Source: a virus
Lineage: Duplodnaviria; Caudoviricetes
Direction: 5' to 3' (one strand)
IMG/VR virus record: IMGVR_UViG_3300000439_000004
Location: 64,001 to 128,000 of that record
Length of the DNA stretch: 64,000 nucleotides
In this document: piece by piece, positions 1-64,000 of the stretch
How positions within the stretch are numbered: position 1 is the stretch's first letter
Layout: each line of letters opens with the position of its first letter
The notes under the pieces: generated by a model
Seen by the model: only the letters and a program-made list of their open reading frames with translations
What the model was told of the DNA's origin: nothing
Database searches by the model: none
Translations under genes and position numbers: made by a program

Positions 1-1038
1 GGAATTTATGGTATCGTTAAAGAAAACGGTAGCTATTATATTAAACAAGGTTTAAATGAACAATCACTTGATTATATTGGTGGTATGTTTATGAAGAATA
101 AGAACAGATTTAGTTCTTATGCTGAAGCATATAAAAAACTTGAATTTTTAAGAGGTCAAGAAAATTTGCAAGAAGCAACAAAATATGTTCTAAAACAATC
201 TAAACCTCAACAAGAAGCTCCAATGGCAGCGCCATCAATGGACGCTCCACCACCTCCTCCTCCTGCACCAACAGATGCACCTCCTGCAGCACCAACTGAT
301 ACCGCACCTGATGATAGTATGGATACACCTCCATCACCTGAAACTGGTGATGAACCAACTGGTGATGAAGATAATCAAGAAAGTAAACGTTCTGACTATA
401 TGGCGGAAATACAAAAATTTTCAGGTAAACTTGGTCAAGAATTGAGAGATCAACATCAAAAAATGGAAAGTGATGATATTAAGTATGTTCTTAATATGAT
501 TATATCTGCGGTTGATTTGGATAAATTACATGATAAAGATAGAAAAAAGATTGCGAAAGAATTTGAACCAGAAGAAGAGGATGATTATAGATCAAATGAT
601 ACAACAACACCTGAAGAACCTGAAGATGATGTTCCAACTGAACCAACACCAGGTGGTGATTCAGAATTAGGTGAAGGTATTGATATGTTAGATGAATTTG
701 TCAATACACCAATAGAAACTGATGAAATTGATTTATCAAACTATGCTTTTGATGAGTTGGAAGAACAAGGTGAAGATAAAACCCATTATGATGATGAAGA
801 TGATTATGATGATTGGGAAAAAAATCCATATAGAGACGAACATGATATGTTAGGTGATAAAGAATGGGATGAAGATGAATTGGAAGACAATCCATTTATA
901 GATAATGGATCAGATGATGAGGAAGATTATCCAAATCCAGACGAAGAGGATGACATTCAAGAAATTGATTTAGATGAAATTAAAAATGAAATAAACAAAC
1001 ATATTACATCAACACTAGGGAAATACTTTAAATCATAA
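1..1038 (+). CDS. Acidic, proline-rich hypothetical protein, 5'-truncated by the window (possible head-associated protein)
   Basis: Frame is open from base 1 (GIYGIVKENG...) into ORF 85..1038; Pro-rich and Asp/Glu-rich tracts. Confidence 0.6.
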   Translation, partial: GIYGIVKENGSYYIKQGLNEQSLDYIGGMFMKNKNRFSSYAEAYKKLEFLRGQENLQEATKYVLKQSKPQQEAPMAAPSMDAPPPPPPAPTDAPPAAPTDTAPDDSMDTPPSPETGDEPTGDEDNQESKRSDYMAEIQKFSGKLGQELRDQHQKMESDDIKYVLNMIISAVDLDKLHDKDRKKIAKEFEPEEEDDYRSNDTTTPEEPEDDVPTEPTPGGDSELGEGIDMLDEFVNTPIETDEIDLSNYAFDELEEQGEDKTHYDDEDDYDDWEKNPYRDEHDMLGDKEWDEDELEDNPFIDNGSDDEEDYPNPDEEDDIQEIDLDEIKNEINKHITSTLGKYFKS

Positions 1039-1436
1039 TGAATTTATTATACATCAACCAAATTGGTTCAGATTATAAAGGTCAAAAACAATATGAGTTT
1101 ATTTTCAGTAAATCTACTGAGATTGAGGTTGAGGAATGGTTTATAGTGCCGGCATCATCTTCAAGTTATCCAATGTCTCCGGGTGTTGAATATATAGATC
1201 TTGTGGGTTTATTAAAAAATACAGATATTGACTTAGAACTTATTCAAAACTCCGATTATTTCGGAGTTATTGATGCTGTGGATGGTGTGGTATCTTTAGG
1301 TTGGGAAAAATTTGATTTTGATTCTGAATATCAAAGATTAAGTTTTAAATTTGGAGAATCTTTAGATTCAGTTACAAAAAAATTAAATTCAAGGGGACAC
1401 GAATTAATAAAAGAAGAAATAAAAATTGAAATATAA
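1038..1436 (+). CDS. Hypothetical protein
   Basis: 132-aa ORF coupled to both neighbours by TAATG overlaps. Confidence 0.7.
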   Translation: MNLLYINQIGSDYKGQKQYEFIFSKSTEIEVEEWFIVPASSSSYPMSPGVEYIDLVGLLKNTDIDLELIQNSDYFGVIDAVDGVVSLGWEKFDFDSEYQRLSFKFGESLDSVTKKLNSRGHELIKEEIKIEI

Positions 1437-2722
1437 TGAAAAGAAATGAATTAGTTGGTATCCTTATGAATGAAGGATTTTCCGAAAAGACTTTGGTTAA
1501 TTTTAGTGATAAACAACTTGTTACATTAGCAAGTAGAATACTATCAGAACAAACAACAGTCCCAACATTAAAAATACCTAAAGGTTCTCCACAAGAAAAA
1601 GATGCAATGAATAAAAAACAATCTTTTATTGCATATGAAAATGAATTAAAAGGTGGACAAAAGAAATTAGATAAGAATCATAATGGAAAAATTGATGGTC
1701 AAGATTTTAAAATTTTGAGAGGTCAGAAAAAATCTGATATAGAAGAAGTTAAAAAAAATACACCAAAAAAGAAATCAGAAACAATTTATGATAAGGCGTT
1801 AAAACATTATGGTGGTGAAAAAGGTGTATTAAAAATGTTTGATAAAGAAGCAAAAAGAATTGGAATTAAATCTAAAAGTGAAGTAAAGGAAGATGAAAAA
1901 TGGATTCAAAAGGCAATTAATCCTGCTAAGAAAGGTGCTTTGAAAAAGGCATTACATGTTCCACAAGATGAAAAAATACCAGCAAGTAAATTAAATGCCG
2001 CAGCAAAAAAAGGTGGTAAATTGGGTCAAAGAGCAAGACTTGCAAAAACATTAAGAAAACTTGATGAGTCTAATTCTGAATTAAATGCTAAACGTAATTT
2101 ACAATATGAATTAAGTGAAGCTGGTTGTTCTTCTGAAGATTTAAATACAAAGGATATTAATGAATTGGCAGATAAGTTTTCAAAAAAATCTCAAGGTGTA
2201 AAATCAGCACATGATTATTACAAGAGAGTTACTGGAAAAGATATGTCAAAAATCAACGAAAATTTGGCAATTAAGAAATGGGTTCGTACATTAGCTGAAA
2301 ATAATTATCATTCATTCACATCAAAAAAAGAAATTATGAATTTAATCAGCGAAAAAATGAACGGTGCGGAAACAATGCAACCAATGCCAGCAAAAGCAAA
2401 AAAAGGACACAATGGTATTCCTGAATTTATGACTTATGATGCAATTAAATCATCAGGTAGTCCAGCAGTTGCTCCAACGAAACCAAAAACAAAACCCGGT
2501 ACAAAACCTGCACAACCGACAAAACCAAAGAAAACCCCATTTAATCCAGGACCAAAGGAAAACCCAGGACCTTCTGCAATGAGAGAAAACAGTCCAGCAG
2601 TTGCACCAACAAAACCAAAAACAAAGCCTGTTACAAAACCTTCAACTCCAAGTAAACCGAAAAAAACTCCGTTTAACCCAGGACCAAAGGAAAATCCAGG
2701 ACCTTCTGCTCATAAGAAATAA
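1436..2722 (+). CDS. Modular basic protein, putative capsid-internal polyprotein
   Basis: Contains an EF-hand-like loop (DKNHNGKIDGQDF), a basic module (KWIQKAI...GQRARLAKTL) and a duplicated Pro/Lys C-terminal unit. Confidence 0.6.
   Translation: MKRNELVGILMNEGFSEKTLVNFSDKQLVTLASRILSEQTTVPTLKIPKGSPQEKDAMNKKQSFIAYENELKGGQKKLDKNHNGKIDGQDFKILRGQKKSDIEEVKKNTPKKKSETIYDKALKHYGGEKGVLKMFDKEAKRIGIKSKSEVKEDEKWIQKAINPAKKGALKKALHVPQDEKIPASKLNAAAKKGGKLGQRARLAKTLRKLDESNSELNAKRNLQYELSEAGCSSEDLNTKDINELADKFSKKSQGVKSAHDYYKRVTGKDMSKINENLAIKKWVRTLAENNYHSFTSKKEIMNLISEKMNGAETMQPMPAKAKKGHNGIPEFMTYDAIKSSGSPAVAPTKPKTKPGTKPAQPTKPKKTPFNPGPKENPGPSAMRENSPAVAPTKPKTKPVTKPSTPSKPKKTPFNPGPKENPGPSAHKK
2458..2710 (+). repeat. 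Two-copy ~43-codon intragenic repeat (SPAVAPTKPKTKP...PFNPGPKENPGPSA)
   Basis: Visible in both protein and DNA. Confidence 0.85.
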
Positions 2723-2747
2723 TGATAAAAAAAATATTTTTAGTAAA

Positions 2748-4196
2748 ATGCACATAACTAAACAAAACTTACTATCTTTGCTGAAACAAAATTTAAATGA
2801 AATGGCAATGGACTTCGATTCGGCGGATAGACCACATAGTGATATTACCCGTACATTATCAACTGGTAATACACCAATAAAGAAAGTACCTCTACCAAAA
2901 ACCGGTAGAGAACCAAATCAAAACTTCCAAGAGTTATTAGCATCAGAACGTTATAAAGAAGTAATTAGTAATGTTAGACGTTATACTGGTATTCAAGATA
3001 CCCTTGGGTCTAATCCTAATATGAGACTAATGCGTATGATGATGGATGCTCATAATCAGATTATTCGTATTGAAAGGGATCATAAACAAGAACTTACACA
3101 ATTAGCAATTGATATTGTTAAAGAAGAAATGGGTATTGGTGAAGATGACGTTAATTTTGATGTTAAATTAGTTAACAACCAAGAAATCAATACAAATGAT
3201 TTTGAAAGGGGTCAACCAAATGAAACAAATCCAGAGGAACTAAATCCAGATGAATATGATGATGAAGAAGAAGATGATGAAGATCAACCTCAACAACCTC
3301 AACAACAAGGTAATAGAGAAGAAGAACAAATTTTCTTTAGTCTTGAAAGATTAAATATTGAAAGAGCTAGACAAAGATTATTAAATGCTATTATGCAAGG
3401 TGCATCTAAAAGAGGTCATTATTTATATCATACCGTTGAAGAAAGATTAAGACAAATTACTGGTTCAGATCAACTTATTAATCTTTATGGTATAATGATG
3501 TCAATTAATGATACAAATTATTGGCAGTTTGGTGATAATACAATATCAGATTTTCAAAGTTCTGTAGCAGGAACTGCAGATGTTATTATGCCAAGACCTG
3601 ATAATGATGAAGAAGGTGAAGAAGGTGAAGAGGGAGAAGAAGGTGAACAACATGACCCATCTAAACCAACAATTATTGTAAGAGGTGTTAATTTTCCGGT
3701 ATTGGTTCATGAATTAATTAAAGGTGCATTAAAAGTACTTACAGCACATGGTCAACCTGATTATGATAAACATCCAGAAGAAAGAGAATTATATAGACAG
3801 GTTAAAAAACATGAAAATACTTTAGAAAAAGAAATATGGGATTTGAGATTAGGACCATCAATATGGGCTAGATTAAGAGATTCTTTTCCTGATGAAGTTT
3901 TAGAAGAAAATAATAAAGATTTACAGAATTATTTATTAATGAATATCTTCTCACTTCCAGCAAAGAAATTCTTAGTGTTTATGAAAGAAGTCATATCTGG
4001 TTCAGATAGTGGAAAACGTTTAATCTCAACGATGGTAGAATCTATCAAACAAATGTTTAGAGATGAAGATTACCAATCCGCAATTGAAGGTTTTAATGAT
4101 GATTTAGATGATATTAGTGATGATACAGATGATGAAGATTTAGGTGACTTTTTAGGTGGTTTAGGAATATCTTTATCAGATGATGATGAAGATTAA
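2748..4196 (+). CDS. Hypothetical acidic protein upstream of terminase
   Basis: ORF 2601..4196; likely start ATG 2748 (MHITKQNLL), after the stop of the previous gene. Confidence 0.65.
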   Translation: MHITKQNLLSLLKQNLNEMAMDFDSADRPHSDITRTLSTGNTPIKKVPLPKTGREPNQNFQELLASERYKEVISNVRRYTGIQDTLGSNPNMRLMRMMMDAHNQIIRIERDHKQELTQLAIDIVKEEMGIGEDDVNFDVKLVNNQEINTNDFERGQPNETNPEELNPDEYDDEEEDDEDQPQQPQQQGNREEEQIFFSLERLNIERARQRLLNAIMQGASKRGHYLYHTVEERLRQITGSDQLINLYGIMMSINDTNYWQFGDNTISDFQSSVAGTADVIMPRPDNDEEGEEGEEGEEGEQHDPSKPTIIVRGVNFPVLVHELIKGALKVLTAHGQPDYDKHPEERELYRQVKKHENTLEKEIWDLRLGPSIWARLRDSFPDEVLEENNKDLQNYLLMNIFSLPAKKFLVFMKEVISGSDSGKRLISTMVESIKQMFRDEDYQSAIEGFNDDLDDISDDTDDEDLGDFLGGLGISLSDDDED

Positions 4197-4217
4197 ATTA
4201 AAAAATAGATGGATATT

Positions 4218-4249
4218 AAAAGGTGGTAATTTTTTACCACCTTTTTTTT
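4218..4249 (+). terminator. Intrinsic terminator
   Basis: AAAAGGTGGTAA/TTACCACCTTTT stem followed by a T run. Confidence 0.8.
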
Positions 4250-4261
4250 GTATTTATCTAT

Positions 4262-6604
4262 ATGAATAGTAAAATAGAACAATTAAAGGAGTATGCTAGA
4301 ATAATTAAAGATACCCCTTACGCATTAAGAACATATCTTCAGACATATGATAACACGCAAAAGAAATATGTACCAATGGATTTGTTTCAGGATCAAATCC
4401 AATTGATAGAAGATTATGAAAATTACAACGAAAATATTACGAGAAAATATCGTCAGGCTGGGGTTACTACTGTAACTGCGGCATGGTTATCTAAAAAACT
4501 ACAATTAGCAAAACCTGAAAACCCTGAAAGAGTTCTTCTTATTGCAAATAAACGTGATACTGCCGTGGAAATGGCAAATAAGATAAGAAACTTTTTAGAC
4601 CAATGGCCATCATGGATAAATGTTGGTTTTTCACCTGATAAGAATTCTGAAAGTAGATTTAAATTAAATAATGGTTGTGAGGTTAAAGCGGTTGCAACAT
4701 CTCCCGATGCGTTACGTGGTTATACACCAACAATACTTGTATTTGATGAGGCTGCGTATATTGAAGCCGGTGAGGACTTTTGGTCAGCATCAATGGCATC
4801 CCTTTCAACAGGTGGTAAGATTATATTAATATCTTGTGTTACAAAAGATACATATGTTTTTACAAAAAATGGTTTAGAACAAGTGTCCGATTTTATAGAC
4901 GAAAATAAAACTATTGGTGATGGTTATATTGTTGATGATTATGAAATATTAGGAAAAGATAAAGTACGAAAATCTAACTTAATGTTAAATAACGGTAAAC
5001 AAAAAACATTAAAAATACATACTGTTAATTCAATTTTAGAAGGTACTGAAACACATAAAGTATGGGGTTTTTCTAATGAATTAAATAAATATGATTGGTA
5101 TAAATTATCCGAATTAAAAATTAACGATTATATCAATGTAAATTTTGGTATGAACATGTGGGGTAATCAAGATGAAATTAATTTTGAATATGATCCATCA
5201 AATAAAGAACATAATATTTTTAATCCGGGTAATAAAATAACAAAAGAATTATCATATTTTTTAGGATTATTTATTGCTGAGGGTTCAACATATAAAAAAT
5301 TAGATGAGAATGGTAAACATATTGGGAGTTCGATTACAATTACTTGTGGTGATGATATAAGTGAATATATTAAATCAATAGGTTTAACCTTTTCATCCCA
5401 CGATAATTTACACTATACCATTGGATCAAAAAGTTTTTATAGTTTTTTAGAATATATTGGATTTGATTTAAATTTAAAAGCAAATCAAAAAATTATTCCA
5501 AAAAGATTATTAAAGATGAGTAAAGAAAATATAAAATTTTTAATAAGAGGGATATATGATGGTGACGGTTATGTTGATAAAATTAGAGGTAGGGTTGGAA
5601 TTGGCTTATCGTCTGCGGAATTGATAAACCAATTACGTATGTTACTTATTAATTTTGGTATTTTAACTGATTTTAATATTATGAATACAAAACCAACCAA
5701 AAAAGTAAAAGTATTTTCTGTTAATTATAGAATTGTTTCAGATTCGATTAACTCCAAAATATTCTTTGATGAAATTGGTTTTAATTTTGAACGTAAATCA
5801 AAATATTATTTTTTACACGAAAATAAAGATATTAATTATAATAACCCAAAAGATATTATTCCAAATGGTTCTAAATTAATAAAAGAAATTTTAGTTAAAA
5901 ACAATTTAAAAAGAAAAAATTTAGATAAAAAATTTAAAAAAATTTATGATGATAATTTAAGAAAAAAAAATATTTCAAGAAAAACATTTAAAGATTTTAT
6001 TGATTATTTTATTTTAAATAATTATGTGGTTAATGATATTGATAAAATTTATTTTGAAAATTCAAAATGGGTATCAATAAAAAAAATAGAAGAGAATGAA
6101 AACGAAACCTATGATTTTTCTTTATATAATGATGATTCTGATTTTTGGTGTCATTCTATCATTTATAATGGTATTTTAGGTCACCAAACACCAAATGGTT
6201 ATGACCCAATATATTATGGTGTTTATGACCAAGCAATTCGTAAAATAAATGATTTCCATATTACCGATTTAAGATGGTTTAAAGATCCTCGTTATACAAA
6301 AGATTTAAGATGGGTTAAATGTACTGATATTGTTCATTATATGTTAAATCGTGAATTATATAATGATGATGAAATTGTTTTATATGATTATGATATTGAA
6401 AAATATGTTGAATATATTGAGGATGGATATAAACCATTTTCAAGTTGGTTTGAATCAATGTCAAAGAAGTTCAAATATGACAAAAGAAAGATTGCACAGG
6501 AGTTGGAGTGCTTATCAAAAAACACAATTATAACCGTTAAAGATAAACAAACAGGAGAAATAAAAAAAATGAAAATTGGTGAACTTTATAATGAATTAAA
6601 ATAA
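4262..6604 (+). CDS. terL: Terminase large subunit, N-terminal (ATPase) part, with one contiguous intein and ending in a split-intein N fragment
   Basis: KYRQAGVTT (Walker A), ILVFDEAAY (Walker B), S|TPNG coupling motif; likely start ATG 4262. Confidence 0.92.
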   Translation: MNSKIEQLKEYARIIKDTPYALRTYLQTYDNTQKKYVPMDLFQDQIQLIEDYENYNENITRKYRQAGVTTVTAAWLSKKLQLAKPENPERVLLIANKRDTAVEMANKIRNFLDQWPSWINVGFSPDKNSESRFKLNNGCEVKAVATSPDALRGYTPTILVFDEAAYIEAGEDFWSASMASLSTGGKIILISCVTKDTYVFTKNGLEQVSDFIDENKTIGDGYIVDDYEILGKDKVRKSNLMLNNGKQKTLKIHTVNSILEGTETHKVWGFSNELNKYDWYKLSELKINDYINVNFGMNMWGNQDEINFEYDPSNKEHNIFNPGNKITKELSYFLGLFIAEGSTYKKLDENGKHIGSSITITCGDDISEYIKSIGLTFSSHDNLHYTIGSKSFYSFLEYIGFDLNLKANQKIIPKRLLKMSKENIKFLIRGIYDGDGYVDKIRGRVGIGLSSAELINQLRMLLINFGILTDFNIMNTKPTKKVKVFSVNYRIVSDSINSKIFFDEIGFNFERKSKYYFLHENKDINYNNPKDIIPNGSKLIKEILVKNNLKRKNLDKKFKKIYDDNLRKKNISRKTFKDFIDYFILNNYVVNDIDKIYFENSKWVSIKKIEENENETYDFSLYNDDSDFWCHSIIYNGILGHQTPNGYDPIYYGVYDQAIRKINDFHITDLRWFKDPRYTKDLRWVKCTDIVHYMLNRELYNDDEIVLYDYDIEKYVEYIEDGYKPFSSWFESMSKKFKYDKRKIAQELECLSKNTIITVKDKQTGEIKKMKIGELYNELK
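4835..6187 (+). mobile_element. Intein with LAGLIDADG endonuclease in TerL (451 aa, ends His-Gln)
   Basis: IILIS|CVTKDT...GTETH...LGLFIAEG...IRGIYDGDG...GILGHQ|TPNG. Confidence 0.92.
6509..6601 (+). mobile_element. Atypically split intein, N fragment (31 aa)
   Basis: AQELE|CLSKNTIITVKDKQTGEIKKMKIGELYNELK-stop; block A only. Confidence 0.88.
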
Positions 6605-6792
6605 TTGAATTTGATGGGATTTATTGGCATAGAAATTCAAAAGAAAAAGATGAAATAAGAGATGTAACCTATAAAAATTTAGGATATCAGATATTAATCA
6701 TAAGTGAAAATGATTTAATAGATAAAAAAAATAAAATTAGTGATGAATTAATTAGTAAATGTGTAAATTTTATAAAAAATGAAAATAAATAA
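6595..6792 (+). pseudogene. Start-less relic of a Vsr/DUF559-like homing endonuclease between the split-intein halves
   Basis: Hand translation: IKIIEFDGIYWHRNSKEKDEIRDVTYKNLGYQILIISENDL...ENK*; frame closed upstream by TGA 6592. Confidence 0.8.
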
Positions 6793-7102
6793 TAAATACG
6801 AAATATTAACACCAAATGGTTTTGAAGATTTTGATGGTGTACAAAAATTAAAAAAGAAAACGATTGAAATATTTTTTAATAATGATTTAAATCTTAGAGG
6901 ATCATTTAATCATCAAATATATGATTATGATGGAAAACCAATTAAATTATCAAACATAAAAATTGGTGATAAAATCAAATCACATAATGGATTTTTAATA
7001 GTAAAAGACGTAAAGAAACATTATAATAAAACAAATGTTTTTGATATTATTAATTCAGGTAAAGACCATCTTTTTTATTCAAATGATATTATTTCACATA
7101 AT
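6779..7102 (+). mobile_element. Atypically split intein, C fragment (108 aa)
   Basis: ILTPNGF, block B SFNH, block F VFDI, block G SHN followed by Cys+1. Confidence 0.88.
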
Positions 7103-7978
7103 TGTGATTTCTTAGGTTCAGGTGATGGTGTGATTTCTAGTGATATTCAAGAGAATATTAGAAAAAACATGATTAGAGTACCAAATGAAAAATATATGAC
7201 AGGTACTTTATGGCAATGGAAAGAACCAATTGAAGGTCATAGATATATAATGGGTGTGGATGTTAGTAGTGGTCAAAGTGATGACTTTTCATCATTTAAT
7301 ATTATTGATTTTGATGATAGAGAACAAGTAATGGAATATATCGGTAAAATACCACCAGATGATTTGGCATCAGTAGTATATAAATGGGCAATATTATATA
7401 ATGCATTTATTGTTGTTGATATTACAGGTGGATGGGGTGGTGGAACTTCCAAAAAACTTAAAGATATGAATTATAAAAACTTATATTATGAGGGTGTAAA
7501 CACTCAGAATATTTGGGATTATAATGCAAAGGCAATGGAAAAATTACCGGGTATTAATTTCAATAATAAACGTGTTCAAATTGTATCTGCATTTGAAGAA
7601 CAATTAAGAAAAGGATTTATTGTAAGGTCATCAAGATTATTAAATGAACTGAATACATTTGTTTATATGAATGGTAGACCTGATCATATGAAAGGTGCAC
7701 ATGATGATGCAATTATGAGTATGTCAATTGCAATGTATGCTGGTGATATTTGTTTTAACCAATTACAAAGAACTGAACAAGTTAATAAGGCTATGATGGA
7801 ATCATGGACAATGAGTGAAAGAACATATGAACCACAAAGATCATTATATTCTTATGGTGGTTCTTTTGATCAAATTAGTGGTATGTATATGGATAATTCA
7901 CAATATGGTAATGGTTTTAATTCACCAACATTAGACCAATATAAGGAAAACGCATGGTTATTTGGTAAACAAAGATAA
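6779..7978 (+). CDS. terL: Terminase large subunit, C-terminal nuclease part, preceded by a split-intein C fragment
   Basis: IntC ends DIISHN|CDFLGSG; RNase H-like motifs YIMGVDVS and HDDAIMS. Confidence 0.9.
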   Translation: MKINNKYEILTPNGFEDFDGVQKLKKKTIEIFFNNDLNLRGSFNHQIYDYDGKPIKLSNIKIGDKIKSHNGFLIVKDVKKHYNKTNVFDIINSGKDHLFYSNDIISHNCDFLGSGDGVISSDIQENIRKNMIRVPNEKYMTGTLWQWKEPIEGHRYIMGVDVSSGQSDDFSSFNIIDFDDREQVMEYIGKIPPDDLASVVYKWAILYNAFIVVDITGGWGGGTSKKLKDMNYKNLYYEGVNTQNIWDYNAKAMEKLPGINFNNKRVQIVSAFEEQLRKGFIVRSSRLLNELNTFVYMNGRPDHMKGAHDDAIMSMSIAMYAGDICFNQLQRTEQVNKAMMESWTMSERTYEPQRSLYSYGGSFDQISGMYMDNSQYGNGFNSPTLDQYKENAWLFGKQR

Positions 7979-8031
7979 ACCTTTATTAATCATTAAAAAA
8001 GATTTATATTAATAGAAAAGTATTTATATAT

Positions 8032-11000
8032 ATGGCAGAACAAAATAACATGACAGTATTTCAGAAATTAACTAGAATGTTTGGTTATCCCGGTCAAACT
8101 AAATCAGACGAGAAACCGGTATCACCTTCGTTTAATTTCTCAAAAGATGAATTATTAAAAACAAATAGTAGGGAAGAATTTGAAACGGCATTATTACAAT
8201 CACAACAAAGTAATTATATTGCCGATAAATGGTCAAAATTAGATCAATCAATTTATAATCAATCAATCTATTATGAACCAAATAGAATATCTGCATATTA
8301 TGATTACGAATCTATGGAATTTTGTTTGGCTGGTGATACAAAAATTGCAACTCCAAACGGTTTTATAACAATTAAGGAATTATCGGATATGGGTAAAGAT
8401 CATGAATTTATTGTTTATTCATATGACCATAATTTAAAAAAAGTTGTACCTGCATGGGCACGAAATGCTCATCATACAAGAGATGAAATGACATATAAAG
8501 TTATTTTTGATGATGGGACACATATTATTGGTACATATGATCATAGACTTATGAAAAGAGATGGTTCATTTAGTAGAATTTCTGAATTAAAACCTGGAGA
8601 TTCTATGATGCCATTTTATAGAAAATCTTTTTATAATAATAAAAAATATAATTGGGTTTATGTATGTAATTCAAATGAGGGTCATAATGGGTGGATTTCT
8701 GAACATAATTTAATTGCTGAATGGTTTTATGAAAGAAAAATAGAAAAAACTGAAGAAGTTCATCATTTAGATTTTAATGGTAAAAATAATTTACCTGAAA
8801 ATTTAAAAATTATGGATATTAATGAACATCGCTCATATCATGCAAAATTAAATAATGAAAAATTATGGTCAAATCCAGATTTTAGACAAAAAATGTCTGA
8901 AGTTGCCAAAAGAAAAGGTAAATTAAGTTGGAATGGAAAAAGAAGTGGTAAAAATAATCCCGCTTATTTTCATATGCCTTTTGATTTGATAACAGAAACC
9001 GCTAAAAAATGTAAAACATTAAAAGGAACGTCAAAAGCATTAAATATTGCACATACAAAATTACAGAGAGAAATAATGTGGGCTGGATATAAGGATTGGT
9101 CAACATTTTGTGACGCTTATGGTATTGAAAAATCAAAATATTCAACAGCAAAGGTAAAAGGAGATAATTATGTTTTAAATCATAAAGTAGTTTCGATTGA
9201 GCAGTATAAGATTATTCCGGTATATGATTTAACTGTTCCAGGGTATAAAAATTTTGCAACTGATACTATTTTTTCACATAATACGCCAGAAATATCTGCA
9301 GCGTTAGACATATATGCAGAGGAATCTACAACAATGTCTGAAAAAGGTGAAATTCTTACAATTTATTCCGAATCAAAAAGAGTTAAACATATACTTGAGG
9401 ATTTATTTAATACAAGATTAGATATTAATACAAACCTACAAATGTGGGCAAGGGGATTGTGTAAATATGGAGATGATTTTGTTTACTTAAAAATAGACCC
9501 TGAAAAAGGAATTGTGGGTTGTCAACAATTACCAAACGTTGAAATAGAAAGAGTTGAGGGGGCTTCATCTAAATCCCCACAACAAATGGATAATAGGGTA
9601 CCAACTAGAGAACTAAGATTTATGTGGAAAAATAAAGATTTAGAGTTTCAATCGTGGGAAATTGGTCATTTTAGATTATTAGGCGATGATAGAAAATTAC
9701 CATATGGTACTTGTTTAAAGTATAATACTAGAATTGAAACTGAAAATGGTTATTCTGAAATACAAAATATAAAAATCGGTGATTTGGTTTGGTCATTCGA
9801 CACTATTACACAAACGAAAGTTTTATCAAAAGTATTAGATACAGTAAATTCTGGTATTAAAAAAACATATAAAATTTCAACTAAAAATAATTTTATTGAT
9901 GTTTCTAAAGAACATAAGGTATTATATTATAACACTAATAGTAAAAATTTTGAATATAAAAACACCTTAGAATTTAAAATTGGTGATTTATTGGTGATTA
10001 ATAAGACAAACAAATATAACGTTAATACAATAATAGATAAAACAAAACCAATAAATAACAATAATGGGTATTGGAATAATATAGATTGTGTACCAAATGT
10101 TGTGACTCCTGAATTTGCAGAACTATTTGGTTATTTAATAGGAGATGGTTGGATAAGTAATAATGCTGTTTATATTGCTCTTTCCGAACACAAAACAATT
10201 AATGAAAAATATGTTAAATATTTGGAAGATTTTAGTGGAAAATCAATTAAATTTCATGGTGGTGAAAATAACACTTCTCAAGGTGTTTGTAATTCTAAAA
10301 TGTTGAAAGAAATTTTAATACAATTAGGATTTTCAGGTAAGTTTAACGAAAAAAGAATACCAAAATGGGTTTATTCATCGTCATATGATGTTCGTAAATC
10401 ATTACTTAATGGTATTATTGATTCTGATGGTAGTTTGTTTATTGATAAATGGAATTGTTTACGTTATAATATTGAACTTTCAAATGAAGAATTAATATAT
10501 GATATTAAAATTTTGGTACAATCGTTAGGTTATAAAAGTGGTAAAATATCATCAAGATTACGTAATGGTGGTAAAATTGGTGATAGAATGTTCAAAACTC
10601 AAAGTGAATCGTTTTATTTTTATTTTTATGAATCAATATTATCACAAAAAAAGAAATACGATATACAAAATAGATTAAATGATGATTTTATTATTGAACC
10701 AATCGTTTCAATTGAAGATTCTGGCGAACATGAGACATATGATATTTTTGTTGAAAACAATAACCATAATTTTTATGCAAACGGGATTGTTGTTCATAAT
10801 TCAATGTTAGATAAAATTAGAAGAATTTGGAAACAACTTTTATTAGCGGAAGATGCTATGTTAATTTATAGAACATCTAGAGCACCTGAAAGACGTGTAT
10901 TTAAAATATTTGTAGGTAATATGGATGATAAAGATATTGAACCATATGTACAACGTGTTGCAAATAAATTTAAAAGACAACCTATTTCCGATCCAACAAA

Positions 11001-11895
11001 TGGTCAAGTTGATATGAGATATAATCAAATGGCGGTTGACCAAGATTATTTCGTTCCTGTTCGTGACCCAGCACAAACAATGCCAATTGAAACATTACCA
11101 GGTGCACAAAACTTAGGTGAAATTGCCGATATTGAATATATCCAAAAGAAAATGTTAGCTGCTTTACGTATACCTAAAGCGTTTTTGGGTTTTGAGGAAG
11201 TTGTTGGTGATGGTAAAAACTTAGCCTTAATGGATATTCGTTTTGCAAGAACTATCAATAAAATACAAAAATCTTTAATACAAGAATTAAATAAGATTGC
11301 ATTAATCCATTTATATCTATTAGGTTTAGAAGATGAATTAAATGAGTTTAGTTTATCGTTGACAAACCCATCAGCACAATCTGATTTATTGAGATTAGAA
11401 CAATGGAAAGAAAAAATTACATTATATAAAGATGCAACATCCGATCAATCTCAAATGGGTATATTACCAGTATCTCACACATGGGCTAAGAAAAATATCT
11501 TGGGTATGAGTGATAATGAGGTGATTTTAGATTTACAACAACAACGTTTAGAAAGAGCAATTGGATTTGAATTAACAAATACACAATTAATTATTAAACG
11601 TTCTGGTGTGTTTGATGAGATTGATTCTAAATATGGTATACCGGAAGAAGAAAGAGAAAAAATTGAAGCTCAAGGTGGTGGTGAAGCTCCGGGAGGAGGT
11701 GGAGGACCAATGGGTGGTGGTGGTGCACCTCCGGCAGGTGGAGGTGGTGAAGGACCATTAAGTGAATCAAAAAAACATAAAATATTAGGTATGTTGGGAG
11801 AAAGTGAAAATTTTTCTGATCTTTTTAATATGGAAAAGGCACAACAGAATATTTATGAAATAGAAACAAAAATAAAAGATATATTAAATGATTAA
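8032..11895 (+). CDS. Portal protein (T4 gp20-like) with two inteins
   Basis: PEISAALD, PYGT|SMLD, LAEDAMLIYRTSRAPERRVF, IETLPGAQNLGEIADIEY. Confidence 0.95.
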   Translation: MAEQNNMTVFQKLTRMFGYPGQTKSDEKPVSPSFNFSKDELLKTNSREEFETALLQSQQSNYIADKWSKLDQSIYNQSIYYEPNRISAYYDYESMEFCLAGDTKIATPNGFITIKELSDMGKDHEFIVYSYDHNLKKVVPAWARNAHHTRDEMTYKVIFDDGTHIIGTYDHRLMKRDGSFSRISELKPGDSMMPFYRKSFYNNKKYNWVYVCNSNEGHNGWISEHNLIAEWFYERKIEKTEEVHHLDFNGKNNLPENLKIMDINEHRSYHAKLNNEKLWSNPDFRQKMSEVAKRKGKLSWNGKRSGKNNPAYFHMPFDLITETAKKCKTLKGTSKALNIAHTKLQREIMWAGYKDWSTFCDAYGIEKSKYSTAKVKGDNYVLNHKVVSIEQYKIIPVYDLTVPGYKNFATDTIFSHNTPEISAALDIYAEESTTMSEKGEILTIYSESKRVKHILEDLFNTRLDINTNLQMWARGLCKYGDDFVYLKIDPEKGIVGCQQLPNVEIERVEGASSKSPQQMDNRVPTRELRFMWKNKDLEFQSWEIGHFRLLGDDRKLPYGTCLKYNTRIETENGYSEIQNIKIGDLVWSFDTITQTKVLSKVLDTVNSGIKKTYKISTKNNFIDVSKEHKVLYYNTNSKNFEYKNTLEFKIGDLLVINKTNKYNVNTIIDKTKPINNNNGYWNNIDCVPNVVTPEFAELFGYLIGDGWISNNAVYIALSEHKTINEKYVKYLEDFSGKSIKFHGGENNTSQGVCNSKMLKEILIQLGFSGKFNEKRIPKWVYSSSYDVRKSLLNGIIDSDGSLFIDKWNCLRYNIELSNEELIYDIKILVQSLGYKSGKISSRLRNGGKIGDRMFKTQSESFYFYFYESILSQKKKYDIQNRLNDDFIIEPIVSIEDSGEHETYDIFVENNNHNFYANGIVVHNSMLDKIRRIWKQLLLAEDAMLIYRTSRAPERRVFKIFVGNMDDKDIEPYVQRVANKFKRQPISDPTNGQVDMRYNQMAVDQDYFVPVRDPAQTMPIETLPGAQNLGEIADIEYIQKKMLAALRIPKAFLGFEEVVGDGKNLALMDIRFARTINKIQKSLIQELNKIALIHLYLLGLEDELNEFSLSLTNPSAQSDLLRLEQWKEKITLYKDATSDQSQMGILPVSHTWAKKNILGMSDNEVILDLQQQRLERAIGFELTNTQLIIKRSGVFDEIDSKYGIPEEEREKIEAQGGGEAPGGGGGPMGGGGAPPAGGGGEGPLSESKKHKILGMLGESENFSDLFNMEKAQQNIYEIETKIKDILND
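8323..9282 (+). mobile_element. Portal intein 1 (320 aa) with HNH endonuclease
   Basis: MEF|CLAGDT...GTYDH...EVHHLDFNGKNNLPENL...IFSHN|TPE. Confidence 0.92.
9712..10800 (+). mobile_element. Portal intein 2 (363 aa) with LAGLIDADG endonuclease
   Basis: PYGT|CLKYNT...FGYLIGDG...LNGIIDSDG...IVVHN|SML. Confidence 0.92.
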
Positions 11896-12637
11896 TAAAA
11901 TGAAAAAATTTGGTGATATAAAATCAAAAATGTTAACTAAGTTAACTGAATCTTATTCTAAACAAAATAAAGAAGAAATAAAATCAATATTAAATTTGAT
12001 TAAAGAAAATAAAGATTTTAAAGAACTTTATTTATTTTACGAAGAAATAGAAAATAAACATTTTGAAGATAAAGAAGTTGCTCAATTATATGTTGAACAA
12101 ATTGGTTCAATGTTAAAGGAAAGAAAACCTTTGGATGGTAAATTTATTAATAAATTATCATCGGTATTAAAAGATGTTGAAATTAATGAAAATGAAATTT
12201 ATAATAGTTTAGATATATTATGTGAGGAAGATTCATTATTAAACATTGATAAAAAAGTAATATCAAAGAAAAAACTTGTAGACTATTTATTAATTAAGAA
12301 AAATGTTGTTGAAAATACCGGTATAAAATATGTTCAAAACGAAACTTTATTACACTCAGTTTTAGCAAATAATTTTAATGTACTTTATGATAACACGTTG
12401 AGCGAAAGCGAAAAAGATGAATTAAAAACTATTTTATCCTTATCACAAGAAGAATTAACAAACAAAACTACTGAATTAAAAGAATCTATTAATTTACAAA
12501 TTGAAAATTTATTAAAAGAATCATCTACTGACGAATTAAAAAACTCACTTGATAAAGTGAAGGAAGAAATTAAAACGATGGATACATCGAAACATAATTA
12601 TTACAGATTAACACAATTAAAAAATGGTCTTATTTAA
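11888..12637 (+). CDS. Hypothetical helical protein in the head module
   Basis: 249-aa ORF overlapping the portal stop. Confidence 0.7.
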   Translation: MINKMKKFGDIKSKMLTKLTESYSKQNKEEIKSILNLIKENKDFKELYLFYEEIENKHFEDKEVAQLYVEQIGSMLKERKPLDGKFINKLSSVLKDVEINENEIYNSLDILCEEDSLLNIDKKVISKKKLVDYLLIKKNVVENTGIKYVQNETLLHSVLANNFNVLYDNTLSESEKDELKTILSLSQEELTNKTTELKESINLQIENLLKESSTDELKNSLDKVKEEIKTMDTSKHNYYRLTQLKNGLI

Positions 12638-12649
12638 GACCATTTTTTA
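12618..12649. terminator. Bidirectional hairpin overlapping two convergent stop codons
   Basis: TAAAAAATGGTCTTA-TT-TAAGACCATTTTTTA perfect inverted repeat. Confidence 0.75.
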
Positions 12650-12821
12650 TTTTCTCAGTATGTATTGCCCTTAACTTACTATCTCTCTTTTCAACAGAAG
12701 GTTTAATATATTCCTTTCTATTTTTTAAATCCTGAAGTTGTCTTGTCTTTTGAACTTTTTGTTTATAAGTTCTCAATGCAGCATCAATACTTTTTTCTTT
12801 TGTTACGTCAATTATAATCAT
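12630..12821 (-). CDS. rpsU: Phage-encoded ribosomal protein bS21
   Basis: MIIIDVTKEKSIDAALRTYKQKVQKT...RKEYIKPSVEKR matches the bS21 pattern; start ATG 12821 (63 aa). Confidence 0.88.
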   Translation of the reverse strand: MIIIDVTKEKSIDAALRTYKQKVQKTRQLQDLKNRKEYIKPSVEKRDSKLRAIHTEKIKNGLK

Positions 12822-12838
12822 AATATAAATAATTACTG

Positions 12839-12846
12839 CAAATATA
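12839..12846 (-). promoter_or_regulatory. Bacteroidota-type -7 promoter element upstream of bS21
   Basis: TATATTTG matches TAnnTTTG. Confidence 0.55.
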
Positions 12847-12926
12847 ATAATAAATTTTGTACTATGAAATATTTTGTTTAAATTTATTATTAACAATAAA
12901 CAGAATATAAAATATGTGTAAAATTA

Positions 12927-13349
12927 ATGAAGACAGGAAAGTATATACCTTTAGGGTATTATAATAACGTAAAGATAGGTTATGGTACAGTAGACTTTAA
13001 GAACTTAAAAACAATTTATTTATCCTTTAATGCATGGGTACAACCAGAAGAAATGGAAGATTTTGATAGTTGTATTTTTAAAACAAGAAGAAGAGTAAAA
13101 GAATACATTGGAGACTTACAAGATAAATATTTTAAACAACAATGTATTGTAGATTTGGATGTGAGGACTAAAGGAATAAAATTAGAAAAAAGATCTTTTA
13201 TGGATTTGGAAATAACTTTATTTGTTAATTCACATTTTGATGTTAAATCAAAAGACACAAAAAATAAAATCAAAAATATCTTAGAATCCGTTATTGACAA
13301 TAGTTTTAGCGATAAAAAATTGTTCAATTTTCATAAAACTAAGAAATAA
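12927..13349 (+). CDS. Hypothetical protein
   Basis: 140-aa ORF divergent from bS21. Confidence 0.7.
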   Translation: MKTGKYIPLGYYNNVKIGYGTVDFKNLKTIYLSFNAWVQPEEMEDFDSCIFKTRRRVKEYIGDLQDKYFKQQCIVDLDVRTKGIKLEKRSFMDLEITLFVNSHFDVKSKDTKNKIKNILESVIDNSFSDKKLFNFHKTKK

Positions 13350-13388
13350 TAAGAATATCGACATATTTATAGTAATAACAAACTATAA

Positions 13389-13457
13389 ATGAAGGTATTA
13401 AAAGAAAAAAGATTATCTGCTAATGGGTATAAATGGAAATATTCTAATATTTATTAG
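13389..13457 (+). pseudogene. Mini-ORF ending in a NUMOD1-like endonuclease tail (relic)
   Basis: MKVLKEKRLSANGYKWKYSNIY*; resembles the end of ORF 53131 (KGRYKTTGGFKFTY). Confidence 0.5.
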
Positions 13458-13460
13458 GAT

Positions 13461-15308
13461 ATGGATAAGAATACAACATATAAAGATAATAGAATCCTTT
13501 TAATCGAATACGATGCAGGATACGTATCTCCTAAAGAAAATACTAAGATTATACAGGAAATGAAGGATTTGGACTATTCAGAAGACCTTATCCTTTATGC
13601 TGTGCTACAAAAATATGATACACCAAATAAGAATGGTAGAATTTATCCCGAAGTATTATTAAAGAGGGAAAACGAAAAATATCAATCTGTAATTAAAAAA
13701 GGTAGTGCTTTAAATGAATTAAATCACCCTTCATGTCACACGGGTGATGTTGATATTTTAACAACCTCTGGTTGGAAAAATATCCAAAATTTAAGTGAGT
13801 TTGAAGAAATTATCACATTAAATGAAAATGGTGTTCAAGAGAACAAAAAAATTTATTCAACGGTAAAAGAAAAATATAAAGGTAAGATGATTCGATTATA
13901 TGGTCGTAACATTAATACTTTAGTAACTCCTAACCATAAATTTCCTGTTATAAACAATAAAAAATTTTCATTTATAACATCAGAAGAAATTTTAAAATCT
14001 TTTAATCAAAATAATAAACTTTCAAATTTTTATATACCTAAAGTAAGTAAAGTAAATGATTTGAAAAATGAATATTTTAAATTGGAAGGGGTTTTAGAAA
14101 ATGAATTTGATATAAGATGTGAGGAAGATGTTAAATTTTTATATAAAAAAGATTTATATATACCTATGGATGTTTTTATGTGGTTTATGGGTATATATTT
14201 ATCTGAAGGACATGTTGGTTTAAGTAGCGTTAAAAAAAGAAAATCAATTCTTTCAAATGGTGAAACATGTTACTATGAATCATCCGATAATGGTTATATT
14301 GTTGGTATTTCGCAAAAAAAAGAAGAATCTACAGAATTAATTGAGGGATTATTATCTTTTTTACCGTTTAATGTAAAAAAATATGTTAAAAAAAATGGTA
14401 CAACTTCATTTATAATTAATGATAGACGATTGTGGAAATTTTTAAAACCTTTGGGAAAATCACATCAAAAATATATCCCTGAAATCTTAAAAAATCAATC
14501 ACCTGAAAATTTAGAAAACCTTATTAAATGGTTTAAATTAGGAGACGGTAGAACTATTGGAAAATACAACCAATCTGATATATTTTCAACATCAGAAAAA
14601 TTAATTAATGATTTGCAAGAAATTCTAATAAAAACAGGTAAGTCTGGAAATATTAGAAAAGAAATAAGAAATAAAGATAGGTTTATTATTGAAGATAATG
14701 GTAAAAAACGTCTAATAAAAGGTGAAAATACCAAAGACATGTGGTTTTTAACATTATCAAAAACAAATGGGATATATTTAGACAATCGTAGTCTTAAAGT
14801 TACTGAAGAAGATTTCGATGACTATGTTTATTCTGTTGACGTTCCAAACCATACGTATTATGTTAGAAGTAATGGTAAGTGTCATTGGACTGGAAATTCT
14901 TCACTTATCGACTTAGATAGAGTTTCACATTCAATATTGGAAACATGGTGGGATGGAAAAATGTTAATGGGGAAAATTAAATTATTCACATCACCAGGTT
15001 GGAAAAAAATGGGCATTGTTAGTACCAAGGGTGACCAAGCTGCAATGTTATTAATGAACGGAGCAACACTTGGTATTTCTTCACGCGGTGTTGGTTCATT
15101 AAAGAATGTTAAAGGACAAAACATAGTTCAAGATGATTTTGAATTAGTGTGTTTTGACTTAGTATCATCACCATCTACACCTGGTGCATACATTTTTGCA
15201 GATCCATCTGAAAGAGACCAATATCAAGAATCTGAAGGAGAAAAACCTGCGGTAGACGATCGCATGAAAAAATTAATGGGTAATTTAAATAATTTTTTAT
15301 CAAAATAA
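13461..15308 (+). CDS. Prohead core protease (T4 gp21-like) with intein
   Basis: NKNGRIYP, ELNHP, RVSH, GISSRGVGS, DLVSSPSTPGA. Confidence 0.95.
   Translation: MDKNTTYKDNRILLIEYDAGYVSPKENTKIIQEMKDLDYSEDLILYAVLQKYDTPNKNGRIYPEVLLKRENEKYQSVIKKGSALNELNHPSCHTGDVDILTTSGWKNIQNLSEFEEIITLNENGVQENKKIYSTVKEKYKGKMIRLYGRNINTLVTPNHKFPVINNKKFSFITSEEILKSFNQNNKLSNFYIPKVSKVNDLKNEYFKLEGVLENEFDIRCEEDVKFLYKKDLYIPMDVFMWFMGIYLSEGHVGLSSVKKRKSILSNGETCYYESSDNGYIVGISQKKEESTELIEGLLSFLPFNVKKYVKKNGTTSFIINDRRLWKFLKPLGKSHQKYIPEILKNQSPENLENLIKWFKLGDGRTIGKYNQSDIFSTSEKLINDLQEILIKTGKSGNIRKEIRNKDRFIIEDNGKKRLIKGENTKDMWFLTLSKTNGIYLDNRSLKVTEEDFDDYVYSVDVPNHTYYVRSNGKCHWTGNSSLIDLDRVSHSILETWWDGKMLMGKIKLFTSPGWKKMGIVSTKGDQAAMLLMNGATLGISSRGVGSLKNVKGQNIVQDDFELVCFDLVSSPSTPGAYIFADPSERDQYQESEGEKPAVDDRMKKLMGNLNNFLSK
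13734..14897 (+). mobile_element. Intein with LAGLIDADG endonuclease in prohead protease (388 aa, ends Gly-Asn)
   Basis: NHPS|CHTGDV...VTPNH...MGIYLSEG...LGDG...HWTGN|SSL. Confidence 0.9.
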
Positions 15309-15387
15309 CCACTTTTTTATTGATTTTAATAGAGAAAAAATAGTTTTTCAAAAAAACATAATATTTATAATAAAATAAAAAATACAA

Positions 15388-16842
15388 ATGAGTCAAAAAT
15401 CCATTTTAGAACAAGCTTTACTTCAAGTACAAAATCTTGAAGATGCAGTAAAAGTAAACGCAAAAGGAATACTTGAATCTACCATGAAACAAGAATTAAA
15501 AGATTTACTTAAAGAAAGTATGGAAGAAGAGGAAGATGTAACAACAGAAGCAGATGACGATGTTGATACGAATCCTGACGAAGAGGAAACAGATGATATG
15601 TCAGACGACACAGATGAAACAGATGTAGATGATACAGATGGTAATGAAGGTGACGATACTGAAAATGATGAAGACCTTGATAAAGAACCTGATAATGATT
15701 CAGATGATTATGGAAATGATGAGGATTCTTTAGACGAAGAAGGTGAAGAAGATGAACCATCAATTGATGATTCAGATGATTCAGATGATTCAGATGTTAT
15801 GGACATGACTGGTGCATCACATGATGAAGTTTTGAAAGTTTTTAAAGCAATGAAACCAGAAGATGGTATTGTAGTTAAAAAAGATGGAAACAAAATTGAA
15901 TTTAATGATGGTGAGTCAGATTACATTATCAAATTAGATGATGAAGGTGAAATGGATGAAAATTGGGAGCACGATATGGCTGAAAACGATAATCCATTCG
16001 ATAAAAAAGTTGGTAATCCAAAAATGAGACCTGGACATTCAGTTATTACTGGAAAAGGAGCTGGTTCACATAGTGAAACTTTTAATAAACCTTCAACGGA
16101 AGACCATGATCCATTCGATAAAAAAGTTGGTAATCCAAAAATGAGACCTGGACATTCAGTTGCAATTGACGAAAATGATGAACCATTTTCTAAGAAAGTT
16201 ACTGGTAAATTAAAATCAGAAAAAGGTCATTCAGTAGCAATGGACGAAAATGGTGATCCTTATTCTAAAAAAACAAGTCAACCAAAAATGAGACCTGGTC
16301 ATTCAGTAGCAATGGACGAAACAGACGAAACTGTTTATGAAATTGAACTTGATGACGAAGGTAAAGAAGGTGATCAAAATGAAGCATCAAGAACATTCGG
16401 TAATGGAGTAAGAGGACCAAGACAAAAATATACGTATCAAGCTGGTCGTCACGAAATGAACGAAGAAATTAGTAAATTAAGAAAACAAAACGCTGAGTAT
16501 AAGAAAGCTTTAGTTTTATTCAAAGACAAACTTAACGAGGTTGCAGTATTCAACGCTAATCTTGCACACATGACATGTTTATTTACCGAACAAACAACAA
16601 CTAAAAAAGAGAAATTGAATATTATTAAGAGATTTGATTCAATTTCTTCAATAAACGAATCAAAAAATTTGTTTAGAATAATCGAAACTGAATTAACTGA
16701 CAAAAAACCAATTAGTGAAGCAGTAGTAGAAAAAATCTCTATGACACCAACATCTTCTTCTACGAATGTATTATCAGAAGCAAAAGCATATGAAAATCCA
16801 CAATTCAAGAGAATGAAAGATTTAATGTCAAAATTAAAATAA
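15388..16842 (+). CDS. Prohead core/scaffold protein
   Basis: Lies between protease and major capsid genes; acidic, with a coiled-coil C-terminus. Confidence 0.75.
   Translation: MSQKSILEQALLQVQNLEDAVKVNAKGILESTMKQELKDLLKESMEEEEDVTTEADDDVDTNPDEEETDDMSDDTDETDVDDTDGNEGDDTENDEDLDKEPDNDSDDYGNDEDSLDEEGEEDEPSIDDSDDSDDSDVMDMTGASHDEVLKVFKAMKPEDGIVVKKDGNKIEFNDGESDYIIKLDDEGEMDENWEHDMAENDNPFDKKVGNPKMRPGHSVITGKGAGSHSETFNKPSTEDHDPFDKKVGNPKMRPGHSVAIDENDEPFSKKVTGKLKSEKGHSVAMDENGDPYSKKTSQPKMRPGHSVAMDETDETVYEIELDDEGKEGDQNEASRTFGNGVRGPRQKYTYQAGRHEMNEEISKLRKQNAEYKKALVLFKDKLNEVAVFNANLAHMTCLFTEQTTTKKEKLNIIKRFDSISSINESKNLFRIIETELTDKKPISEAVVEKISMTPTSSSTNVLSEAKAYENPQFKRMKDLMSKLK
15992..16320 (+). repeat. Four-copy intragenic repeat (PFDKKVGNPKMRPGHSV-like)
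   Basis: Two near-identical ~52-nt copies plus two diverged copies. Confidence 0.8.
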
Positions 16843-16882
16843 AAATAAATAAAAATAAAACAAAAATTAAAAAACAATTAAA

Positions 16883-18673
16883 ATGGGAGCATTATTAGAA
16901 TCAGGTATGGTTGGTAATATAGGGTTAAAACACCTTAGAGTTATCAAAGAAGATACCATCAGCAAATGGGACTCATTAGGATTCTTAGAGGGTCTTGATG
17001 GTCATCAAAGAGAAAACGTGGCGCAATTATACGAAAACCAAGCGTCATATTTGATAAACGAAGCAGCGACTGCAGATGCATCAGGTTCTTTTGAAACTGT
17101 TGTATTCCCTATCATCAGACGTGTATTCTCTAAATTATTAGCGAATGATATCGTATCTGTACAGGCAATGAACTTACCAATTGGTAAATTGTTCTTCTTC
17201 ATTCCAAAAATACAAGATAGATATTCTGATCCTTTAACAGGACCAAACTCACACTACCACCCTTACGGTTATCCAAGTACTTCTTCTACATGGAACGAAG
17301 GTTACTTAAACCAAGCACAAAATTTATATGATCGTTTTTACACTAACGGTGATGGTAACGATGCTAATTCAAGTTTATATGACTATTCTAAAGGTCAATA
17401 TTCTGCAATCACTGGTATTGTACCAGCATCTGCAGTTACTTTTAGTAATGGTGTAGTTAGTTCATTACCACTTACTGGTATAACAGGTACAAGTGCACAA
17501 CCTTACATAGTGTTAGCATTTACTGGTTTCACTACAACAGGTGAAGGTCAATTAATCGGTCCAAATGGTAACATTATGGACACAGAAGAATTCTTAGCAT
17601 CTATGGAAATTTTCATTGGTGGTTCTTTAAGTTCAAATACTTATCAAGGTTCTTTATCAAGAAATTTCTCTATCGTTACACAAAAATATGGTAAAGGTAT
17701 TGTTGAGTACGGTCAAAAATTAACTTCAACATTCCCAACACAATCAAGTGGTCAATATTATGTTGATACTGTAAACCAACAAGGTACAATGTATGTTCAA
17801 GTGGATATGCAAAACTACACTACAACTGGTTTCACTAACATAGTACCAGGTACAGGTTTCACATTATCTGATTTTTCACTAAGTTATAGAGTATACGATA
17901 CATTGGAATTTGAAGATCAAATTGGTGAGGTATCTTTTGATTTGCAATCTGTAACTGTTTCTGTAACAGAAAGAAAATTAAGAGCATCATGGTCTCCTGA
18001 ATTGGCTCAAGACGTAAGTGCTTTCCATAACATTGATGCTGAAGCTGAATTAACCGCTTTATTATCTGAACAAATTGCAGCAGAAGTTGACCGTGAAATC
18101 CTTCGTGATTTGAGAAAAGGTGCAGCATGGAATGCTAAATGGGATTACAATGAGTGGAGATATGGTGGTGCTAACGGTGCTACTTTACAAGGTTACACTC
18201 AAAAAGACTGGAACCAAACATTGATTACAAAAATCAATCAGTTATCAGCTCAAATCCATAAAACTACTTTAAGAGGTGGTGCTAACTGGATCGTTGTTTC
18301 ATCAGAAGTTTCTGCAGTATTCGATGATTTAGAGTACTTCCACGTTTCAAACGCATCTCCTGAAGAAGATCAATACAACATGGGTATCGAGAAAATTGGT
18401 ACTTTAGGTGGTCGTTATCAAGTTTATCGTGATCCATACTTCCCACCTAACAAAGTGTTAATTGGACATAAAGGTAAATCATTGTTAGATAGTGGTTACA
18501 TATACGCACCATACGTGCCATTGCAACTTACCCCAACAATGTTTAATCCGTTCACTATGACACCGATTAAAGGTATCATGACTAGATACGCGAAAAAAAT
18601 GGTCAATAACCGCTACTTCGGGGTTATTACCGTAAGAGGTATTCAAGTGTTTAACAATGACACATTAAGATAA
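16883..18673 (+). CDS. Major capsid protein (T4 gp23-like)
   Basis: RKLRASWSPELAQD, DAEAELTALLSEQIAAEVDREI, YAPYVPL, GIMTRYA. Confidence 0.97.
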   Translation: MGALLESGMVGNIGLKHLRVIKEDTISKWDSLGFLEGLDGHQRENVAQLYENQASYLINEAATADASGSFETVVFPIIRRVFSKLLANDIVSVQAMNLPIGKLFFFIPKIQDRYSDPLTGPNSHYHPYGYPSTSSTWNEGYLNQAQNLYDRFYTNGDGNDANSSLYDYSKGQYSAITGIVPASAVTFSNGVVSSLPLTGITGTSAQPYIVLAFTGFTTTGEGQLIGPNGNIMDTEEFLASMEIFIGGSLSSNTYQGSLSRNFSIVTQKYGKGIVEYGQKLTSTFPTQSSGQYYVDTVNQQGTMYVQVDMQNYTTTGFTNIVPGTGFTLSDFSLSYRVYDTLEFEDQIGEVSFDLQSVTVSVTERKLRASWSPELAQDVSAFHNIDAEAELTALLSEQIAAEVDREILRDLRKGAAWNAKWDYNEWRYGGANGATLQGYTQKDWNQTLITKINQLSAQIHKTTLRGGANWIVVSSEVSAVFDDLEYFHVSNASPEEDQYNMGIEKIGTLGGRYQVYRDPYFPPNKVLIGHKGKSLLDSGYIYAPYVPLQLTPTMFNPFTMTPIKGIMTRYAKKMVNNRYFGVITVRGIQVFNNDTLR

Positions 18674-18691
18674 TCTTATAAAAAACAAAAT

Positions 18692-18722
18692 AAAAAACCT
18701 TCGAGAAATCGAAGGTTTTTTT
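18692..18722 (+). terminator. Intrinsic terminator after the capsid gene
   Basis: AAAAAACCTTCGA-GAAA-TCGAAGGTTTTTT. Confidence 0.9.
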
Positions 18723-18777
18723 ATGTCTTTTAATTGACAATTGATTTTTTGGTGTATTTATATTATATTTGTTTATT

Positions 18778-19464
18778 ATGAAGAAAAAAGAAATTACCGA
18801 AGAAGGGTTGAAAAATTTAATAAAAGATTATACTGATAATTTTTTAAGTTCAAACACATTATCTGAAAAATATGATTTACCTAAAAAAAGAGTTTTATTA
18901 ATATTAAAAGAAAATAATATTAAAATGAGAAATTCTGGAAGATTAGATCTTGGTGGAAAAAAAATTGCAAATAAAAAATGGATTGAATTAAATAAAGAAT
19001 ATGTTAGTAAAAAACAAAAAGAATGGTATGAAGATAATAAAGAATATAGAAAAAATTATCTAAAAGAATATCGAAAAAATAATTACGAAAAAATAAAAGA
19101 AACAAAACGTAATTATGAAAAAACGCGTAAATCAAATGATCCGTTATATAAATTAATTGGTAATTTTAGGACAGCAATTTATATTGTTCTAAAAGAAAAT
19201 AACATAAAAAAATATGGACATTATTTTGATATATTAGGTTATAAACCGAAGGATTTGATAGAACATTTGGAAAAAAAATTTACGGATGAGATGACATGGG
19301 ATAATTATGGTGAATGGCATGTTGATCATAAATTACCAATAACATCATTTAATTTTAAAGATATAAATGATGAGGAGTTTAAAAAATGTTGGTCGTTGGA
19401 TAATCTTCAACCAATGTGGGGTTCTGAAAACATATCTAAATCTAATAAATTATTTTTTGCTTAA
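18778..19464 (+). CDS. Free-standing HNH-type endonuclease
   Basis: WDNYGEWHVDHKLP...NLQPMWGSENISKSNK; start ATG 18778. Confidence 0.75.
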   Translation: MKKKEITEEGLKNLIKDYTDNFLSSNTLSEKYDLPKKRVLLILKENNIKMRNSGRLDLGGKKIANKKWIELNKEYVSKKQKEWYEDNKEYRKNYLKEYRKNNYEKIKETKRNYEKTRKSNDPLYKLIGNFRTAIYIVLKENNIKKYGHYFDILGYKPKDLIEHLEKKFTDEMTWDNYGEWHVDHKLPITSFNFKDINDEEFKKCWSLDNLQPMWGSENISKSNKLFFA

Positions 19465-19486
19465 TAATTTTTTTTTATTATATTTG
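19456..19486 (+). promoter_or_regulatory. Bacteroidota-type sigma70 promoter
   Basis: TTTG-N19-TATATTTG, 4 nt before ATG 19491. Confidence 0.65.
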
Positions 19487-19490
19487 TGTT

Positions 19491-19799
19491 ATGGGAGAAA
19501 TTGAATATGAAAAACTACGTTTAGATGTTTTACAAAAATTAATTGAAGAACGTGGAATTGAATGTAAATCAAACAAAACAGAAATAATAAAACATCTTAT
19601 AATGGATGATGAAGGAAAGTATATTAGAGAAACGACATATGAGAAATATGGAAAAGATATGTTTCTTTGTGGTATTGATATAAAAAATCAAAAACACATT
19701 ATGGATATGAGTAAACTAATAGAAAAAAAAGAAGCAAAAAGATTCGATATGTATTCAAATAATAGAATACATTATATAACAAAACAAAAATTAATGTAA
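19491..19799 (+). CDS. Small protein with an N-terminal SAP/HeH-like motif
   Basis: YEKLRLDVLQKLIEERGI...KTEIIKHL. Confidence 0.5.
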   Translation: MGEIEYEKLRLDVLQKLIEERGIECKSNKTEIIKHLIMDDEGKYIRETTYEKYGKDMFLCGIDIKNQKHIMDMSKLIEKKEAKRFDMYSNNRIHYITKQKLM

Positions 19800-20239
19800 T
19801 GGAATGGAATGAATATTTTTTAAGTATTGCAGAACAAGTAAAAGTAAAATCAAAAGATATTAATACACAGATAGGTGCGGTTATCGTTGGGAGTGACAGG
19901 GAGATACTTTCTACGGGTTATAATTCGTTTCCAAGGGGTTTGGATGATACGAAAGAAGAACGTCAGGAAAGACCTGAAAAGTACTTCTGGATGGAACATG
20001 CTGAACGTAATGCAATATATAATGCGGCAAGAGTTGGAACACCAATAAAAGATTCATCAATTTATATCACATCTGGTGTTCCTTGTATGGATTGTGCAAG
20101 AGGAATAATTAATTCAGGTATTAAAAAAGTATATTGTAAAAGGGTTTGTACTACTACAAATAAAGATATGTGGGATGAACACCAGAAACGTAGCATAGAC
20201 ATGTTACATGAATGTGGTGTGGAAGTTATATTTTATTAG
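19799..20239 (+). CDS. dCMP deaminase
   Basis: TGYNSFPRG, HAERNAI, PCMDC. Confidence 0.92.
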   Translation: MEWNEYFLSIAEQVKVKSKDINTQIGAVIVGSDREILSTGYNSFPRGLDDTKEERQERPEKYFWMEHAERNAIYNAARVGTPIKDSSIYITSGVPCMDCARGIINSGIKKVYCKRVCTTTNKDMWDEHQKRSIDMLHECGVEVIFY

Positions 20240-20726
20240 GTAATTGATCGTAATAATTTTTTAATTGATGTTCGTATTTAAAATATTTTATATTATCCGG
20301 TGGATTATAATTAACCATTTCTCTACCTTTAATTACCAATCCATCATAACCTAAATTTAACATTTCAGTTCTTATATCAGTTTGATTAAAAAATTCAGTT
20401 GGATTATAAGACATATTGCGTTCTTTACACCAATTGTTAATTACATTTTGAAGAAAGATTTCTGCCAAATTTGCATCATGAACAACTTTTGGTGTTTTTG
20501 GAATAGCATTTAATACGAAATAAACTTTACCGTATTTGTTTGCCATACTTTTATTACTTAGAAATGCAGTATATAATCCTGAACCAAATCTACCACCCGC
20601 ATTATTTTCTTTACCGAGTTCATTAACACCACGTAACGTTACATTTTTACGTTTCCATTTAAGATAATCTTGGTGAGATTGTTCGGTTAATGTTTTTAGT
20701 TGTTCTTCTGTTATAATTATTTTCAT
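20226..20726 (-). CDS. Putative ADP-ribosyltransferase-like protein with MKIIITEEQL leader
   Basis: TLRG...GRFGSGLY...ANKYGKV...GYDGL...EMVNYNP pattern of polyvalent-type ART domains. Confidence 0.5.
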   Translation of the reverse strand: MKIIITEEQLKTLTEQSHQDYLKWKRKNVTLRGVNELGKENNAGGRFGSGLYTAFLSNKSMANKYGKVYFVLNAIPKTPKVVHDANLAEIFLQNVINNWCKERNMSYNPTEFFNQTDIRTEMLNLGYDGLVIKGREMVNYNPPDNIKYFKYEHQLKNYYDQLPNKI

Positions 20727-21262
20727 AAATTATTATTAGGTAATTTAGTGTCTTTTATGAATTTACTATGTGAATTTTTATAAGATTTTTGTGATTCATC
20801 TTCCACATCTTTTGTGTATTGCCAGTTCCAATATAAGTCATTGTTTGGTTTGAATTCGTAAAATCTATGTACTTCTTTTTGAAGGTTATTAACATTTTCA
20901 CCATTCCAATTTTGACCAACACATATATAACCGGTTTCAATATCTTTAACTAAATTTTGTTCACCTAAAGTTGTCCTAATATTTTCTATCCAATTTAATC
21001 TTTCAATTAAATTTTGATAATACATATTGGTTTGTCCCCATCTTATTGAACTAAAAAAAATGACAGCATCAGATTCAAACAATTCTTTACTAATCTTCCA
21101 AAGTTCGTCTTTTGGGTTATTAAAACTTGCCCAACATCTGTGATGACCTGATGGGTTTTTATCTTTATCTTTAAGTTTTGATTTTAATAAACCACAAGTA
21201 TTATCATCTTTTCTTGATACATTTCCCTCACAAGGTAAAATATTTAATTCTGGAACATCTAT
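20723..21262 (-). pseudogene. 5'-truncated flavodoxin-like/NADPH-dependent FMN reductase
   Basis: Frame open from 21262 (IDVPELNILPCEGNVS...CWAS...DELWKISKELFESDAVIFFSSIRWG...LIERL); N-terminal FMN-binding loop and start codon missing. Confidence 0.7.
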
Positions 21263-21296
21263 TTAAAATATTTTTTATTCTATAAACAAATGCCAT
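21228..21296 (-). pseudogene. Mini-ORF starting like a GIY-YIG endonuclease, fused out of frame to the flavoprotein relic
   Basis: MAFVYRIKNILN..., compare MIIYKTTNIIN of ORF 53131. Confidence 0.5.
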
Positions 21297-21299
21297 AAT

Positions 21300-22028
21300 T
21301 TACCAAAATTTACAGCTCCAGTATCTCGGAGAGGTTTTATCTTTAGCAGTATCACAATGGTGTCTTGCTCTAAATGATTTACGATGTGATGGGATATGTT
21401 TTTTAATTCTCATATTTGGGTCACCAAAATTAACTTTTATAACATTACCCTTTTCATTTTTAACATAAACAGAACGTTTTTTGGGTCCATTTGGTGTTAA
21501 AAATGGTTTACCTAACTGAACTTTTCTTCCTTTATATTCTGCTTCATTCAATAATTCATCAGGAATGAAATTAGTATTTTGAACAGAACCAAATTCATCT
21601 TCAAAAATAATATCATTATTCTCATCAAATTCATTTAATGAATGTATTTCTTTTAAAATTAAATTTGTAATATTACTTATAATTTCTTCATTATAATGAG
21701 TTAATTTAGGTGAGTTACCAGTACCACTTTTTGGGTGATCTTTTTCTGCATTTCTTTTTTGATTCGTCATTGCCTTTTTTTCTTTTTTTGTATATGAATT
21801 AGCTGTTTTTGGCGTTTCTTTTGAAACTTTTTTGGATGGTCTACATTTTGGGTAACTTCCATCTGCCGCCTTCTTTCTTCCACATGGTGGATGTTTTCCA
21901 TTAACTTTTTTGCTAACGTCAACCCATTTTTCTTTAAACCATCTATTAAGATCTTCTTTTAAAACCTCACCAGATTCTAAAGATTCTTGAATGTAATTAA
22001 AATCTTCTTTATTAACTAATATTTTCAT
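21300..22028 (-). CDS. Two-module basic Cys-containing protein (putative capsid-internal)
   Basis: Modules DLNRWFKEKW...PCGR...YPKCRP and AEYKGR...VNFGDP...SFRARHHC...YWSCKFW. Confidence 0.65.
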   Translation of the reverse strand: MKILVNKEDFNYIQESLESGEVLKEDLNRWFKEKWVDVSKKVNGKHPPCGRKKAADGSYPKCRPSKKVSKETPKTANSYTKKEKKAMTNQKRNAEKDHPKSGTGNSPKLTHYNEEIISNITNLILKEIHSLNEFDENNDIIFEDEFGSVQNTNFIPDELLNEAEYKGRKVQLGKPFLTPNGPKKRSVYVKNEKGNVIKVNFGDPNMRIKKHIPSHRKSFRARHHCDTAKDKTSPRYWSCKFW

Positions 22029-22036
22029 TGTTTATA

Positions 22037-22366
22037 TTATTTAACTGTTCTCCATCCACCACCTTTAGATTTATATCTTTTAGCAGCAGCACCATTACAA
22101 TATGCACTTGGACAGACTTTGTATTTAGATCTTGCCCACGCTAAACAACTAGCCCATAATTTTGAGTTTGTTGGTTTGTGTTTTGCTTCATCTATTTCCA
22201 TTTCTTCATTGTCTTCGTTTATTGTTTTATTTTTAGGAACACAATTAGGAACTTCTTTTCCATTTTTCATTTTTTTACCAACCATTTTATAACCCTCCCA
22301 ACAAGTACTATCCATTTTTTCATTAAGGATTGATCTTAATTGTTCTTCTGTTATTATTATTTTCAT
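22037..22366 (-). CDS. Two-module basic protein with MKIIITEEQL leader
   Basis: CWEGYKMVG...VPNCVP and KPTN...PSAYCNG...YKSKGGGW. Confidence 0.7.
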   Translation of the reverse strand: MKIIITEEQLRSILNEKMDSTCWEGYKMVGKKMKNGKEVPNCVPKNKTINEDNEEMEIDEAKHKPTNSKLWASCLAWARSKYKVCPSAYCNGAAAKRYKSKGGGWRTVK

Positions 22367-22372
22367 ATTTTA

Positions 22373-22918
22373 TTAATTAATATATGCGTTTAGTTCGTAT
22401 TTTTTACCCAAGTCAGTTACTTGTATTTGTAATGCCTTTCTTTGTTCTCTACCATTTTTGAAAAGGGTGATAGTAAATCTATTTGTTCTACCATTTCTTG
22501 GTCTAGCAGGACCAAAACCTATTTTAGTTGCTGTTTCATCTTTATCATATTCATAACCTCTAGCTTCAGCATATTCCAATGCTGAATTTATTGCGGAAGT
22601 ATATGTATCGTGATATACTTTATAATCAAATTTTGATTCATTTAAATTTTGTTGTTCAAAATAACCTTCCATAAAGTTTGCAACTTCTTCAATATCATCT
22701 TTTGATGTTGTGATATGGTCTGCGGCCCAAGCATGTTCACCAGTGATTAATTTATCAAAACCTGGATGATGTTTAAAATTCAATATTTTTTCAATATCAT
22801 TTTTCAAATTAACTAAATTAGATAGAACCATATATGTACCATCATTTTTTTCTTTTTCAATTTGTTCAGAAATAATTCTTTTTAATTGAGCTTCACTAAT
22901 TTTAATTTTTCTTTTCAT
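22373..22918 (-). CDS. Hypothetical two-module protein with KIKISEAQL leader
   Basis: Likely start ATG 22918, after a TATTTAT motif. Confidence 0.65.
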   Translation of the reverse strand: MKRKIKISEAQLKRIISEQIEKEKNDGTYMVLSNLVNLKNDIEKILNFKHHPGFDKLITGEHAWAADHITTSKDDIEEVANFMEGYFEQQNLNESKFDYKVYHDTYTSAINSALEYAEARGYEYDKDETATKIGFGPARPRNGRTNRFTITLFKNGREQRKALQIQVTDLGKKYELNAYIN

Positions 22919-22931
22919 AATATATAAATAC

Positions 22932-24302
22932 TTATTTTTCTGATACAATCTCAAATTTTATTTGATCTTTATAATAAATTTCTTCTGTATGTGTATGACC
23001 TTTAAATTCCATATAATATTCTCTTGGAATTAAATAATTGGTATCTAAATAGAAGGAGTTTTCGTTGGTTACATCTAATTGTGTCCAATCGTAAACAATA
23101 ACGTCAGTGTGACCTTCTTTCACAAAAAGTCTATAATAAACTTCTTTAAATAATTGTGTTTTTGGTACATCTATTGATCTAAATGAAACGACAATTTTTC
23201 TTATATCACCTTGTTTTATTTTATCAGATTGTTTGATTCCAAAATATTGTATTGAATATCTTTGTAGTTCTGTTTGATTAGTACCAACTGTGAAATTTGC
23301 TGAGTATGGATTTGGAATAAATTTTTGTGTTACATCGTTAATTGATATACCATCTAAACTTAATGATTTCCATTTATCATAGAAGAATCTTCTACCATCA
23401 CAAATCTGACCTGATAGACCAAATGTGACTTTATAAATACCTTTTCTTATCTTTGTTGTAGTTAACCCAGTAAGTGTTGGGATTGGGGTATTTGATGAAT
23501 CTAAAATATCAACAGTAGGAAGATAATCTAAATCATAAAAATTAGTTCCTTTTGTTACATATAAATATAAATTTTGGGGACTATTTTCTATAAATAAATT
23601 TCTATCATCATCTATTCTATCATCAAAAATTGTTTCAACAAATGGTTCAAAAAACGTTTGTGTATATTTTGTAAAGAAAGCAACAGATTGTTCAAGAGAG
23701 TTAGTTATACTTTGATATGGTACTGAGAATGCAAGTCCTAATCCATAATTTGTAGAATCACCAGTTAAAATACTATTAATATAAGATGTGATATCTACAT
23801 TTATATTTTCATTTCCGTTATCAAAATGAATAGTATTGATAATTGTTGGGTTTGTATCATAGATACCAGGTGTTGTCCAACCACTTAATGTTGTTTTATT
23901 ATACCAGTTAGATGGTTTAATATCATATGTGTGATTATCTATTGAAATATCTGCAGTATATTCGTAATCGTAACCTGTACCTTCATCCCAATATTCATCT
24001 ATTTGAAATATAATCAAATCAAATGAGCTGGTTCTTTGTTTACCAGTATTTTTGATTTCATTTCTCATTGTTTCATCACCAAATATTGTGTTGGTCATGT
24101 TAAGATAATGTTTTGTATTAGAATCTATTACAAAATCATTATTATCTATTTTGTATTTTAAATCGGTTAAATCTACTTTAAAAATGAATTTAGAAAATCC
24201 ATTACCATAGTATAATTCGGTAGCTGGAAATTTTGATGTGTTGACATCAGAATTTTTAATTATTGTATTGTTTTTTTCAAAATATGAACGAAAATATGAC
24301 AT
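22932..24302 (-). CDS. Hypothetical beta-rich, probable virion protein
   Basis: 456-aa Thr/Asn/Tyr-rich ORF with a TATTTAT motif upstream. Confidence 0.6.
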   Translation of the reverse strand: MSYFRSYFEKNNTIIKNSDVNTSKFPATELYYGNGFSKFIFKVDLTDLKYKIDNNDFVIDSNTKHYLNMTNTIFGDETMRNEIKNTGKQRTSSFDLIIFQIDEYWDEGTGYDYEYTADISIDNHTYDIKPSNWYNKTTLSGWTTPGIYDTNPTIINTIHFDNGNENINVDITSYINSILTGDSTNYGLGLAFSVPYQSITNSLEQSVAFFTKYTQTFFEPFVETIFDDRIDDDRNLFIENSPQNLYLYVTKGTNFYDLDYLPTVDILDSSNTPIPTLTGLTTTKIRKGIYKVTFGLSGQICDGRRFFYDKWKSLSLDGISINDVTQKFIPNPYSANFTVGTNQTELQRYSIQYFGIKQSDKIKQGDIRKIVVSFRSIDVPKTQLFKEVYYRLFVKEGHTDVIVYDWTQLDVTNENSFYLDTNYLIPREYYMEFKGHTHTEEIYYKDQIKFEIVSEK

Positions 24303-24325
24303 CTTTTTTATTATAAATATCTCAA

Positions 24326-25867
24326 TTAGTTGATTCTAATTGAATTATTTAAAAGATCATTTTCAATTGTTTCAACTAATTTAATTAACTTATCATAATT
24401 AGGGTCACCTTTAACTAATGGACCATGTAAATTATGTTCATGACTTAATAATAAGTTAATCATCGCATATATTAATTTAATTAAATTTTCACCTCTTACT
24501 GTTGCAAATGTATTTGGTTCTATTTTTTCAATATAATCACTTTGAGTATAATCATATGTGTTTAAATTATTGAAATCAATAGGTTTATTTGTTTCATTGG
24601 TATCTGTAGATAAAAAATAAATTCTATCAGATACTAAAGTTCCAAAACTTTGTTCCGGTGAATTATTATTAATTTTGGCGTATTCTATTGTTTTTTCTTT
24701 TGTTTTAGTTTTTGGTTTAACAGATTGTTGAGACCATATTAAACCATTTGTTGGTCCGACTTTAGAAACTTCAATATTACTTAAAATATTGGTTCTATTA
24801 TTTTTTTCTGTATCAGTTAAACCATTTCTATGAACAAATTCATATGTTGGTCTAAAATAGAATGGGTGTAAATCTTCATTTAAATACTTACTATTTTCAG
24901 GAGTACTTAATTTGGAATCGGTTAATGTTTGTTTTAAACCATAATCATGTAATAAACTAATTATATGTCTAATTTCAATTGTTGATATTTTTATTAGGTC
25001 ACCATCTGCTGGGTCTAAAGGTACTGAAAATGTTGTGGTGCCTGATGGTGTTGTTATAAATTTACTAGTTCCACTGGTTATTGGTGTGTATTCATTGAAA
25101 TTAGTTGTTAAATAAGTCGGTCCTACAGCTTTATTTTGATCTATTTTATATAAATAAAAATTAATTTTTGTTGGGGTTAATAAATCATCTACATCATATT
25201 CAACAACATATTTAATTATACCAGATTCAACATTACTTTCATTTGTTTTTTCTTGAACTAATTCCATTGTTTTTGAGAATTTCTTCAAGAATAATTTTGA
25301 ATATTTTGATCCTAATATTGGTTGAGATAATAGGGTTTTTTTATCAACAACACTTGCTGCTCCTTTGGATAGTAATTTACCTCCTCTTAATACGATACCA
25401 TTTTCTGTGAATAAAATATCTGAACCATCTTTTCCATATAAAGCATTATCAGTATTTTTTGGGTGAGCACCTTCTGCTCTTTTATTAACATAGTTACCGT
25501 TAGTATCAAATATTGCTGGACTATGTTTATATGTCACACCATATGATAAGTTTTCAACTTGTTGTGAATATGTTTGACTATTAAAATCATGTAATGTTGT
25601 AAATGGTCCTGGTATATATTCTTGGTTAACAGTTTCTTTTGTTGTGTTATAATTAATAAGTTTAACTGCTTGTTGTTTTGATGGTATAAAATTAATTGTT
25701 GGTGGTAAGAATGGTAGACATATAAATGGATCTCTATCTCCCCAAGGAGTATAATCCATTGCCTTTTCTTTTTCACCAATATAATCATTATAACGAATTG
25801 CACGTATTCTCCCAATACCCAATGGGTCTACGTTATCAACACAAATTGCAATATCTATTATTTTCAT
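24326..25867 (-). CDS. Putative baseplate hub/spike protein (gp5/VgrG OB-fold-like N-terminus)
   Basis: AICVDNVDPLGIGRIR N-terminus; C-terminal HEH motif. Confidence 0.55.
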   Translation of the reverse strand: MKIIDIAICVDNVDPLGIGRIRAIRYNDYIGEKEKAMDYTPWGDRDPFICLPFLPPTINFIPSKQQAVKLINYNTTKETVNQEYIPGPFTTLHDFNSQTYSQQVENLSYGVTYKHSPAIFDTNGNYVNKRAEGAHPKNTDNALYGKDGSDILFTENGIVLRGGKLLSKGAASVVDKKTLLSQPILGSKYSKLFLKKFSKTMELVQEKTNESNVESGIIKYVVEYDVDDLLTPTKINFYLYKIDQNKAVGPTYLTTNFNEYTPITSGTSKFITTPSGTTTFSVPLDPADGDLIKISTIEIRHIISLLHDYGLKQTLTDSKLSTPENSKYLNEDLHPFYFRPTYEFVHRNGLTDTEKNNRTNILSNIEVSKVGPTNGLIWSQQSVKPKTKTKEKTIEYAKINNNSPEQSFGTLVSDRIYFLSTDTNETNKPIDFNNLNTYDYTQSDYIEKIEPNTFATVRGENLIKLIYAMINLLLSHEHNLHGPLVKGDPNYDKLIKLVETIENDLLNNSIRIN

Positions 25868-26067
25868 TATTTACCAGTTCGTTTACTTATTTCATTATTA
25901 ACTTTATTATACAATTCCTCAACACTATCAAGATGTCTTGTTAGATCTATAATTAGTTCTTTTGTTTTATTAAATTCATCAAATAATTCATTTTTTACTA
26001 AAAACAAATCATTATTTGATCTATCTTGGATATTTTCTACAATATCAATTATTTTTTTCTTATCCAT
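25867..26067 (-). CDS. Hypothetical coiled-coil protein
   Basis: 66-aa ORF tightly packed in the operon. Confidence 0.65.
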   Translation of the reverse strand: MDKKKIIDIVENIQDRSNNDLFLVKNELFDEFNKTKELIIDLTRHLDSVEELYNKVNNEISKRTGK

Positions 26068-26068
26068 T

Positions 26069-27958
26069 TTACATTGATTTTCCCGCTAATGTCATCATAC
26101 CAGGTAAAATTGTACCAGGTCCAGATGGTGTTGCAACAATAATCGGTAAAGTATTTGTTGATTTTGTAAAACCATTCATATCTTTTTCTTCTGTATGACC
26201 ATCAATAATTGATTTTACCATTGCTTGAAGATTACTACTTTCCCCATAAATTGGACCCATATTTATTCCTGCTGCTGACATTCTTTCTGATATATTCATA
26301 CTTGCTCTTTCAGGACTAAAACCCGGTTGTTTGTCTGCAAATAGTAATAATAAATTAGGTACTTGGTTTGATCCGTTTACTGCCAATGCAGTATTAATTG
26401 CAGTTATAATTGCATTAAATAAGTCATAACAATTATCTAATCCAGTTTCTAAAACTTTTAATAAAAATGAAATCAGTGCACTTATAATGACCAAATATCT
26501 TTTATTTTTTCCTTTAATAATTTTTTGTGCTGTTTTTAATAAAAATTTTAATAAATCCGCTTTAACTAATTTCCAAAATGTTCTTATAAATAACCAAAAT
26601 AAATCAGTAATTATTCCATTAAATAATTTAAATAATTTTTTCATTAAACTTTTTAAATCTAATGAACCTAAATTATTTTTAATTACTTTATACATTAAAA
26701 CAATTGGATAAATAATTTTTGGTGATAATATTGAAGTGATTATTGCCTTTGGTATGTTTAATATAAATAAATTTTGTAAATTTAAATTAAAATTAATTGG
26801 TAATAAATTCCCTTCTGATTGTGCTGCAGCATCATTTGCAACTTTTGAGAATGTCTCATTTATTGCAGTATTTAATGGTTTTTTATTTATATAATAAACA
26901 AAATCTTCAATCATTTTTCCATTGACTGGAACTTCAAAATTATTACAATCTGCAAATTTTAAAACTCTTCTTTTTCTTGTATCTTCATCATCTAAATCAA
27001 TACCTTCAACATCATCAAAATTAAAATAAGCTTCGATATCTTCTTCGTTTTCATCAAACATGTTATGTTGATTTTCTAACTTATTTTTATTTTTTGGTGA
27101 ACCACATACTGCGAACAATTTTTTAATTATTCTTTGTATCTCATTCATACCATCTAAGAAAAAAGAAGGTTCTGTACCATCACCTTGTATTGTCATTAAC
27201 ATTGCAGTTTTTGCAATATGTTTTAAATCGGGTAATTCAATTGAAGAGTAATAATCCGAAAAAAATTCACTTACTTTTGGTTTTGTATTTTCTTGTGTTA
27301 GACCTGAAACAATAAAATACTGATTTGGTGCACTCCAATTTGCAGTAAATAAAGTTTTATTATTATTTGTATTAAATTGGTAAGGACCACTTGTAAATGA
27401 TGTATAAAAATCTCTATTTAATTTTAATTTACCTTTATTTGGTGATGTTGCCTCATACATTATCTGACCTGATGAAGATGAAGGGTCAACAGTAAACATT
27501 TTTAAAAGATCAAATTCATTAGGTGTAATTGTTAATTGATCAATATTAATAGATGTTAATGTACCACAAATACCATCTCCAGCAAAAAAAACTTTCTCAA
27601 CATTACTAGATACTATTTGTTTCGCAGAATCTAATGTCGTTTTCCCTGCACTCATTGCATATTTCTTTAACTGACCAGTTATTGAAGTTTTATCATTCCC
27701 ACCAGGTTTATTATTGTTACCAAAAAAACCATTTGCAATATCCATTAATTCACCAAAAATATCTTTATTATTGGTTTTTTTTGAATTTGTTTGACCAAAT
27801 TGACCTAGTTTTTTACCTAATAATTGATCTGTTGATGGTAAGTCTTTAAGATATTTATCTTCTAAACTATTTGCAAAGGCATTGGGGTCATCATTAATTT
27901 TTTTGATGGCCTCTAATTTTGATTGTATTTTATTTTTTACACTTCTTGTATCACTCAT
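26069..27958 (-). CDS. Hypothetical protein
   Basis: 629-aa ORF with amphipathic/hydrophobic C-terminal helices. Confidence 0.7.
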   Translation of the reverse strand: MSDTRSVKNKIQSKLEAIKKINDDPNAFANSLEDKYLKDLPSTDQLLGKKLGQFGQTNSKKTNNKDIFGELMDIANGFFGNNNKPGGNDKTSITGQLKKYAMSAGKTTLDSAKQIVSSNVEKVFFAGDGICGTLTSINIDQLTITPNEFDLLKMFTVDPSSSSGQIMYEATSPNKGKLKLNRDFYTSFTSGPYQFNTNNNKTLFTANWSAPNQYFIVSGLTQENTKPKVSEFFSDYYSSIELPDLKHIAKTAMLMTIQGDGTEPSFFLDGMNEIQRIIKKLFAVCGSPKNKNKLENQHNMFDENEEDIEAYFNFDDVEGIDLDDEDTRKRRVLKFADCNNFEVPVNGKMIEDFVYYINKKPLNTAINETFSKVANDAAAQSEGNLLPINFNLNLQNLFILNIPKAIITSILSPKIIYPIVLMYKVIKNNLGSLDLKSLMKKLFKLFNGIITDLFWLFIRTFWKLVKADLLKFLLKTAQKIIKGKNKRYLVIISALISFLLKVLETGLDNCYDLFNAIITAINTALAVNGSNQVPNLLLLFADKQPGFSPERASMNISERMSAAGINMGPIYGESSNLQAMVKSIIDGHTEEKDMNGFTKSTNTLPIIVATPSGPGTILPGMMTLAGKSM

Positions 27959-28338
27959 TATATTGAATATGTTGTTTTTGATGTTCCTTTATCATCATCA
28001 TTAACTAATTTATCTAATATAGCTCTATCTTCGTCAGATAATGTAAGTTTACCAATTGGTCCTCCACCATTACCTTGACCTTGTGTTTGTTTTAATAAAA
28101 CACTTTGTAATTTAACTAATGATATTTTCTTTTCAGCACATTCATTAAGGATTTTTTGTTGTTCTTTAATTACAGGTCCAATCATACTCATATCCTCAGC
28201 ATCTTTCATAAATGCAAGCATTTTTTTCATAATTAATGATGCTGTATTTTTTTGTTCAACAATATCATTATAAATTTCTTGCATTAAAGACAATGCAGAA
28301 TCAACATCTAATGATATAATATTTCTTTTGTTTGCCAT
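27958..28338 (-). CDS. Hypothetical helical protein
   Basis: 126-aa ORF; TATTTAT motif just upstream. Confidence 0.7.
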   Translation of the reverse strand: MANKRNIISLDVDSALSLMQEIYNDIVEQKNTASLIMKKMLAFMKDAEDMSMIGPVIKEQQKILNECAEKKISLVKLQSVLLKQTQGQGNGGGPIGKLTLSDEDRAILDKLVNDDDKGTSKTTYSI

Positions 28339-28358
28339 ACTAATAAATAGATGTTTTT

Positions 28359-29057
28359 TTATTTTATGACATCTTCTAATATACCATTATACATTTTTTT
28401 ATAACGTTTTAATGATAATCTTATTTCTTTTGTTGATAAAGATGTCATTTCTCTCAATGATAAAAGTATTAGGTTCTTATTAAATTTATTACCTCCACCA
28501 ATTTGAAATATTTTATTAAAATTGGTAAAAATTTCAAGTAATGCGTATCCTAATTTTTTTTCATTTTCGTTCATTTCTTCATTTTCCATGAATTCTTCTA
28601 ATTCTACCACTAATTTTGTAATAATATCAGAATAATCAACGTCTTCATGGTCTATTGTATATGATAAATGAGGACTTTCCTCTATTTCAGAAGAAATGTC
28701 CTCATATGATATACTTCTATTACTTTCTTTGGTGTCTTTTTGAATTGCACCCATCAAGTAATTTTTACAAATCGTACCAAAATACGAATACGCCTTCGTA
28801 TTTTTGGTATGATCAAATTTGTTTAATTTTGTAATTAGAAAAGACCATGTATCGGTATGATTTTCATCAAATGATATACCTTTTCTATATAATTTATAGC
28901 GTCGAATAATTGATTCGATCATTATAATTAGGGGTTCTCTTAAATATTCATTGAATATCTTATTCCTTTCAGTTTCGTCTTCAGATTCTAGATATCTTAC
29001 TACCGCTTCTTCTTGTTCAACCCCAAAATACTCTTTTTGGGTTCTTTTTTTTGGCAT
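28359..29057 (-). CDS. Phage sigma factor (gp55-like late sigma candidate)
   Basis: Region-2-like NKFDHTKNTKAYSYFGTICKNYL. Confidence 0.65.
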   Translation of the reverse strand: MPKKRTQKEYFGVEQEEAVVRYLESEDETERNKIFNEYLREPLIIMIESIIRRYKLYRKGISFDENHTDTWSFLITKLNKFDHTKNTKAYSYFGTICKNYLMGAIQKDTKESNRSISYEDISSEIEESPHLSYTIDHEDVDYSDIITKLVVELEEFMENEEMNENEKKLGYALLEIFTNFNKIFQIGGGNKFNKNLILLSLREMTSLSTKEIRLSLKRYKKMYNGILEDVIK

Positions 29058-29839
29058 TAAGCTGGTACATAATTAATTTCTCGTTTATTTTTAAAGAAAA
29101 ATTCTTTTTTAGCTGAATCTATCCAAAACTTAACTTCATCCTCAGTTAATTTTTCATTTTCAAATGACCAAAATAATGAATCTTCTCTTAAATTCACGTG
29201 TTGATAACCAATACGTGGAACTGTCATTATTTTAACTTGATTATTAGTTAATCTTAGTAAAAATTCATAACTAAATGTTAGTTTCATGTTTTCTTTAAAC
29301 ACCCCATTTTCTTTAATGGTTTTTGTTCTATAAAGACCACCACTAGTTTGATAATTTTGGAATTCTAACAATGTACCATTATCAATATAACCTTGTTGAT
29401 CTGTAAAACCATAAGCCCAAGATGATTCATTCGTAAAACTTAAAAAATTACCATCTTTATCAACATCTTTAATGATTGGAAGAAATACATCAACATCTGT
29501 ATATGTGTTAATATGTTCATTCATTGATTTCAACCATATTGGTTTAAATATGTCATCAATTTCCAATATTGCAAACCATTCGGTATCACATGTTTCAATA
29601 CCTTTGTTAATTTGTGAACAAAAATCTGTTTTACCTAAATTAACGATATAATTGATTTCTAATTTTTGTCCAAAATCTATTTTGGTTATTTCATTTTTAA
29701 TGTCTGCTGGACAAATAATTGAAACTTTAACATCATTATAAAATGTGTTCATAGAATCAATTGCAATTGTTAACATTTCTTTATAATCTTCATCTATTTT
29801 GTGTACTGCTAAAAGTACTGTTATATTCTTGTTCTCCAT
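29057..29839 (-). CDS. Glycosyltransferase, GT2/GT-A fold
   Basis: ITVLLAVH, INKGIETCDTEWFAILEIDD, YEFLLR. Confidence 0.75.
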   Translation of the reverse strand: MENKNITVLLAVHKIDEDYKEMLTIAIDSMNTFYNDVKVSIICPADIKNEITKIDFGQKLEINYIVNLGKTDFCSQINKGIETCDTEWFAILEIDDIFKPIWLKSMNEHINTYTDVDVFLPIIKDVDKDGNFLSFTNESSWAYGFTDQQGYIDNGTLLEFQNYQTSGGLYRTKTIKENGVFKENMKLTFSYEFLLRLTNNQVKIMTVPRIGYQHVNLREDSLFWSFENEKLTEDEVKFWIDSAKKEFFFKNKREINYVPA

Positions 29840-30900
29840 TATATTGTTTCTTTATTTATATTTTCAATCCCTTTTTCGATTGCTTCTTTTCTTTTATTTT
29901 TTATTGATCCAAAAATAGATAATATGTTATTTTGTGTCACATGTGTATCATATGGTAATAAAGTATCTTTCATTTTAGTTTTAACTTCGTCAGTTAAATC
30001 AATACCATCTAACCAAGATAATAAGAAAGTACCTAAAATATCTACCAATTTATTGGTATCATCTGTCCACATACCATTTTCTCCTAACCAATCTGGTTCT
30101 GTATCAGGTATCTTACCAATAACAGGAACAGCACTTTTTAATGATTCAAGAGGAAATGTACCAAATGTAGATTCGTTATCCACCCATAATGATACAACAC
30201 ATTCTTTTAGTGCTTCACTAAAGTCTTTATAATTCATTTGAACCATATCTCTGAATGTGATGAATCTAAGTTGTGGATACCTAAGATAAAATTCAGATAT
30301 TAATCTTCTATGGATGACTCTATCTCTACAATTAATCGCTACCAATGGTTTTATTGGTTTTTCTGAAGGTGTGAAATTATCACCAATTATTGGTGGTATA
30401 ATGAACACTAATGCTTCCGGAAAGTTTTGTAAAATATATTTTTTACTTTCTTCTGTTGTAGTAATTACCCTGTCAAATCCAAAATCAATCCATCTACTAC
30501 CAACTGGTAATGTTTCAAAAATATAATTTTTTTGTTGAACTAACATTACTTTACTACATTTAACATTAGTCAGTTGTTGTAAAACATTTGAATAGTATTC
30601 AGGAACGACAATAGTGTCATCAATTTTAATTTCTGGTCTGTCTTCTTTAATAGATACGACTTCTAATTTAGAATAATCGTCACCTAACCAAGGTACGCCA
30701 CCATATGTTTTATCTTCAACAAGGATTTTTGATGGGAATCCATTATTATTTAATGTTAAAGCCATATCATAGATATGTTTAACTGATGCTCTTGGGTTAT
30801 TTTTTGTGTCATATGTTAAAAAATACGTAACACTTTGACCCCCCTCTAATCTACCTATCGCTTCGATTAGTTTTTGTATTTGTTCTTCTTTATTCATCAT
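29839..30900 (-). CDS. Glycosyltransferase-like protein, GT-B fold
   Basis: IVVPE, ESTFGTFPLESLKSAVPVIG (ExFG..PLE motif). Confidence 0.7.
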   Translation of the reverse strand: MMNKEEQIQKLIEAIGRLEGGQSVTYFLTYDTKNNPRASVKHIYDMALTLNNNGFPSKILVEDKTYGGVPWLGDDYSKLEVVSIKEDRPEIKIDDTIVVPEYYSNVLQQLTNVKCSKVMLVQQKNYIFETLPVGSRWIDFGFDRVITTTEESKKYILQNFPEALVFIIPPIIGDNFTPSEKPIKPLVAINCRDRVIHRRLISEFYLRYPQLRFITFRDMVQMNYKDFSEALKECVVSLWVDNESTFGTFPLESLKSAVPVIGKIPDTEPDWLGENGMWTDDTNKLVDILGTFLLSWLDGIDLTDEVKTKMKDTLLPYDTHVTQNNILSIFGSIKNKRKEAIEKGIENINKETI

Positions 30901-31201
30901 CTTCTATATATTCAATTAAAATTTCACTTTTTATTAGACTATTCATCGCAATTTGAAAGGATATGTCTTCGTTTTTAAATCCTTTTAATAATGTGTCGTC
31001 TTCTGATTCTTGAAAGTCATTGATGACTCTATCTAAACACATTTTCACCATTTCATATTTGAAAACGTTGATTTCTAAATCTGAAGGTACTTTTTCTTCA
31101 TCTTTATTATCAGCGTCATCATCATTTATTCTTGTGATTTTGCATTTGTCAATGATTTTGTCGAAGTCAATGTAGTACTGTTTTCTGAAAAATTGATCCA
31201 T
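30890..31201 (-). CDS. Hypothetical protein
   Basis: 103-aa ORF in operon. Confidence 0.6.
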   Translation of the reverse strand: MDQFFRKQYYIDFDKIIDKCKITRINDDDADNKDEEKVPSDLEINVFKYEMVKMCLDRVINDFQESEDDTLLKGFKNEDISFQIAMNSLIKSEILIEYIEDDE

Positions 31202-31815
31202 GTTTCTTTTATTTCTGTTAATTTAGTTATTTCTTCTCCAATTGTAAAGAATTCATTGTATTTAGTATTAAATTTATAGACAAATTTATCAATAGGACAT
31301 TTTTCTATTATTTTTTTATTATCCGTTATCCAATAATGACAATTTTTCCAAGCATCTTCAATTTCATTTGATTTAATAAACTTAATATTATTTGCCATTA
31401 TACCATTTTTAGATAGAAAAAATAATGTTGCTGGTTTTGCTTTACCAAATTCATCCAAACCAATTAAAGTAATATTATGTTCTAAATTTGAGGAAATTAA
31501 TTTATTTAAATCTGTTATCACAGTTGAGTAACTAAGACCTGCATGACCGAAGATTTCTATTGGAAATTCTAAGAATAAAAAATATTCAAATTCTTCTTTT
31601 GATTTAAATTTATAACTATTTAATATATTATCATTTTGAACAGGTAAATTTATTCCATATTCAAAATTACTATCATTTGAATCAATAACTTCTCCAGTTT
31701 CAACATCAAGTTTATCACCGATTTCATCTGAGTTTAAATAATAATCTACGTAGTGGTAGTCGAATTTTTGTATGAGGTTTCTAATAACCCCGTCAATACT
31801 AATATATATTTCCAT
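31126..31815 (-). CDS. HAD-fold 5'-nucleotidase-like protein (degenerate motif I)
   Basis: IYISIDGVIRN, K in AKPAT, ITDN, KYN. Confidence 0.55.
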   Translation of the reverse strand: MEIYISIDGVIRNLIQKFDYHYVDYYLNSDEIGDKLDVETGEVIDSNDSNFEYGINLPVQNDNILNSYKFKSKEEFEYFLFLEFPIEIFGHAGLSYSTVITDLNKLISSNLEHNITLIGLDEFGKAKPATLFFLSKNGIMANNIKFIKSNEIEDAWKNCHYWITDNKKIIEKCPIDKFVYKFNTKYNEFFTIGEEITKLTEIKETWINFSENSTTLTSTKSLTNAKSQE

Positions 31816-31852
31816 GTCGACTAATATAGTATTAGTGTAAATATAAGTAAAT

Positions 31853-31892
31853 AATAAACCAATATCACTATAATAAATGATATGGGTTTATT
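31853..31892 (-). terminator. Hairpin downstream of phoH
   Basis: AATAAACC.ATATCA-loop-TGATAT.GGTTTATT. Confidence 0.5.
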
Positions 31893-31909
31893 GTACAAAA
31901 ATTACTTTA

Positions 31910-33685
31910 TTACTTAGCTAAATGTGCTTTGTATTTTTTATATATCTTCTGTATTAATGGATCTCTTTTTTGGAATGATTCATCTAATTCTTTAATACCG
32001 ATTTCAGGTTCATTACCAAGTATTTCAATTAAATCAAAAATACCAGTATTTCTAATATCAGTTTGGAATGGATCTGCCATTAATATTAATTTTGATGAAG
32101 AACTTTTTCTTGTTATAAAAGATATTTGTTCATGTAAAACCGCACCTTGTATTTCATCTGCAATAATACATGCATTTTCAAAACTAACACCTCTACAAAA
32201 TTGTATTGGTTCAAATATTACAGTTTCTTCTCTGAATAATTTTTCTGTTTCTAACTTACCGATAATTTTTTCCATATTATCAATAAATGAACGTAAATAA
32301 GGTTCTATTTTTTCTTCTGAAGTACCGGGTAAAAATCCCATACTTTTACCAATTTCAACGATTGGTTTTGTTAATACAATTTTCTCAATATTCTTTTTCC
32401 TTAATTCAGTTAAAGCATAATAAAGAGCTATTGTTGTGTTATGTGTAACAATAAAATTATCGGTTAAATATAAATGTGATGGTGAATCAACATAAATACA
32501 TTGACATTCTTTTTCACCAACATACTCAATTTTTTTAATTATTCTTTTAAATTCATTACGTTTATTATTTAGTAAACGTTCTCTTTTTCTTGTTAATGTG
32601 AATAATTTATGATAATCTTCAAAATAAAGATATACATTATAATTTATTGATGTTTTAATAATATCACCATTATTATTTTTATATTTACTTTCTCTATGTT
32701 TTATTTTACCAACACCACCCAATGAAAATATTAAAAATAAAATATCATTAGCTAATTGTAAACTACTTGTACTTATGGATATTCTTTGATTTTTTTCTAC
32801 AGTACCGTCAGTATCCAATAACCCATTTAATAATTTTAAACGATTATCAATATTTGTGAAAATGTATTCTTTTGGAATAAATTTTTCTTTACTACCAACA
32901 TTAATATTTAATCGTCTTATTTCATTTAAAATTTCATTTTTTTGTTTAACCCCATTTATTCGATAATCACAACTTTTCAAATCTTTTTTCTTTAATGAAC
33001 AATTATGTTCTTTTATAATCTCATCAACAGAATTTAATATTTCTTTATCAATTGTAGATAAAATTACGGAATTTTGTGTTAATCCCCCATCACCTAATAA
33101 TACACCTATTAAATAAGGATCTATATTATGGTTATCTTTAAAATACTCCGATTTTGAAAAATCAATAGGTTTGTGTTTTGGTAAATAATAATTATTACTT
33201 AATTTTGAAATAATTTCTTTTGTTGGTAATGTTTCATATTTCAAATAATTGGTATTGATATATTCTTTTCCATTTTTTTTATGGAATTGATTATACAAAT
33301 TTTTCTTTTTTATAACACTCCATAAATGTTCTTCACAACATTCTGTGGTAGAACCATCATTTAATGTTATTTTAACTATCTTTTTAACCCCTTGTGGATA
33401 AATACCTAAAATAGTTGTCTCATCACCATTTTCTGTAATTATTTTATCTCCAACAATTAAATCCCCCATTAATTTATAACCATTAGATGTTACAACATTT
33501 GAATCTAATGGTTGTGCTTTACCACAACCCGGATCGGCAAGTAATAATGTTATTTGATTATTTCTTATAAATTCGACTACTTCTTTTTGATTATCGTCTA
33601 ATGTGATTTGAAACTTTGGGGGTGTTTTAGGAACTCTCTTCTCTTTGTAAACATTGTCTGTATGCGGTTTAGACGCCATATTCAT
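31910..33685 (-). CDS. phoH: PhoH-like ATPase with class 3 intein
   Basis: PGCGK|T Walker A, MGFLPG..EEK, RGVSF, IIADEIQ, DPFQTD. Confidence 0.92.
   Translation of the reverse strand: MNMASKPHTDNVYKEKRVPKTPPKFQITLDDNQKEVVEFIRNNQITLLLADPGCGKAQPLDSNVVTSNGYKLMGDLIVGDKIITENGDETTILGIYPQGVKKIVKITLNDGSTTECCEEHLWSVIKKKNLYNQFHKKNGKEYINTNYLKYETLPTKEIISKLSNNYYLPKHKPIDFSKSEYFKDNHNIDPYLIGVLLGDGGLTQNSVILSTIDKEILNSVDEIIKEHNCSLKKKDLKSCDYRINGVKQKNEILNEIRRLNINVGSKEKFIPKEYIFTNIDNRLKLLNGLLDTDGTVEKNQRISISTSSLQLANDILFLIFSLGGVGKIKHRESKYKNNNGDIIKTSINYNVYLYFEDYHKLFTLTRKRERLLNNKRNEFKRIIKKIEYVGEKECQCIYVDSPSHLYLTDNFIVTHNTTIALYYALTELRKKNIEKIVLTKPIVEIGKSMGFLPGTSEEKIEPYLRSFIDNMEKIIGKLETEKLFREETVIFEPIQFCRGVSFENACIIADEIQGAVLHEQISFITRKSSSSKLILMADPFQTDIRNTGIFDLIEILGNEPEIGIKELDESFQKRDPLIQKIYKKYKAHLAK
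32438..33517 (-). mobile_element. Class 3 intein (Ala1, WCT triad) with LAGLIDADG endonuclease, 360 aa
   Basis: GK|AQPLDS...EEHLW...CQCIYV...IVTHN|TT. Confidence 0.9.
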
Positions 33686-33738
33686 ATCCTTTTTTTATAA
33701 ATATGGCGTTAAACCTGAATACTTTATATATGTATTTT

Positions 33739-34044
33739 TTATTTACCAGAACTACCAAATCCACCTGTACCTCTCTCAGTATCAGAGAGTGTTTCGGATT
33801 CAATAAATTTAATTTGAGGATAAGGTAAAATAATTATTTGTGCTCCTCTTTCACCTAATTCATATTTGTTAAAAAATGGTGCGTTATCAGTAACTATTTT
33901 GAATGTGGCTTTAATTTCACCTCTATAACCACAATTATGTAAACATAAATTATTTCCAAAGAAATTATGATTTTTTTCTACTGTTAAATGATAAATTGGT
34001 TTACTATTAGTTTTTTCAATTTTTTTTATTTTGGTATATTTCAT
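33739..34044 (-). CDS. dut: dUTPase C-terminal part preceded by split-intein C fragment (37 aa, 33934..34044)
   Basis: ...HNFFGNNLCLHN|CGYRGEI...GERGAQ...RGTGGFGSSG. Confidence 0.92.
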   Translation of the reverse strand: MKYTKIKKIEKTNSKPIYHLTVEKNHNFFGNNLCLHNCGYRGEIKATFKIVTDNAPFFNKYELGERGAQIIILPYPQIKFIESETLSDTERGTGGFGSSGK

Positions 34045-34864
34045 TTACTTTATTTTTAATCTTATTTAATGTTATTTTTTTTGTTTTATAATCATTTTCC
34101 CATATTATAATAACTTCATACCCATTATCGGTTAATAATTTAACCCGTTGATTATCATTTTCCCATATTTCTTTAGCGGTTTTTCTAATTTGTTTATGGT
34201 AATAATCGGGATTAAAAAATAATGGATTACAGTGCCAATAATCACCATAACATTCAATTAATATTTTATTATTTATTAAAATATCAGGAAATGTTTTTCT
34301 CATTTTTAAATCTATAAATCCATTTGAATCAACTGTTAAATTTTTAATTTTTAATTTTAAAAATTCAAATATTTCTTTTTCAAATTTAGATGTTCTTTTA
34401 CCAACAAATTTAGACTTACACTCATTTGAACAATAACCTTCATCCTCCCAATTTGAACTAATATATACTTTATCACAAGAATTACATTTTCTTTTTATTC
34501 TACCTGATAAGTGTTTACATTCATTTGAACAAAATTTAGAAACTTTTCGATAATTCCAAGTTTCATATTCTTTACCACAATGATCACATGAAAATTTATT
34601 TTTTTTTAATTTTATAGTATTATTATTTTTCTGTTGATTCTTACTTGCACATGATATTGAACAAAATCTTCTTTTAGTGTAATTTTGAACCTCAACTTCT
34701 TTATCACATTCTTCACATTTAATAATTTTTCTTTTTCTTAATGGATTTAATATTGTTGACATTGAATTGATTCTACATTCATTTGAACAATATTTTGAAT
34801 GATCTCTATTTGTTAAAAATTCTTTATTACATTGTAAGCATATTTTTTCTTGTTTTTCACACAT
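34016..34864 (-). CDS. Free-standing Vsr/DUF559-like homing endonuclease with repeated Cys4 (TRASH-like) fingers
   Basis: Four CxxC...CSxxC repeats; PDI...IECYGDYWHCNP...GYEVIIIWEND. Confidence 0.85.
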   Translation of the reverse strand: MCEKQEKICLQCNKEFLTNRDHSKYCSNECRINSMSTILNPLRKRKIIKCEECDKEVEVQNYTKRRFCSISCASKNQQKNNNTIKLKKNKFSCDHCGKEYETWNYRKVSKFCSNECKHLSGRIKRKCNSCDKVYISSNWEDEGYCSNECKSKFVGKRTSKFEKEIFEFLKLKIKNLTVDSNGFIDLKMRKTFPDILINNKILIECYGDYWHCNPLFFNPDYYHKQIRKTAKEIWENDNQRVKLLTDNGYEVIIIWENDYKTKKITLNKIKNKVNEIYQNKKN

Positions 34865-34920
34865 ATAACCACATTCTATTACAATAAATATCCAATAGAA
34901 TGTAAAAGAATACGATATAT

Positions 34921-35625
34921 TTACATAAATCTTAAGATTTCGTCATTTTCTGTTAAATCAAAAACTTTTTTCCATCCTGATTTAGTAAAAACTTCTTTTT
35001 CATGTGGTAATTCTACAATATCTCCATCTTCTGTGGTAATTCTCAATAAATCTTTATTTTCTACTATCCACATATCTGTAACCATATCAGTTTCTATTGA
35101 ATTTAATTCTTCGTTATATGATAAAATTGGTATTGATATATTTTCAAATAAATCTTCAACATTAATATCCCCATTAATAGTTTTTATTTTTGTTCCAGAT
35201 GGAACACAATCTACAACCCCAACTGCGTTACTTAATAATAAATCATATTCTCTAACAGAAGAACGTGGGAATATCAGTCCAACATATCCTCTAGGTATTT
35301 CCATGGCAATACCAAATCCATAAGTCACATCTCCATCAGTTTGATTAATTATTTCAGTAATTGTTAAATCCATACCAGCATCACCATCTTTTGAATATGA
35401 TGGTATAACTGCATTTGGATGTGTTTTTTTAACTTTAATTTCCATTGCTGATGAATTTGTTACCATAGTTTTTTGTACGTCAGTATTTAACTTTAATAAC
35501 AAATCATCTAATTCACTTATAAAACCTAAATCAATTTCTTCATCATCTGATTTTAATTGACTTTCAAAATTTTGTAACTTACTAATGTAGTCTTTAATCT
35601 CTTCTTTTTCCATGTTCTTTTTCAT
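34921..35625 (-). CDS. dut: dUTPase N-terminal part followed by split-intein N fragment (95 aa, 34924..35208)
   Basis: GDAGMDL, PRSS, NAVGVVD|CVPSGTKI...SGWKKVFDLTENDEIL-stop. Confidence 0.92.
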   Translation of the reverse strand: MKKNMEKEEIKDYISKLQNFESQLKSDDEEIDLGFISELDDLLLKLNTDVQKTMVTNSSAMEIKVKKTHPNAVIPSYSKDGDAGMDLTITEIINQTDGDVTYGFGIAMEIPRGYVGLIFPRSSVREYDLLLSNAVGVVDCVPSGTKIKTINGDINVEDLFENISIPILSYNEELNSIETDMVTDMWIVENKDLLRITTEDGDIVELPHEKEVFTKSGWKKVFDLTENDEILRFM

Positions 35626-36169
35626 CTATTATTGCCAATTCTATTCCTTGTTTAACAATATTTGTTAATGCTTCTGAATAGAATTTAGCTTGTTTATCGG
35701 TTTCGTCTTTATCCAAATTTACGATTGCTTGGAACTCGATTTCCTTCAATTTAACACCATAATTAATTGCATAATATGCAGATCTTTCACCTGTTCTTAA
35801 TGAAACAATATCATCGTTAAATTCATACATTTTACCTAAGTTTTTTCTATGCCATTCACTTGCATTTGGTTTAAATAAAAAGACTTTACCTATTTGTGAA
35901 AGAAATACACACTTAATAATGGATTCTTTATTTTGTCTAATTGTTTCAGGTAATAAATCATTAATTTGGACAGCGTATTTACACGCTTTAATCAAATGAT
36001 TTAATAAACCACCCGGAAAACAACCATACATCTCCAATGTGGGAGATGCTGGTGAAATATAAAATCCATCACCTAAAAAATCTAATAATTCTGGTGTGAA
36101 AATTTCATATTTATTATTTGTTTCAATAAACTTTTGTTTATTTGCATCTAATTGTTGTGTTGTTAACAT
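35594..36169 (-). CDS. HD-domain-like protein (degenerate HD motif)
   Basis: PAS...PGGLLNH...LSQIGK where HDxGK is expected. Confidence 0.55.
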   Translation of the reverse strand: MLTTQQLDANKQKFIETNNKYEIFTPELLDFLGDGFYISPASPTLEMYGCFPGGLLNHLIKACKYAVQINDLLPETIRQNKESIIKCVFLSQIGKVFLFKPNASEWHRKNLGKMYEFNDDIVSLRTGERSAYYAINYGVKLKEIEFQAIVNLDKDETDKQAKFYSEALTNIVKQGIELAIIDEKEHGKRRD

Positions 36170-36176
36170 AATTTTT

Positions 36177-36365
36177 TTATTTAATATAATCCCGATTTTC
36201 TTTTTTTGCTAAACTTAATTTTAGTTGTAGATGGTCAATTAATTTTTTGTAATTAATTCTGTCAGAATCACTCATTTTTTTAGTATCTAACTCAAATTTT
36301 CTTTTAGCAATTAAACCTTCAAGTAATTCAATAAAAGTTATTACTTTAAATTTTTTTATACCCAT
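36177..36365 (-). CDS. Hypothetical protein
   Basis: 62-aa ORF in operon. Confidence 0.5.
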   Translation of the reverse strand: MGIKKFKVITFIELLEGLIAKRKFELDTKKMSDSDRINYKKLIDHLQLKLSLAKKENRDYIK

Positions 36366-36368
36366 TAA

Positions 36369-36602
36369 TTAACCTTTATAAAATTCGGGAGTATTTTTTT
36401 TGTCAATAACACATTCAATTGGTAGTTTAACAATTGATAGAGTTTCGCTTGCTCTGATATCACCTTCTCTGTATTTTGCGGCAACTAACATTGCTTCCTC
36501 AGCAGATTCTGCTTCTAAAGCGTACTTTAATTTTTGAAGACGGTTATTTCCGTTTCTGTCTACTTGTTCGGTTTCATAACCGATTGTAACTAAATAATGC
36601 AT
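36369..36602 (-). CDS. Hypothetical protein
   Basis: 77-aa ORF downstream of a consensus host-type promoter. Confidence 0.7.
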   Translation of the reverse strand: MHYLVTIGYETEQVDRNGNNRLQKLKYALEAESAEEAMLVAAKYREGDIRASETLSIVKLPIECVIDKKNTPEFYKG

Positions 36603-36621
36603 ATTTTATAATTTTAATAAA

Positions 36622-36654
36622 TCAAATATAATCAATATTTTTTGATTTACCAAA
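36622..36654 (-). promoter_or_regulatory. Bacteroidota-type sigma70 promoter
   Basis: Minus strand TTTG, ~20-nt spacer, TATATTTG. Confidence 0.65.
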
Positions 36655-39018
36655 TTATTGGGTGATAGTTTTAAAAAACTCCACTCTATCTTTACATACA
36701 TTCCTCAATGCAAATTTATCTTTAACAGTTTCATAAAGACGATTACCAAGATCTTCAATCATATTGGGATTATCCACTAAACGTTTCATATGTTTACCCC
36801 AATCTTTATGGTTTCTATTAGGGTCTACTAATAGAGCATTACCTTTATCATTAAATTTACCACTATCTACCGCAGATATTAAATCCAAATTATATGGTTT
36901 AACATTACTAGCAATTAACGCCTTTTTATGGAAACCTGCTTCAATAACCTTTAATTGTGATTTATTTGCATTAAAATGAGACTCTGCTAATGGTGCTAAA
37001 GAAATATCAAAATAGTTATAATTTATGGCATATTTTGCAACATCCAATGTCCATCTTCTTCTATATGTTTCATTATCATCTTTATATTCAGGGGATGGTG
37101 TAAATGATTTAAGATAAGTTTCGTATGTAGGATTAGTTACTCGATAATTATCGGTAAATATTTGTTCATACTTATACCAAACTGTTTCTTCTGGTTTTAT
37201 TGGTCTTTGTGTTACTTGTTTTGTGTCTGGATTAAATTCACTAACAGTACCTCTAGTATCAAATCCACATAGTACAAATTGAGTATTTTCAGGTTTTTCA
37301 TGTTGGATACTTGAAATACCATTTCTAAGTAATTCTAGGTCATGTAAGTGACTATTACCTATCCAAAATGGTTTACCATTTCTTCTAACATAAATAATGT
37401 GATTAGTAACCTCAACACAATAAACAAATCCATTGTAGTATCTTTGATATTGTTCATTACTTTTTACTAATGGTGTTGATTTATTATGTTTACTAATATT
37501 TGGATTTTTTGAAAAATTAATTTGATAACTATCAAATTGATTTATAATTTGTCTACCTTTAATATATGATGTTCTTTTACCTCTATTTTTAATCGTACTT
37601 GGTAAACCAATTTTTAATGATATTTCTTGTAAATCGTCAATTAATGATTTAGAACTACTCCACGCTCTTTTTCTTTTATAAATATTATTTTCAATATTAC
37701 CATCACCATTTATAAACCATTCTAAAAATATATTTAATTGTCTACTAGATAATTCTTTTAAATCTTTTGGAATAAATTTATCATTTGCATAACCAAATTG
37801 TGAAAGATAATACCATAATTGTTTATCAAATATACGAATTTGTTTTTTATCTTTACTATATATTGGTTTAAATCCCATTTTTTCCAATAAATTAAACATC
37901 GTTTCAAGATAATTATTATCTTTAATTTGTGCAATACCAACCTGGTGTAAACCTTTAGTTTTACTTGTCCAACCTTCTGCCATCCAAAAACCAAAAAATT
38001 TTAACCAATCATCCATTTCAAATTCTTTTTCATTTCCATATTTATTAAATAAACGTGTTGTTTTAATAAATTTTTTAGATATGATATTATCTATTTCAGA
38101 TGTTTCCAATTCTAATTCTTCATAAAATTCAATGCTAGGTAATGTAAAAAATTCTTTTTCAATACCATTCCATATAGCATCTCTTTTAACGTGGAAATTT
38201 TTTCCATGTATTTTTTCCGATTGTACTAACCCCAAATTTAATTTTTTATGACCCAAATGTTTTATTTCAGACGCATACATATTATGATTTGGTGTTACTT
38301 CGTACTCAATTAATTTATTTTTACCACAATTTAAATTACCTTTAAATGGTTCACAAATATATCCAGATGGTTTATGATATTCAATTTCATTTGTATTTGG
38401 ATTTAATGTTGCAACTTTTTCAGTTTTATCTAATTGATCAAATCTTATCCAACCATTATCTGTTAATATTTCTGTATCAGGTGTCATACAACTTCCCCCT
38501 AACCATCCGAATCTAATTTTATCAGATTTAAATGGTTTTGGTTGGAATTGTGGTTCTTCATCATTAACCGCATTTGGAAATATTGTTGTATTTTTTAACC
38601 CTAATTTTTCTTTAATTGTATTTGCAAATATAGTTGTTGTTGTGGTAATATGGTCAACCAATCTTAACATCTCAATTTTTTTCTCACCAATTTTATGTTC
38701 TTTAACTTGGTGGTACATTGGGTGTCTCATATCAACAAACCAAAGGTCATCAATATCCATTACTGTTTTAATTCCCTTTTCTTTTAACCATTTAATACGA
38801 GCAATATTTGCTTCATGGGTTGTAGGTACAACAAAACTATGGAAAACAACTACATTATAATCTTTGAAGAAATCATCATTATCTTCAGGATTAAAAGAAA
38901 TATCTACATGTATTTCATCTGAGTAGTTATCACCAATATATCTAAATGGATCTAAAATTCTAAATTTACCTACACCGAATTTATCTGATGGGATTGCTAA
39001 TATCTTTATTTTTGACAT
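36655..39018 (-). CDS. GT-B glycosyltransferase with intein
   Basis: DIDDLW, PNAV, GWLGGS|SHLHDL, DISLAPL..SHFNANKSQLKVIEAG. Confidence 0.85.
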   Translation of the reverse strand: MSKIKILAIPSDKFGVGKFRILDPFRYIGDNYSDEIHVDISFNPEDNDDFFKDYNVVVFHSFVVPTTHEANIARIKWLKEKGIKTVMDIDDLWFVDMRHPMYHQVKEHKIGEKKIEMLRLVDHITTTTTIFANTIKEKLGLKNTTIFPNAVNDEEPQFQPKPFKSDKIRFGWLGGSCMTPDTEILTDNGWIRFDQLDKTEKVATLNPNTNEIEYHKPSGYICEPFKGNLNCGKNKLIEYEVTPNHNMYASEIKHLGHKKLNLGLVQSEKIHGKNFHVKRDAIWNGIEKEFFTLPSIEFYEELELETSEIDNIISKKFIKTTRLFNKYGNEKEFEMDDWLKFFGFWMAEGWTSKTKGLHQVGIAQIKDNNYLETMFNLLEKMGFKPIYSKDKKQIRIFDKQLWYYLSQFGYANDKFIPKDLKELSSRQLNIFLEWFINGDGNIENNIYKRKRAWSSSKSLIDDLQEISLKIGLPSTIKNRGKRTSYIKGRQIINQFDSYQINFSKNPNISKHNKSTPLVKSNEQYQRYYNGFVYCVEVTNHIIYVRRNGKPFWIGNSHLHDLELLRNGISSIQHEKPENTQFVLCGFDTRGTVSEFNPDTKQVTQRPIKPEETVWYKYEQIFTDNYRVTNPTYETYLKSFTPSPEYKDDNETYRRRWTLDVAKYAINYNYFDISLAPLAESHFNANKSQLKVIEAGFHKKALIASNVKPYNLDLISAVDSGKFNDKGNALLVDPNRNHKDWGKHMKRLVDNPNMIEDLGNRLYETVKDKFALRNVCKDRVEFFKTITQ
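37354..38490 (-). mobile_element. Intein with LAGLIDADG endonuclease in glycosyltransferase (379 aa, ends Gly-Asn)
   Basis: GGS|CMTPDT...VTPNH...FGFWMAEG...NGDG...FWIGN|SH. Confidence 0.9.
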
Positions 39019-39068
39019 AAAATTTGTTTATACGTCAATAATAATATATATAATCCAAAAAGAAAAGG

Positions 39069-39815
39069 TTATTTCGCCTTGTTAACTTTAGTAATTTTTC
39101 CTGAAAATACTGAATCACCAACTTTAACAACTAAATTTTCATTTATTGAAGTTGTTTTTTGTGCGGTCAATAATTGATTTAATTTTTCATCCATTATTTT
39201 ACGAATAGTATTTTCAATGATAGGTGTTAACGCAGTTATAATTTCATTAACATCTTGTTTTGAATGAATTACTTGTGTTTGTTGTGGTCTTGATGATGTT
39301 TTTGATTTACTTGGTCCAACACCTTCTTGTTCCATTAATTTTCTTGCTTTATTAACAAAATTAATATCAAGTGAATCTGCCAATGATATTTGTTGTGGTT
39401 GTTGTATAGGATGTTCTATCATTAGTTTTTTTATATTTTCTGGTAGTTTAGTGTTTTGTATTCTATTAACGTCTAAAACATTTGAGCTAACTGGTCTTGT
39501 TGGGGCTGGTCTTGATTCTTCCATCATACCCATCATATCATATCCACCCATTTGTTGTGGCATATGTCTTTGTTGTGGTACCATTCTTTGTTGTGGTACC
39601 ATTCTTTGTTGTGGTACCATTCTTTGTTGTGGCATCATTGGTTGGTTCATACCCATTCCACTTGAAGCTAATTCTTCAGGTGCAGATCTTAAAACTTGTT
39701 CATTTACATTGCCAGTTTCATAATCACCATTATCCACTTTATTCATTATTTTTTTTGCTTGTACTAATCTCATCATTAAATCATTTTCTGAGATTACTCC
39801 ATTTCCTTGTTGCAT
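39069..39815 (-). CDS. Hypothetical Gln/Met/Pro-rich protein
   Basis: 248-aa ORF. Confidence 0.7.
   Translation of the reverse strand: MQQGNGVISENDLMMRLVQAKKIMNKVDNGDYETGNVNEQVLRSAPEELASSGMGMNQPMMPQQRMVPQQRMVPQQRMVPQQRHMPQQMGGYDMMGMMEESRPAPTRPVSSNVLDVNRIQNTKLPENIKKLMIEHPIQQPQQISLADSLDINFVNKARKLMEQEGVGPSKSKTSSRPQQTQVIHSKQDVNEIITALTPIIENTIRKIMDEKLNQLLTAQKTTSINENLVVKVGDSVFSGKITKVNKAK
39567..39632 (-). repeat. 18-bp tandem repeat encoding PQQRMV
   Basis: tctttgttgtggtaccat x3 plus a partial copy. Confidence 0.9.
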
Positions 39816-39846
39816 ATTTAATATATTTTATTAATTATAATTATTA

Positions 39847-40572
39847 TTATGATAACATTAAAGTTTTAATTCTTTTAATATTTTCTTTTAATGTTTCATC
39901 TTCTGGATTTTCTTCCGGTTTTTCTTCGGGTTTTGGTTGTGGTAATTCAGTAGATGGTTTTATTTCTTTATTTGGTTCAACCGGAGTTGGTTCAGGTTTC
40001 ACCTCTGGTTTTGGTTGAGGTAATTCTGTTGGTTTAGTTGGTTCAACAGGGGGTTTTACTTCGGGTTTTGGTTGAGGTAATTCCGGTTCAACTTTTTTAA
40101 TTGGTTCTTTTATAGGTTTTGGTTTTGGTTCTTTTTTAACCGGTGTTGTTGTATCCCAATTTGATTTAACATACGTAACTCTCATTCCACCATATCTTGG
40201 AGTTTCATCACCTTCTTTATAACCTGGTCTTTTTTCATTGAATTGGGTATTATTATTAACTTGAACATTACTCATTCTACTAACCATAAATGTTCTCCAT
40301 CCGTGTTCATTAAAACCTTTTTTTGAAACAGAAGGTGGTTGTACATACGCTCTAATCACTAAATTACCTTTACTATTAACACCCATAGCAACCGCCTCTG
40401 CGTTAATCCTTTTTCCTTGTTTAACACTTTTTTCTTTTGGTTTTTTTGGACCTGTATAATAAAAGGTAATAGGATTCCTATTAACAATTGCATCGACAAT
40501 TGGTTTACTTTGTCTTGTTTTAAGAACATTTTGTTCTTCAAGTATTTTAAAAAATAATTTAGTTAATTTCAT
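39847..40572 (-). CDS. WYL-domain-like protein with Pro/Lys/Glu-rich tail
   Basis: IVDAI...ITFYY...R.NAEAVAMG...VIRAY...WRTFMVSRM; likely start ATG 40572. Confidence 0.6.
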   Translation of the reverse strand: MKLTKLFFKILEEQNVLKTRQSKPIVDAIVNRNPITFYYTGPKKPKEKSVKQGKRINAEAVAMGVNSKGNLVIRAYVQPPSVSKKGFNEHGWRTFMVSRMSNVQVNNNTQFNEKRPGYKEGDETPRYGGMRVTYVKSNWDTTTPVKKEPKPKPIKEPIKKVEPELPQPKPEVKPPVEPTKPTELPQPKPEVKPEPTPVEPNKEIKPSTELPQPKPEEKPEENPEDETLKENIKRIKTLMLS

Positions 40573-40573
40573 A

Positions 40574-41017
40574 TTAAAAATCAGGATATGTTTTTTTTCC
40601 ATTATATTTATTCGATGCAATTTCATTATTTCTATTATTTATGTCAAGTGGAGTTACTGCTTGATCATTATTTAATGTTGAATAAGCATCATTGGAGTTA
40701 TACTGATTAGTTGCATTATATGTATTGATTGCTTCTTCTGTGGTTCTATTAGTAATATCCAGTGGAGTTACCGCCAAATCTTTATTTATTACTGAATAAG
40801 CAACATTAGAACCATATGGTTTATTAGGACCATATGTGTTAATTGACTGTTCAGTATTTCTATTATTAATATCAACGGGTGTTACTGCTTGATCATTATG
40901 TAGTGATGAGTATGCGTCATTACTATCATAAATTGAACTTGGGTTATACTTATTTACCGCAATTTCTGTCGGTCTTAATTCATTTGCAATTGCTTCTAAT
41001 GGTGAAATATTTGGCAT
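40574..41017 (-). CDS. Repeat protein (three ~38-aa units)
   Basis: N.Y...Y.SN.AYS....DQAVTPLDI.NR repeated three times. Confidence 0.7.
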   Translation of the reverse strand: MPNISPLEAIANELRPTEIAVNKYNPSSIYDSNDAYSSLHNDQAVTPVDINNRNTEQSINTYGPNKPYGSNVAYSVINKDLAVTPLDITNRTTEEAINTYNATNQYNSNDAYSTLNNDQAVTPLDINNRNNEIASNKYNGKKTYPDF

Positions 41018-41018
41018 G

Positions 41019-41516
41019 TTAATATGTTATTAATTTTTTTATTTTTTCAATTTCCTCAAATAAACCTAATGAAACTATTGGGGATATTGATGATTTATGT
41101 GAATTACTTTTAATCAAATTTGTTGGTACAGTAAATCCAAATTTTTTTGTATGTTTTTTTAAATATGAATTTTTTCTTTCTCCAGTAATTGCTGACATTT
41201 CATCAGCATCTTTTCTTCCTTCTTTCCTATTATCAATTAAATCGCGTTCACCTTGTAAATGTTTTTTTGACCAATTATCCATTAATTGACCACCATAAAG
41301 ATTATATCTAACTCTATCTTTAATTTTATCAATAGTTTGTAAATCATGGATAATTCTTTTTAATTGTCCATAAGTTACTTTTTTATCGTTTAATATATTT
41401 TGAGCACGTTGAACACCATGTGTATTCTTATCTTGTAAACCAGTTATTGTATGGTTAATTAGATTAAGAATATCTTGTGGGACATCAAAAACTCTATCTT
41501 TTAATTCTCTATTCAT
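41019..41516 (-). CDS. Hypothetical basic protein
   Basis: 165-aa ORF ending LFEEIEKIKKLITY. Confidence 0.65.
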   Translation of the reverse strand: MNRELKDRVFDVPQDILNLINHTITGLQDKNTHGVQRAQNILNDKKVTYGQLKRIIHDLQTIDKIKDRVRYNLYGGQLMDNWSKKHLQGERDLIDNRKEGRKDADEMSAITGERKNSYLKKHTKKFGFTVPTNLIKSNSHKSSISPIVSLGLFEEIEKIKKLITY

Positions 41517-42262
41517 TATTTTAAATGTTTCAAAATATCCTTTAATGATAAATTGTGACTATCCAAACTATTTTTTAATGATTTTAATTGTTTTAAAACA
41601 ATTGGGTTAATTTCTTTTTCTTCATCCAAATCATTATCAAGAATATCATTTGGATCATTTTTTCTTGATAAGATACTTTCAAGATATTCTTCCATGAATT
41701 TTTTAGGATTTTCAACTAATCTAATTTTATCATCAGGTAGTTTTTGATCATAACCCATTTGACCTAATCTTTCAATAGCTTCTTCATGTGTTAAACCTAA
41801 TTCTTTTGTAAAATGTCTATAAGCTTCTTTAAAACTTTCATCATCACCTAAAGTATCTTCATAACCTAAAGATTTACTCAAATCTGCTTCTGACATACCA
41901 AAATATTTCATTGACACAGCACCATATGCACTAGATGACCCCATTTGTCCTGTTGACATTTTAACGACTTCATCAGTAGTTTTATTGTCTGTAACACCTT
42001 TGGTATTGAAATCTGTTGGTTTTTTACCTCTAGCAATGTTTCCTTCATCATCAACGATTTCATCAACCTCTTTTTTAGGTTTTTTAACTTTTTTTGGTAA
42101 ATGTTTAAAATCTGTTTTATCTGAAAATTCATGAGCCATTTTACCCCATTTTTTCCTTTCTTTTGGTGAGGTTGATTTATCTCCCGCTTTTGCATAGAAA
42201 AATTTTTGTTGTGCTTTTGACACAAATTTCTCTTCTATTATCTGTTTTATAAAATTATTCAT
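41516..42262 (-). CDS. Hypothetical modular protein
   Basis: N-terminal basic module SKAQQKFFYA...EF...LPKKV. Confidence 0.65.
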   Translation of the reverse strand: MNNFIKQIIEEKFVSKAQQKFFYAKAGDKSTSPKERKKWGKMAHEFSDKTDFKHLPKKVKKPKKEVDEIVDDEGNIARGKKPTDFNTKGVTDNKTTDEVVKMSTGQMGSSSAYGAVSMKYFGMSEADLSKSLGYEDTLGDDESFKEAYRHFTKELGLTHEEAIERLGQMGYDQKLPDDKIRLVENPKKFMEEYLESILSRKNDPNDILDNDLDEEKEINPIVLKQLKSLKNSLDSHNLSLKDILKHLK

Positions 42263-42315
42263 TAAATATTGCTTTTATATAAATATCAAAAGTTATTAAA
42301 GATATTTATATAATT

Positions 42316-43632
42316 ATGGCAAGTCAAAATATTTTTAATTATTATGGTATTAAATTAGATGGTAAGGTGGATTTTTCTGAGGTATATGACTATGAAATCA
42401 CAAAAAATGATTTAGATTATAATTCAGATGTTATCCAATTTAATTACGATATCACATATACATCTCTTACAATAAATAGTGGTTTAAGTGGATTTACTTG
42501 TGTTAGAGACTCTATTACAATTAGTGATGGTACAAGTAATTATACCTTTGATTACAATGATTTTATTAATTTTTTTGGTGATCAATATGAATATATAATA
42601 TTAAATAATGATGTTTATGTCAATTTAGATGGTATTACATATTATAATATTATTAGTTATAATGATATTATTAACACCCCTTCTTCATGGTTAATAAATA
42701 ATTTATCAGGGTCAACAATAGAATGCGAAAGTAAAATAACCAATTCATCAAATTGTTGTCCACCTTCTCCACAATTGGAAAATAAACCTTGGGCTTATAA
42801 ATTTAATACCGGTGGTGGAAATGATTATTGTTCACCATATATTAAAAGAAGAACAGAAAAAGGTTGGACTTTAGATTTTATTTTTAATAGAGAACATAGT
42901 GGTTGGACTGAAGGTTCTGTTTTTTATTATATTGGTGTAAGAGGTGAAGATAATGTTGCAAATTATGCAGATAATAACTTATCTTTTCAATTTACACCTG
43001 ATGGTAGAATAAAATTTATTTCTGTTAGATATTCTGGTGTTTGTGACCCGGTATCAGGTTATAGTGATGGTTATTATATTGAAAGTGGTCAAACCCCAAC
43101 TTTATGTACAACAGGTGATACAAAAGATTTTAATGTAACTATTGTATTTGATAGAGATTATAGATTAACAGATTGTAATATTGAAAATGATGGTGGTTGG
43201 AATGATCTAATTGAGGAATATGTAATAACACCATTAGACACAACTGATTCTGAAATAACATCAACTCAAATTGCAACATTTAATACATATGAGATTTTGA
43301 ATAAAAAATGGGAATCAGAAATAAAACAAAGATTGGGAACATTGAAAATATATTTAAATGGTAATCCAATTTATAAAATAAAAGAATGGGAAGAGATTAT
43401 ACCATCAACAAGGGGAACTCAACCATTTATTCAATCTTGGGGTGGTGGAACAGGTTTAATGGGTGGTATTCATGAAGGTACATGTTGTTTTGATATAAAA
43501 AGTATTAAATATTATGAAGAACCTCTAGATTATTTTCATGTTAGACATAATTTCCTAATGTCATTAAAAAGTGGTGATTATGATTATTTCATATGTGGAA
43601 ATAATTGTGTGGATAATGTAACCGCATTATAA
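42316..43632 (+). CDS. Probable virion structural protein (beta-rich, Cys-containing)
   Basis: Composition and TATTTAT motif upstream. Confidence 0.55.
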   Translation: MASQNIFNYYGIKLDGKVDFSEVYDYEITKNDLDYNSDVIQFNYDITYTSLTINSGLSGFTCVRDSITISDGTSNYTFDYNDFINFFGDQYEYIILNNDVYVNLDGITYYNIISYNDIINTPSSWLINNLSGSTIECESKITNSSNCCPPSPQLENKPWAYKFNTGGGNDYCSPYIKRRTEKGWTLDFIFNREHSGWTEGSVFYYIGVRGEDNVANYADNNLSFQFTPDGRIKFISVRYSGVCDPVSGYSDGYYIESGQTPTLCTTGDTKDFNVTIVFDRDYRLTDCNIENDGGWNDLIEEYVITPLDTTDSEITSTQIATFNTYEILNKKWESEIKQRLGTLKIYLNGNPIYKIKEWEEIIPSTRGTQPFIQSWGGGTGLMGGIHEGTCCFDIKSIKYYEEPLDYFHVRHNFLMSLKSGDYDYFICGNNCVDNVTAL

Positions 43633-43651
43633 AAAAATAATATTTATTAAT

Positions 43652-44020
43652 ATGGAATTTTATATAAGACAAGGGGCAAGTGACCCAATTTTAAAGTTAA
43701 AGTTAATTGATGATGGTATAAATGATAAATCATCAATTAATGATTTATTGGAAAATTCTGATATTACATTTGAAATGTCAGAATATAAAACAAATATTCC
43801 TGTTATATTGAATGGTACTTGTTGGACAACATCAAGAACTAAAAAATATGATATGACTACTGATGAATATTACATTACATTTAGATTTACAGAAGAACAA
43901 ACATGTCAAATAGGTAAATTTGAAGGTAAATTTATTGTTCAATTTTTAGATACAAATCAAGACCCAACTACTAAGTTAATTCTACCTGTAAAAGAGAAAC
44001 TATACATCAATATTTTTTAA
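43652..44020 (+). CDS. Small Ig-like/BppU-N-like virion protein
   Basis: FYIRQG..P.L...G.F.G.F.V.F...LP...L.INI pattern. Confidence 0.5.
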   Translation: MEFYIRQGASDPILKLKLIDDGINDKSSINDLLENSDITFEMSEYKTNIPVILNGTCWTTSRTKKYDMTTDEYYITFRFTEEQTCQIGKFEGKFIVQFLDTNQDPTTKLILPVKEKLYINIF

Positions 44021-44107
44021 TCTGACTTTTTTTGACTATATTTATTTTTTGTTAAGACTAACTACGATTTACTCGTAAGCTAATGTGTCAATTTAAAAGT
44101 AAAATAT

Positions 44108-47100
44108 ATGTCAGAAGTAATCTCACAGGAACTTATCGAAAGTTTCCTTAATGGTGGCGACCCCGAACAATTTATAGTCGGAGTAGAATTCAGTTACGCC
44201 ACGAACAAAATTCACAAAATTATTCAAGACCCAGAAAAGGGTAAAATTGTAAAAATGGATTCATTTACACCATTCCTATGGGTTGGTGATTTGAATAATC
44301 AAAACTTTTACAACAACAATAAGTCACTTCAAAAACAAAAAATGGGTGAACATGGTATTCTAATTGAAAAATTGAATACCGGTGGTAATGAAAGACTTGA
44401 AAATGGTCATAAATTTTTAGTAAAAAGTATTAAAGGTTATGGTGATTTAATAAATTTCTTTAAACAAGGTGGAATAGATCCTTGGGGTGAAAAACATAGA
44501 CACTTATTTACCATATTATCTCCTGTTGAACAATATTTAGTTCAAACAAAGAAACGTTTATTTAAAGGTATTGATGAATATTCAGATGTTTATCGTTTTG
44601 TATTTGATATTGAAACCACTGGATTAGAACCTGAGACTTGTAATATCATATTGATTGGAGTTAAGGATAATCGTGGTTTAAATAGAACAATCTCTGCATT
44701 TGGTGAGGATGGTGAAAAGAAATGTATTGAAGAATTTTTCAAAATAATTAGAGATAAAAAACCAACAATTATTGGTGGTTATAATTCCGCATCATTTGAC
44801 TTTCCATTCATATTAAAAAGAGCCGAGATATTAGGTGTCAATGTGAAAGATTTAACCAAAATATTTACGGATGATGGAATTAAACAAAGAGAAGGTGTTT
44901 TAAAACTCGCAAATGAAGTTGAACCATATACACAACATATTATATGGGGATTTAATATCATTGATATTTCACATGCGGTTAGAAGAGCACAAGCAATTAA
45001 TTCAGAAATTAAGAAATGGGGATTAAAATATATTACCAAATATTTGGAAAAAGAAAAACCAAATCGGGTATATGTGGAAGGTGGTTCAATATCTAAGATA
45101 TACTTGGATAATGAACAATATTATGTAAACCCAAAAACAGGTGGATATAGAAAAATGGGTTCTCCCGGTACTGAAAATTTATTAAGTAAATATCCCGGTA
45201 AATTTGAGATATGGTCAGGTTCAAGAATTGTTGAACAATACCTTGATGATGACTTATATGAAACAATGTTAGTGGATGATTCATTTAGTCAGTCTACATT
45301 TCTAATATCAAAACTTGTACCTACAACATATGAGAGAATTGCAACAATGGGTACTGCAACATTATGGAAAATAATAATGTTAGCATGGTCATACGAAAAT
45401 AACCTTGCCGTACCATATAAGGCAGAACGTAGATCAATTACAGGTGGTCTTTCAAGATTATTAAAAGTTGGATATGCTAGGGATATTGTTAAATTTGACT
45501 ATGCATCTCTTTATCCATCTATTCAACTTGTATATGATGTATTTCCTGAATGTGATATTATGGGTGTACAGAAATCAATGTTAAAGTATTTCCGTAACAT
45601 TCGTATTAAGTATAAAAGACTTAAAGAAGTTCATGAAAAAACCGATCCTATATTAGCGGAATCATATGATAGAAAACAATTACCAATTAAGATATTCATT
45701 AATGCTTACTTTGGTTCATTATCAGCACCACATGTATTTCCTTGGGGTGATATGGATAAGGGTGAAACAATCACTTGTGTTGGTCGTCAATGTTTACGTA
45801 TGATGATTATGTTCTATTTGAAAAAAGGTTATGTACCTTTGGTAATGGATAGTGTAGAATATGATACCCCTATTTATCTAAAAGATATTGACGATAATTT
45901 GGTTATTTTGCCTATATGTGATTTATTTGATGATACCAAAAAAATAACATCTGAAATTGGTGAAAGAGATTTTTCTGAAAAAGAATATACTGTATTAACA
46001 AGAAGTGGTTGGAAAAATATTAATTATGTTTATAGACATGAAACTAATAAACCAATACATAAAATTGTAACTAAAAATAGATTAGTTAATTGTACATCAG
46101 ATCATTCATTATTTCAAAATGAAATCCAAATAAAACCATCTTCATTAAAAAGAGGTGATAAGATTGATATAATTGACATACCTCTTTTAAAAAATGAAAA
46201 TAATATGTCCACTGATATGGCGAAACTAATTGGTTTTTTTATTGGTGATGGTTCATCATATTATAAAAAGGTTAATAGGACATACTCAAGTAAAAAATTG
46301 GGGTTACGTTCATATAGTTCATTTAAAGGAGAGTTTACATTAAATAATTCTAATATTGAACTATTGAATAGTATGGAAGATTTAATAAAAAAAGAATTTA
46401 ACATAGACTGTCCAATTAAAGATTATCGTTCACATTCAAAAGTTTTTAAATTAAAAACATCTAAAACTCTATTATCTAAATGGTTTTCTGAAAAATGTTA
46501 TACATCATATCGTGAAAAACAAATACCAAAAGAAATTTTAAATGGCAATATTGACATATTAAAATCATTTATGGATGGGTTTTATTTGGCAGATGGTTGG
46601 GGGAATGATTTCAATGAACCTAAAGATATTACACAGAAATCTAAAGTATGTTTAGCAGGAATATCTTATATTTTAAATAGATTAGGTGTCAATTATATAA
46701 TATCAATAAGAAAAGATAAACCTAAAATAAGTTCCTTAATTTTAGGTACTGAAAAAAAAGATGTTTACTATAAATTAAACAATGAAAAATCAAAAAGAAA
46801 AGAAAACGAAGTATGGTTTAATGAAATACAAGAAAACAGTAATAAATTTGTTTATGATATCTCAACTGAAGATGGTACATTTGTTGGTGGTATTGGTGGT
46901 ATTATATTAAAAAACACCGATGGTGTTAACTTTGAAACACCTGAAGATATAGAAGATCACGTTTATATAGGTAAGGGTTTAAATGAATTGGTAGAAGAAG
47001 GAAAAGAATATCGTGGTATTAAAGCGGATACTGCTGAGTTTAACGATATTTTTATGAGAAATGAAATGGGTTTAGATATTGACTATGTTGCAAAATCTTG

Positions 47101-48067
47101 TATTAATGTGTCAAGAAAAAACTACATTATTAAAATGGAGAAAAAAGGTAAGGAAAAAATTAAACTTACCGGTAATACCATAAAATCTAAGAAACTACAA
47201 CAATATATTGTGGAATTCTTAGATGAAGGATTAAAATTTTTATTAAATGGCGATGGATTATCTTTTGTTGAGTTGTATTATTCTTATGTGGAAAAGATAT
47301 GTAATAAGGAAATCCCACTTTCCAAGATAGCAAATAAATCTCGTGTTAAACAAGGTGTTGAAGATTATAAGAAACATTGTAAAAAACAAACCAAATCAGG
47401 TTCTTTGATGTCAAGACAAGCACATATGGAATTAGTTATAATGAATAATTACCCTGCCGGTCTTGGTGAAACAATTTACTATGTTAATAATGGTACTAAG
47501 AAATCTTCTGGTGATGTTCAAAAAATAAATAAACCAACTAAGAAACAGAACGAAGAATATCAAAATAAATATGGTGTTCCAATGCCGTCTGAATATATTG
47601 AAGTTAATTGTTATATGATACCTGAAAAGGAAATAATGGAAAATCCTGATATGGTTGGTGATTATAATGTTGCTCGTTATTTGAATAATTTTAATAAACG
47701 TGTTGAACCGTTATTGGTTGTATTTAAACCTGAAATAAGAGAAGATATTTTAGTTGAAAACTTAGATGATAGACAATTCTTTACGAAACTTCAATGTGAA
47801 TTAGTTAATGGTTTTCCATTAAAAGAAAGTGGTCAAGATAAGTTTGATGAAGTTATGACATTATCTGAAAGTGAAGTTGCATTTTGGAACAGAGTTCGTA
47901 GAGATCCTTATTTCATGTACATTGAGGATAGTTTAAAACTTGCTGATCCATTTTGGGTTGAACATAATAGACGAGTTGTAAATTATGAAGAAGTTTCGAC
48001 AACTAGTAATGAAGATGAATTATTAAATGATGATTCAGATTTAATGTTACATGCAAATCACGTTTAA
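44108..48067 (+). CDS. polB: Family B DNA polymerase with intein
   Basis: FDIETTG, GYNSASFDFP, DYASLYPS, KIFINAYFG, D|TDG, RKNY. Confidence 0.95.
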   Translation: MSEVISQELIESFLNGGDPEQFIVGVEFSYATNKIHKIIQDPEKGKIVKMDSFTPFLWVGDLNNQNFYNNNKSLQKQKMGEHGILIEKLNTGGNERLENGHKFLVKSIKGYGDLINFFKQGGIDPWGEKHRHLFTILSPVEQYLVQTKKRLFKGIDEYSDVYRFVFDIETTGLEPETCNIILIGVKDNRGLNRTISAFGEDGEKKCIEEFFKIIRDKKPTIIGGYNSASFDFPFILKRAEILGVNVKDLTKIFTDDGIKQREGVLKLANEVEPYTQHIIWGFNIIDISHAVRRAQAINSEIKKWGLKYITKYLEKEKPNRVYVEGGSISKIYLDNEQYYVNPKTGGYRKMGSPGTENLLSKYPGKFEIWSGSRIVEQYLDDDLYETMLVDDSFSQSTFLISKLVPTTYERIATMGTATLWKIIMLAWSYENNLAVPYKAERRSITGGLSRLLKVGYARDIVKFDYASLYPSIQLVYDVFPECDIMGVQKSMLKYFRNIRIKYKRLKEVHEKTDPILAESYDRKQLPIKIFINAYFGSLSAPHVFPWGDMDKGETITCVGRQCLRMMIMFYLKKGYVPLVMDSVEYDTPIYLKDIDDNLVILPICDLFDDTKKITSEIGERDFSEKEYTVLTRSGWKNINYVYRHETNKPIHKIVTKNRLVNCTSDHSLFQNEIQIKPSSLKRGDKIDIIDIPLLKNENNMSTDMAKLIGFFIGDGSSYYKKVNRTYSSKKLGLRSYSSFKGEFTLNNSNIELLNSMEDLIKKEFNIDCPIKDYRSHSKVFKLKTSKTLLSKWFSEKCYTSYREKQIPKEILNGNIDILKSFMDGFYLADGWGNDFNEPKDITQKSKVCLAGISYILNRLGVNYIISIRKDKPKISSLILGTEKKDVYYKLNNEKSKRKENEVWFNEIQENSNKFVYDISTEDGTFVGGIGGIILKNTDGVNFETPEDIEDHVYIGKGLNELVEEGKEYRGIKADTAEFNDIFMRNEMGLDIDYVAKSCINVSRKNYIIKMEKKGKEKIKLTGNTIKSKKLQQYIVEFLDEGLKFLLNGDGLSFVELYYSYVEKICNKEIPLSKIANKSRVKQGVEDYKKHCKKQTKSGSLMSRQAHMELVIMNNYPAGLGETIYYVNNGTKKSSGDVQKINKPTKKQNEEYQNKYGVPMPSEYIEVNCYMIPEKEIMENPDMVGDYNVARYLNNFNKRVEPLLVVFKPEIREDILVENLDDRQFFTKLQCELVNGFPLKESGQDKFDEVMTLSESEVAFWNRVRRDPYFMYIEDSLKLADPFWVEHNRRVVNYEEVSTTSNEDELLNDDSDLMLHANHV
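45851..46915 (+). mobile_element. Intein in PolB motif C (355 aa, Ser1, ends Lys-Asn)
   Basis: VMD|SVEYDTP...CTSDHS...IGFFIGDG...FYLADG...IILKN|TDG. Confidence 0.9.
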
Positions 48068-49185
48068 ATTACATTAATAGGTGAAGGCATTGCTCTGAAC
48101 TTCAAAGATTTATTAAGATTCTCCGCCTCGTTAGCTTTACGTTCCATCATTTTATCGGGGCGGAGTCTTTCTAATCTAGTCATTAATTCTTCGGCTAATT
48201 TTAATTTTTCATCTTTTCCTTCAGTTAATAATGTTGTATAATCTAATTTAATTTCACTATCAGGTACTTTAAGATCACCTGAATATTTACCCCAAATTCT
48301 ACCTAAACCTTCTTTAGAGTATGCAATTAAGTATTTTCTAACCCAATTTTGTGATGGATTATTTAATTTATCCCAAGTTAATTGTTCAGTCATAACATCA
48401 GATGGTAATTTAATTACATCTCTATTAATATCCAAACAAGTATCTCTATCCATCGTATCATAATACCAATACCAAACTTGATAATTACCATCATTTTCTT
48501 GATTTCCAAAATCAAATCTACCTCCTGGTACGTTATATAAATGAACATGTTTTGTTCCGTTTGGTCCAGCAGTAATTCTATATGTTACATCACCACCAAT
48601 TAAACGGTTTTTAATATTTCTATCACCCATTCTTAATAATAAGTCATACGCAGGCATCATAAAATATGACCCAGATGAACCTTGTTGTGCAAAACCACCT
48701 ATACCACCAAAACCTACTCCACCAAGGCCACCAAATCCACCTAAAAATGGATCAATAATTGAGTCAGATAAAGTGGCTCGAGTAAACCATAATAATTCAT
48801 TAATTTCACGTCCTGCGGGTATTTCATATACTTGTTGATTATCTACAAGAGTAAAATAATCTTTTTTTAGTTCCCAAGGACCATTCGACTGTAAACCAAC
48901 AATTTTTGAATATGAATATGTGTATTGTGTTTCATAATCCAAACTTCTTGTTGTAAATGCACGAGTTAATGATTGGGTATCAACATTAAGACCCATTAAT
49001 GATGACCATTGTGATTCAATCAACCAATCACTAACATATTGTTCATATTCTGCAATGGATAATTCTAAAAAAGTATCCATTTGTTCTTCTGTTAATTCAA
49101 TACCACGAACTGGCATACCTAAAAGGTGGAAAACCTGTGTATATAATTTTTCTTTATCTATTGGACTAATGATGGTTGATGACAT
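48064..49185 (-). CDS. Neck protein (T4 gp13-like)
   Basis: LGMP...IELTEEQMD and WVRKYLIAYSKEGLGRIWGKY. Confidence 0.7.
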   Translation of the reverse strand: MSSTIISPIDKEKLYTQVFHLLGMPVRGIELTEEQMDTFLELSIAEYEQYVSDWLIESQWSSLMGLNVDTQSLTRAFTTRSLDYETQYTYSYSKIVGLQSNGPWELKKDYFTLVDNQQVYEIPAGREINELLWFTRATLSDSIIDPFLGGFGGLGGVGFGGIGGFAQQGSSGSYFMMPAYDLLLRMGDRNIKNRLIGGDVTYRITAGPNGTKHVHLYNVPGGRFDFGNQENDGNYQVWYWYYDTMDRDTCLDINRDVIKLPSDVMTEQLTWDKLNNPSQNWVRKYLIAYSKEGLGRIWGKYSGDLKVPDSEIKLDYTTLLTEGKDEKLKLAEELMTRLERLRPDKMMERKANEAENLNKSLKFRAMPSPINVI

Positions 49186-49188
49186 ATA

Positions 49189-49220
49189 TTTGTTTTATTA
49201 AATAAATATTACTATATTTG
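49189..49220 (+). promoter_or_regulatory. Bacteroidota-type sigma70 promoter
   Basis: TTTG-N20-TATATTTG, 5 nt before ATG 49226. Confidence 0.6.
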
Positions 49221-49225
49221 GTATT

Positions 49226-50200
49226 ATGACATTTAATGATTTCAAAACATTTTTTTCAAGTAACCTAAAATGGGTATATAGAGATAAATGTGATGCTGTT
49301 CTTAAAAGACAATACACTAAAATTGGTAAATATCGTTTTTGTGATAAAAATCAAAAATATGGTATCCTTGATAATGATGGTAGATGGGGGTTTGAAAATA
49401 CCATAAATACTAATTCAAGATGTGCATTAGAATTATATAATATTTATCTTGAGTTTGGTAATGAAAAATTAGATTTTTTTGATAATACAGAATATTCAAT
49501 TAATAAATTATGGAATTTTATTGAAGAAAACTTTGAATTATTGTTAACTTATAATATTGAAACAAAATACTATCATAGGTTTAGACTTATTTGTAATCTT
49601 TCTTGGTCAAGAGGTCAAATAACATCGGTTTTATTTTACCTAACTCATAAAAATATATTTCCTGACACTATTAAAACGACTATTGAATTAGAAAGAGGTT
49701 TGTTTTTAGATTTAAAAGGAATTGATGGATTGTTAACACAAAAAGATGGGACTGATATAACGTTACAAATAAAAAGTGGATCTTTTGAAAAGAAGAAACG
49801 ATTTTATATAATTAATGGTGCTCAAAATGATTTTAATAGTCCCACTAATTATTATTGTTATATTAATATCGGTGAAAATAATAACCAAATTATTGTTTTT
49901 GAAAATAAAAAAGAAAACATAATGTCAAATGGTAGTCAATGTATAATTGATGAAGAATTTGTAAAATATATAGATATGGAAAATAAAGAAAATATATCAC
50001 AAAAATTAATGGAAATATTATTGTTTTGTTCAAAAAATAAATTTGTTTTTGAATTAAAAAATAATGAAGATGAAAATGGATTTAAAATTGATACTGAACC
50101 TGAAAAAGTGGTAACAATTTCAATTAAAGATTTTGAAGATAAAGATTTATATGATTTATTGGAAGAGAACTTTAACTTATTAAAGAATCTCCCCCAATAA
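49226..50200 (+). CDS. Hypothetical protein, possible PD-(D/E)xK-like nuclease
   Basis: DLKGIDGLL...TLQIK motif. Confidence 0.4.
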   Translation: MTFNDFKTFFSSNLKWVYRDKCDAVLKRQYTKIGKYRFCDKNQKYGILDNDGRWGFENTINTNSRCALELYNIYLEFGNEKLDFFDNTEYSINKLWNFIEENFELLLTYNIETKYYHRFRLICNLSWSRGQITSVLFYLTHKNIFPDTIKTTIELERGLFLDLKGIDGLLTQKDGTDITLQIKSGSFEKKKRFYIINGAQNDFNSPTNYYCYINIGENNNQIIVFENKKENIMSNGSQCIIDEEFVKYIDMENKENISQKLMEILLFCSKNKFVFELKNNEDENGFKIDTEPEKVVTISIKDFEDKDLYDLLEENFNLLKNLPQ

Positions 50201-53026
50201 TTCTTTCGTAAAGGATTCTGAATATTCCCCGTCACCCATTACCTGATCTATAATGTTTTTCTTTTTATTCAACATATTATAGATTATTCTTTCTATTGTA
50301 TTATCAAATATTGGGTAATAAACCATGACACCCTTTTTTTGACCATATCTGTATGCCCTATCTTCTGCTTGTGAATGTAATGCCGGTACAAATGCCAAGT
50401 CATTCATAATTACAACTTCCGCTGCAGTTAAAGTAATGCCAACACCACCAGCAACAATGTTAGAAATGAATATTTTTATTTTATCTTCATTTTGAAATTT
50501 ATCAACACTTTCCTGTCTTTTTTCTTTTGACATTCTACCATCTAATATTACTGAATTTTTCTTGTATTTTTCATGTAACATATCCAATGTCATTGTGAAA
50601 TTAGTAAATACAATAACCTTTTTATCTTGTTCTAATGCTTTATCAATTAATTCACAAGTATAGTCTATTTTTTCAAATGATATTACTTGTCTAATTTTCA
50701 TTAAACGATTGATTGTAACGGTAATATTTTCATTATCCTTCTTTTCGTTAGAAATCCTCATGAAATCTTCCAACTCTTCTTCATAATAGGTACTTTTTAA
50801 CTCCAAAAAAACTGGTGATATAAACTTCTCTGGCAAATCTAATATATCCGTCTTCATTCGTCTTAAAACAAGGTTTTTTGTACGTTCTCTTAGTTCATCT
50901 AAGTGACTAGCACCACTAGTATTCCATATTTTTTTACCATTTACAGTAAATTGAAATCCTTTACAATATCTTTTAACATAACTTTGCCAATTAAGAGTTA
51001 AAGGTGATTCAACAATGTTCAAAAGATTAAAATAATTTATAGGTCTTGATGTCATGGGTGTACCAGTTAATAACCAAACTTTAGGTATTTTAGATAAAAT
51101 ATCATTTAATAGTTTAGTTCTATTTGCTGTGGTGTTTGAAATCATATGTGCTTCATCCACGATGGCTAAATCAAATTTTTCATTTTCTATTAAATTTAAT
51201 TCAGGGTTTTCGTTACCTATTGCATGATAGTTTTTTATAATATCATAATTGATAATATAAAACTTAAATGTAGACCCCCATTTTTTACCTTCGACAATTA
51301 AAACACGTTCATCTGAATAGTTTTTAATTTCTCTTAACCAGTTAATCTTTAATGATGCTGGACAAATAATTAATATTTTTTTTGCACCACTTTCTAATGA
51401 TGCAATGGCAGCTGAGGTTGTATTATGTGTAACAATAGCATGTTCAGCAACATATAATTTATCAGGTGAATCAACTGAAATACATGTGCATTCACTTTCA
51501 CCATATTTTTCAATATTGGTAATATATCTACCCGTTGGATATTTTTTAGGTTCATTATATAATTCTAATTTTCGTTTTAAACGAAATGGGTTCATACCTG
51601 GTGGTAATTTTATATTTAATCTATATGATATTTTACATTCAACTCTAACCCCGTTTTTTTTGTAAAAACTTCTTCTTGACCTTTTTCTACATATACCACC
51701 TAAAGTATGTACAATTTCAGCAAGATCGTCACATAATTTTTCAGATACGGTTGAATATTCAGTTCCATTAAAATTACCATTTTTTGATTTCATACAATGT
51801 CCATCAGTATCCATTAAACCTTGTAAAATAGATAAACGATTTTCAATTGATGAATATTTGTATATATCAGGTATAAATTTATTATGTGATCGAGTATGTT
51901 CCAAATGTAGATCAAATAATGAATTTCCAACATTTATATAACCATTTCTTTTGTTATCTTGTGGTTTATTTTCTTTTAATCCAAATAAACTAAATAAAGA
52001 ATCATAATCATCTTTATGAACAGAAAATTTTATGTTTTTATTTTTAAATGACCCGTCACCCAATCCAAGTCCTAACAAATAAGGATCAATCGGTAAAATA
52101 TTTTTATTATCAAATTCTATTGGTTTAACAATTGGTATTTGCCACTTATTATTTCCATTGGGGGATTTATAATATGTTTCAATTTTGTAATCTCTATCTT
52201 CATTATAACCACTACCTTTTATTAAAATTTTCCCACCTTCAAACATTTGTTTAGTTGATAATACTAAAGATTTTTTTAATCTATCATTTTTTCTATTTTT
52301 ACCATAATTTGGAGATGAAACTGACCATAAATGTTCATCCCCACTTAAAATTGTATATCCATCATTAAAAGTTATTTTATACGTTTCTTTTTTACCTTGA
52401 GGAAATACACCAATTACATTACACGGTTTACCATTTGAACCGATTACCTTATCACCAATAACAATTTCACCCATTTTTTTCACACCTAACTCATTGTAAA
52501 TCAATGTGTTATTGTCTAAAAATTTCCCTAAACCCATATCATCCGCTAATATGAATTTATCATTTGCCAATAATTTTTCAATTGCAATTTTTTGATGATC
52601 CATTGGTGGTCTGGTACTATAAGGACTATAATCAATAACTCTATTTAACTTTTTTTCAGGTTGAACAATTGCCGCCTTTGGTAACCAAAATGCATGATTA
52701 ACTTCGTGATCAAGATATTTTCCCCATATATGGTAAGCCTTATCGCTTTCACATAATAATTTTTCACACCAAATATGTTCCAATTTATCTAATAATAGAC
52801 GTTCATCCATTATTTTTTCAGCGAAAGAATCAACTATTTTAATATGTTTTTTTGCTACTTTTGGTTCAACGTTATGGTAGTTTAATACATAATCTGATTG
52901 TGGGCGTGTCAATTTAAAGTTCTTAACAGACGTGAACTTGTTCTTCAATTCTAATAGATGGTTATTTGCACCACTATATTCTAATAATATTTCTCTAGCC
53001 CTGATTTCAGGAATTTTATTATTCAT
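50180..53026 (-). CDS. SNF2-family helicase with class 3 intein
   Basis: LADDMGLGK|T, ICPASLKINW, IVDEAH, LTGTP, QAEDRAYRYGQ. Confidence 0.92.
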   Translation of the reverse strand: MNNKIPEIRAREILLEYSGANNHLLELKNKFTSVKNFKLTRPQSDYVLNYHNVEPKVAKKHIKIVDSFAEKIMDERLLLDKLEHIWCEKLLCESDKAYHIWGKYLDHEVNHAFWLPKAAIVQPEKKLNRVIDYSPYSTRPPMDHQKIAIEKLLANDKFILADDMGLGKFLDNNTLIYNELGVKKMGEIVIGDKVIGSNGKPCNVIGVFPQGKKETYKITFNDGYTILSGDEHLWSVSSPNYGKNRKNDRLKKSLVLSTKQMFEGGKILIKGSGYNEDRDYKIETYYKSPNGNNKWQIPIVKPIEFDNKNILPIDPYLLGLGLGDGSFKNKNIKFSVHKDDYDSLFSLFGLKENKPQDNKRNGYINVGNSLFDLHLEHTRSHNKFIPDIYKYSSIENRLSILQGLMDTDGHCMKSKNGNFNGTEYSTVSEKLCDDLAEIVHTLGGICRKRSRRSFYKKNGVRVECKISYRLNIKLPPGMNPFRLKRKLELYNEPKKYPTGRYITNIEKYGESECTCISVDSPDKLYVAEHAIVTHNTTSAAIASLESGAKKILIICPASLKINWLREIKNYSDERVLIVEGKKWGSTFKFYIINYDIIKNYHAIGNENPELNLIENEKFDLAIVDEAHMISNTTANRTKLLNDILSKIPKVWLLTGTPMTSRPINYFNLLNIVESPLTLNWQSYVKRYCKGFQFTVNGKKIWNTSGASHLDELRERTKNLVLRRMKTDILDLPEKFISPVFLELKSTYYEEELEDFMRISNEKKDNENITVTINRLMKIRQVISFEKIDYTCELIDKALEQDKKVIVFTNFTMTLDMLHEKYKKNSVILDGRMSKEKRQESVDKFQNEDKIKIFISNIVAGGVGITLTAAEVVIMNDLAFVPALHSQAEDRAYRYGQKKGVMVYYPIFDNTIERIIYNMLNKKKNIIDQVMGDGEYSESFTKELLGEIL
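51422..52522 (-). mobile_element. Class 3 intein starting with Phe, LAGLIDADG endonuclease, 367 aa
   Basis: GLGK|FLDNNT...DEHLW...CTCISV...IVTHN|TT. Confidence 0.88.
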
Positions 53027-53074
53027 AATAAAATATAATAAAATGGAATGACATTTTAAAGTATTTATAAGTAT

Positions 53075-53128
53075 ATGGATAATAAATTACCTATCACGCG
53101 TCTTTCTAAATTAAAAATCTATTTATAA
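53075..53128 (+). pseudogene. Orphaned duplicate of the start of the gene at 53888
   Basis: MDNKLPITRLSKLKIYL* versus MSDSRIPITRLSKFISE. Confidence 0.75.
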
Positions 53129-53130
53129 TT

Positions 53131-53895
53131 ATGATAATTTATAAAACAACAAATATAATAAACAATAAAATTTATATCGGTCAAGATAAAAATAATAATC
53201 CTAATTACATTGGTTCTGGTAATCTAATAAAATATGCAATAAAGAAATATGGAAAAGAAAATTTTATTAAAGAAATTTTATACTATTGTTTAACGATAAA
53301 TGAGTTAAATGAAAAAGAACGTTTTTATATAAAACAATATAATTCTACCGATAAAAATATTGGTTATAATATTTCTGTTGGTGGAACGAATGGCGTGATG
53401 TTGTTTAGAAAACATACAAAAGAAACAATTGAAAAAATGAAAAATTCATCAATAGGTAAAAAAAAGTCAGAATCTCATTGTAAAAACATTGGATTATCTA
53501 AAAAAGGTAGAATAGTATCCGATGAAGAAAAAAGAAAAAGAAGTGAGAATAGTCCATTAAAGGGAATTAAAAAATTACCAATGAGTGATGAAATTAAAAA
53601 AAAGATTAGTGAAACGAAAAAGGGTACTAAACATCGTAAAGAAACTATACTAAAATTAAGGGAATTAAATATTGGATCAAAAAATTATTTTTATGGTAAA
53701 AAACATTCAGAAGAATTTTTAAAATCTAAAAGGAAAAAAATAATACAAATTAGTTTAAATGATGAATTTATCAAAGAGTGGGAAAGTTTAAGTGAAGCAA
53801 GTAAAAACTTGAATATTTATGTAAGTAATATCTGTAATGTCTTAAAAGGAAGATATAAGACTACAGGTGGTTTTAAATTTACATATTATGAGTGA
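53131..53895 (+). CDS. Free-standing GIY-YIG homing endonuclease with NUMOD3/NUMOD1-like repeats
   Basis: IIYKTTN...KIYIG, YIGSG, GYN; HTKETIEKM, HSEE, TTGGFKF. Confidence 0.9.
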   Translation: MIIYKTTNIINNKIYIGQDKNNNPNYIGSGNLIKYAIKKYGKENFIKEILYYCLTINELNEKERFYIKQYNSTDKNIGYNISVGGTNGVMLFRKHTKETIEKMKNSSIGKKKSESHCKNIGLSKKGRIVSDEEKRKRSENSPLKGIKKLPMSDEIKKKISETKKGTKHRKETILKLRELNIGSKNYFYGKKHSEEFLKSKRKKIIQISLNDEFIKEWESLSEASKNLNIYVSNICNVLKGRYKTTGGFKFTYYE

Positions 53896-54403
53896 TTCAA
53901 GAATTCCTATTACGAGACTTTCTAAATTTATTTCTGAAGATGATTTTCAACTCAATATTTCAATGGGGGAAGAATACCTTCATGGTGATTTAAATATGAA
54001 ACTTGTATTATATAGGGTTGATAGACAAAAAACAGATATTGACAATGTATATGGTGAAGTTGGGATGGATGAAATTAAATATCAACCACCTGTTGAATTT
54101 AATGCTTTGGTTAAAATTATTGAACCAAAAAATAGTTCATATAAGGATGGTTTGGTAAGATATAATGAACCCGGAAATATGACTGTATCAGTTTATATCA
54201 AACATTTAAATGATATGAAAATTGATATTAAATATGGTGATTATATAGGTTATCCTGAATCTGAAACAAAAACAAGATATTATAGTGTTGTGGACGATGG
54301 AAAAGTAACTTCAGACAATAAACATACGATGTTCGGTTATAAACCTTTTTACAGGACTATAACTTGTTCACCTGTACAAGACGGAGAATTTAGAGGAGTT
54401 TAA
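53888..54403 (+). CDS. Probable head completion/neck protein (gp14-like)
   Basis: VLYRVD...NVYGE...PPVE...GD pattern; position before the tail terminator-like gene; start ATG 53888. Confidence 0.55.
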   Translation: MSDSRIPITRLSKFISEDDFQLNISMGEEYLHGDLNMKLVLYRVDRQKTDIDNVYGEVGMDEIKYQPPVEFNALVKIIEPKNSSYKDGLVRYNEPGNMTVSVYIKHLNDMKIDIKYGDYIGYPESETKTRYYSVVDDGKVTSDNKHTMFGYKPFYRTITCSPVQDGEFRGV

Positions 54404-54404
54404 T

Positions 54405-55640
54405 ATGGGAATACCAAGAAGAAAAACGAATATTCAAATATATTCGGGGAAAATTTTAACGGATAGAAGACAAGAATTGTTAGATAACATCACAAAAAAT
54501 GATCCTTATCTACCTGATAGTATATTGCATGATGATTTAGATAGAGGTTTATTGGATTATGTGATTGATAATTTTAAAGTTACATCTGATGGTAAACAAA
54601 TTCCTATTATAGAAAAAATATTAACAATACAAAGATGGGCAGAATTTACAAATAATTGGGAGTTTACAGATGAGGATGGTGTTGTTCAATTACCATTTGT
54701 TTCAATTATTAGAAAACCTGATGTACAATTTGGTACAAATCCATCCGTTCAAAGAACAATACCTGATAGACATCAGTTTTATTATTCTGTTGTACAAACT
54801 TGGAATGGTAATGAGAAAGGTGCCGATGTTTATAAAATACCACAACCAATACCTGTTGATATTACATATGATGTTACAATTATTTGTAATAAGTTTAGAG
54901 ATGTGAATAAATTTAATAAAATTGTTTTACAACATTTTGCATCAAGACAAGATTATACAATTGTTAAAGGACATTATATTCCAATAGTTCTTGACAAAAT
55001 TGAGGATAATACACCGATGCAAACATTGGATGGTCGTAGATTTTATGTTCAAAATTATCAATTCACAATGTTAGGATTTTTAATTGATAGTGATGAATTT
55101 GAAGTTAAGCCGGCAATAAGTAGGGCAATATTGACTGATGAAATCATTGTAGAAGGTAAACCAAATAAATCAATAAAACAAACTGTTATTGATATTAGTA
55201 TGGCTTCTTTCACTGGAAATGACTCTCAAATAATATTTTCAGTAGGTGAACCTATGGGTGTTTTATTTAATGTAACAATTAATGGTTTAACACAAAGGGA
55301 AGGGGTAGATTATTTTCACATTGCAAATTCTTCAAGAATATCATTCTCAGTACCACCACAATCCGGTAGTGTAATACTTATAACATATTATAAAGGAAGA
55401 AACTCAACAATTACAAATAGTGATGGTTTAAGATTAAATTACACTATTGAATATTTTACCTATGATGGTTCAACTTTAATATTTAATACATCAAATACAA
55501 TTGCTAGTGTTGTATTTTTAGAAGTTAATGGTTTAATTGAAGAAAAATCAGTTGATTATAGAATTTCTACTTTAGGTGGTTTAGAACTATTACAATCCCC
55601 TGTTATTGGATCTACCATTGGTGTTGGTTACTTATATTAA
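54405..55640 (+). CDS. Probable tail terminator/sheath stabiliser (gp15-like) with C-terminal beta repeats
   Basis: QLPFVSI, PIPVDITY; NGL.Q..G.DY repeats. Confidence 0.55.
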   Translation: MGIPRRKTNIQIYSGKILTDRRQELLDNITKNDPYLPDSILHDDLDRGLLDYVIDNFKVTSDGKQIPIIEKILTIQRWAEFTNNWEFTDEDGVVQLPFVSIIRKPDVQFGTNPSVQRTIPDRHQFYYSVVQTWNGNEKGADVYKIPQPIPVDITYDVTIICNKFRDVNKFNKIVLQHFASRQDYTIVKGHYIPIVLDKIEDNTPMQTLDGRRFYVQNYQFTMLGFLIDSDEFEVKPAISRAILTDEIIVEGKPNKSIKQTVIDISMASFTGNDSQIIFSVGEPMGVLFNVTINGLTQREGVDYFHIANSSRISFSVPPQSGSVILITYYKGRNSTITNSDGLRLNYTIEYFTYDGSTLIFNTSNTIASVVFLEVNGLIEEKSVDYRISTLGGLELLQSPVIGSTIGVGYLY

Positions 55641-55795
55641 TCGTCACCATATAAATCTTTTTTTATTGGTTTACAATGTTGTTCAATCCATTTCTCAATA
55701 ATTTTATGGATTTTTAATCCATTTTTTTCACAATGATTTTTTAACATTGTGTGGTGTTTTTCACTTATTTTAACGTTTTTCTGTTTATTTTCCAT
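55637..55795 (-). CDS. Ribbon-helix-helix-like small DNA-binding protein (52 aa, below ORF-track cutoff)
   Basis: MENKQKNVKISEKHHTMLKNHCEKNGLKIHKIIEKWI... Confidence 0.7.
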   Translation of the reverse strand: MENKQKNVKISEKHHTMLKNHCEKNGLKIHKIIEKWIEQHCKPIKKDLYGDD

Positions 55796-55921
55796 ATAAA
55801 GATAATTTATGATATAAAAAGATATTTTATTATCTTAATTCTCAAATATAAGTAAATCTTTGATAAAAATAAAGATATTTATTAAATAAGAAATAAAATA
55901 TTAATAAAAACAACAAAATCA

Positions 55922-58900
55922 ATGGCAAATTCAAACAGAGTATTCGTTTCTCCGGGTGTATATACATCAGAGCTCGATTTAACATTTGTGGCACAAAGTG
56001 TTGGTGTTACAACATTGGGTTTAGTGGGTGAGACTTTAAAAGGTCCGGCTTTTGAACCTATCTTAATTTCATCTTGGGATGATTTTACAACATATTTTGG
56101 TAGTTCTTCACCTGAAAAAGATGGTGTTGGAAATCCAAAATACGAATTACCTTACTTCGCAAATTCTTATTTATCAGAAGCAAATCAATTATTCGTTACA
56201 AGAATACTTGGTTATACAGGGTATAAACAATATAATACATTTGGTATTAGTACAGAAGGTGGCGCACAAATTACAAACTATTCAACAAGTGCATTAACAA
56301 TAACAACTGTAACTGGTATTACTATTCCATCAAATCATGTTATAATTTCATCATTTAGTAATTACACTTCAATATCTGGTACAATGCAAAAAGCGTTTTC
56401 AGGTATGACAGGAAGTACTTTTTACTCAAATTTATCAGGAAAAACTGCCGTTAGTGGAACAACAGGTACAACAGTTGTGTCATATATAACTGGTGGTACC
56501 TTTAATAATGGTGATTATTTCACTATTGGTTATGTACCAACAGGTTTAACATCAGGATTAACAGGTAATACATTAGTGTCTCCAATTGGTACTTTAACAG
56601 ATTTAAATTGGAATGATGTGTATTATACAGGTACAACTGCAAGTATTACATCAACAACTGGTGTTTATTCATATTTATTTGTTTATTCAGCATCAACATC
56701 TACTTTTAATGTCACTAGATTACTTTATAGTGCTTCATATCAATATAGTATAAATGACCCTAATTTCCAATTTTATCCACAATTATCTGGTAACACCGCA
56801 AGTAATGGAACATTATTAAATAATTATATTTTATCAAATATTAGTGGTAATACAAGTACTGATAGTACATGGTTTACAATTGGTCTTGTACCTAGTAGTT
56901 ATACTAGTGGTTTAACAACAACTTTAAATGTACCATCGCCAGTAACATCAAGAAATAATGCTAGCGATTATAATGGTAAAGAATGGTATAATATTTTTTG
57001 TGATTTGGATTTATCAGGTAATATACAAAGTGTTTCATCATATTTATTTCAATATTATTTAAATAGTGATAATACTAATACACCTTTTTATAGTGTAACA
57101 AGATTTCAATATCCAGCCACTATAAATTCAGCATACGATGACATTATTGTTGCCGCATTAAGACCTCGTGGACATTATTCAAGTAATGTATTGAAATATG
57201 AGGTTACTGGTAGTTCATATGTTAATATCACATCATCATATGATTTATCACAAAACCCATTCGCTGATTTTGTAATAAATGTAACCGGTAATACTGGTGG
57301 TGCTAAATCATTGACAGTTAATTTAGATCAAACATCAAATAAATCAATAACAAAAGTATTAGGTACAGATGTTTATGATAGAAATTACACAGATAATCCA
57401 TTATATGTTTTTGAATTCTATCCTAACTTTTTATTAAACGCATTTGAACAAGGTTATATTAGAGGTATTTCAACACAAGTTATTTATGATACAAATAATG
57501 ATTCATTTTTACCTAACCCTAATGGAGATTATGGTTCATATAAAGCATATGATACCCCAATGTCACCAACGGTTGTTTCTGAAGTAAGAGGTGGTAAAGT
57601 ATTAGATTTATTTAATATAATTACAATATCAGATGGTGACTCAGCAAATGAAGATATTAAAATAACAATTCAAAATATCAATACAGATACTGGTGAATTT
57701 GATTTAATTGTTAGAGATTTTAATGATAGTGATTCAAATCAAGTTTTACTTGAAAAATTTTCAAGATGTTCTATGAATCCAGATGTTCCAGGTTATGTGG
57801 CGTTAAAAGTAGGTACATCTGATGGACAATTCCCATTATTATCAAAATATATAATGTTGAGTATGGACCCTAACGCACCTTCTGATGCAATACCTGCTGG
57901 ATTTAGAGGTTTTGTAAGAAATAGTGATTTTGGTTCAGGTAATGAAAAACTTGGTTCAGTACTTTATAAAACACAATATTTCACCGCTGGTGATACAATG
58001 TATTATGATAGTACAGGTGCACCTATTACTTCATCAGGTGATAAAGTTAGAAACGTAACATTAGGTTTATCTTCATCAAATGGTTTCAATTATGATGCAG
58101 ATTTATTCAAATATAAAGGTTGGAGATCAGCGGGACAAACATTTGGTTTCCACTTATCCGTAAATGCAACTGGTATAACTCAAACTGGTACAACATATCA
58201 AACAACACCTTACGATTTTGAGGGTCAAACTGGTACTAATAATATGTTAAATACACCAGCGAATTGTAAATTTACTTTTGCAGTATGTGGTGGTTTTGAT
58301 GGTTGGGACATATATAGAAACACTAGAACATATGGTGACGCTTATATTTTAGGTAAATCAACATACAATAATAATAACATAAACAATGGAGGTATATTTA
58401 ACGTAACGAATGGTAATTCGGATTACTATTCATATTATGACGGTATCCAAACATTTGCAAATCCAGAAGCAGTAGATATTAATGTATTCGCAACACCGGG
58501 TATTAACTTCTTTGATCATAGTTCTTTAACAAATCAAGCAATTGAAATGATTGAAGTTGATAGAGCGGATTCATTATATGTCATATCATCACCTAATGAA
58601 AGTACTGCGGATGGTGTAATTGGTGATATTATGGATCAAGAATATGATAGTAACTATTCGGCAACATATTGGCCTTGGATTCAAGTAAAAGATGTTGATA
58701 ATGCAACCCAAATTTATATTCCACCAACAGGGGAAGTATTGAGAAATATTGCGTTAACTGATAATATAGCATACCCTTGGTACGCATCGGCTGGTTATTC
58801 AAGAGGTCTTGTTAATTCAATTAAAGCAGTTAAAAAATTAACTGCCGATGAAAGGGATAATTTATATAAAAATAGAATTAACCCAATTGCAACATTCTCC

Positions 58901-59269
58901 GATACTGGTACAATCATTTGGGGTAATAAAACACTTCAAGTTAGAGAATCTGCACTTGATAGAATTAACGTAAGAAGATTATTATTGAGAGCAAGAAAAT
59001 TAATTTCAGCTGTTTGTGTAAGATTATTGTTTGAACAAGATGATGATCAAATTAGACAAGAATTCTTGAGATTAGTTAATCCAATTCTTGATGCAATTAA
59101 GAAAGAAAGAGGTTTAACTGATTTCCGTGTAACTGTTTCTAATGACCCGGCAGATATTGATGCTAACACTTTGAGTGGTAAAATATATATTAAACCAACT
59201 CGTAGTTTGGAATTTATTGATGTAGAATTTATCATAACTCCAACAGGAGCTTCATTTGAAAACGTGTAA
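55922..59269 (+). CDS. Tail sheath protein (gp18-like)
   Basis: SPGVYTSELD, YWPW, PWYASAGYSRG, INPI, WGNKTL, RINVRRLL, KPTRSLEFI. Confidence 0.96.
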   Translation: MANSNRVFVSPGVYTSELDLTFVAQSVGVTTLGLVGETLKGPAFEPILISSWDDFTTYFGSSSPEKDGVGNPKYELPYFANSYLSEANQLFVTRILGYTGYKQYNTFGISTEGGAQITNYSTSALTITTVTGITIPSNHVIISSFSNYTSISGTMQKAFSGMTGSTFYSNLSGKTAVSGTTGTTVVSYITGGTFNNGDYFTIGYVPTGLTSGLTGNTLVSPIGTLTDLNWNDVYYTGTTASITSTTGVYSYLFVYSASTSTFNVTRLLYSASYQYSINDPNFQFYPQLSGNTASNGTLLNNYILSNISGNTSTDSTWFTIGLVPSSYTSGLTTTLNVPSPVTSRNNASDYNGKEWYNIFCDLDLSGNIQSVSSYLFQYYLNSDNTNTPFYSVTRFQYPATINSAYDDIIVAALRPRGHYSSNVLKYEVTGSSYVNITSSYDLSQNPFADFVINVTGNTGGAKSLTVNLDQTSNKSITKVLGTDVYDRNYTDNPLYVFEFYPNFLLNAFEQGYIRGISTQVIYDTNNDSFLPNPNGDYGSYKAYDTPMSPTVVSEVRGGKVLDLFNIITISDGDSANEDIKITIQNINTDTGEFDLIVRDFNDSDSNQVLLEKFSRCSMNPDVPGYVALKVGTSDGQFPLLSKYIMLSMDPNAPSDAIPAGFRGFVRNSDFGSGNEKLGSVLYKTQYFTAGDTMYYDSTGAPITSSGDKVRNVTLGLSSSNGFNYDADLFKYKGWRSAGQTFGFHLSVNATGITQTGTTYQTTPYDFEGQTGTNNMLNTPANCKFTFAVCGGFDGWDIYRNTRTYGDAYILGKSTYNNNNINNGGIFNVTNGNSDYYSYYDGIQTFANPEAVDINVFATPGINFFDHSSLTNQAIEMIEVDRADSLYVISSPNESTADGVIGDIMDQEYDSNYSATYWPWIQVKDVDNATQIYIPPTGEVLRNIALTDNIAYPWYASAGYSRGLVNSIKAVKKLTADERDNLYKNRINPIATFSDTGTIIWGNKTLQVRESALDRINVRRLLLRARKLISAVCVRLLFEQDDDQIRQEFLRLVNPILDAIKKERGLTDFRVTVSNDPADIDANTLSGKIYIKPTRSLEFIDVEFIITPTGASFENV

Positions 59270-59289
59270 AATTTAAACATAATAATTTT

Positions 59290-59325
59290 AAAAAACCTTT
59301 TAAGAATTTCTTAAAAGGTTTTTTT
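59290..59325 (+). terminator. Intrinsic terminator after the sheath gene
   Basis: AAAAAACCTTTTAAGAA/TTCTTAAAAGGTTTTTT. Confidence 0.85.
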
Positions 59326-59388
59326 ATTTTAATACTTTTTACTATATTTATGTATATATGTTAACGTTACCATTAAATATATTTTACC

Positions 59389-60901
59389 ATGAAGATAGAA
59401 TTAAAATGTAAAAATTGTAATGAGTCATTTATGACTGATTTTAAATTTAGAGATAAAAGTTTTTGTAATAGAAAATGTTATTTTGAGTATGCAAATGAAA
59501 ATAAGTTACTGGGTAATAAGAAAGATGAATCAGTAAGGGAGAAGAGAATTTGTGTTCAATGTGGAGATGAATTTTTGGAGAGAAAAAAATATGAAAGAAA
59601 ATTATGTTCTGAAAAATGTAGAAAAGAATGGAATATTACTGAGGATAATAAAAATGACAGAATAAAAAAATCAAAAGAATCGATGATTAATAAATATGGT
59701 GTTGATTGTCATTTTAAAACTAATGATTTTAAACTTAATGTTAAAAATTTAATGTTTGAAAAACATGGTGTTTATCACCCAATGGAAAAAAAAGAATTTG
59801 TTGATAAATTAAAAAATACCTTTCGTGAAAATCATTTACCAAAATTAATACAGGAATTAAAAATAAATAATATAGAATTAATTGATGATTACATAAACAA
59901 TAAAGATAAAAATACAAGTAGAACATATAATTTTAAATGTTTAAAATGTGATAATATATTTTCAAGTACATTATTAGGTTCTGGTAAAATACCTATTTGT
60001 AGAAAATGTTATCCAATAATTAAAAATTCATCTATAGAAGTCTTTATTAAATGAAAACCAAATAACACATGTAGATGGTAATAGAAAAATTTTAAATGGT
60101 AAAGAAATTGATATTTTAATTAAAGAAAAAAATATTGGGTTCGAAATAAATGGTAATTATTATCATTCAGAAATAAGTGGAGAAAAAGACAAAAATTATC
60201 ATATTAATAAAAGTAAAATATGTTATGATAATAATATCAAATTAATACATATATATGAAGATGAAATAATGTTAAAATTTCCGATAGTTAAATCTAGAAT
60301 TAAAAATATATTGGGAATTTCTGAAAATAAAATATATGGTAGGAAATGTATTGTTAAAGAAATCGATAAAAAAACGGCATCTAATTTTTTAGATAAAAAT
60401 CACATACAAGGTAATTGTGTCGATAAAATTAGATTAGGTTTATTTTATGAAAACACATTGGTTTCTATTATGACATTTTCAAATAAAAGAAAAGTATTAG
60501 GTAATAAATCCGCAATAAATGAATTTGAATTAATACGATTTTGTAATATAGTTGATTCAAATGTAATTGGATCATTTTCAAAATTATTGAATTATTTTAT
60601 TAACAATTTTTCACCAAATAAAATTATTACATACGCAGATATTAGATGGTCAGGTTTAAATCCTGAAAGTACAATATACAAAAAATATGGTTTTAAATTT
60701 ATAGGTACAACACCACCAAATTATTGGTATTTAAATAGAGAAAATTATTTAAATAGATACCATCGTTTTAATTTTAGAAAAGATATTTTATTAAAAGAAG
60801 GATTTAATAAAATTCAAACAGAATGGGAAATTATGAAATTAAAAAATTATGATAGAATTTGGGATTGTGGATCAATGAAATTTGAACTAAATTTATTATA
60901 A
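59389..60901 (+). pseudogene. Frameshifted Hef-like/Vsr-type homing endonuclease with Zn fingers
   Basis: ORF 59389..60054 continues in the +1 frame from ~60047 (LNENQ...EIDI...GFEINGNYYHS...LIHIYEDE) into ORF 60269..60901 (YGRKC, NHIQG, ELIRFC, YADIRWS, IWDCG). Confidence 0.8.
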
Positions 60902-60921
60902 CACCAATAGGTGACTCATTT

Positions 60922-60958
60922 AAAAAAGACCTTGATTTATTTCAAGGTCTTTTTTTTT
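60922..60958 (+). terminator. Intrinsic terminator
   Basis: AAAAAAGACCTTGA/TCAAGGTCTTTTTT. Confidence 0.85.
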
Positions 60959-60977
60959 ACTTTTTTTTATATAAAAT

Positions 60978-61124
60978 ACTAGAACTAGATATACTAGAAC
61001 TAGATATACTAGATATACTAGAACTAGATATACTAGAACTAGATATACTAGAACTAGATATACTAGAACTAGATATACTAGAACTAGATATACTAGAACT
61101 AGATATACTAGAACTAGATATACT
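60978..61124. repeat. Intergenic 15-bp tandem array (ACTAGAACTAGATAT), 9 full copies plus one 9-bp partial
   Basis: Read directly from the sequence. Confidence 0.95.
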
Positions 61125-61239
61125 GGGTACCTAGCAAATATAAATAAAAAAATTCAAATAAAAAAGTCTTTTTTAAAAAAAAATAAAAATCAACATATTT
61201 ATAATAAAAAGAATAAAAGAATTAAAACAATAAAATAAA

Positions 61240-61728
61240 ATGGCAGATTTATTAATGAAAATGCCGGTTCCTTATGAACCGAAGAGAGTTAACCGATTTA
61301 TATTAAGATTTCCAAGTTCATTAGGAATCAATGAATGGTTTGTAACGTCTACATCAAGACCTAAAGCAAAAATTAATTCAGTTGAAATACCTTTTATCAA
61401 TACATCAACATTTGTTGCTGGTAGATTTAATTGGGAAGAAATGCAAGTGACTTTCAAAGATCCAATCGGACCTTCTGCAGCTCAAGCGTTAATGGAATGG
61501 TTTCGTTTACATGCGGAATCAGTAACAGGTCGTATGGGTTATGCTGCTGGATATAAAAAAGATATTGAACTTGAAATGTTAGATCCAACAGGTGTTGTAG
61601 TTGAAAAATGGATACTTCAAGGTACATTTATGACTGGATTCGATGGTCAGAACTTAGATTACTCAAGAGACGAACTTGCAACTATTCAAGTAGGTTTACG
61701 TCCGGATAGATGTATATTAGTTTATTAG
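61240..61728 (+). CDS. Tail tube protein (gp19-like)
   Basis: EPKRVNRF, AGRFNW, YKKDIELEMLD, W.L.G.F, LDYS; follows the sheath gene. Confidence 0.9.
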   Translation: MADLLMKMPVPYEPKRVNRFILRFPSSLGINEWFVTSTSRPKAKINSVEIPFINTSTFVAGRFNWEEMQVTFKDPIGPSAAQALMEWFRLHAESVTGRMGYAAGYKKDIELEMLDPTGVVVEKWILQGTFMTGFDGQNLDYSRDELATIQVGLRPDRCILVY

Positions 61729-61802
61729 TTTTATACAAAAATATATCTATCGGGTTTACATTTTACTATTATTTCCATATATTTATCTAAAAAGGTAGAT
61801 AT

Positions 61803-62708
61803 ATGGAAATTTTTATTTGTAAGATATGTAAAAAAGAGTTTAATAGTTTATTAGGTGTTTCAAATCATTCTAATAGATTTCATGGTATAAGTCCTAAAAT
61901 GACTTATGTTGATTTTGTTTTAAATAATATAGAACCTAAATGTGAATGTGGTTGTGGTGAAAAAACAAAATTTTTAACTATAAATAAAGGTTTTAGTAAG
62001 TTTATTTCCGGGCATAATAGTTCCACATCAAATAATAACTTTCATAAAAATCCTGAAAGTAAAATTAAATCAGCTAAGACACAATCTGAAAATTGGAGTA
62101 AAGGTATGTATCGTAGATGGTGGGAAGAGGATACTGAAGATACTAAACAAAAAATTGAAGGGATAAAAGAAAAATTAAGAAACGATAAAGTAAGAGGTAA
62201 AAAAATATCTGATAAATTATCAGGTGTACCTAAAACAGAAGAAAGTAAAATTAAAAATTCATTATCTCAAATTGAGAGATATAAAAATAATCCGCAATTA
62301 AAAATTGATGCGTCTAAAAGAAAATTAATTTGGATGAGAAATAATTCAAAAGTTAAAACATCTAAATTAGAAATTATTTTCTCTAAAATTTTAGATAATC
62401 TTGGTTTAATAAAAGATGTTGATTATATACATAATCATTTAATATATGAAATTAAAACTTTTTTTGATTTTTATTTTATCAATAAAAAAATATTAATTGA
62501 AGTTGATGGTGATTTTTATCATTGTAATCCAAATAGTAAATTTTCAATTCCAAAATACGAAATACAAAATAAAAACATATCAAACGATAAAAGAAAAAAT
62601 ACATGGTGTAAAAATCATAATATTACATTACTTCGTTATTGGGAAAAAGATATAAACGAAAACCCTGAATATATAATAAAAGATTTAAAAGAAAAATTAG
62701 ACATTTAA
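61803..62708 (+). CDS. Free-standing Vsr/DUF559-like homing endonuclease
   Basis: C2H2 finger, CECGCG, FDFY...IEVDGDFYHCNP...LLRYWE. Confidence 0.82.
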   Translation: MEIFICKICKKEFNSLLGVSNHSNRFHGISPKMTYVDFVLNNIEPKCECGCGEKTKFLTINKGFSKFISGHNSSTSNNNFHKNPESKIKSAKTQSENWSKGMYRRWWEEDTEDTKQKIEGIKEKLRNDKVRGKKISDKLSGVPKTEESKIKNSLSQIERYKNNPQLKIDASKRKLIWMRNNSKVKTSKLEIIFSKILDNLGLIKDVDYIHNHLIYEIKTFFDFYFINKKILIEVDGDFYHCNPNSKFSIPKYEIQNKNISNDKRKNTWCKNHNITLLRYWEKDINENPEYIIKDLKEKLDI

Positions 62709-62737
62709 TTTTTTATACATATTTTATTAAATTATAC

Positions 62738-62768
62738 AAATTCCCATATTTTATATGGGAATTTTTTT
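62738..62768 (+). terminator. Intrinsic terminator
   Basis: AAATTCCCATAT/ATATGGGAATTT plus T run. Confidence 0.75.
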
Positions 62769-62821
62769 ATTTATAACAAAATTCTTTACTTTCAACTATA
62801 TATTAATTAAATTAATGTATT

Positions 62822-63562
62822 ATGGAAGAATTAAGAATTGACCCAAGTATTATGTACGATGTCGTACCGTTACCTTCACAAGGTATTCATTATGAAAATA
62901 AGAAAAAAAGTGTAAGAGTTGCATATCTAACCGCAGCAGATGAAAACATTTTAATGTCACCAAATTTATTACAGAGTGATACTGTTGTAAATGAATTACT
63001 AAAAAGAAAAGTTTTAGATAGAGACTTAGATTTAGAAGAATTGGTTGATGAAGATAAACAAGCAATTTTATTATTTTTAAGAAACACTGCATTTGGTAGT
63101 GAATATAAAGTAAAATTAAATGATCCAAAGACAGATAAAGTTTTTGAAGCTGTTTTAGATGTATCCGTATTGAAAACTAAGGAATTAAATTTAGTTCCTG
63201 ATGAAAAGGGTGAATTTGAATATTATTTACCAATATCAAAGAAAACTGTTAAGTTTAAATTCTTAAATAAAAAACAAGAATTAGAATTAGATAAAATTAG
63301 AAATGGTGGTGGGGTTGTACCTATTAATACCAAGAAATTAGAATTTATGATTAAGTCAATTGATGGAGATAGAAATCAAATGACAATATATCAATTTATT
63401 CAAATTATGCCAATCAAAGATTCACAAGACTTCAAGAAGTTTGTAGATGAAAATAAACCAGGTTTAGATTTAATTGTTGAAACAATAGCCCCATCAGGAG
63501 AAAAAGTCCCAGTTTATGTCGACTTTGGGGTAGAATTTTTTCGTCCTTTCTACGGAATATAA
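62822..63562 (+). CDS. Baseplate hub/tail assembly chaperone (gp26-like)
   Basis: LPSQG..Y, LTAADENIL, D...ILLFLR..AFG..Y, LP.SKK.V.FK, EFFRP. Confidence 0.65.
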   Translation: MEELRIDPSIMYDVVPLPSQGIHYENKKKSVRVAYLTAADENILMSPNLLQSDTVVNELLKRKVLDRDLDLEELVDEDKQAILLFLRNTAFGSEYKVKLNDPKTDKVFEAVLDVSVLKTKELNLVPDEKGEFEYYLPISKKTVKFKFLNKKQELELDKIRNGGGVVPINTKKLEFMIKSIDGDRNQMTIYQFIQIMPIKDSQDFKKFVDENKPGLDLIVETIAPSGEKVPVYVDFGVEFFRPFYGI

Positions 63563-63686
63563 GAAATATCAATTAACGATTCAGAATTTTTTAATAAGAC
63601 ATGGTTATACTTATCATGATTTTTTAATAATACCAATTCATGAAAGAACCAATATTGTTAATCAATTATTGGATGATGAAAATTAA
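63534..63686 (+). CDS. Start-less gp51-like chaperone extension in the +1 frame
   Basis: ...LSTEYKKYQLTIQNFLIRHGYTYHDFLIIPIHERTNIVNQLLDDEN*; no ATG or GTG in frame. Confidence 0.55.
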   Translation, partial: NFFVLSTEYKKYQLTIQNFLIRHGYTYHDFLIIPIHERTNIVNQLLDDEN

Positions 63687-63716
63687 TTAAGAACTATTTA
63701 TTTTTAAAGAAATTAT

Positions 63717-64000
63717 ATGGCAGATGATTTAAAATCAACGATTGAAAAAATTATTAAAAGTTCAAAAAATGCAGAAGATGCAACACAAAAAGTAATTTTA
63801 CAAAAAAAGGCATATAATGCTGCAAATCCGAATAATACTGTAAAAACAGAATTAACGTATGAAGAAAATCAATTAATTGCTGAAAAACATTTAAAGACAA
63901 ATGGTAATGTACAGAAAAGTCTTACAGATAGCATATCAAGTGCTTTTATTGACACAAAATCAAATGAATCAGGAAGGGTAAAGTTTAGTGATTTTACAAA
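63717..64000 (+). CDS. 3'-truncated ORF, possibly tape measure or other tail protein
   Basis: ATG 63717 after a TATTTAT motif, open to the window end; function from position only. Confidence 0.45.
   Translation, partial: MADDLKSTIEKIIKSSKNAEDATQKVILQKKAYNAANPNNTVKTELTYEENQLIAEKHLKTNGNVQKSLTDSISSAFIDTKSNESGRVKFSDFT

What the first reader, a model, noticed from the sequence alone, without database searches (positions are those of the whole stretch)
33739..35625. Fractured dUTPase: split intein flanking an intact Zn-finger/Vsr-like endonuclease
Seen: dut is broken inside motif III (GVVD|CGYRGE). The N part ends in a 95-aa IntN and the C part starts with a 37-aa IntC. A 282-aa endonuclease gene with its own TATTTAT motif lies between and overlaps the IntC start. 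Known: this fractured-gene layout is described for phage helicase, ribonucleotide reductase, IMPDH, ligase and terminase genes; I do not know it in dUTPase. Inference: IntC may be coupled to late endonuclease expression, making dUTPase activity depend on trans-splicing.
Basis: partly seen in the sequence, partly recalled or inferred. Interest (0 to 1): 0.85.

Follow-up and report, generated by a model that had tools for sequence, protein, structure and literature searches.

The report
Mobile split intein breaking phage dUTPase
A phage dUTPase gene is cut in two at its active site by a selfish cassette (split intein plus its own DNA-cutting enzyme) that is still spreading between related phages; the layout has been known since 2009, and only this host gene and some details are new.

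Summary
On the minus strand lie dut-N plus a 95-aa IntN (35625..34924), a free-standing 282-aa endonuclease (34864..34016), and a 37-aa IntC plus dut-C (34044..33739). The break falls after the motif III Asp (GVVD|CGYRGE).

This is the 'fractured gene' layout of Dassa et al. 2009, with the same Vsr-like endonuclease family, a 5' hairpin and a 3' overlap. It is therefore a new member of a known kind.

What I add:
- **The cassette is mobile.** It is 99.5% identical to that of a related phage whose dut exteins are only 78-79% identical. Syntenic relatives carry the empty site (GVID|SGYRGE).
- **All parts are under purifying selection.**
- **The family is large.** At least 45 protein clusters (50% identity) end in this IntN at the same D|C junction. 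One contiguous mini-intein sits at the same site.
- **No member has the block B histidine.** The position holds Lys or Gln instead.
- **The endonuclease carries four zinc ribbons** in place of NUMOD/HTH modules.
- **TATTTAT is a real upstream motif** (23 of 55 genes against 2.4 expected), and it sits in the hairpin loop before the endonuclease.

Trans-splicing and cleavage remain untested. I found no paper that reports a dUTPase split intein. Other first-stage readers of this scan also noted the atypical block B on this same stretch.

The parts
35209..35625 (-). dUTPase N-extein, 139 aa. It has a ~60-aa N-terminal extension shared with intein-free relatives, motifs I (DAGMDL) and II (PRSS), and the first half of motif III ending in the catalytic Asp (GVVD).
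   Evidence: Pfam PF00692 and PHROG 135 matches. The extension is conserved in contiguous homologues. It aligns to P0022 residues 1-137. dN/dS against L003 is 0.24.
34924..35208 (-). IntN, 95 aa (CVPSGT...DEILRFM), net charge -12, followed by a TAA stop at 34923..34921. Cys1 is present. The block B TxxH position reads P-H-E-K, so Lys replaces the histidine.
   Evidence: PF14890 match. An ungapped alignment to the Npu and Ssp DnaB mini-inteins places K210 opposite the block B His. In 46 family members that column is K38/Q5/T2/S1 and never H. IntN is 99.6% nt identical to L003. Charge.
34865..34920 (-). 56-nt spacer carrying a 13-bp hairpin (arms 34905..34893 and 34881..34869). The loop holds the TATTTAT motif (34890..34884), 26 nt before the endonuclease ATG. 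The 3' arm ends 4 nt before the ATG.
   Evidence: RNA fold: -16.6 kcal/mol, z = -2.1 to -2.9. L003 has the same hairpin. In L004 I read by eye an 8-bp core with one two-sided compensatory pair and a conserved loop motif, although its computed fold was not significant. Motif enrichment. It matches the 5' hairpins reported by Dassa 2009.
34016..34864 (-). Free-standing homing endonuclease, 282 aa. It has four C4 zinc ribbons (CxxC...CSxxC at residues 9-30, 50-72, 93-116 and 127-149) and a C-terminal Vsr-like nuclease domain (~156-282; D194, E204, GDYWH211, W234, D237).
   Evidence: Alignment A2 of 25 homologues shows the invariant residues. The profile hits Vsr 1cw0 at E = 2e-4. The AlphaFold model has pLDDT 87.6. 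Foldseek matches 1cw0, 1vsr and I-Bth0305I (3r3p) at probability 1.0, with E-values of 0.009-0.055 that miss the tool's 0.001 cut-off. dN/dS against L004 is 0.20.
33934..34044 (-). IntC, 37 aa (MKYTKIKK...NNLCLHN), net charge +5. Its start overlaps the endonuclease 3' end by 29 nt. Block F reads IYHLTV..HNFF (His at F:4) and block G ends in His-Asn.
   Evidence: PF14890 positions 120-155. The nearest solved IntC-like sequences also read IYHIQVENNHNFF (6y75/6tmm). 100% nt identical to L003 and 90% to L004. dN/dS is 0.035.
33739..33933 (-). dUTPase C-extein, 64 aa plus stop. It begins with the +1 Cys (33933..33931), then the rest of motif III (GYRGE), motif IV (RGAQIIIL) and motif V (RGTGGFGSSG).
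   Evidence: PF00692 positions 72-129. It aligns to P0022 residues 138-200. Empty-site alleles have AGT (Ser) where this allele has TGT (Cys).

Best explanation
**What it is.** The locus is a 'fractured gene'. A selfish cassette of 1,275 bp (IntN, spacer with hairpin, homing-endonuclease gene, IntC; window 35208..33934) sits in the dUTPase gene of a large tailed freshwater-type phage. It lies exactly between the catalytic Asp and the next residue of motif III.

**How it spreads (inferred from the family).** The endonuclease is presumed to cut intein-free dut alleles at or near GVID|SGYRGE during co-infection. Repair then copies the cassette in.

**How the enzyme is restored (inferred).**
- The phage makes two dUTPase fragments.
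- The acidic IntN (net -12) and the basic IntC (net +5) associate.
- Trans-splicing then joins the exteins into a 203-aa dUTPase with Cys at the junction.

**How the endonuclease is probably controlled (inferred by analogy with T4 I-TevI and Aeh1 MobE).** Read-through transcripts fold a hairpin just upstream of its start codon. Transcripts that start at the TATTTAT element in the hairpin loop lack the 5' arm and can be translated.

**Shown here.**
- The anatomy of the locus.
- Filled-site and empty-site alleles.
- Recent horizontal movement of the cassette.
- Purifying selection on every part.
- The Vsr-like fold of the nuclease.

**Not shown.** Splicing, cleavage and the timing of expression.
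For: **Anatomy.**

**Same design as the published fractured genes.** They have a 27-51 nt spacer, a 5' hairpin in 15 of 16 loci, a 6-69 bp overlap with IntC, IntN of 88-105 aa and IntC of 33-54 aa. This locus has a 56-nt spacer, a hairpin, a 29-nt overlap, and halves of 95 and 37 aa.

**Mobility.**
- Against L003 the cassette is 99.4-100% nt identical (dS ~0.015), while the flanking exteins are 78-79% identical (dS 0.6-0.7). The switch happens at the intein boundaries.
- Syntenic relatives L085, L086 and L087 (88-94% nt identity) have an uninterrupted dut. The alignment breaks at 35205 and 33935.
- The window's N-extein is closest to L085 (91%) and its C-extein to L086 (88%). Both are intein-free, so the gene is a mosaic across the insertion point.

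**Function retained.**
- Extein dN/dS is 0.24-0.32. Against L004, IntN is 0.15, the endonuclease 0.20 and IntC 0.035.
- All five dUTPase motifs are present.
- Cys1 and the preceding Asp are invariant in 46 sequences. His-Asn|Cys is identical in the three DNA loci and also present in P0144 and P0269.

**Endonuclease.** Conserved D194, E204, H211 and D237. Vsr profile hit at E = 2e-4. Foldseek matches Vsr and I-Bth0305I at probability 1.0.

**No other dUTPase** is found in the 162-kb record.
Against: - No experiment has been done: splicing, cleavage and expression timing are all inferred.
- The intein lacks the block B histidine, the most conserved intein residue (PMC6333167). The first splicing step may therefore be slow or may use another mechanism.
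- The record is only about 52% complete, so a second, intact dut elsewhere cannot be excluded.
- The near-identity of the cassette could in principle reflect gene conversion between co-infecting relatives rather than endonuclease-driven homing. Both are still horizontal movement.
- Only three independent loci could be read as DNA. The other alleles are known only as proteins.
Confidence: 0.85

Rival explanations
1. The intein halves no longer splice. They act only as a tight non-covalent clamp that holds the two dUTPase fragments together, much as the split Aeh1 NrdA is assembled by interaction domains left by a mobile element.
For: The block B histidine is absent in all 46 family members (K/Q/T/S at that position). 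Literature calls this histidine essential in many inteins (PMC6333167). The strong charge complementarity (-12 and +5) would support association on its own. A precedent for non-covalent assembly of a fractured phage enzyme exists, known here from its title and abstract only (PMC3045599, listed).
Against: Every residue needed for splicing chemistry other than the block B His is strictly kept across very diverged alleles: Cys1, the F-block His, the penultimate His, the terminal Asn and the +1 Cys. A mere clamp would not need these. The host Ser codon was changed to Cys at +1 in filled alleles, as splicing requires. A small group of natural inteins (Tko CDC21-1 orthologues) splices without the block B His. 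The break lies inside motif III next to the catalytic Asp, where a 132-aa intein complex left in place would probably block the active site.
Confidence: 0.08
2. The broken dut is a decaying pseudogene. The selfish cassette destroyed a dispensable gene, and the phage relies on host dUTPase.
For: dUTPase is an accessory gene in many phages. No experiment shows activity.
Against: Extein dN/dS is 0.24-0.32 at dS of 0.6-0.7. All five motifs are intact, and the exteins tile a contiguous homologue exactly. The split form persists in at least 45 clusters at 50% identity without frameshifts at the junction.
Confidence: 0.03
3. It is a single contiguous intein with a nested endonuclease that only appears split because of sequencing or assembly errors.
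For: Contiguous inteins with nested endonucleases are the common form. One contiguous mini-intein exists at this very site (P0269). One allele has the endonuclease C-terminus in frame with IntC (P0144).
Against: There is a stop codon, a 56-nt non-coding spacer with a hairpin, a separate ATG and a frame change (the endonuclease is in another frame than dut-N and IntC-dutC). All of this is reproduced in L003 and L004 at 64-85% extein protein identity. In addition, 45 independent clusters end right after IntN.
Confidence: 0.01

Closest known systems
Fractured genes of Dassa, London, Stoddard, Schueler-Furman and Pietrokovski 2009 (PMC2677866): gp41-1/-8, NrdA, NrdJ-1, IMPDH-1, DnaE, ligase and terminase loci from GOS metagenomes
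   Same: The order and strand of the three ORFs. The IntN and IntC sizes. The short spacer with a hairpin that holds a promoter-like element. The overlap of the endonuclease 3' end with the IntC ORF. The Vsr-like endonuclease. The phage origin. A nucleotide-metabolism host gene broken at an active-site motif. [quoted passage not shown]
   Different: The host gene is dUTPase, which is not among the eight enzyme types listed. The block B His is replaced by Lys or Gln. The endonuclease's N-terminal region is four zinc ribbons, not NUMOD motifs. The promoter-like word is TATTTAT, not TATAAATA. Here the filled, empty and mosaic alleles can be compared directly in near-identical genomes.
I-Bth0305I / EDxHD (Vsr-like) homing endonuclease family (PMC3239194; PDB 3R3P)
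   Same: The C-terminal nuclease domain has the conserved Asp, His and Asp of Vsr plus the family-specific Glu at the Vsr Phe62 position. Foldseek matches 3r3p (TM 0.69 on the target) and Vsr. It is bipartite: a DNA-binding region followed by the nuclease.
   Different: I-Bth0305I is intron-encoded and uses NUMOD/HTH modules. This protein is free-standing inside a split intein and has four (in relatives up to six) FCS/MYM/YacG-like C4 zinc ribbons. The sequence match to 3r3p itself is weak (E = 0.21).
Intein in the dCTP deaminase of cyanophage vB_AphaS-CL131 (PMC6293099), the nearest published intein host in the dUTPase superfamily
   Same: A phage enzyme of the dUTPase/dCTP-deaminase superfamily interrupted by an intein. 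Self-excision was shown in E. coli.
   Different: It is contiguous (351 aa, with a nested HNH domain), not split. It is inserted after GKSTYAR|C, which I place by eye in the motif II region, about 14 residues upstream of the motif III site used here. There is no sequence relationship to this intein.
Tko CDC21-1 intein orthologues: natural inteins without the block B histidine (as cited in PMC6333167)
   Same: They lack the otherwise near-universal block B His yet belong to an evolutionarily maintained, presumably splicing, intein group.
   Different: Those are archaeal, contiguous inteins. Which residue compensates in the dut intein (Lys at the same position, His at F:4, or the bulky -1 Asp) is unknown.

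Membership tests
Fractured gene (Dassa 2009) | A conserved enzyme ORF is broken in two, with IntN fused to the N part and IntC to the C part, on the same strand in the same locus. | tested here: met
   The exteins tile contiguous dUTPase P0022 (1-137 and 138-200).
Fractured gene (Dassa 2009) | A free-standing endonuclease gene lies between the halves, preceded by a short non-coding region with a hairpin, and its 3' end overlaps the IntC ORF. | tested here: met
   56-nt spacer, 13-bp hairpin and 29-nt overlap.
Splicing-competent (class 1) split intein | A Cys/Ser1 nucleophile, a terminal His-Asn and a +1 Cys/Ser/Thr. | tested here: met
   C140 is invariant in 46 sequences. ...CLHN|C is identical in the window, L003 and L004, and LHN|C also occurs in P0144 and P0269.
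Splicing-competent (class 1) split intein | The block B TxxH motif with its histidine. | tested here: not met
   Alignment to the DnaB mini-inteins puts K210 at the His position. The family column is K38/Q5/T2/S1. The pairwise E-values are weak (0.03), but the register is fixed by the flanking T..GWK...L match.
Splicing-competent (class 1) split intein | Protein trans-splicing is demonstrated. | not testable with these tools
This needs a co-expression experiment.
EDxHD / Vsr-like homing endonuclease | The Vsr-type catalytic residues (Asp51, His69 and Asp97 equivalents, plus the family Glu) and the Vsr fold. | tested here: met
   D194, E204, H211 and D237 are invariant in A2. Profile against 1cw0 gives E = 2e-4. 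Foldseek matches 1cw0, 1vsr and 3r3p at probability 1.0, though all E-values (0.009-0.055) are above the tool's 0.001 cut-off.
EDxHD / Vsr-like homing endonuclease | An N-terminal NUMOD/HTH DNA-binding region. | tested here: not met
   The N-terminal 150 residues are four CxxC...CSxxC zinc ribbons. The weak matches are to FCS, MYM and YacG zinc fingers and the modules are confidently modelled.
EDxHD / Vsr-like homing endonuclease | Site-specific cleavage of the element-free allele. | not testable with these tools
   Only indirect support: filled, empty and mosaic alleles and a near-identical cassette in diverged exteins.
Trimeric dUTPase (PF00692) | The five conserved motifs, including the motif III Asp and the motif V P-loop-like arm. 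| tested here: met
   PF00692 is above its cut-off on both halves. All five motifs can be read. Motif III is complete only after joining.

The most novel reading that the evidence does not exclude
The dut intein is a large natural family of split and contiguous inteins that has given up the block B histidine entirely. It has Lys or Gln in that position, and the four split IntC sequences seen have His at F:4. It would therefore use a different way to activate the first splice junction. Its endonuclease reads DNA through a variable array of 4-6 FCS-like zinc ribbons, which would make it a natural modular zinc-ribbon nuclease. Both features would be new for fractured genes and useful as protein-ligation and genome-cutting tools.
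Probability: 0.35. Interest if true: 0.6.

Novelty: new member of a known kind. Interest (0 to 1): 0.45.

Why it matters
- **A new host for inteins.** It adds dUTPase, and a new insertion point directly after the catalytic Asp of motif III, to the short list of genes carrying split inteins.
- **A clear natural example of ongoing movement.** Near-identical phage genomes carry the filled site, the empty site and mosaic exteins. The two exteins are each closest to a different intein-free relative, consistent with repair at the insertion site.
- **A possible new protein-ligation tool.** Natural split inteins of this type (gp41-1, NrdJ-1, IMPDH-1) became standard tools. This one has a 37-aa IntC, a Cys at +1 and no block B histidine, so it could be tested both for its mechanism and for use in protein ligation.
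- **A candidate modular DNA reader.** The zinc-ribbon array of the endonuclease may recognise DNA in a modular way.

None of this changes the concept established in 2009.

Tried and rejected
DNA for most split alleles (P0007-P0031, P0238 onwards) and for the contiguous-intein allele P0269 could not be fetched.
There is therefore no model of IntN with IntC and no read or expression data.
- **Looking for more fractured dut loci in IMG/VR.**
  - Queries P0269 and P0240 found nothing.
  - Alignment A5 was too diverse to search with.
  - Alignment A3 returned only contiguous dUTPases.
- **GTDB genomes.** A scan with A3 gave 80 dUTPase loci, none with this intein or endonuclease. This is weak evidence that the element is confined to phages.
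- **Long contiguous forms.** A search for proteins of 411-2000 aa found none (weak evidence).
- **Deposited phage genomes.** None carries this IntN. Only 25-31% matches to unrelated inteins in UvsW, other helicases and terminase turned up.
- **Structure search.** Foldseek gave no match below E = 0.001 for the whole endonuclease model. The Vsr and 3r3p hits are domain-level.
- **CL131 dCTP-deaminase intein.** I checked whether it is allelic to this one; it is not.
- **Resemblance to the T4 late promoter.** TATTTATA is the reverse complement of TATAAATA, but the orientation relative to genes is consistently TATTTAT (23 genes against 7 for TATAAAT). I do not equate the two.
Full report
**1. The observation**

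The window is bases 64001-128000 of a 162-kb IMG/VR virus record that is about 52% complete. It encodes terminase, portal, prohead protease, major head protein, DNA polymerase, helicase and tail sheath, so it is a large tailed phage. Its G+C content is about 27%.

- 35625..34921, 234 aa.
- 34864..34016, 282 aa.
- 34044..33739, 101 aa.

Pfam places dUTPase profile positions 3-82 and an intein N-part on the first ORF. It places an intein C-part and dUTPase positions 72-129 on the third. PHROGs agrees.

The junction residues are GVVD|C(VPSGT...) and (...CLHN)|CGYRGE. IntN is 95 aa and IntC is 37 aa. The middle ORF overlaps the IntC ORF by 29 nt.

The two exteins tile the contiguous homologue P0022 with no residue missing or repeated: 1-137, then 138-200.

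**2. What it is: a fractured gene of the published kind**

Dassa et al. 2009 (PMC2677866) described 26 metagenomic loci with this architecture:
- N-extein-IntN, then a 27-51 nt spacer.
- A free-standing GIY-YIG or 'Vsr-like' endonuclease gene with a 5' hairpin, often containing a late-promoter word.
- A 6-69 bp overlap with IntC-C-extein.

Their intein halves measure 88-105 aa (IntN) and 33-54 aa (IntC). Their hosts were gp41, IMPDH, DnaE, NrdA, NrdJ, ligase, terminase and one unknown gene.

The present locus has every one of these features:
- A 56-nt spacer.
- A 13-bp hairpin (-16.6 kcal/mol, z about -2 to -3).
- A 29-nt overlap.
- An acidic IntN (net -12) and a basic IntC (net +5).

dUTPase is not mentioned in that paper. 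No paper in the searchable library combines 'split intein' with 'dUTPase'.

The nearest published case in the same enzyme superfamily is the contiguous, HNH-bearing intein of the cyanophage CL131 dCTP deaminase (PMC6293099). I fetched and read that sequence. Its intein sits after GKSTYAR, in the motif II region, so it is not allelic.

**3. The cassette is an active mobile element**

*Filled alleles.* Two other loci with DNA available have the same three ORFs: L003 (identical to L083) and L004 (close to L084).

L003 is a syntenic relative at 87-93% nt identity. Across the locus the identity to L003 is as follows:

| Segment | Identity to L003 |
|---|---|
| Upstream gene | 92% |
| N-extein | 79% |
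| IntN | 99.6% |
| Spacer | 98% |
| Endonuclease gene | 99.4% |
| IntC | 100% |
| C-extein | 78% |

Synonymous divergence is about 0.015 in the cassette and 0.6-0.7 in the exteins.

*Empty alleles.* Three further syntenic relatives (L085, L086, L087; 88-94% identity) carry an uninterrupted dut. Their alignment to the window breaks at 35205 and 33935. The empty site reads GTT GGT GTK ATT GAT | AGT GGT TAT AGA GG (GVID|SGYRGE). Filled alleles differ at +1 by AGT to TGT, Ser to Cys.

*Mosaic exteins.* The window's N-extein is most like intein-free L085 (91%). Its C-extein is most like intein-free L086 (88%). Each is only 78-79% like L003.

So the same cassette sits in different extein backgrounds, and the gene is a mosaic across the insertion point. 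This is what repeated double-strand-break repair at that point would produce.

*Selection.* Against the more distant L004, every part of the cassette is under purifying selection: IntN dN/dS 0.15, endonuclease 0.20, IntC 0.035. The exteins are too, at 0.24-0.32 against L003.

**4. The family is large and uniform at the junction**

A word-indexed search found about 20 clusters (90% identity) of dut-N/IntN proteins. They occur in two dUTPase subtypes, with and without the 60-aa N-terminal extension.

The exhaustive HMMER search of 50%-identity representatives found more. Among the best 150 hits, 45 clusters carry this IntN. In 44 of them the protein ends with it; the 45th is the contiguous P0269.

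In an alignment of 46 sequences, the Asp before the junction and Cys1 are invariant.

Two variants suggest the steps of the gene-breaking model that Dassa et al. proposed (their section on it is listed; I did not read that section):
- P0269 (293 aa) is a contiguous mini-intein at the same site (...GLID|CVPS...VLHN|CSYRGE).
- P0144 has the endonuclease C-terminus in frame with IntC-dutC.

The close endonuclease homologues (73-84% identity) appear to come from the same contigs as dut halves, judging by matching contig lengths. This is an inference.

I found no copy in 50,697 deposited phage genomes. Nor did any appear in the 80 best dUTPase loci of GTDB genomes.

**5. Unusual details**

*(a) No block B histidine.*
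- The ungapped alignment to the Npu and Ssp DnaB mini-inteins puts Lys210 (intein residue 71) opposite their block B His.
- The register is anchored by the following T..GWK...L match.
- Across the family the column is K38, Q5, T2, S1 and never H. The divergent members read T-x-x-Q, which resembles TxxH with Gln in place of His.
- The literature calls this His the single most conserved intein residue. It knows only a 'very small subset' of natural inteins without it, the Tko CDC21-1 orthologues (PMC6333167).
- In the four split IntC sequences seen, block F position 4 is His rather than Asp. The solved inteins 6y75 and 6tmm share this.

*(b) The endonuclease architecture.*
- Its C-terminal domain keeps the Vsr-type residues D194, E204, GDYWH211 and D237.
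- The family profile hits Vsr at E = 2e-4.
- A confident model (pLDDT 87.6) matches Vsr and the I-Bth0305I catalytic domain at Foldseek probability 1.0.
- Its first 150 residues are four CxxC...CSxxC zinc ribbons, with weak FCS, MYM and YacG matches.
- Relatives have up to six such modules.
- The published family members use NUMOD/HTH modules instead.

*(c) TATTTAT is a real regulatory word.*
- It is the most enriched 7-mer within 80 nt upstream of genes: 23 of 55 against 2.4 expected.
- In 17 of the 26 sites it starts 10-26 nt before the ATG. The genes include terminase, portal, protease, PhoH and the endonuclease.
- Before the endonuclease it lies in the hairpin loop. A transcript started there would lack the 5' arm.
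- In L004 the spacer is only 68% identical. By eye, the loop motif and an 8-bp stem persist, with one two-sided compensatory change. The computed fold there was not significant (z = -0.25).

**6. Mechanism and confidence**

My best explanation, at 0.85, has three parts:
- The cassette is a selfish homing element that spreads among dut alleles.
- dUTPase is restored by protein trans-splicing.
- Endonuclease translation is restricted to transcripts started at its own TATTTAT element.

What is shown: the anatomy, the movement, the selection and the nuclease fold.

What is inferred: splicing, the cleavage target and the timing.

The rivals are a clamp-only intein (0.08), a pseudogene (0.03) and an assembly artefact (0.01). 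The conservation pattern argues against all three.

**7. Verdict**

Its inference of 'late coupling' is plausible but untested. Its novelty estimate is too high.

I class this as a new member of a known kind. The new elements are:
- a new host gene and insertion site;
- a histidine-less split-intein family;
- a zinc-ribbon variant of the Vsr-like endonuclease;
- unusually clean population evidence for ongoing movement.

Interest is 0.45.

Other first-stage notes of this scan on the same stretch also flagged the atypical block B. They are not independent evidence; I tested the point myself.

**Limits.** Only three independent loci were available as DNA.

Noticed in passing
L164 = G000:C1:57346-60546 (outside the window, about 3.5-6.7 kb before its start), minus strand: A second fractured gene in the same genome. 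A ClpB-like AAA+ ATPase is broken in its P-loop (GVGK|CICGDTKIT...). The IntN is only ~31 aa. A 405-aa endonuclease follows, with repeated NUMOD-like modules and a Vsr-like domain (38% identical to the dut one). Then comes a 406-aa ORF that starts with a long IntC (...ILSHN|TYLAK) followed by the AAA+ C part. The split point is atypical, like the terminase locus of Dassa 2009.
   Followed up: partly
window 31910-33685 (-), intein at about 33507-32442: The PhoH gene carries an intein that begins with Ala right after the P-loop Lys (GCGK|AQPLDS...VTHN|TTIALYY). It has an HLW / CxC / THN pattern that looks class-3-like. The intein is absent from L003 (GCGKTTIALHY) but present in L085 and L086, so it too is polymorphic among close relatives.
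   Followed up: partly
window 36655-39018 (-), intein at about 38490-37354: A glycosyltransferase-like 787-aa ORF contains an intein (GGS|CMTPDTE...). L003, L086 and L087 lack it: their alignments skip 38494-37352. Each relative carries a different combination of the three inteins.
   Followed up: partly
whole window, e.g. 4251, 8021, 13448, 15362, 33703, 34890: (A/G)(A/T)TATTTAT(A/T) lies upstream of 23 of 55 genes against 2.4 expected by chance, usually 10-26 nt before the start codon. This implies very short leaders. It precedes head genes (terminase, portal, protease) as well as PhoH and the endonuclease. It is a candidate phage-specific promoter.
   Followed up: partly
window 8032-11895 (+), 13461-15308 (+), 50180-53026 (-); G000:C1:150159-154209: The genome is very rich in inteins. 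The portal ORF has two Intein_splicing matches and an HNH-like insert. The prohead protease ORF has an Intein_splicing match, and the 948-aa helicase ORF has extra terminase-/primase-like PHROG matches in its N-terminal half that may mark an insert. Several intein N and C pieces with internal stops at 150-154 kb may be further fractured genes.
   Followed up: no
proteins P0269 and P0144 (metagenome proteins; DNA not retrievable here): P0269 is a dUTPase with a contiguous mini-intein at the same D|C site. It has block B T-E-T-Q and block F VYDMTV. P0144 shows the endonuclease C-terminus reading in frame into IntC-dutC. Both look like intermediates between contiguous and fractured forms.
   Followed up: partly

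Follow-up and report, generated by a model that had tools for sequence, protein, structure and literature searches.

A putative homing cassette that replaces the 5' end of a probable phage neck gene

The reading we prefer for a mobile element in a neck gene of a large uncultured phage, at a probability of about 0.85, is that of a homing cassette that replaces the 5' end of the gene it enters. We propose that a Seg-like GIY-YIG gene homed into the first codons of this conserved gene, with a mobile unit that would comprise a brief left-hand junction equipped with a TATTTAT of its own, the endonuclease open reading frame (ORF), and a substitute start made up of an ATG overlapping the endonuclease stop, then 13 codons. 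The insertion would have separated the gene from its original promoter and ATG and from its 12 opening codons, leaving these upstream as a dispensable stub. Comparison with related loci shows the insertion, empty alleles, horizontal spread, decay of the stub, decay or loss of the endonuclease, and recurrence at other genes.

Layout of the interrupted gene and its empty alleles

The locus lies in the window, the whole 64-kb stretch of phage DNA that was analyzed, and all features described here are on the plus strand. A promoter-like TATTTAT, native to the neck gene, is found at 53062-53068, 6 nt 5' of the stub ATG, with motif and position identical in the empty alleles of the closest relatives (L002-L004). 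The stub ORF (53075-53128) runs from the ATG at 53075 to a TAA at 53128 and consists of 12 native codons, MDNKLPITRLSK, followed by five cassette-derived codons; its stop is 2 nt 5' of the endonuclease ATG. The cassette's own TATTTAT (53120-53126), 4 nt 5' of the same ATG, is kept at the stub-endonuclease junction in all cassette-bearing loci examined. The endonuclease ORF (53131-53895; 254 aa) contains a further TATTTAT in its 3' end (53824-53830), approximately 58 nt 5' of the new ATG, and its stop overlaps the target-gene ATG within ATGAGTGA. The target gene (53888-54403) encodes a conserved 170/171-aa protein, here of 171 aa, and its start, MSDSRIPITRLSK, constitutes the 13-codon substitute 5' end (53888-53926). 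The initial annotation had described a stub, an endonuclease lying between it and the gene, a TATTTAT belonging to the insert and an overlapped new ATG, and each of these is present, with coordinates slightly corrected.

Since the stub stop adjoins the endonuclease start, the stub may initially function as the endonuclease's leader ORF. Expression of the rebuilt gene, a single ORF, would probably rely on read-through and on translation coupled to that of the endonuclease, and might also start from the TATTTAT at 53824-53830, a possible promoter candidate that occupies the same place in three relatives (L084, L086, and L089) and is still present in the allele L161, which has lost most of the endonuclease. 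The motif shows no overall enrichment in the window (76 copies on both strands, near a rough composition-based estimate); enrichment is restricted to positions just upstream of start codons, and 17 of the 56 window ORFs of at least 100 aa have a TATTTAT within 40 nt upstream of their ATG.

The target gene product is probably a neck or head-to-tail connector component. Its AlphaFold model has a pLDDT of 63, and phage neck, connector or tail-terminator chains account for almost all of the best Foldseek matches of this model (E 1e-3 to 1e-2, TM 0.4-0.6), which lends moderate support to a neck protein. The Atlas leads for the gene are T4_neck-protein and head-tail-joining, and it lies upstream of the tail sheath gene; Pfam and PHROG searches returned no match for it and none for a 411-aa neighbor. 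A 3' relic of the sheath gene was observed elsewhere in the window.

A direct repeat of 23 nt is found in the stub (53090-53112) and again in the substitute 5' end (53906-53928). The two copies are identical at 20/23 bases, and all three differences are synonymous. With up to three mismatches allowed, these are the only two copies in the 64 kb, and because 100 shuffles gave no match the repeat is not attributable to chance. That it marks a real insertion follows from comparison with relatives, which reveals the empty alleles. In L002-L004 the DNA is 93-95% identical to the window and collinear on both sides, and lacks window 53102-53923; the gene reads MDNKLPITRLGKFISEDD, so that the stub peptide MDNKLPITRL(G)K joins FISEDD directly, with no endonuclease. 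Relatives of exactly this kind, in which the stub peptide runs straight into FISEDD, had been predicted, and L002-L004 (FISEDDFQL) provide them. Phylogeny of the gene body places the window and L002-L004 as sisters (support 100/100, 97% amino acid identity), and the MDNK-like start is also the common one: about 105 of the best 120 of 1354 target-gene homologues begin MDNK/MNNK...LPITR.

The mismatch map against L002-L004 gives 53092-53929 as the minimum donor-derived tract, inserted and coconverted DNA taken together. The stub DNA equals that of L002-L004 up to 53091 (perfect over at least 79 nt) and then has eight mismatches in 53092-53107 (binomial p = 9e-5 for at least seven mismatches in 21 nt); on the right, mismatches occur at 53914-53929 and the next one not before 53953 or 53992. 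The blastn alignment breaks at 53101/53924. By this comparison some 820-840 window bases, at least 53092-53929, represent an insertion, and coconversion beyond the cassette appears to be almost nil in the window.

The repeat might instead have arisen by an ordinary local tandem duplication of the gene start, with the endonuclease landing later in the spacer, or by chance similarity. AT-rich phage DNA does undergo short duplications, but we consider this origin very unlikely given the absence of chance matches in the shuffles, the lack of any relative with the duplication but without the endonuclease or its relics, and the recurrence of the stub-plus-substitute layout with related endonucleases at three other genes.

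Removal of the insert at the RNA or protein level, by a self-splicing intron or otherwise, would mean that the stub is a genuine first exon, linked to FISEDD, and that the second in-frame copy is incidental. A junction from 53112 to 53929 would formally restore the ancestral frame; however, the region 52900-54100 has no match to a group I or group II intron model in Rfam at E<=10 (a single chance match to MicA was the only one), and no Hint or intein domain is present in the endonuclease ORF. The relatives argue in the same direction: the stub ATG has been lost in four lineages (L085/L091, L090, L110, and L128) in which the downstream gene is intact, the second copy retains its ATG and conserved peptide in every allele, and scar alleles exist without any stub. 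We regard splicing as extremely improbable, and the description of the element as splicing-free in the initial annotation is borne out as far as sequence allows.

A third possibility is a gene split into two functional pieces ("genes in pieces"), in which the 17-aa stub peptide would still be needed beside the 171-aa product. The stub ORF, its promoter motif and its ATG are indeed intact in the window, L084, L086-88, and L089, but at least seven loci have a decayed stub or none at all, and the downstream ORF (53888-54403) is already complete: it is continuous, its homologues align with it end to end, and it holds the whole conserved sequence including the PITRLSKF motif. We give this possibility hardly any weight.

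The endonuclease and the substitute start

The C-terminal DNA-binding modules typical of phage homing endonucleases are present in the endonuclease, with NUMOD3 at 35.3 bits (Pfam cut-off 20.4) and an I-HmuI NUMOD-like domain at 36.1 bits (cut-off 27), and the protein matches PHROG 314 "homing endonuclease" with an E of 4e-47. GIY-YIG models fall just under their Pfam cut-offs (PF19835, SegE_GIY-YIG, 22.3 vs. 25 bits; PF01541, GIY-YIG, 17.2 vs. 22.6). The motif pair itself (IIY at residues 2-4, YIG at 15-17) is invariant in the alignment of relatives, as are Glu63 and the Asn of GYN(78-80). The ORF aligns end to end with its relatives, and its 5' part is similar at the DNA level to T4-type segB; a search of solved structures by the endonuclease sequence gave no useful match. 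We take 53131-53895 from these similarities to be a full-length, free-standing and probably Seg-like GIY-YIG/NUMOD homing endonuclease whose cleavage activity is predicted. Inspection identified no equivalent of I-TevI Arg27 (R27), which, with the GIY-YIG matches below cut-off, speaks against taking present activity for granted. An intein was considered and rejected: each ORF begins and ends on its own, and 53131-53895 has no Hint domain.

In a mixed infection the enzyme would be expected, judging from the family, to cut cassette-free alleles in or near codons 4-13, and repair would then copy the donor cassette, with homology provided by the stub region on the left and by the gene body on the right. 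The carrier allele itself would be spared, since its stub holds a split native site and its substitute start a changed one (an extra codon, codons 2-5, and different Arg/Leu codons). Such immunity of the substitute start is inferred, and the pattern of differences between alleles is less simple than had been supposed. The initial annotation held that the two gene starts encode the same peptide with synonymous changes; this is accurate for PITRLSK in the window only, and the differences that are constant between all cassette-bearing and empty alleles are nonsynonymous codons 2-5 and one extra codon, in part imposed by the overlapping endonuclease stop. Across PITRLSK the window stub is closer to the substitute copy than to the empty alleles, which shows a donor origin for its distal part; this likeness weakens a simple argument that recoding confers immunity. 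The empty alleles are highly variable at synonymous sites, so that no sharply conserved nucleotide target stands out.

The association between start type and endonuclease is close. The substitute start is intact, with ATG and conserved peptide, in every cassette allele; an MS[DNE][NS]R[IL]PI start occurs in 171-aa alleles only alongside the endonuclease or its relics, and none of about 78 alleles with an MxNK start has the endonuclease. An endonuclease-less allele beginning in the manner of MSDSRIP had been named as evidence that would speak against the proposal. Such starts (MSDNRIP) do exist in L082/83, L159, and L161, and they are accompanied by endonuclease relics, clear in L161 and weaker in L159 and L082/83, so that we read these alleles as scars left after invasion rather than as naive ones.

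Spread, decay, and recurrence at other genes

Presence/absence polymorphism of the cassette at a single site was seen among close relatives, with the endonuclease more alike than its flanks. L084, L086, and L089 share 88-89.5% identity in endonuclease DNA, against 66-76% in the flanks, and the 156-nt fragment in L110 is 86.5% identical to the window endonuclease, against 68% for its flank. Four other samples contain this cassette at 95-96% identity. Endonuclease identities of 86-89% across phages with 66-76% flanks indicate that it is mobile. The window endonuclease itself is 74-77% identical to its full-length relatives, which is not above flank similarity, and recent movement of this copy is visible only in the L110 fragment and in near-identical contigs. 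Mapped on the best gene tree, presence and absence of the cassette require five changes, of which well-supported branches force two. The stub-endonuclease junction layout is common to all loci, which points to one origin of the cassette followed by spread.

Decay is apparent on both sides of the junction. Besides the loss of the stub ATG described above, L128 has a frameshift in the endonuclease, and three scar alleles without the endonuclease gene have no stub but retain the substitute start together with endonuclease relics. In the L161 scar the native promoter leads into the 46 3'-terminal endonuclease codons, with the substitute start next; the relics in the L159 and L082/83 scars are shorter. 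Identification of the L082/83 spacer as an endonuclease relic is only suggestive (p ~0.002 vs. L089, 0.035 vs. L084 and L086, and not significant vs. the window). The native relic thus appears to be dispensable and to decay, and the substitute end to stay under selection. With intact stubs, decayed stubs, a frameshifted endonuclease and scars, the family presents a full life cycle.

The design recurs at the prohead protease gene in the same window, where the initial annotation had suspected a decayed second example at 13389; comparison with the empty alleles L249 and L256 and with intact relatives confirms it. The native TATTTAT of this gene (13364-13370) lies in upstream DNA identical in L249 and L256. 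It is followed by a mini-ORF (13389-13457) composed of the first four native protease codons (MKVL) and 18 codons from the 3' terminus of a GIY-YIG endonuclease that is otherwise deleted, and then by a 14-codon substitute 5' end (13461-13502) of the protease gene (13461-15308); window 13401-13502 stands in place of 33 nt of the empty allele L249. Intact relatives at this locus (L248, L250, L254, L255, and L259) carry a 226-aa endonuclease with the native start and the end ...GGYKWTYSNIY, that is, an endonuclease ORF fused in frame to the native start codons. The replacement-type protease start is common to relatives with the endonuclease or broken relics of it, and the empty alleles begin MKVLGP/MKILGP.

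The same design was found at thymidylate synthase (thyA) in L092-L101 and L106, with several thyA starts in series in L095 and L096, and at a third gene of the same virus (L245), next to a baseplate-like gene. A near-isogenic empty thyA allele for L092 was not found (the best relative is 66% identical), and the thyA case therefore rests on the match of the stub to the common uninterrupted start. The substitute ends at thyA and L245 are diverged homologues of their stubs, not synonymous copies. At thyA we also observed that the canonical ThyA motif DRTGTGT is replaced by a TRNG-type motif, which occurs as well in about 10/70 thyA loci without an adjoining upstream ORF. Endonuclease relatives of less than 40% identity have no stub, so the design is not superfamily-wide. 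We lean slightly toward the wider reading that large AT-rich uncultured phages harbor a widespread class of homing cassettes whose targets are essential genes, entered at the 5' end of the coding sequence; each would bring an ATG, signals for expression and a replacement N-terminus, stranding the native start as a leader ORF or fusing it to the endonuclease, and repeated invasion and loss would leave scars and diversify conserved N-terminal motifs, of which the ThyA change may be an example.

Another account of the substitute start is less probable than ours, though a real contender. It takes this start to be no adapted immune form but the original 5' end of the gene in a donor lineage that had diverged: the endonuclease would first have been intergenic, upstream of the gene, a single illegitimate left junction during transfer to an MDNK-type phage would have made the stub, and ordinary intronless homing with hitchhiking flanks would have followed. 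The nonsynonymous nature of the constant differences, some of which follow from the stop of the endonuclease overlapping the start, is in keeping with this, as are the diverged substitute ends at thyA and L245 and the shared junction layout, which implies a single origin; the fungal mORF hybrids discussed below are read likewise (PMC3630166). Against it, no relic-free lineage of MSDNR type was found, and the presence of the design at four or more genes, with an in-frame fusion at the protease gene, suggests something systematic and not a one-off accident. The two accounts differ only on origin and on selection for immunity.

Relation to known elements and implications

The closest known analogues of the phage cassette are the mORFs of fungal mitochondria and the WHO elements of yeasts. 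The mORFs generate gene hybrids, at atp6 in Allomyces macrogynus and at atp6, atp9, cox2, and nad3 in Glomus, and their horizontal transfer was inferred from divergence between relic and replacement (PMC3630166). As in the phage, an endonuclease ORF lies within a coding gene together with a foreign copy of the displaced end that keeps the frame whole, and the native end persists as a relic on the far side, without intron or intein (PMC3630166). The mORFs, however, replace the 3' (C-terminal) end, in organelles (PMC3630166), whereas the phage cassette replaces the 5' end and must therefore supply a start codon and expression signals. Its solution is the stop/start overlap and the embedded TATTTAT, or, at the protease gene, fusion of the endonuclease to the native start, in a large uncultured phage.

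The WHO elements of Torulaspora and Lachancea, "unorthodox" homing elements related to HO, cut one allele of the essential gene FBA1 and replace the gene end at each integration without splicing (Coughlan et al. 2020, PMC7282813). Their repeated homing builds arrays of old ends (PMC7282813), to which the serial thyA starts of L095 and L096 are comparable. They differ from the phage cassette in being intein-derived LAGLIDADG/zinc-finger elements that replace the 3' end in a nuclear genome, and their allele-specific cleavage has been shown by experiment (PMC7282813), whereas cleavage by the phage enzyme is predicted.

The free-standing Seg and Mob endonucleases of T4-like phages appear to be of the same GIY-YIG plus NUMOD type as the cassette enzyme, which resembles segB in DNA, and their intronless homing likewise involves presence or absence at a fixed locus, coconversion of flanks, and promoters of a downstream essential gene inside the endonuclease ORF (PMC2988022). 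The T4 examples, unlike the phage cassette, are intergenic or split a gene into two functional polypeptides, and the review that describes them makes no mention of a duplicated or replaced gene end ("duplicat" has 0 occurrences; PMC2988022). The literature searched, whose coverage left most subscription journals outside, yielded no published phage description of this layout. MobA and the gene 60 bypass of T4, in work attributed to Bonocora et al. (PNAS, 2011), reportedly form a mobile cassette whose endonuclease travels with a change in the target gene that protects the carrier from cleavage; there the gene is split, and protection is said to come from a 50-nt untranslated insert that ribosomes bypass. 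The rebuilt neck gene, unlike this, reads through as a single ORF uninterrupted by stops or gaps. Another arrangement that places a free-standing endonuclease inside coding DNA is that of fractured genes with split inteins, reportedly described by Dassa et al. in 2009, which are said to have an endonuclease in the break and a protein repaired by trans-splicing, whereas the phage cassette would repair the gene at the DNA level, by substitution.

Homing endonucleases in essential genes are usually said to need an intron or intein, or else to stay intergenic. The neck gene and the three other genes would represent a third route in phages, DNA-level repair by a spare gene start. For annotation, this would account for short orphan ORFs and odd N-terminal variants in phages, and the alleles would supply paired cut and presumably uncut target sequences for determining the specificity of new GIY-YIG enzymes. 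For phage evolution, they offer a natural series from invasion through stub decay and enzyme decay to scar alleles, which suggests that selfish elements may diversify the N-termini of conserved proteins.

Cassette layout, endonuclease and target gene

The window spans bases 64001–128000 of its IMG/VR source record, which is 162 kb long with an estimated completeness of about one half, and the G+C content of the window is 24–33%. The cassette has as neighbors the tail sheath gene (55922–59269) and an intein-containing SNF2 helicase gene (50180–53026, minus strand). All the elements described in the initial annotation are present: a stub ORF (53075–53128) comprising 12 codons of the native gene start (MDNKLPITRLSK) and five codons reading into the insert, with its stop 2 nt ahead of the endonuclease ATG; the endonuclease ORF (53131–53895); the downstream target gene (53888–54403), whose ATG overlaps the endonuclease stop within ATGAGTGA; and a 23-nt repeat (53090–53112 and 53906–53928) with 20/23 identical positions. 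Allowing up to three mismatches, the repeat occurs at only two sites in the window and at none in 100 shuffles. According to Pfam matches, inteins with LAGLIDADG-type domains are found in both the SNF2 helicase gene and the prohead protease gene (13461–15308).

The endonuclease is full length in comparison with its relatives, matches PHROG 314 "homing endonuclease" (E = 4e-47), and contains NUMOD3 and I-HmuI NUMOD-like DNA-binding modules, both exceeding the Pfam cut-offs. The catalytic domain scores slightly below the curated cut-offs of both GIY-YIG models; alignment with relatives places its IIY...YIG pair and the invariant Glu and Asn. The 5' part of the gene resembles segB-type genes of T4-like phages at the DNA level. 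A further contig with a cassette-type start, MSDNRIP (L011:1-286), has an ORF ahead of it with two helix-turn-helix repeats and no NUMOD-like C-terminus; the last codons of this ORF and the ATGAGTGA overlap are identical to the cassette, and the contig stops short of the N-terminus. Here, an exchange at the same site may have affected the endonuclease as a whole or just its DNA-binding domain.

No family model of Pfam or PHROG matches the target gene. Nearly every chain matched by its AlphaFold model (pLDDT 63) is a phage neck, connector, or tail-terminator chain (E 1e-3 to 1e-2), and the Atlas leads are neck and head-tail-joining. Residues 1–16 are modeled with very low confidence, a possible reason why this end tolerates substitution.

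Two other readings of the locus, an intron and an intein or split gene, were rejected: the cassette locus has no match to any intron model, and stub, endonuclease, and target gene are separate ORFs. The stub is clearly dispensable, as its start codon is lost in L085/L091, L090, L110, and L128, which are cassette-bearing loci, despite an intact downstream gene.

Of the 56 ORFs of at least 100 aa, 17 have the motif TATTTAT no more than 40 nt upstream of their ATG, and this position makes it a plausible promoter element. One copy in the cassette precedes the endonuclease; a second, within the 3' end of the endonuclease some 58 nt ahead of the new ATG, is conserved in relatives and kept in L161, an allele lacking the intact endonuclease. 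At the 17 window sites (e.g., 8020, 22930, 28350, 42305, and 43640) the motif usually has A or G in front, and it is often just 4–7 nt from the ATG of long ORFs, leaving no space for a Shine-Dalgarno sequence. Should TATTTAT act as a late promoter element of the -10 type, many transcripts of this phage would have little or no leader.

Empty alleles and the substitute start

The 171-aa target protein has 1354 relatives in the database; among the 120 best, about 105 have 170 aa and start with MDNK, MNNK, or MENK followed by LPITR, and nine have 171 aa and start with MSD[NS]R. We retrieved 80 viral contigs for comparison. The closest of these, L002–L004 (93–95% protein identity by tblastn), are the empty alleles anticipated by the initial annotation: they read MDNKLPITRLGKFISEDDFQL and are collinear with the window, as 52001–53101 and 53924–55000 align without gaps to adjoining stretches only 6 nt apart. 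A base-by-base map sets the limits of the insertion. On the left, the window equals L002–L004 over at least 79 nt up to 53091, followed by eight mismatches in 53092–53107; on the right, mismatches fall in 53914–53929, the next occurring at 53953 (L003 and L004) or 53992 (L002). The donor-derived tract therefore covers at least 53092–53929. The distal half of the stub thus arrived as part of the cassette, whereas practically none of the gene body was co-converted; FISEDDFQL, the typical sequence of this lineage, restarts immediately after the insert.

A codon-by-codon comparison of 42 distinct empty starts with eight distinct cassette-type starts revealed wide synonymous variation among the empty alleles and a set of constant differences, ATG GAY AAT AAA YTA in the empty against ATG AGT GAT AAY CGN ATH in the cassette form, in which Leu is mostly CTT. 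Synonymous recoding, as initially proposed for the new start, holds for all three differences within the repeat; it is only a partial account, because the constant differences consist of an extra codon and the changes Lys to Arg and Leu to Ile, and the choice of codons 2–3 is limited by the overlapping endonuclease stop. I-TevI binds at its insertion site and cleaves 23–25 nt upstream. If the phage enzyme acts in the same manner, the cut would fall in codons 4–5, where the alleles differ, near the start of donor sequence at 53092. We infer both the immunity of the substitute start and this cleavage site.

Mobility and decay of the cassette

At all loci the junction of stub and endonuclease consists of a Lys codon, three codons, TATTTAT, 4–5 nt, and the start, and this common layout implies one original insertion. 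The endonuclease DNA is 88–89.5% identical among the cassette loci L084, L086, and L089, with flanks at 66–76%; for the fragment L110 the endonuclease is 86.5% identical to that of the window and the adjoining SNF2 gene 68%. In a tree of the gene body, taken from residue 23 onward, the window groups with the empty L002 and L003 with 100/100 support, and the cassette changes state five times on the best tree, at least two changes being forced by well-supported branches. Four other samples each yielded a contig (L155–L158) with the window genotype, at 95–96% identity. These contigs, from different assemblers, begin at about 52975 of the window, within 2 nt of each other and some 117 nt to the left of the cassette boundary; assembly may have broken at this shared start because cassette-bearing and empty variants coexisted.

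The 171-aa MS..R start occurs only alongside the endonuclease or its remains. The endonuclease is frameshifted in L128; in L161 the last 46 codons of the endonuclease come straight after the native promoter motif and lead into the substitute start; L159 retains a short piece of the stub junction; and the spacer of L082/83 is similar to the 3' end of the endonuclease (p ~0.002 for L089, with weaker values for the others). Formally, alleles starting with MSD.R without an endonuclease thus exist, an observation that the initial annotation had counted against its proposal; since they carry relics (clear in L161, weaker in L159 and L082/83), we interpret them as scars of past invasion rather than naive alleles.

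Other genes and known systems

The suspicion of a decayed second cassette at 13389 was borne out at the prohead protease gene by empty alleles and intact relatives. The closest empty alleles (L249 and L256/257) start with MKVLGP... right after identical upstream DNA, and window 13401–13502 stands in place of 33 nt in L249. Intact relatives (L248, L250, L254, L255, and L259) encode a 226-aa GIY-YIG endonuclease, the ORF of which opens with the codons of the native protease start and contains ATATTTAT in its last codons, the substitute start following 3–4 nt further on. In the window an internal deletion has fused the native MKVL to the last 18 endonuclease codons (13389–13457), and the substitute start follows at 13461.

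Endonucleases 41–47% identical to that of the window are located in the 5' end of thymidylate synthase genes (loci compared: L092–L101, L106, and L162–L241). At the cassette loci the stub breaks off at the conserved motif KKDR, and the complete start is diverged; most thyA alleles are uninterrupted through DRTGTGT, and cassette-linked starts have a TRNG-type motif. In about 10 of 70 loci this variant is present although no ORF adjoins it upstream, a pattern suggesting that the movement of endonucleases has disseminated an altered motif beside the active site. Several starts in series (stub, thyA-like hybrid ORF, and real gene) surround one endonuclease in L095:1-1400 and L096:2200-3873, like the arrays formed by repeated homing of yeast WHO elements.

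A third 5'-replacement cassette of the same virus lies outside the window (L245:1309-3337, corresponding to ~158591–160619 of C1 in its record G000). Its stub has 37 codons and precedes an I-TevI-like GIY-YIG endonuclease of 302 aa. The stop of this endonuclease overlaps with the start codon (ATG) of the next gene (at least 336 aa), whose first 35 residues resemble the stub (local score 94 vs. ~20 for controls). The upstream neighbor appears baseplate-like by eye. No stub was seen at more distant relatives of the endonuclease in the window. A mirror-image case was observed at the 3' end of the sheath gene (59269–60921): the gene stops at 59269 with a terminator-like hairpin, followed by inserted ORFs for a Zn-ribbon DUF7487 protein (59389–60054) and a Mom-family protein (60269–60901), and then by FIITPIGDSF (60892–60921), a relic of the sheath C-terminus matching in 8/10 residues, and a second terminator-like hairpin.

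Mobile elements of T4-like phages include intergenic endonucleases and three gene-splitting insertions, and the review describing them does not mention duplication (PMC2988022); our literature search, of incomplete coverage, found no phage description of a 5'-replacing layout. The nearest counterparts come from eukaryotes. In fungal mitochondria, mORFs carry in a foreign copy of the C-terminal end, and the original C-terminus persists as a relic (PMC3630166); in yeast, every integration of a WHO element exchanges the 3' end of FBA1 (PMC7282813). The phage cassette is their mirror image at the 5' end and, unlike them, must in addition bring its own start and the signals for expression. Its architecture and evolutionary dynamics are supported by the comparisons presented here, and are of interest for research on selfish elements and for phage annotation.
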